From NCBI GenBank assembly GCA_016840465.1, contig JAEOSH010000062.1, forward strand, positions 1-11,534: a DNA stretch of 11,534 nucleotides, written 5' to 3'. Within the stretch, counting starts at the first letter, position 1, and each line of letters starts with the position of its first letter. Below the pieces are notes generated by a model. That model was not told the origin of the DNA. It did no database searches and saw only the letters and a list, made by a program, of their open reading frames with translations. The DNA is from Candidatus Baldrarchaeum yapensis (lineage in GTDB: Archaea > Asgardarchaeota > Baldrarchaeia > Baldrarchaeales > Baldrarchaeaceae). Below, piece after piece: positions 1 to 11,534 of this stretch. A program made the translations under genes and the position numbers.

Positions 1-192
1 GTTACTTAGGGTTACCCCTATTGCGCCATATTGTGGTCTCTCGTCGATACGCGTTTTGCCGGATGGCGAGGGTAGCTGGGATGAATGATGGAGGGGAGTA
101 TTGATTTCTCAAAAAGTTTCGGGAGTACCTGAAACAACTCGATCGGTATCTATAAATTTTAGTTTATATGGAGGATGAGGTGGGGAAATTGT

Positions 193-1035
193 ATGATTAG
201 GAGAGAAAGGGTTTTGAGAGTTGCGGCAAAGGTCATTGAAGAGTTGGGGAGGAGGATATGCGAGTCGTACGAGAAGTATGAGGAGGAGAGTGATGTACTT
301 TACAACTTCATATTGATACTTACTCCAGTGGAGTATGAAATAAGCCTGCTAAGGAATATTCTTGCGCGGATAGAGGTCATATGGGAGCGATTTGAGAAGA
401 AGGCGAGGGAGGATGAGGATTTTAGAAAATGGACGGAGGGTAGGGGGCCCTTTAAGGACAGGTACAAGGATATTGTAAGAGAGATTCTCATGGGTGAGGG
501 GTTCACGCCTTCGGAGATGCCTCTCGAGCTGATAATACTCACGATAACCCTTGGGGGCATGGCTCAAAGCATTTTTGGAATGTTGAAGTTATGGAAGGAG
601 GTAAAGGACGAGGGTTATGACTTCAGGGATCTGTACAAGTATTTTAAGGACAAGTATGGGCCGAATGCTCTTAGGAGGATGATTTCGAGACTTAAGGAGA
701 TACCCAAAATTGGCGAGGTGAGGGCGTTAACTTTCCTGCGGGAGTACGCAATAAGGTCGGGGTCCGATCTGCCGTTACGGGAATTACCGATCCCTGACAG
801 TAGGATCATAGGGAGGGTGATGAGGCGCATGGGTTTCGTGGAGAGTGAGAGAACAAGCGAGATTAGGGAGGCGGGGCGTAGATATTTCAAGGTACCGATA
901 ATAGCGGCTGCGGGACTGGAATATATAGGGTATTATTACTGCTACGAAACTGGTCCTTTATGTGATGAATGCCCACTCGAAGCGCTCTGTGAGTGGAACA
1001 TAGAATGGTACTGGTTCGAGTACTGGTATATCTAA
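193..1035 (+). CDS. HhH-GPD superfamily (endonuclease III-like) DNA glycosylase-like protein with C-terminal [4Fe-4S] motif
   Basis: Helix-hairpin-helix LKEIPKIGEVRALTFL (691-738 region), Asp-containing PDSRIIGRVMRRMG, and exact EndoIII cluster motif C-X6-C-X2-C-X5-C (CYETGPLCDECPLEALC, 940-990). ORF track starts at 175; ATG 193 is preferred because GAGGTGGGG (177-185) lies just upstream. Confidence 0.75.
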   Translation: MIRRERVLRVAAKVIEELGRRICESYEKYEEESDVLYNFILILTPVEYEISLLRNILARIEVIWERFEKKAREDEDFRKWTEGRGPFKDRYKDIVREILMGEGFTPSEMPLELIILTITLGGMAQSIFGMLKLWKEVKDEGYDFRDLYKYFKDKYGPNALRRMISRLKEIPKIGEVRALTFLREYAIRSGSDLPLRELPIPDSRIIGRVMRRMGFVESERTSEIREAGRRYFKVPIIAAAGLEYIGYYYCYETGPLCDECPLEALCEWNIEWYWFEYWYI

Positions 1036-1137
1036 GCTGTAAAAGTGGCGCGCTGTTTCCTACAAGAACTACATTAATTGTGTAGTAATATTCTGAGACG
1101 CAAATAAAGTGGGTAAAATTATTTTTCGTCCGTAAGG

Positions 1138-1156
1138 GAGGCCGTTTCATATTTTT
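1138..1156 (+). repeat. Left copy of a degenerate direct repeat (GAGGCCGTTTCATATTTTT)
   Basis: 17/19 identical to 10939-10957. Confidence 0.55.
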
Positions 1157-1255
1157 ACAAAGGTGAGGGTGCTGGTTTCGTGATCGAATGCCGACGTGCA
1201 TATGATCTGTTTTAATTTGGATGTAGACATTCGGTCAGGATCCCCTTGGTTTAGA

Positions 1256-1699
1256 TCAAATGATGAAGAATTCGGGGCATATTTTCATGTTTCGAACCCA
1301 GAAAGCCACCTGTATGTCTTTTACGTGTGGGATAGTCGCAACTTTAACAATTAAGTCGTGTAGATGTTCAAAATCTCGAACCACTCCGATTGCCATCAGA
1401 TCGCAGTCGCCCACAACTTTTGTTGCTAAAATGATATCCTTTATTTCAATTAGTTTATTTAGAACCTGTGTGGAGTGTTCGGGCTCTGCATCAATCATGA
1501 GGGCTACCATGCTCCTGTAACCTATTTTCTCCGGGTTAATTACAACAGTTGAACCTTGTATTATGCCCTTTTTCTGCAGCATTCTAAACCTATTTACTAT
1601 GGTATCTGGTGAGACTCCTAGCTTTCTGGCAATTTCTCTGAACGAAGTGCGTGCATCTTTTTTGAGATACTCGATTATCGCTAAATCGATTTCATCCAT
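1256..1699 (-). CDS. Lrp/AsnC family transcriptional regulator
   Basis: MDEIDLAIIEYLKKDARTSFREIARKLGVSPDTIVNRFRMLQKKGIIQG HTH, INPEKIGY linker, RAM domain with GDCDL. Perfect SD GAGGTGA (plus-strand 1706-1712) 6 nt before the ATG. Confidence 0.95.
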   Translation of the reverse strand: MDEIDLAIIEYLKKDARTSFREIARKLGVSPDTIVNRFRMLQKKGIIQGSTVVINPEKIGYRSMVALMIDAEPEHSTQVLNKLIEIKDIILATKVVGDCDLMAIGVVRDFEHLHDLIVKVATIPHVKDIQVAFWVRNMKICPEFFII

Positions 1700-1712
1700 G
1701 TAAAATCACCTC

Positions 1713-2177
1713 TTAAAAATTAAATTCAAAGTTTTCTGGGCAAAGTAGAACTTGTCCGACCCAGATGTTCGTGCTTACGTTCTTCACGTGCGGATGGCTC
1801 TTAATAAGGTCTCTAACTTCGCTTAAACGGGTAATGTCCTTAAAAATTGCTACACTAAACAAGTTACACTTACCGATCGAGGGGACACAGATAAGTACCT
1901 CAGGTATTCTCCGAATGAAATTAATTACATCGTTTATATGAGGGTAATTAACATTGATGCAAAAACTGGCTATATATTCATATCCGAGTTTTTTGGGATT
2001 GAGTAGGATTGTAGTCCCAGAAATAATTCCCATTTTCTTCATTTTGTTAAAACGTCTAATTATCGTATCGGTGGAGACGTTACATTTTTTTGCGATATCT
2101 GTAAACGGGGTTCTACCATCTCGTTGAAGAATTCTCAATATCTTGATATCGATTTCATCAAGTTTCACTCTTGCCAG
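1713..2177 (-). CDS. Lrp/AsnC family transcriptional regulator (tandem paralog)
   Basis: LDEIDIKILRILQRDGRTPFTDIAKKCNVSTDTIIRRFNKMKKMGIISG HTH, LNPKKLGY linker, RAM domain. ORF track extends to 2231, but SD GAGGTGG (2184-2190) points to CTG 2177 (or GTG 2168) as the start. Confidence 0.92.
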   Translation of the reverse strand: MARVKLDEIDIKILRILQRDGRTPFTDIAKKCNVSTDTIIRRFNKMKKMGIISGTTILLNPKKLGYEYIASFCINVNYPHINDVINFIRRIPEVLICVPSIGKCNLFSVAIFKDITRLSEVRDLIKSHPHVKNVSTNIWVGQVLLCPENFEFNF

Positions 2178-2219
2178 GAGTTCCCACCTCTTCCAACCGA
2201 TCTTGCATCCGACATTATA

Positions 2220-2227
2220 GTATATAA
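2220..2227 (-). promoter_or_regulatory. Putative TATA box of the lrp-lrp transcript
   Basis: TTATATAC on the minus strand, about 30 nt upstream of the SD at 2184-2190. Confidence 0.45.
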
Positions 2228-2347
2228 CCAACTTAAAAACTTATAGTGTCCGATATAGTCGAGCATTTTTCGGTCATTTACTTTCGCTTTTCGAAAATTC
2301 TTACGACGAAAATGTCAGGTGAAATGTTTCGATTATCGGACGGAATC

Positions 2348-2355
2348 TTTATTAA
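2348..2355 (+). promoter_or_regulatory. Putative TATA box of the hdr-glt operon
   Basis: TTTATTAA preceded by purine-rich CGGAAT (BRE-like), about 25 nt upstream of SD GGTGA (2381-2385) and ATG 2389. Confidence 0.5.
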
Positions 2356-2388
2356 TAGCTGAAATATTCCAAAAGTATTGGGTGAAAT

Positions 2389-2667
2389 ATGTTGAATATC
2401 GGACATATACTTGAGAGGGAGCTAAAGAAGAAGCGGTATTGTTGTGCCTGTTGTGGCTATACGTGGATAGAATTTGTTGGCCTCATCATCGAAAAGAGAG
2501 AAGGGTCAGATGATTTGCACTTTCGGATTGGATACGGTACGCCTCCTGAATGTCCGGTATGTGGATGCGATCTCGTGTATGAAATAGCGCTTTCTGAAGA
2601 AAACCAACAAGTAGAAGCCAGTTTTGAAGGCATTAAAATAATCCTAAGAGAAAGAACAGAAATCTAG
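2389..2667 (+). CDS. Small Cys-rich zinc-ribbon/rubredoxin-like protein, first gene of the operon
   Basis: YCCACCGYTW and PECPVCGCD knuckles, 7 Cys in 92 aa. SD GGTGA upstream; 31-nt gap to hdrA. Confidence 0.7.
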   Translation: MLNIGHILERELKKKRYCCACCGYTWIEFVGLIIEKREGSDDLHFRIGYGTPPECPVCGCDLVYEIALSEENQQVEASFEGIKIILRERTEI

Positions 2668-2698
2668 AATTTTAAAAAGTGCAATAGAGGTCGCTGAA

Positions 2699-5600
2699 AT
2701 GGAAAAAACAACAGGCGATGTTCTTGTAGTAGGTGGTGGAGTAGCCGGCATTACAGCATCCTTAGAACTTGCCGAAAAGGGATTTAAAGTCTACTTGGTA
2801 GAGAAAAAGCCCTCAATTGGGGGGCACATGGCTCAACTAGACAAAACTTTTCCGACGCTTGATTGTTCAATCTGCATTCTTGGGCCAAAAATGGTTGAAG
2901 TTTCCAGGCATCCCAACATAGAACTTCTTACATGTTCTGAAGTCGTAGAAGTGAAGCCCATAAAAAACGGTTCTGCATTTAGGGTCAAAATACTTAAAAA
3001 ACCACGATATGTGGATGAAGAAAAATGTACTGGTTGTCGAAGATGTGAGGAGAAATGCCCGGTTAAAGTTCCCAGTGAATTTGAAGCGGGGATGGGGTTA
3101 AGAAAAGCAATTTATATTCCCTTCCCTCAAGCCGTACCAAATGTTGCAATCATCGACGAGAAAAACTGCCGTTATCTTAATAAAGGCGTTTGCAGACTCT
3201 GCGAGAAGGTTTGCCCCACGGGTGCAATTGATTTTAACCAGAAGCCTCAAGAAATCGTGGTAGAAGTAGCTTCAATAATTGTTGCGACCGGGTTTTCCCT
3301 CCTGGATCCATCTGTTCTGCCACAGTACGGATATGGTAGATTCCCGGATGTTATAACATCGTTACAATACGAACGCCTCATGAACGCTGCTGGACCTACG
3401 GGTGGAGAGATCGTCAGACCTTCAGATAAAACACATCCAAGAAGGGTTGCAATTATTCAGTGCGTTGGATCAAGAAACAAGAAAATAAGAGACTATTGTT
3501 CGCAGATTTGTTGCATGTATGCGGCAAAGCAGGCTATAGTTACGAAAGAACACGATCCAAATATAGACGTAATAGTTTTCTACAATGACTTAAATGCATC
3601 CGGCAAAGGTCACGAAGACTTACTGCAGAGGGCTATTGAAGAATTTGGAATTAAGTACATAAAGGGGCTACCAAGCGAAGTTCTATGGGATGAGAAAAGT
3701 AAAAAATTACTAATAAGGTATTTCGATTTCCTCAGCGGAGAAATTAAGTCTGTAGATGTGGATTTAGTAGTACTTTGCCCTGCAGTAGTTCCAAGCGACG
3801 ATACTTCCAAGTTAGCTGAAATTCTCGGGATAGAACTAAACGAATTTGGTTTCTTCAAGTCTACTGGTTACATGTCGGTCAATACTAATGTTCCTGGCAT
3901 ATATGTGTGTGGTGCATGTCAAAATCCCAAAGATATTTCTCATAGTGTAATGCAGGCATTAGCTGCTGCGGCCCAAGCGGCGAGCAGGGTAAAACGTGTA
4001 AACAGACAAGAAAGTACTTTAAATGTTGGGAAACTAGGAGGAGAGAGGAAAACATCGAACGAGGAGCCAAGAATAGGAGTTTTTGTATGCCATTGTGGTC
4101 TGAATATAGCTGCTGTTGTAGACGTAAAAGCGGTCGTTGAAGAAGCAAAGAAACTTAGCAACGTTGTTCATGCCGAAGATATAATGTTTACATGTTCTAA
4201 GGATGGGACAGAGCGAATTAAAGAAGCTATCAAAAAATACAATCTTAACAGAGTCATCGTGGCTTCATGTACTCCAAGAACCCATGAACCATTGTTCCGA
4301 ACCGTATGTGAAGAAGCGGGACTAAATCCGTACTTATTTGAAATGGTTAACATCAGAGAACAGGTTGCGTGGGTCCATAAGAGTTCCCCTGAGAAGGCGA
4401 CTGAGAAAGCCAAGGAACTCATTAGAATGGCTGTGGCGAAAGCAAGGCTCTTAGAGCCGTTGGAGCGAATGGAGATAGAAGTTACCCCTGCTGCTCTTGT
4501 TATTGGAGCAACTATCAGCGGTCTTATAGCCGCAAAAACCATTGCTGATAGCGGATTTAAAACGTATCTTGTTGATAGCGGAGAGAAAATGGGATACGAT
4601 CTGCATCTCTACGGGTACGATGAAGACGCTAAATGGGTCTCCGATTTAATCAATTCCGTAAAAGAGCATGAAAACATAGAATTTCTCCCCTCCACCAAAA
4701 TAGAAGAAGTTAAAGGCTCAATAGGGAATTTTGATGTTAAATTAAACCAGAATGGAGTTAGTAAAGAGATTAAAGTTGGAACAATCATTGTAGCAGTTGG
4801 CGCCGAGGAGTTTAAACCGGTGGGCTTATACGGCTACGGAAAATTCGGCAATGTCTATACTTTAACCGAATTCCAACGTATGAGTGAGAACGTGAAAGAT
4901 GAAGAAACCATAGTGTTCATTTTGTGTGCTGGTACTGGGAAGAATTTTGATCGAACATACTGCTCGGTTGTTTGCTGCGAAAGGTCCCTAAGAGAAGCGA
5001 TTAAAATCAAGAGCAAACACCCGAGGTCGAATGTGTACATATTATACAAGAACATAAGACTACCGGTCACCGGCGAAAAACTTTATCGCCAAGCTCGTGA
5101 GGCCGGAGTAATTTTCATGAGATATGATTCGGATAGATTGCCTGAAGTTCGTCAAGAAGACGGGAAACTTATTGTGGACGTTTACGATATCGCGTCTAAC
5201 ATGAACTTCGAAATAATCGCCGATAAAGTTGTTTTAGCCACACCCATCGTGCCTCTTGAGGAATACCGTGAACTTGCATCTAAACTCAAGGTTCCCCTTG
5301 ATAGTCACGGATTCTTCTTGGAAGCTCATCCAAAACTTAGACCCGTAGATTTCGCTACTGATGGAATTTTCCTCTGCGGATTAGCTTACAGTCCGCAAAG
5401 ATTAGATGAAAGCATCTCACAAGCATTAGCCGCAGCATCACGAGCTCTTACCACATTAATGAAAGGAAAAGTAATTACTGAGGCTATTACAGCTTATGTG
5501 AATCCAGAGCTTTGCACGGGTTGTGGACGATGCGTAAGGGTTTGCGAATTTGGTGCGATAAAACTTGAAGTCACTCCAGATAAACATCTAGTAGCCAGAG

Positions 5601-6151
5601 TTGATCCACTGCTGTGCAAAGGTTGTGGATCATGTTCGGTTGAATGTCCCGCGAGAGCTATAACGATGCATCACTTCAGAAGTGATCAAATTCTGAACAT
5701 GATTAAGACATTATTCGAAAAACCAACATCAGAAGAAGAATTGAAAATCGTAGCTTTCCTCTGCAACTGGTGTGGTTACGCTGCGGCAGATATGGCAGGT
5801 GTAAGCAGATACGAATACCCGCCAGCCGTTAGAATCATCCGTGTTATGTGTAGTGCCAGAGTAGATCCACTCCATGTACTGTACGCTCTTCTACTGGGAG
5901 CTGATGGTGTACTGATTATTGGTTGTCATCCGGGTGATTGTCATTACATTTCGGGCAACCTAAGGGCCGAGGAACGCATATCGAGGGTAAAAGAATGGCT
6001 AAAAGAGATCGGTTTAGAGCCGGAAAGAGTTAGAATCGAGTGGGCATCGGCTGGGGAGGGATTGAGATTGGCCAAAATTATCGAGGAATTCACGCATCAA
6101 ATAGAAGAACTTGGAGTAAATCCTTTAAGAAGGAGGTTAGTTAATGAGTAG
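2699..6151 (+). CDS. hdrA: Heterodisulfide reductase subunit A-like flavoprotein, tandem double module, fused to C-terminal MvhD domain
   Basis: VLVVGGGVAG FAD motif, IGGHMAQLDKTFPTLDCSICIL, inserted 2x[4Fe-4S] domain, CVGSR...YCSQICCMYAAKQA. Second module starts IGVFVCHCG...FTCS...ASCTPRTHE and contains FFLEAHPKLRPVD. C-terminal 2x[4Fe-4S], then MvhD (FLCNWCGY, RVMCSARVD, GCHPGDCHY; 5741-6151). SD GAGGT 2687-2691. Confidence 0.95.
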   Translation: MEKTTGDVLVVGGGVAGITASLELAEKGFKVYLVEKKPSIGGHMAQLDKTFPTLDCSICILGPKMVEVSRHPNIELLTCSEVVEVKPIKNGSAFRVKILKKPRYVDEEKCTGCRRCEEKCPVKVPSEFEAGMGLRKAIYIPFPQAVPNVAIIDEKNCRYLNKGVCRLCEKVCPTGAIDFNQKPQEIVVEVASIIVATGFSLLDPSVLPQYGYGRFPDVITSLQYERLMNAAGPTGGEIVRPSDKTHPRRVAIIQCVGSRNKKIRDYCSQICCMYAAKQAIVTKEHDPNIDVIVFYNDLNASGKGHEDLLQRAIEEFGIKYIKGLPSEVLWDEKSKKLLIRYFDFLSGEIKSVDVDLVVLCPAVVPSDDTSKLAEILGIELNEFGFFKSTGYMSVNTNVPGIYVCGACQNPKDISHSVMQALAAAAQAASRVKRVNRQESTLNVGKLGGERKTSNEEPRIGVFVCHCGLNIAAVVDVKAVVEEAKKLSNVVHAEDIMFTCSKDGTERIKEAIKKYNLNRVIVASCTPRTHEPLFRTVCEEAGLNPYLFEMVNIREQVAWVHKSSPEKATEKAKELIRMAVAKARLLEPLERMEIEVTPAALVIGATISGLIAAKTIADSGFKTYLVDSGEKMGYDLHLYGYDEDAKWVSDLINSVKEHENIEFLPSTKIEEVKGSIGNFDVKLNQNGVSKEIKVGTIIVAVGAEEFKPVGLYGYGKFGNVYTLTEFQRMSENVKDEETIVFILCAGTGKNFDRTYCSVVCCERSLREAIKIKSKHPRSNVYILYKNIRLPVTGEKLYRQAREAGVIFMRYDSDRLPEVRQEDGKLIVDVYDIASNMNFEIIADKVVLATPIVPLEEYRELASKLKVPLDSHGFFLEAHPKLRPVDFATDGIFLCGLAYSPQRLDESISQALAAASRALTTLMKGKVITEAITAYVNPELCTGCGRCVRVCEFGAIKLEVTPDKHLVARVDPLLCKGCGSCSVECPARAITMHHFRSDQILNMIKTLFEKPTSEEELKIVAFLCNWCGYAAADMAGVSRYEYPPAVRIIRVMCSARVDPLHVLYALLLGADGVLIIGCHPGDCHYISGNLRAEERISRVKEWLKEIGLEPERVRIEWASAGEGLRLAKIIEEFTHQIEELGVNPLRRRLVNE

Positions 6152-6653
6152 AGCGGCAACTTCTCTTAAATTAGTTGAGGCAGACACCAACTTAAAATTC
6201 GAGATCGCAAAAACGGAACTAGGGGGTAAAGCCTTCTGGTGCGTACAATGCGGTATATGTACCTCCGGATGTCCTGTTGCCGAATTTTTGAAACCCCACC
6301 GAATAGTCAGGATGGTAGTATTGGGGCTTAAAGACCAACTGATTAACTCTAGGGAAATCTGGTTCTGTACTACATGTTTCACCTGTTCGGAGAGATGCCC
6401 GCAAGAAGTTGATCCGGCAAATATCATATTTTCGTTGAAAAACATGGCAGCAAAACAGGGTAAAATTCCCAAAGGACTGAGAGATATAGGTAAGAGTCTG
6501 ATAGAAACTGGGAGGGCTATTAAGATAAGTACTGCTCGAGAAAAGGAAAGGATGAAACTAGGGCTTCCAAGGATTCCGCAAGTGGACGTTGAAAAGAATA
6601 GGAAAATACTGGAAGAGACTAATTTTGTGAAAACTTTGGAGGAGGCGAAGTGA
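6144..6653 (+). CDS. hdrC: Heterodisulfide reductase subunit C
   Basis: CVQCGICTSGCP and IWFCTTCFTCSERCPQEVDP, two [4Fe-4S] motifs. SD AGGAGGT 6131-6137; 8-nt overlap with hdrA; lies between hdrA and hdrB. Confidence 0.93.
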   Translation: MSRAATSLKLVEADTNLKFEIAKTELGGKAFWCVQCGICTSGCPVAEFLKPHRIVRMVVLGLKDQLINSREIWFCTTCFTCSERCPQEVDPANIIFSLKNMAAKQGKIPKGLRDIGKSLIETGRAIKISTAREKERMKLGLPRIPQVDVEKNRKILEETNFVKTLEEAK

Positions 6654-7534
6654 TGAAATACGCATATTACTTGGGATGTTTGATACCAGCAAGACTGAAC
6701 CAGTATGATTTGTCCACGCGTGCTGTGGCCAAAAAATTTGGTATTGAACTTGTTGACCTAGAGGGTGCGGGTTGTTGCGGCACGGTACTTGTTCGTTCTG
6801 TAAACTTCAAGACCAATCTGGCGATGAGCGCTAGGATATTAGCGCTAGCTAAAAACATGGGATTCGATCTTCTTGTACTCTGTAATGGTTGTTATGAATC
6901 TCTCATGGAAGCTGAAGATTTCGTTAAAACAAACGAAGATTTTAGGGAACAACTTAATACTATCCTCAAATCCACAGATAACCTGGTTTATGAAGGCGGT
7001 GTGAAAGTTAAACACCTCATTCAAGTATTATACGAAGATATAGGAATCGAGAGACTTAAAGATGAAATCAAAAAACCGTTTGATGGATTGAGAGTGGCGG
7101 TTCATTACGGTTGCCATATCCTGCGTCCATCTCATAGAATGAAATTTGACAACGCTGAAAATCCAAGAATACTCGATGATCTTGTTGAAATTACTGGTGC
7201 GAAGAGCATTTACTGGCCTTTAAAACTCTGGTGTTGCGGATCGCCAATATTGGCGATAGATAGGAATTTGAGCTTATCCATAGCTGGAATGAAACTCAAA
7301 AGTGCTAAGGAGGCTGGAGCTGATTGTATTGTAACCATCTGCCCAGCATGCCAAATCCAATTTGACATTTTACAGCCGGAGATAAGCAGAGTTACTGGTG
7401 AACAATACAATATACCTGTACTTCTCTATCCTCAGCTGCTTGGCCTCGCTCTCGGTTTTACACCGGAAGAAGTAGGTTTGCATCTCAATAGGATAAGTGC
7501 AGAAAGCTTGTTAAAGCTTCAAAGTAAAGCCTAG
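6653..7534 (+). CDS. hdrB: Heterodisulfide reductase subunit B (two CCG domains)
   Basis: YAYYLGC, GCCG, CNGCY, HYGCHILRP, WCCG, CPACQIQFD: full ligand set for two non-cubane clusters. ATG 6653 overlaps the hdrC stop (TGATG); ORF track starts at GTG 6650. Confidence 0.95.
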   Translation: MKYAYYLGCLIPARLNQYDLSTRAVAKKFGIELVDLEGAGCCGTVLVRSVNFKTNLAMSARILALAKNMGFDLLVLCNGCYESLMEAEDFVKTNEDFREQLNTILKSTDNLVYEGGVKVKHLIQVLYEDIGIERLKDEIKKPFDGLRVAVHYGCHILRPSHRMKFDNAENPRILDDLVEITGAKSIYWPLKLWCCGSPILAIDRNLSLSIAGMKLKSAKEAGADCIVTICPACQIQFDILQPEISRVTGEQYNIPVLLYPQLLGLALGFTPEEVGLHLNRISAESLLKLQSKA

Positions 7535-7545
7535 AGGTGAAAAGT

Positions 7546-8652
7546 GTGGTTACGGCTCTTAAAAAGAAAGTTTGGGACGTAAACCGGTGCAGTGGATGTG
7601 GGATGTGCGTTTCAACATGTGCAAAGAACGTTATACGCTTTCCCGAGGATGGTGATCAACCGATTTTGGAGGTCAGAGAGAAAAATGTTGGTTTGTCTCA
7701 TGTAGTGGTAGACACTTGCTTTTTCTGTGAAAGACCTTGCGAAGATAGTTGTCCCCGGTTGAAGGAATGGAAAAGTGGACCCGTGATTCGTATGGTTTCC
7801 GCAGTTTCAAAGTTGCCGGATGGCGACGTTATTGATGCGTTGCTGATTTCGGCGCTTAGGCGTGAGCTGATTGACGGGGCAATTATATGGGATGTGGAGA
7901 GAGATTCTTTCAAACCACTACCTAAAGTTGTGACCTCTGAAGATGAAATACTGAAAAGTGCAGGTTATCAGCACTTGTGGTGCCCGATTCTTAAAGCCTT
8001 GAATGACGCAATTTATGGAAGAGGATTAAAAAAGATAGCAGTTGTTGGACCGCCCTGCGTTGCCCAAGCGGTTAAAACCGTGCTATCATCTACAAATGAA
8101 AAGCTTAAGATGTATAGGGAGCGAATACGTTTAACCATCGGACTATTCTGTGACGGTATCTATTCCTATCAACTGGTAACCAACGAAATAGTCAGTAGAT
8201 TTAACATTAAGCCCTACGATATCAACGCGATAAGAGTAGATCTCAGAAATGCATTACTAAGAATCATAATGCACGACGGATCAGAAAAAACAATCCCGTT
8301 GCCGGATGTTCGAAAATACGTGAGGAATGGTTGCGCCCGCTGTACAGATTTTGCATCAGAATGGGCTGATATATCCGTTGGAGATGTGGGATCAGAGAAC
8401 GGAAAAACTACTGTCATTGTTAGAACGCCCATTGGTGAAAAATGCTTGGATTATGCTGTCAGGGAGAGAACCTTAGAGATTGTGGAAAGTCTCGTCAATG
8501 TAGAAGAGATACAAAGGTTTGTTTCGAGCAAGGAGAGAAGAAAACGGGCACAAGAGATAGATTCTCTTCTTCTATCAATGTTAGATGCCCTCTCAGGTGT
8601 AAAAAGTAAAGAGGAGATAGAAGAAATGCTAAAATCGATTGGGAGGAGATAA
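7546..8652 (+). CDS. FrhB/FdhB-family (F420 hydrogenase/dehydrogenase beta subunit-like) protein with N-terminal ferredoxin domain
   Basis: CSGCGMCVSTC and CFFCERPCEDSCP; IAVVGPPC, IGLFC, GCARCTDFASEWADISVGDVG, TTVIVRT. The track's start GTG 7537 lies inside a perfect SD GAGGTGA (7534-7540), so in-frame GTG 7546 is the likelier start. Confidence 0.88.
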   Translation: MVTALKKKVWDVNRCSGCGMCVSTCAKNVIRFPEDGDQPILEVREKNVGLSHVVVDTCFFCERPCEDSCPRLKEWKSGPVIRMVSAVSKLPDGDVIDALLISALRRELIDGAIIWDVERDSFKPLPKVVTSEDEILKSAGYQHLWCPILKALNDAIYGRGLKKIAVVGPPCVAQAVKTVLSSTNEKLKMYRERIRLTIGLFCDGIYSYQLVTNEIVSRFNIKPYDINAIRVDLRNALLRIIMHDGSEKTIPLPDVRKYVRNGCARCTDFASEWADISVGDVGSENGKTTVIVRTPIGEKCLDYAVRERTLEIVESLVNVEEIQRFVSSKERRKRAQEIDSLLLSMLDALSGVKSKEEIEEMLKSIGRR

Positions 8653-8655
8653 GCT

Positions 8656-9315
8656 ATGGAATATAAAATAGATGCAAGCAATAAAGACCTAAAAACGGTA
8701 AATTCTGAGATTAGAAAAGCAATTAAGAACGGGGTTGAGAAGATAATAGTTAAAAATGCTTCTCATATTCATGGTCTTGCGGCAGGGTTAAAAGGCGGTA
8801 CTATTATCATAAACGGAGATGTGGGAGACTACACAGCCGCGTTAAATGATGGTGCAACAATTATCATAAACGGCAATGCCGGTAAATTCTTGGCCGATAA
8901 CATGACTAAGGGCACGGTCATTGTTAATGGAAATGCAGGATATGGAGCCGCAGTCTATTGTTATGGTGGATTAGTTGTAATACGCGGAGATGCTGGAGAT
9001 TTCTTAGGTGCTTTGAATAAGGGCGCAACGATATTAGTTGCGGGGAATGCTGGAAACGAAGTGGGAACTTACATGGTGGGAGGAGAAATAATAATAGTTG
9101 GAGACGTGGGTAAAAACGTGGGCAATTGGTTTATTCGCGGTAGCATTTTTGTTGGAGGAAAATGGCAAAGCTTAGGGAATAATTGCAAAGAGGTGCCGAT
9201 GGAGAGTGAAGATATAAGGAGACTTGAGGAGTATTTCAACAAGTATGATATAAGCGCGAATCCGGAAAAATTTAAGAAACTAGTGCCCATTTCGGTGAAG
9301 CCATTCTATAAATAG
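8656..9315 (+). CDS. gltB3: Glutamate synthase GXGXG beta-helix subunit (GltB domain 3/FwdC-like)
   Basis: Repeating INGDVGDYTA, INGNAGKFLA, VNGNAGYGAA, IRGDAGDFLG, VAGNAGNEVG, IVGDVGKNVG units. SD GGAGG 8642-8646; directly upstream of the FMN subunit. Confidence 0.88.
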   Translation: MEYKIDASNKDLKTVNSEIRKAIKNGVEKIIVKNASHIHGLAAGLKGGTIIINGDVGDYTAALNDGATIIINGNAGKFLADNMTKGTVIVNGNAGYGAAVYCYGGLVVIRGDAGDFLGALNKGATILVAGNAGNEVGTYMVGGEIIIVGDVGKNVGNWFIRGSIFVGGKWQSLGNNCKEVPMESEDIRRLEEYFNKYDISANPEKFKKLVPISVKPFYK

Positions 9316-9329
9316 GGGGTGAAAGTGAG

Positions 9330-10850
9330 ATGCCCATATTAGGAGCTTATTGTGTTACAATGGACAAGGAACGTTGTATTAGTTGGAAAATGCCTGGAAA
9401 GTGTTCGACCTGTGTAATGGTGTGTCCAAATTCTGTCTTTTCAGTAGATGATTCGGGCAGAGTTTACGTGCTTAATGATTTGGCGTGCGTTGGTTGTAGG
9501 ATTTGTGTTGAAAATTGTCCTAATAACGTGATCCATATCCGGCCGGCCGAACCTGAACGCTTCTCAAGAGGACTATGGACGTATCAGACAATTGAGGAGA
9601 TTCATTACAAAGCTGAAACCGGAAAATACCTACTCAGAGGATATGGAACCATGGGATTATTGCCGCATTTCGATGACTTGGTTATTGTACCAGCTCACCT
9701 TTATCCACCTCTCCCTAAAGACAAATATAGGGAAGAATGTAAAATGGATGTTGTAATCGGCGAAGGAAGGGTGAAAAAGCCTTTAAAGCTTAAAATACCC
9801 GTTATGTTTGCTGCCATGTCATACGGAGCCATTTCAAGAGAGGCTAAGATAGCTATAGCTATAGCAACTGCTAAAATGGGAATTGCTGCGTGTACTGGTG
9901 AAGGAGGTTCTTTTCCCGAGGAATATTATCTTGCACATGGATATAAGAATGAAGAAGATTTCAAGCATGGCAAGAAAACATACGAACCCGGTGGATATTT
10001 GATAGTTCAGTGGGCTAGTGGCAGATGGGGAGTTTCTATCGATTACCTCAACAGATCAGACGCTATCGAAATTAAAATAGGACAAGGAGCAAAACCCGGC
10101 ATGGGCGGTCACCTACTTGGAGAAAAGGTTACGGAGGAAATAGCTAAGATCCGTGGCATACCAGTTGGTACAGACTGCCTTTCACCATGCCGACACTACG
10201 ACATTTATGATGTTAAAGAAGATTTGAAAAAACAAATCGAACTTCTTCGGGATGTAACAGACTATGAAAAGCCAATTATCGTAAAAATAGGTCCTGGAAG
10301 AGTATATAAAGATGTTAAAATTGCTGCCGAAGCAGGTGCGGACGCTATCGCCATAGATGGGATGCAGGGCGGAACAGGAGCCTCACCAGAACTTGCAATT
10401 CAAACTGCTGGAATTCCAACAATAGCGTGTATCCCGCTTGCCGCTAAAGCACTCGAAGATTTAGGTTTACGTGATGAAGTGAAAATTATAGCAATGGGCG
10501 GAATCCGTAATGGGGCGGATGTGGTAAAAGCTTTAGCACTAGGTGCTGATTGCGTAGCGATAGCTTCTGCAGCCTTAATTGCAATGGGGTGTCGTGTCTG
10601 TACGCAATGTCTTAAGGGAAGATGCCCATACGGTATAACATCTCAAGACCCAGAACTTCGAAAGAGGCTCCAACCAGAAAAAGCTGCTGAGCGACTGGTC
10701 AACTTCTTAAAAGCTATATCCGAGGAGATAAAAATGCTTACGATGCTTGCGGGTCACGACGATATTCATGAACTATCGAAAGAGGATCTACGAGCCTTAG
10801 ATCTCAATGTTGCAGCCATGACTGGTGTAAAGTTTGTGGGCTGGCCCTAA
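9330..10850 (+). CDS. gltB2: Glutamate synthase FMN-binding subunit (GltB domain 2) with N-terminal 2x[4Fe-4S] ferredoxin domain
   Basis: HFDDLVIVPA, AAMSYGAIS, TGEGG, ASGRWGV, EIKIGQGAKPGMGGHL, DGMQGGTGASP, GGIRNGADVVKALALGAD, GCRVCTQCLKGRCPYGITSQDPELR. SD GGGGGTGA 9315-9322. Confidence 0.93.
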   Translation: MPILGAYCVTMDKERCISWKMPGKCSTCVMVCPNSVFSVDDSGRVYVLNDLACVGCRICVENCPNNVIHIRPAEPERFSRGLWTYQTIEEIHYKAETGKYLLRGYGTMGLLPHFDDLVIVPAHLYPPLPKDKYREECKMDVVIGEGRVKKPLKLKIPVMFAAMSYGAISREAKIAIAIATAKMGIAACTGEGGSFPEEYYLAHGYKNEEDFKHGKKTYEPGGYLIVQWASGRWGVSIDYLNRSDAIEIKIGQGAKPGMGGHLLGEKVTEEIAKIRGIPVGTDCLSPCRHYDIYDVKEDLKKQIELLRDVTDYEKPIIVKIGPGRVYKDVKIAAEAGADAIAIDGMQGGTGASPELAIQTAGIPTIACIPLAAKALEDLGLRDEVKIIAMGGIRNGADVVKALALGADCVAIASAALIAMGCRVCTQCLKGRCPYGITSQDPELRKRLQPEKAAERLVNFLKAISEEIKMLTMLAGHDDIHELSKEDLRALDLNVAAMTGVKFVGWP

Positions 10851-10855
10851 GTTAC

Positions 10856-10922
10856 TCAATTGGTTCCAACTAATAGTTCCAATTGACGATGAGATGTGTA
10901 ACTTATTTTTATTCAACTTTTC
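10856..10922 (+). terminator. Putative terminator of the hdr-glt operon
   Basis: Hairpin TCAATTGG(10856-63)/CCAATTGA(10879-86) with inner AACT/AGTT stem begins 5 nt after the stop, followed by T-rich TTATTTTTATTCAACTTTTC (10903-10922). Confidence 0.45.
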
Positions 10923-10938
10923 AAATTTTGTCCAACTT

Positions 10939-10957
10939 GAGGCTGTTTCATAATTTT
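10939..10957 (+). repeat. Right copy of a degenerate direct repeat (GAGGCTGTTTCATAATTTT)
   Basis: 17/19 identical to 1138-1156. Confidence 0.55.
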
Positions 10958-11254
10958 GAATCGGAAAGAGAAATCTTGCTTAATGCGAGCCGCCTCACAA
11001 AATGTTACAAAAATCGGCAAAAATCTGCTTTCACAATTTGTAAGAACAACTTGCCTTTCGTAAAATATGGAACACCCTACATACCTTGGAGGGTGTAACC
11101 CCAAGCGGAAAGGGTAGCATGCCGGTGTTCTGGCAGTATTTCCGCATTTAGAGTTCTTCGGTCGACTTTTCGAATCCTGCATGTTATTATGTTTCAACGT
11201 TGTTTTGATGGTATGATGATTGGAAAGCCGATCTCGTTACCACGATATGTGGGC

Positions 11255-11262
11255 TTTAAATA
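11255..11262 (+). promoter_or_regulatory. Putative TATA box for the terminal ORF
   Basis: TTTAAATA about 27 nt upstream of the first in-frame GTG (11289). Confidence 0.45.
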
Positions 11263-11288
11263 CTGAGGTTCCATACAATTAGTGGGTC

Positions 11289-11534
11289 GTGGTGGTCGCG
11301 GTGGACTCCGCCGAGGAGGTTGCGCGGAAGGCCCTGGAACTCCTCCCCCAGATCCTGAAGGAACGGCCGGACCTGGCGTTTAAACTCTACGAGGAGTTAA
11401 GGAAGCACTTCGTGCCCCGCGACGCCTTCGAGAAATTTCTTGAAAGGTTCGACGCCGCCCTCCGCGAGATGAAGGAGATAAGGGAGGAGTACAACCGAAG
11501 GTTCGAGGAACTGCGGAGGGAAATGAACCAGAGG
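11289..11534 (+). CDS. 5' part of a coiled-coil protein, probably the archaeal coiled-coil plus PD-(D/E)XK nuclease-like type (DUF3782-like); truncated by the window end and absent from the ORF track
   Basis: Open frame after TAG 11280-82: VVVAVDSAEEVARKALELLPQILKERPDLAFKLYEELRKHFVPRDAFEKFLERFDAALREMKEIREEYNRRFEELRREMNQR. Start is GTG 11289, 11292 or 11301. Charged helical repeat pattern and strong coding-like codon bias. The nuclease domain is not visible in the window. Confidence 0.7.
   Translation, partial: MVVAVDSAEEVARKALELLPQILKERPDLAFKLYEELRKHFVPRDAFEKFLERFDAALREMKEIREEYNRRFEELRREMNQR

What the first reader, a model, noticed from the sequence alone, without database searches (positions are those of the whole stretch)
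2389..10850. One operon joins HdrA-MvhD/HdrC/HdrB, an FrhB-type protein and split glutamate synthase subunits: candidate Hdr-coupled glutamate-synthase-like redox complex
Seen: seven same-strand genes with overlaps or gaps of 31 nt or less, each with an SD, one promoter in front and one terminator behind. No MvhAG or FdhA gene is present. Established: in methanogen complexes MvhD passes electrons into HdrA from MvhAG or from FdhAB (FdhB belongs to the FrhB family). Separately, FrhB-like genes often sit beside split archaeal gltB genes. Inference: here the FrhB-family protein could bridge the GltB2 flavin/Fe-S chain to MvhD-HdrA, giving one complex that links amino-acid or imine redox chemistry to disulfide reduction and flavin-based bifurcation. 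The 2-oxoglutarate+NH4/glutamate couple (about -0.12 to -0.14 V) is close to the heterodisulfide couple, so glutamate oxidation alone could not drive ferredoxin reduction. Likelier modes are direct glutamate:disulfide exchange, or a shared low-potential input feeding reductive amination. Divergent Lrp regulators fit amino-acid control. I do not know of a characterised complex like this.
Basis: partly seen in the sequence, partly recalled or inferred. Interest (0 to 1): 0.88.

Follow-up and report, generated by a model that had tools for sequence, protein, structure and literature searches.

The report
Hdr-wired glutamate synthase-like operon
An Asgard archaeon carries a tight seven-gene operon in which a heterodisulfide-reductase electron-splitting module is joined, through an FrhB-like iron-sulfur adaptor, to a glutamate synthase core that has no glutamine-splitting part; the same core recurs in several archaeal phyla and in bacteria, and I found no paper that describes it.

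Summary
Seven co-directional genes (2389-10850) have gaps of -8 to +31 nt. They encode a Zn-ribbon microprotein, a 1150-aa HdrA-HdrA'-MvhD fusion, HdrC, HdrB, an FrhB-family protein, GltB3 (GXGXG) and a ferredoxin-fused GltB2. A divergent Lrp/AsnC pair lies upstream.

The block [HdrA...MvhD]-FrhB-like-GltB3-GltB2 was present in all 22 contexts of the nearest FrhB-like clade that I examined. These cover Baldrarchaeia, Hodarchaeales, Bathyarchaeia, Geothermarchaeota, a 'Nitrososphaeria' MAG and Anaerolineae, including cultured Longilinea arvoryzae.

The partner module varies: HdrCB, MvhAG hydrogenase, NuoEF-type, GltD-like or a canonical FrhB. GDH genes often flank the block.

This FrhB-like clade (59 of 59) has lost both FAD-contact motifs but keeps all its cysteines. 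GltB2 keeps the catalytic residues of glutamate synthase. No GltB1 amidotransferase was found in four host genomes.

Best reading (0.55): one HdrA-type electron-bifurcating or confurcating complex, with the glutamate/2-oxoglutarate+NH4+ couple on the MvhD arm. The direction is unresolved, and physical contact is not shown.

HdrCB is an exchangeable accessory, so "glutamate:disulfide exchange" is not the conserved function.

This scan has flagged bacterial cousins (NuoEF-HdrA-MvhD-FrhB-GltB in Anaerolineae) before on other DNA. This is the first archaeal HdrCB form it has flagged. I found no published description.

The parts
1256..1699 (-). Lrp/AsnC-family regulator b (147 aa)
   Evidence: Pfam HTH_AsnC-type plus AsnC_trans_reg. 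Orthologues of 55-90% identity occupy the same divergent position in L042 and L018. An equivalent pair is present in L054 and L058.
1713..2231 (-). Lrp/AsnC-family regulator a (172 aa)
   Evidence: Pfam HTH_AsnC-type plus AsnC_trans_reg. It is conserved together with regulator b in relatives.
2232..2388 (.). Divergent intergenic control region with a TATA-like TTTATTA at 2347-2353
   Evidence: Blocks including TTTATTA and ATCGGACG are conserved with G039. Promoter function is inferred, not shown.
2389..2667 (+). 92-aa Cys-rich microprotein, probably a 4-Cys zinc ribbon (CxxCG-TW-E ... CxxC)
   Evidence: No Pfam or NCBIfam hit. Homologues head the clusters in L042, L054, L058 and L018. It also occurs where HdrCB is absent (L018, L058).
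2699..6151 (+). HdrA-HdrA'-MvhD fusion (1150 aa). Unit 1 (aa 8-433) has an intact FAD fold, the inserted ferredoxin domain and a DCSIC motif. Unit 2 (aa 455-1007) has the N-terminal Fe-S domain, a degenerate GxGxxG (IGATISG) and the C-terminal ferredoxin domain. MvhD is aa 1011-1146.
   Evidence: Alignment to M. wolfeii HdrA 5ODC_A and MvhD 5ODC_D. Sequence. Unit 1 against unit 2, 28% identity. NCBIfam HdrA2 above cut-off.
6144..6653 (+). HdrC (169 aa, 2x[4Fe-4S] motifs)
   Evidence: Pfam Fer4_8/Fer4_17. Two CxxCxxCxxxCP motifs.
6650..7534 (+). HdrB (294 aa) with both CCG cysteine motifs intact
   Evidence: Pfam CCG x2. TIGR03288 scores 300 bits, below its cut-off of 345. Cysteines at C10, C42-C43, C78, C81 and at C155, C195-C196, C231, C234.
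7537..8652 (+). FrhB-family protein (371 aa). It has an N-terminal 2x[4Fe-4S] domain and the core cluster cysteines. The FAD-contact motifs are lost (DGDVID in place of Q-x-G-G-V-V-T; AGYQH in place of AG(S/T)(K/R)Y).
   Evidence: Pfam. Alignments to the solved FrhB-type chains 8RIU_B, 9R51_B and 8RJA_E. Clade-wide motif loss in 59 of 59, against none of 60 alignable more distant homologues. The role of the motifs is taken from PMC3591093.
8656..9315 (+). GltB3-type GXGXG beta-helix protein (219 aa)
   Evidence: Pfam GXGXG. NCBIfam FwdC/GltS C-terminal region. It is always found between FrhB-like and GltB2.
9330..10850 (+). GltB2-type FMN subunit (506 aa) with an N-terminal 2x[4Fe-4S] ferredoxin domain. 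It is the only full Glu_synthase domain found in the genome.
   Evidence: Pfam Glu_synthase, 400 bits. Genome search. Alignment to Synechocystis Fd-GltS 1LLW shows the equivalents of E903, Q969, K972 and R992 and the cluster cysteines conserved.

Best explanation
The seven genes encode one soluble iron-sulfur flavoprotein complex of the HdrA flavin-based electron-bifurcation type.

The catalytic arm is GltB2 (FMN, one 4-Cys cluster and two ferredoxin-type clusters), held by GltB3. It interconverts glutamate and 2-oxoglutarate + free NH4+. No glutamine is involved, because there is no amidotransferase.

Electrons pass between this arm and the single intact FAD of HdrA (unit 1). The proposed route is the three [4Fe-4S] clusters of an FrhB-like protein that no longer binds FAD or F420, then the [2Fe-2S] of the fused MvhD domain, then the Fe-S chain of the FAD-less HdrA unit 2. 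This is the position taken by MvhAG or FdhAB in solved methanogen complexes.

The other two termini are ferredoxin, at the inserted ferredoxin domain of unit 1, and an unknown disulfide/dithiol at HdrCB.

The complex would be reversible. In this peptide-fermenting host I favour, weakly (about 55:45), glutamate oxidation that reduces ferredoxin and a disulfide. The reverse reaction would be ferredoxin- and thiol-driven reductive amination.

Shown: gene order, domain content, motif states and conservation. Inferred: the complex itself, the electron path and the direction.
For: 1. Synteny. [HdrA...MvhD]-FrhB-like-GXGXG-GltB2 was present in every one of 22 contexts of the nearest FrhB-like clade, across at least five archaeal lineages and Anaerolineae. 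Starts and stops often overlap.
2. The clade is monophyletic (100/100) against the FrhB proteins of the methanogen glutamate-synthase loci.
3. All 59 clade members lack the Q-x-G-G and G(S/T)(K/R)Y motifs, which contact FAD in FrhB (PMC3591093). All 60 alignable more distant homologues keep the Q-x-G-G motif. The Fe-S cysteines are invariant.
4. Where FrhB keeps the motifs (M. jannaschii MJ1349 and two Euryarchaeota MAGs), the locus has GltB1 and no HdrA.
5. GltB2 keeps the equivalents of E903, Q969, K972 and R992 and the cluster cysteines. All 120 nearest homologues share a diverged LSP-x-R-(Y/H/F) segment in place of ISPAPHH.
6. No GATase_2 was found in the host genome or in three other carrier genomes.
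7. The partner modules are all redox input/output modules: HdrCB, MvhAG, NuoE/F, GltD-like and canonical FrhB.
8. GDH-family genes flank the block in L016, L020, L021, L041, L044-L049 and L056.
9. HdrA unit 1 and unit 2 have complementary features, as described for fused HdrAs in PMC9012536.
10. FdhB-MvhD-HdrA wiring is established in solved complexes (7BKB, listed).
Against: - No physical evidence of a complex exists, and no transcript data are available.
- HdrA2B2C2 works on its own in M. acetivorans (PMC5296606). FrhB+GltB loci exist without Hdr in methanogens. The two halves could therefore be independent enzymes that are merely co-regulated.
- The HdrB substrate is unknown. No McrA, ComA or ComD-type gene was found.
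- In variants without HdrCB, the three termini do not form an obvious high/mid/low potential set.
- Loss of the FAD motifs is inferred from sequence only.
- The host genome also has a separate GDH and a glutamine synthetase, so a physiological need is not evident.
Confidence: 0.55

Rival explanations
1. Non-bifurcating anabolic enzyme. HdrA-MvhD plus FrhB-like is only an electron-input chain, from reduced ferredoxin or another reductant, to an ammonia-dependent glutamate synthase. That enzyme would be the organism's substitute for GOGAT. HdrCB would be a side branch or redox sensor.
For: - It is the only full Glu_synthase domain found in the genome.
- The catalytic residues are intact.
- The partner modules in relatives oxidise reductants: MvhAG, NuoEF and GltD-like, the last being the natural NADPH donor of bacterial GOGAT.
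- In one Hodarchaeales-family genome the cluster carries neither HdrCB nor a second FrhB (L047).
- Glutamine synthetase is present elsewhere.
Against: - None of the loci with Pfam gene lists has glnA, amtB or a PII gene nearby. The neighbours are GDH, an aminotransferase, peptidases and an amino-acid dehydrogenase.
- Without glutamine there is no advantage over the GDH that the genome already has, unless energy coupling is involved.
- A full HdrA with an intact bifurcation-type FAD site and inserted ferredoxin domain is more than a simple wire needs.
Confidence: 0.2
2. Two independent enzymes share one transcript. One is an HdrA2B2C2-like F420H2/ferredoxin:disulfide reductase. The other is a small FrhB-like/GltB2/GltB3 glutamate synthase. 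There is no inter-module electron transfer.
For: - HdrA2B2C2 is self-sufficient and oxidises F420H2 without FrhB (PMC5296606).
- The window HdrA matches the HdrA2 model above cut-off.
- CofE is present, so F420 is probably made.
- FrhB+GltB units exist without Hdr in methanogens.
Against: - The FAD-motif-less FrhB-like clade is never seen without an adjacent HdrA-MvhD (22 of 22), even where HdrCB is missing. HdrA-MvhD is therefore not there to serve HdrCB.
- An FrhB without an FAD site has no evident donor of its own.
Confidence: 0.15
3. The GltB2/GltB3 pair acts on another imine, 2-oxoacid or amine substrate, as the GltB-like N-methylglutamate synthase does. The complex would then be unrelated to glutamate/2-oxoglutarate redox chemistry.
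For: - The amidotransferase is absent.
- The LSP-x-R-(Y/H/F) segment and a 16-22-residue insertion after TGEGG set the subfamily apart from GltB1-linked GltB2.
- Some automatic annotations call members 'methylamine-glutamate N-methyltransferase subunit C'.
Against: - The residues that bind 2-oxoglutarate and catalyse imine reduction in Fd-GltS are conserved. I recall their roles from the GltS literature.
- 119 of 120 homologues keep QGAKPGMGGHL.
- GDH genes are the most frequent neighbours.
Confidence: 0.07

Closest known systems
MvhAGD-HdrABC and FdhAB-MvhD-HdrABC electron-bifurcating complexes of methanogens (PDB 5ODC, 7BKB)
   Same: Both have an HdrA flavoprotein with N-terminal, inserted and C-terminal Fe-S domains, an MvhD [2Fe-2S] adaptor, HdrC, and HdrB with two CCG motifs. 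In both, a catalytic arm is attached next to MvhD, and in the Fdh form an FrhB-family protein (FdhB) makes that link.
   Different: Here HdrA is a fused pseudo-dimer with a single intact FAD site and MvhD fused to it. The arm is FrhB-like+GltB3+GltB2 in place of a hydrogenase or formate dehydrogenase. The host has no Mcr or CoM genes. HdrCB is dispensable in relatives.
HdrA2B2C2 of Methanosarcina acetivorans (PMC5296606)
   Same: Both have an HdrA-MvhD fusion with HdrB and HdrC. The NCBIfam HdrA2 model matches above cut-off. HdrA2B2C2 is bifurcating with ferredoxin as one partner.
   Different: HdrA2 is a single unit and uses F420H2 and CoM-S-S-CoB. It has no FrhB-like or GltB subunits.
[quoted passage not shown]
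   Same: Both combine an FrhB-family protein with split GltB2 (ferredoxin-fused FMN subunit) and GltB3. GltB2 has the same active-site residues and the same 4-Cys cluster motif.
   Different: FGltS loci include the GltB1 amidotransferase, and their FrhB keeps the FAD/F420 motifs. They have no HdrA or MvhD. Here GltB1 is absent, the motifs are lost, and HdrA-MvhD is always adjacent.
NuoEF(Bfu)-HdrA-MvhD-FrhB-GltB operons of Anaerolineae, flagged earlier in this scan (e1-4014765, e1-2410809, e1-2885980, e1-4857728)
   Same: They share the HdrA-like-MvhD / FAD-motif-less FrhB-like / GXGXG / GltB2 core. GltB2 is 58-65% identical. I verified the core here in Longilinea arvoryzae and in three metagenome contigs.
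   Different: The bacterial form has a single HdrA-like protein homologous to unit 2 only, together with a NuoE/NuoF/Fer2 module. It has no HdrCB, no HdrA unit 1 and no Lrp pair.
Bacterial NADPH-GOGAT (GltBD) and plant/cyanobacterial Fd-GOGAT (PDB 1EA0, 1LLW)
   Same: They share the FMN synthase domain, the chemistry of 2-iminoglutarate reduction, and the GXGXG beta-helix (PMC8097209).
   Different: Here there is no glutaminase domain, no central domain and no ammonia-tunnel partner. Four cysteines stand where GOGAT has the three of its [3Fe-4S]. The electron donor is different.

Membership tests
HdrABC-MvhD type heterodisulfide reductase | HdrA with an FAD-binding thioredoxin-reductase fold and its Fe-S domains | tested here: met
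   Unit 1 aligns to 5ODC_A residues 146-511 with GxGxxG and DCSIC intact. The N-terminal and C-terminal domains lie in unit 2.
HdrABC-MvhD type heterodisulfide reductase | HdrB with two CCG motifs (non-cubane clusters) and HdrC with 2x[4Fe-4S] | tested here: met
   Pfam CCG x2, and all ten motif cysteines present in HdrB. HdrC has two CxxCxxCxxxCP motifs.
HdrABC-MvhD type heterodisulfide reductase | CoM-S-S-CoB as substrate (the host makes CoM/CoB and has Mcr) | tested here: not met
   No McrA, ComA or sulfopyruvate decarboxylase was found in a genome that is 96% complete. CoB synthesis was not tested. The disulfide substrate is unknown.
HdrABC-MvhD type heterodisulfide reductase | Flavin-based bifurcation activity | not testable with these tools
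   This needs an enzyme assay.
F420-dependent glutamate synthase (FGltS) | FrhB-type subunit with an FAD/F420 site | tested here: not met
   The Q-x-G-G and G(S/T)(K/R)Y motifs are absent in the window protein and in 59 of 59 clade members. Both are present in MJ1349.
F420-dependent glutamate synthase (FGltS) | GltB1 glutamine amidotransferase subunit | tested here: not met
   PF00310 was not found in G000, G301, G302 or G303. Only a distant ACT+GATase_6/7 ORF is present, on contig C68.
F420-dependent glutamate synthase (FGltS) | GltB2 FMN subunit and GltB3 | tested here: met
   Pfam Glu_synthase at 400 bits and GXGXG. Active-site residues are conserved.
Glutamate synthase (GOGAT) sensu stricto | Glutamine-dependent reaction through an intramolecular ammonia tunnel | tested here: not met
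   There is no amidotransferase and no central domain. The segment corresponding to ISPAPHH has diverged across the whole subfamily.
FdhAB/MvhAG-type arm docked on MvhD | Direct contact between the FrhB-family subunit and MvhD, with clusters within electron-transfer distance | tested here: inconclusive
   Only conserved adjacency and translational coupling are available. No structural test gave an answer.

The most novel reading that the evidence does not exclude
This would be the first flavin-based electron-bifurcating enzyme whose two-electron substrate couple is an amino acid (glutamate / 2-oxoglutarate + NH4+). In Asgard and other peptide-fermenting anaerobes, glutamate oxidation would directly yield reduced ferredoxin, paid for by reduction of a disulfide. 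In the hydrogenase- or NADH-linked variants it would be confurcated with ferredoxin to give H2 or NADH. That would remove the thermodynamic bottleneck of oxidative deamination in syntrophic amino-acid degradation.
Probability: 0.3. Interest if true: 0.88.

Novelty: new variant of a known kind. Interest (0 to 1): 0.72.

Why it matters
Four families of electron-bifurcating enzymes are recognised (PMC8097209). None is known to use an amino-acid couple.

Glutamate is the hub through which amino-acid nitrogen and reducing equivalents flow in peptide fermenters. Syntrophic amino-acid degradation is the lifestyle inferred for Asgard archaea, the closest prokaryotic relatives of eukaryotes. An Hdr-coupled glutamate enzyme would change how their energy budgets, and those of Bathyarchaeia and Anaerolineae, are modelled.

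The work also defines three things of wider use. The first is a clade of FrhB proteins that are probably not F420 enzymes, although they are annotated as such. The second is a GltB2 subfamily that works without glutaminase. The third is a cultured organism, Longilinea arvoryzae, in which a cousin of the complex can be purified.

Tried and rejected
- Complex prediction on FrhB-like (alignment A1) with the MvhD domain (alignment A2) scored 0.03 against a mark of 0.32. The tool returned no verdict, so this counts neither for nor against binding.
I used the look-up of encoding contigs and the genome search instead.
- The sigma-70 promoter and intrinsic-terminator scan scored at chance level and does not suit an archaeon.
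- Rfam and tRNA scans of the window found nothing.
- The Atlas feature search for the 92-aa microprotein gave only unrelated small-protein clusters.
- I rejected the idea that the microprotein is the thiol substrate of HdrB. Its homologues head clusters that lack HdrCB (L018, L058).
- I rejected the idea that F420 enters through the FrhB-like protein, because the motifs are lost.
- I toned down the idea that the conserved HdrA-like core is always FAD-less. The unit 2 Rossmann motif is degenerate in the window, L016, L023 and L055, but intact in L020, L021, L054, L058, L059 and L060.
- Eight literature searches found no description of an Hdr/FrhB/GltB2-GltB3 complex. The library does not cover subscription-only papers.

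Full report
**What is in the window**

The window is a complete 11,534-bp contig (C25) of a 2.27-Mb MAG that is 96% complete. Earlier notes of this scan assign the MAG to Asgard/Baldrarchaeia. That fits the NCBI name of a homologue with 84% identity.

Seven + strand ORFs run from 2389 to 10850, with gaps of 31, -8, -4, 2, 3 and 14 nt. Pfam and NCBIfam identify them as follows:
- a 92-aa Cys-rich protein with no family hit;
- a 1150-aa HdrA-type protein ending in an MvhD/FlpD domain (best model HdrA2, NF040770, above cut-off);
- HdrC;
- HdrB with two CCG domains;
- an FrhB_FdhB_N/C protein with an N-terminal two-cluster ferredoxin domain;
- a GXGXG (GltB3) protein;
- a ferredoxin-fused Glu_synthase FMN protein (GltB2).

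Two Lrp/AsnC genes diverge upstream. SD-like motifs precede six of the seven starts. A TATA-like TTTATTA at 2347-2353 is conserved in a relative. The bacterial-type promoter and terminator scan is uninformative.

**Anatomy of the parts**

The HdrA protein is a pseudo-dimer.
- Unit 1 (aa 8-433) aligns to residues 146-511 of M. wolfeii HdrA. It has an intact GxGxxG, the DCSIC motif and the inserted ferredoxin domain.
- Unit 2 (aa 455-1007) carries the N-terminal Fe-S domain, a TrxR-like domain whose dinucleotide motif is degenerate (IGATISG) and which has no DCSIC, and the C-terminal ferredoxin domain.
- MvhD follows at aa 1011-1146.

Such complementarity in fused HdrAs has been described for ANME archaea (PMC9012536). 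In that description the unit order is the reverse of the one here.

The HdrB and HdrC motifs are intact.

GltB2 aligns to Synechocystis Fd-GltS (1LLW). The equivalents of E903, Q969, K972 and R992 are conserved. I recall the roles of these residues from the GltS literature. GltB2 also has CxxCxxCxxxxC where Fd-GltS has the three cysteines of its [3Fe-4S] cluster.

**The FrhB-like protein is probably not an F420 enzyme**

Against the solved FrhB-type chains 8RIU_B, 9R51_B and 8RJA_E, the window protein reads DGDVID where they have (D/N)GG(I/V)V(T/S). It reads AGYQH where they have AG(S/T)(K/N/R)Y.

In FrhB, the FAD pyrophosphate sits at the N-terminus of the helix that begins at the first motif. 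The Lys75-Tyr76 loop lies beside the flavin (PMC3591093).

Among 120 homologues, all 59 nearest lack both motifs. All 60 alignable more distant ones keep the first motif, and all 61 keep the Lys/Arg-Tyr loop in some form; these include MJ1349 of the putative F420-glutamate synthase. The Fe-S cysteines are invariant. The clade is monophyletic with 100/100 support. In a library of 1.84 billion proteins it amounts to only about 15-20 clusters at 50% identity.

**Conservation of the cluster**

Every context I could read for this clade has an HdrA...MvhD gene immediately upstream of FrhB-like, followed by GXGXG and GltB2. That is 22 loci:
- Baldrarchaeia (L014, L041-L043);
- a 'Nitrososphaeria' MAG (L016);
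- Geothermarchaeota (L054);
- Bathyarchaeia CP070649 (L020);
- Hodarchaeales and Asgard family f21 (L021, L044-L050);
- Longilinea arvoryzae KOME-1 (L023);
- metagenome contigs L018, L055, L056 and L058-L060.

The cluster is patchy within phyla. I found it in 14 of 301 Asgard genomes and 3 of 201 Bathyarchaeia genomes.

The accompanying module varies:
- HdrCB in the window, L014, L016, L054, L020, L021, L046 and L056;
- an MvhG/MvhA [NiFe] hydrogenase with a second MvhD, and no HdrCB, in L018;
- NuoE/NuoF/Fer2 in L023, L055, L059 and L060;
- a GltD-like NAD(P)H flavoprotein in L058;
- a canonical, motif-bearing FrhB in L020, L021, L044, L048 and L049;
- none of these in L047.

Within Baldrarchaeia, HdrC and HdrB of G039 are only 48% and 61% identical to the window's. 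The other four proteins are 77-90% identical. This suggests that the module was exchanged.

The Lrp pair and the microprotein travel with the core in L042, L054, L058 and L018, whatever the partner module.

GDH-family genes flank the block in at least eleven loci. One type is close to archaeal GdhA and the other is divergent.

**The missing glutaminase**

PF00310 (GATase_2) was not found in the host genome. It was also not found in Longilinea, the complete Bathyarchaeia genome or the Geothermarchaeota MAG. It is found in 13 of 14 control genomes.

By contrast, loci whose FrhB keeps the FAD motifs have GltB1-GltB2-GltB3-FrhB and no HdrA.

All 120 nearest GltB2 homologues share LSP-x-R-(Y/H/F) in place of the ISPAPHH of GltB1-linked GltB2. 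They also share a longer insertion after TGEGG. From memory, this segment corresponds to the loop that couples the synthase site to the glutaminase in GOGAT. I could not confirm that in a paper.

**Host background**

The host genome has the following features:
- no McrA, ComA or ComD-type gene;
- CofE, so F420 is probably made;
- a separate GDH, a glutamine synthetase, an MvhAG-like pair and a second FrhB;
- at least four other Hdr clusters.

The window cluster is therefore a specialised Hdr paralogue with an unknown disulfide substrate.

**Mechanism**

The strict MvhD-FrhB-like-GltB3-GltB2 order points to one wiring. So do the translational coupling, the loss of the FrhB flavin site with retention of three clusters, and the precedent of FdhB docking on MvhD in solved Fdh-Hdr complexes. 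The proposed path runs from the GltB2 FMN through the GltB2 clusters, the FrhB-like clusters, the MvhD [2Fe-2S] and the Fe-S chain of HdrA unit 2 to the unit 1 FAD.

From that FAD there are two branches. One goes to ferredoxin through the inserted ferredoxin domain. The other goes to HdrCB.

That judgement rests on E0' of about -0.13 to -0.15 V. The half-reaction has two solutes on one side. With, for example, 0.3 mM 2-oxoglutarate, 1 mM NH4+ and 30 mM glutamate, the Nernst term is about -150 mV and E' is near -0.3 V. This is my own calculation with assumed concentrations.

At that potential the glutamate couple sits at the level of NAD(P)H. It fits the mid-potential arm, with a disulfide as the high-potential partner and ferredoxin as the low-potential partner.

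In variants that carry MvhAG, NuoEF or GltD-like modules without HdrCB, two readings are possible. The glutamate couple may be the more positive partner, which would be the anabolic direction. Alternatively, the complex may confurcate glutamate and reduced ferredoxin to give H2 or NAD(P)H.

I cannot decide the direction. Two points lean towards catabolism: the neighbours (GDH, an aminotransferase, peptidases, and no glnA, amtB or PII gene in the loci with Pfam lists) and the peptide-fermenting hosts. Two points lean towards anabolism: the reductant-oxidising partner modules, and the fact that this is the only full Glu_synthase domain found in the genome.

**Comparison with the literature**

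Fused HdrAs, FrhB paralogues beside HdrA, and FrhB paralogues beside glutamate synthase subunits are each described, but separately (PMC9012536, PMC3448663, PMC12054007). HdrA2B2C2 has been characterised (PMC5296606).

Eight full-text searches found no paper that joins Hdr, FrhB-like and GltB2/GltB3.

This scan had already flagged the bacterial NuoEF form several times, as well as MetFV-Hdr-GOGAT operons. It had flagged no archaeal look-alike. The present case adds three things: the archaeal double-HdrA/HdrCB form, the hydrogenase, GltD-like and FrhB partner variants, and the clade-wide loss of the FrhB flavin motifs.

**Verdict**

A single Hdr-wired, glutaminase-less glutamate-synthase-like complex is the best reading (0.55). 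However, HdrCB is an exchangeable accessory, and the thermodynamic reasoning needs correcting. I class the finding as a new variant of a known kind, with interest 0.72.

Noticed in passing
G000 contig C68, locus L011:483-1755: A 283-aa ORF carries an ACT domain plus a class-II glutamine amidotransferase domain (GATase_6/7, not PF00310). It is followed by a 120-aa ORF that matches only the last 44 positions of Pfam Glu_synthase. This could be a distant stand-alone glutaminase or a regulator. It bears on the claim that the genome has no GltB1.
   Followed up: partly
window 175-1035 (+): A 286-aa ORF has no Pfam or NCBIfam hit. It ends with C-x6-C-x2-C-x5-C, which is the spacing of the Fe-S cluster loop of EndoIII/MutY-type glycosylases as I recall it.
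   Followed up: no
window 10587-10625 (GltB2 residues 420-432): Archaeal-type GltB2 proteins, both Hdr-linked and GltB1-linked, have four cysteines (CxxCxxCxxxxC) where Fd-GOGAT has the three ligands of its [3Fe-4S]. This suggests a [4Fe-4S] cluster at that site.
   Followed up: partly
L042 (G039:C241) and L043 (G029:C119) against window 6144-7534: In a genus of the same order, HdrC and HdrB are 48% and 61% identical to the window's. HdrA, FrhB-like, GXGXG and GltB2 are 77-90% identical. The HdrCB pair appears to have been swapped within the otherwise conserved operon.
   Followed up: partly
L020, L021, L044-L049, L056: The Hodarchaeales/Bathyarchaeia form of the cluster always carries two further conserved proteins with no Pfam or NCBIfam family. 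One is about 144 aa, upstream of HdrA. The other is about 255-270 aa, before the downstream GDH.
   Followed up: partly
L051-L053 (Asgard family f9): Proteins of 910-925 aa contain an FrhB-like domain at about residues 115-470, fused to other domains. In L053 the protein lies near MvhAG and an 849-aa HdrA. This is a different FrhB fusion family, not analysed further.
   Followed up: no
window 11289-11534 (+): A partial ORF at the contig end is G+C-rich and Arg/Glu-rich, unlike the rest of the window. It has no family hit.
   Followed up: no

Follow-up and report, generated by a model that had tools for sequence, protein, structure and literature searches.

The stretch of DNA analysed here, called the window in the following (11,534 nucleotides from Candidatus Baldrarchaeum yapensis), is the entire contig C25 of a 2.27-Mb genome that is 96% complete and 1.7% contaminated. 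By its relatives, the genome is that of an Asgard archaeon in the order of Ca. Baldrarchaeota Yap30. The contig carries an operon with the same-strand gene order hdrA-mvhD, hdrC, hdrB, frhB-like, gltB3, gltB2 (Table 1) and intergenic gaps of -8 to +14 bases. Both the start of the operon (at two divergent Lrp genes) and its end (a 438-base gap) lie within the contig, so gltB1 has not been cut off by a contig end. The first flavin module of HdrA keeps the canonical Cys/Lys motif, and the MvhD motif is intact. The product of gltB2, the only whole gltB2 in the assembly, is the proposed catalytic subunit. Of the features of a GOGAT, an FMN synthase domain and a GXGXG subunit are present in this system, whereas the class II amidotransferase (GltB1) is absent.

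Table 1. Features of the window, with the evidence for each assignment.
Feature	Position	Strand	Evidence
Second Lrp/AsnC regulator	1256..1699	-	family match and locus comparison
Divergent Lrp/AsnC regulator	1713..2231	-	adjoins the operon also in L049, L050, L153
92-aa Zn-ribbon-like ORF at operon head	2389..2667	+	precedes hdr genes also in L049, L050, L153
hdrA, two flavin modules and fused MvhD	2699..6151	+	NF040770 HdrA2 above cut-off; FlpD 1017-1139
hdrC	6144..6653	+	TIGR03290, E 5e-34
hdrB, two CCG domains	6650..7534	+	TIGR03288, E 1e-89; cysteine motifs present
FrhB-like subunit (FrhB'), N-terminal 2x[4Fe-4S]	7537..8652	+	PF04422/PF04432
gltB3, GXGXG beta-helix subunit, 219 aa	8656..9315	+	PF01493; in nearly all family operons
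gltB2, FMN/[3Fe-4S] synthase subunit, 506 aa, N-terminal 2x[4Fe-4S] ferredoxin domain	9330..10850	+	PF01645 at 141-476, E 1e-119
Weak hairpin and T run 3' of gltB2, possible terminator	10851..10915	+	hairpin z -1.62; T5 run at 10906

An earlier note on this DNA had placed the GXGXG and FMN subunits at positions 8656-10850, and the PF01493 and PF01645 matches confirm these coordinates. The pair was thus reported correctly, but the note omitted the six-gene hdr-frhB operon that ends in it. It had also stated that no class II amidotransferase is encoded in the window, which holds: no ORF has a match to this family, and a six-frame motif scan returned no signature. The terminator that it saw after gltB2 is only plausible, as a weak hairpin with a T5 run is present but a terminator scan downstream of gltB2 called none.

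Distribution of the operon family and the missing amidotransferase

Many other anaerobes, archaeal as well as bacterial, share the operon. The family comprises a minimum of 119 additional clusters at 58% identity or more, and 24 loci were read (this one and 23 further, 17 with the whole operon), the further ones coming from Asgardarchaeum, Baldr-, Prometheo-, Kor-, Culex- and Bathyarchaeia, Geocrenenecus, Geothermarchaeales, Methanomassiliicoccales and Chloroflexota. All complete operons hold hdrA-mvhD, the frhB-like gene and gltB2, and nearly all gltB3, in shuffled order. The archaeal ones mostly add hdrCB and those of Chloroflexota genes for NuoE, NuoF and a 2Fe-2S protein; several operons (L052, L107, L152) have no hdrBC. 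Carriers are rare: at 62% identity or more, the family was found in 4 of 251 Bathyarchaeia, and a sample of 300 Chloroflexota genomes yielded no new carrier. This rarity within each group, together with identities of 81-91% across archaeal phyla, suggests lateral spread. Almost all carriers keep glutamine synthetase.

None of the 24 family loci possesses gltB1, whereas in the control set this gene adjoins gltB2 in 29 of 29 canonical archaeal loci; the absence is therefore not due to chance. A search of nine other archaeal carrier genomes, near-identical or related (62-91% identity), with a GltB1 profile able to detect either known type returned only GlmS/PurF-sized frames. In carrier G057, assembled as a single 1.5-Mb contig, the sole class II amidotransferase matches are frames of 618 and 499 aa, and G043, one of the nine, has a stand-alone GlmS-like domain. 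Five Chloroflexota carriers possess GltB1, each beside another gltB2 or gltB3, and four do not. Note that most carrier genomes are incomplete MAGs, that a single absence weighs little and that related genomes are not independent; the evidence is the pattern. The missing amidotransferase is a trait of the family. A 250-aa gene beside four loci was considered as a stand-in for GltB1 and rejected (absent here and from 19 of 21 tested genomes; model pLDDT 56, and no fold matched with a Z of at least 5).

Proposed reaction, partners and alternatives

In Synechocystis Fd-GltS, residues S876, K972, R992 and T1065 bind 2-oxoglutarate. GltB2 keeps the matching residues (compared with structure 1LLW). 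In 139 of 139 family sequences these residues are unchanged, together with the EIK motif, the FMN residues and the three [3Fe-4S] cysteines, which indicates selection on the synthase site. The loop HDIYSIED (Glu1013/Glu978) is the one through which GOGAT contacts its glutaminase and is coupled to it. With E1013, it is invariant in all 31 canonical proteins compared, and in the family (n=139) the E1013 position is occupied by E (70), D (41), K (17), R (3) or Q (3), with a one-residue insertion in 32 sequences. Such drift fits the loss of the glutaminase partner. It is nevertheless a soft marker, because a Glu is still present near the coupling position of the window GltB2, after a one-residue insertion, and because P0133, a relative that does have the amidotransferase GltB1, carries Lys at the E1013 position.

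The isolated alpha subunit of GltS is reportedly a glutamate:dye oxidoreductase with ammonia-dependent activity. In GltS, FMN reduces 2-iminoglutarate by hydride transfer, and the ammonia comes from the glutaminase (PMC8097209). If no glutaminase subunit is present, the site would be left with free ammonia and a reversible reaction, and GltB2 and GltB3 would form an L-glutamate:acceptor oxidoreductase (glutamate = 2-oxoglutarate + NH4+ + 2 electrons) that turns glutamate over at FMN through 2-iminoglutarate. That the enzyme may use free ammonia and work like a glutamate dehydrogenase, as the earlier note suggested, agrees with the invariance of the synthase site, the relaxation of the coupling loop and the genes found in its company, with the function being a putative one. 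We consider it rather probable, taking reaction and wiring jointly, that GltB2/B3 is a glutamine-independent flavin/Fe-S glutamate dehydrogenase seated on MvhD-HdrA. Gene content, conservation, motif states and the tree are observed; within this proposal we infer the substrate, the use of free ammonia, the docking of FrhB' on MvhD, the direction and bifurcation, and the contact between GltB2 and FrhB' is predicted by modelling.

Phylogenetic trees of GltB2 (quick SH-aLRT without bootstrap, midpoint-drawn, with MgsC on a long branch), a comparison that the earlier note had called for, show the family as one clade of its own (SH-aLRT 95-100), separate from both canonical GOGAT and MgsC. It nests in a larger amidotransferase-less clade (SH-aLRT 92) with two sister groups. 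In the first, gltB3 and gltB2 are linked to [NiFe]-hydrogenase neighbours (mvhG/A-like, gltB3, gltB2), and gltB1 was found neither at the locus nor in the two genomes searched. The second, a group of 620-aa proteins with four ferredoxin motifs that probably comes from Methanobacteriales, has no gltB1 in the available DNA around 39 loci. The simplest reading of this topology is a single loss of the amidotransferase with subsequent recruitment to different electron modules. The adjacent branches are MgsC/GlxD and a GltB1-bearing fusion type, and canonical archaeal GltB2 stands apart (99).

In the tree the family branches towards MgsC/GlxD (support 99-100), and it has a CRH-type loop in common with MgsC; both would also suit an enzyme with the same wiring and another nitrogen substrate, either an amine such as methylamine (oxidation or formation of N-methylglutamate) or a glutamate analogue. 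We regard this as unlikely. No gmaS, mgsA or methylamine genes lie beside the family loci, and the adjoining genes are those of glutamate and general amino-acid metabolism; furthermore, the glutamate-binding residues are all invariant, and GltB2, unlike MgsC, retains the [3Fe-4S] cysteines and carries ferredoxin clusters. The presence of three clusters in GltB2, compared with an MgsC that has no cluster cysteines, suggests a protein built for net electron transfer.

A glutamine-dependent enzyme would have to obtain its amidotransferase from elsewhere in the genome, where a PF13522 profile search returned five matches: frames of 621 and 498 aa (the sizes of GlmS and PurF), two proteins like YafJ/EgtC and, on contig C68, one true GltB1 type with an N-terminal Cys. 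The search for a class II amidotransferase that the earlier note had proposed thus did find a GltB1, but a frameshifted one of another clade. The frame of this gene shifts within a run of G, some 30 codons from the gene end, and 3' of it lies an ORF of 120 aa in which the beginning of a GXGXG domain is fused to the C-terminal 76 residues of an FMN subunit. The frameshift and the deletion lie near positions 28315-28520 of C68. The C68 pieces match a system of GltB1 and fused GltB3-GltB2 (~710 aa) best (GltB1 52-59%, tail 62-68% identical) and the window protein less well (51%), which points to the remnant of a different operon: C68 appears to be a decayed, internally deleted second operon of another clade, or partly an assembly fault. 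Should the frameshift be an assembly error, GltB2 might work as a GOGAT with this GltB1, or it might use a GlmS/PurF/YafJ-type domain; the N-terminal Cys of the C68 protein, the glutamine synthetase gene of this genome and the Glu retained near the coupling position would agree with that. However, the C68 gene is frameshifted and followed by the deleted gltB3/B2 fusion, the profile search gave no GltB1 in the nine archaeal carriers, and the amidotransferase-contacting loop has drifted family-wide, so that we give this possibility little credit, and the borrowing of GltB1 from another locus, as the earlier note had offered, is largely excluded.

The FrhB-like protein has the FrhB fold (model pLDDT 87, TM 0.76 to 8riu_B) and intact Fe-S cysteines. 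In FrhB, FAD is lined by a helix-start GG and a Lys-Tyr loop (PMC3591093). The GG and GTKY motifs are absent from 19 of 19 FrhB-like proteins of the family, whereas a FrhB paralog on contig C19 of the same genome keeps both; the subunit is probably an Fe-S adaptor without FAD. Published work lists clusters of FrhB and GltB as putative glutamate synthases that depend on F420, FGltS (PMC3448663, PMC9012536). An FrhB' that binds FAD and F420, and hence an F420H2-linked enzyme of this type that feeds GltB2 and HdrA, would be compatible with the fold, the cysteines and the cofD and cofE genes that lie side by side in this genome, but the loss of the FAD-lining motifs makes it quite improbable. No CofD match was found in carriers G057, G042, G044 and G046; the absence of F420 was nevertheless discarded as an argument (CofE-family genes occur in five of five genomes tested, and the genome studied here has both CofD and CofE), and the motif loss is used alone.

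The predicted GltB2-FrhB' complex has an ipSAE of 0.70 (best control, 0.00), with agreement between runs in at least 83% of contacts and a partner pLDDT of at least 86; of the reference pairs, 58 of the 80 solved ones and 2 of the 110 mismatched ones attain this mark. The modelled interface joins ferredoxin domain to ferredoxin domain (GltB2 17-31 and 57-66, FrhB' 29-64) and supports, rather than shows, an electron wire between the two proteins; the score speaks of likeness, not of binding. As MvhD is the docking site of hydrogenase and formate dehydrogenase on Hdr (PMC6085437), FrhB'-GltB2 plausibly takes that seat. GltB2/B3 would then occupy the place of MvhAG, FdhAB or ElpAB, and electrons would flow from the [3Fe-4S] cluster through the two [4Fe-4S] clusters of GltB2 and the FAD-less adaptor to MvhD and HdrA, with HdrCB (a disulfide) and ferredoxin at the far end in archaea and a NuoEF/2Fe-2S NAD(H) module in Chloroflexota. 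That GltB2/B3 and Hdr are separate, merely co-regulated enzymes, with GltB2 exchanging electrons with free ferredoxin, might be read from the four-ferredoxin relatives that stand alone with gltB3 and from the operons without hdrBC, but is very hard to reconcile with the presence of hdrA-mvhD and frhB' with gltB2 in every complete operon despite the shuffles, with the short gaps and with the modelled contact.

Direction and possible role

For the proposed dehydrogenase we lean slightly towards deamination in amino-acid fermentation over ammonium assimilation. AmtB was found in none of 12 archaeal genomes (ten carriers and two sisters), compared with 12 of 16 canonical-GOGAT archaea; Amt-family genes are present in three of four Chloroflexota carriers tested. 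GDH-family genes flank L048, L053 and L152 as well as the sister loci L145 and L151, class III aminotransferases adjoin L051 and L146, and aminotransferase, Ord-like and cyclodeaminase-family genes flank other loci; Lrp regulators are found among the neighbours as well. The sole GDH-family protein of this genome has no glutamate-specific lysine and is encoded beside iorAB-like genes. The absence of AmtB from the archaea, the gene neighbours and this GDH-family protein together fit amino-acid fermentation in nitrogen-rich settings. Note that an apparent 914-aa GltB2-GDH fusion at L145 was rejected: the joint is a run of N and no homologue is fused, leaving adjacency only. The hydrogenase-linked and four-ferredoxin sister groups would suit the aminating direction better.

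The computed potential of the glutamate couple is about -0.13 V under standard conditions (E0'); with concentrations assumed for the cell, it falls to between -0.18 and -0.31 V. Bifurcation from glutamate to ferredoxin amounts to +58 kJ at standard state and is feasible only near -0.30 V. At the assumed concentrations glutamate can reduce a disulfide of -0.14 V, and reductive amination is favourable at standard state. The proposal that glutamate oxidation at the FMN of GltB2 feeds bifurcation at HdrA, to a disulfide and ferredoxin in archaea and to NAD and ferredoxin in Chloroflexota, is a tentative one, and we would sooner doubt it than rely on it.

The operon is real and conserved, and it suggests a hitherto undescribed route by which glutamate is formed or degraded with free ammonia. 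Non-methanogenic archaea and Chloroflexota have Hdr genes in abundance, mostly without an assigned electron donor, and the operon offers a concrete partner. If the proposal is correct, a second, unrelated kind of glutamate dehydrogenase exists, and the central step of amino-acid fermentation is tied to ferredoxin or disulfide chemistry. If bifurcation takes place as well, an amino acid would be a direct substrate of an HdrA complex; this would define a new, energy-conserving class of glutamate dehydrogenases and assign Hdr a role in Asgard, Bathy- and Korarchaeota that ferment peptides. Furthermore, annotations as "glutamate synthase" in carrier genomes are not evidence for nitrogen assimilation via GS-GOGAT. 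The core of two or three subunits is small enough for expression and assay.

Comparison with known systems

A literature search outside subscription journals revealed neither a description of the operon nor one of a GltB2 without amidotransferase, and a GltB partner is not mentioned in the accessible part of a survey of HdrA gene clusters (PMC12054007). The absence of GltB1 places the system outside GOGAT, the absence of MgsA and the retained clusters place it outside MgsABC, and the loss of the FAD motifs outside FGltS. With the split archaeal GltB1/B2/B3, whose three genes are essential in Methanococcus maripaludis (10.1101/2024.03.05.583561), and with the GltS alpha subunit (1LLW, 1EA0, 6S6S) it shares the FMN barrel, the [3Fe-4S] cysteines, the 2-oxoglutarate residues and the GXGXG subunit, and with the split archaeal enzyme also the ferredoxin domain on GltB2. 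It differs from the latter in having no amidotransferase, a drifted coupling loop, a separate clade (about 39% identity between the window GltB2 and canonical archaeal GltB2) and HdrA-MvhD/FrhB' as partner. Like the putative FGltS, it has a gene of the FrhB family with an N-terminal ferredoxin domain beside gltB genes. However, FGltS is written as glutamine- and F420-dependent, whereas the present system has neither gltB1 nor the FAD motifs and includes HdrA in addition; MTH193/194 are outside our tree.

MgsABC/GlxBCD (PMC6237917) is the nearest named clade, with the same gene order (GXGXG, then FMN) and amine/imine chemistry at FMN, which is proposed here as well. MgsABC contains the amidotransferase-like MgsA, and the two MgsC compared have neither the [3Fe-4S] cysteines nor the ferredoxin domain; the family retains both, lacks MgsA and forms a separate clade. 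The MvhAGD-HdrABC, FdhAB-MvhD-HdrABC and ElpAB-Hdr complexes (7BKB, 8RVU; PMC6085437, PMC12054007) resemble our system in HdrA-MvhD, HdrBC and a likely linker of the FrhB/FdhB family. It departs from these complexes in its catalytic module, which is a glutamate synthase core, in a linker devoid of FAD motifs, in the two flavin modules of HdrA and in its hosts, most of which are not methanogens. Finally, the net amino-acid reaction proposed here, with free ammonia, is the same as that of the NAD(P)-dependent GdhA, but the folds are unrelated, and the electrons would leave via FMN and Fe-S clusters rather than as hydride to NAD(P).

Relatives of the gltB3-gltB2 module without gltB1

In the sister clade, gltB3-gltB2 (GXGXG and FMN subunits) directly adjoins the small and large subunit genes of a [NiFe]-hydrogenase (L144, L145, L150, L151) and gltB1, the amidotransferase subunit gene, is absent; H2-linked reductive amination is a candidate for this arrangement. 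The 620-aa GltB2 with four ferredoxin motifs has gltB3 as its sole partner at 39 metagenome loci (L154, L157-L192, L194-L196), which look like Methanobacteriales, and neither gltB1 nor frhB was found nearby at these loci. In one Promethearchaeota operon (L152), the catalytic Lys position of the GDH-family protein is occupied by Gln, and this protein is probably a pseudoenzyme. A second, intact-looking FrhB is encoded after gltB2.

Second operon and genome inventory

On contig C68, gltB1 carries a one-base frameshift close to its end, and the gltB3-gltB2 fusion gene downstream has lost ~600 codons internally, in frame. Judging from the sequence, this operon is probably decayed, or in part an assembly fault. 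Several further hdrA, hdrB and hdrC paralogs are present in the same genome (contigs C52, C56, C84). In the one-contig Bathyarchaeia genome carrying a window-type operon (G057), the sole PF00120 match was a glutamine synthetase fragment of 146 aa.

Neighbouring genes and other ORFs

Coordinates of the features discussed
Feature	Location	Remark
GDH-family gene	L152:261-1454	first in operon
Second glutamate-synthase-type operon	L003:1072-2344 = G000:C68 about 27485-28757	Ca. B. yapensis
Glutamine synthetase fragment	G057:C1:1385214-1385492	
250-aa gene	L106:1953-2702; L144:2056-2811; L150:6389-7147; L152:10106-10873	beside module
170-185-aa gene	L055:3679-4200; also L054, L058-L061, L108, L109	Chloroflexota operons
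286-aa ORF	window:175-1035	no Pfam match
Open ORF, repetitive coiled-coil type	window:11289-11534	runs off contig end

The 250-aa gene recurs at four loci in two clades, and no match to it was found in Pfam, Atlas or fold comparison. The 170-185-aa gene lies mostly immediately 3' of gltB2. For its product, Atlas features give a slight indication, as a lead only, of a nucleotidyltransferase-like fold. Within the window, the coiled-coil-type ORF is GC-richer, and the 286-aa ORF has a C-terminal C-x6-C-x2-C-x5-C motif, which resembles the loop that binds [4Fe-4S] in endonuclease III/HhH-GPD glycosylases.
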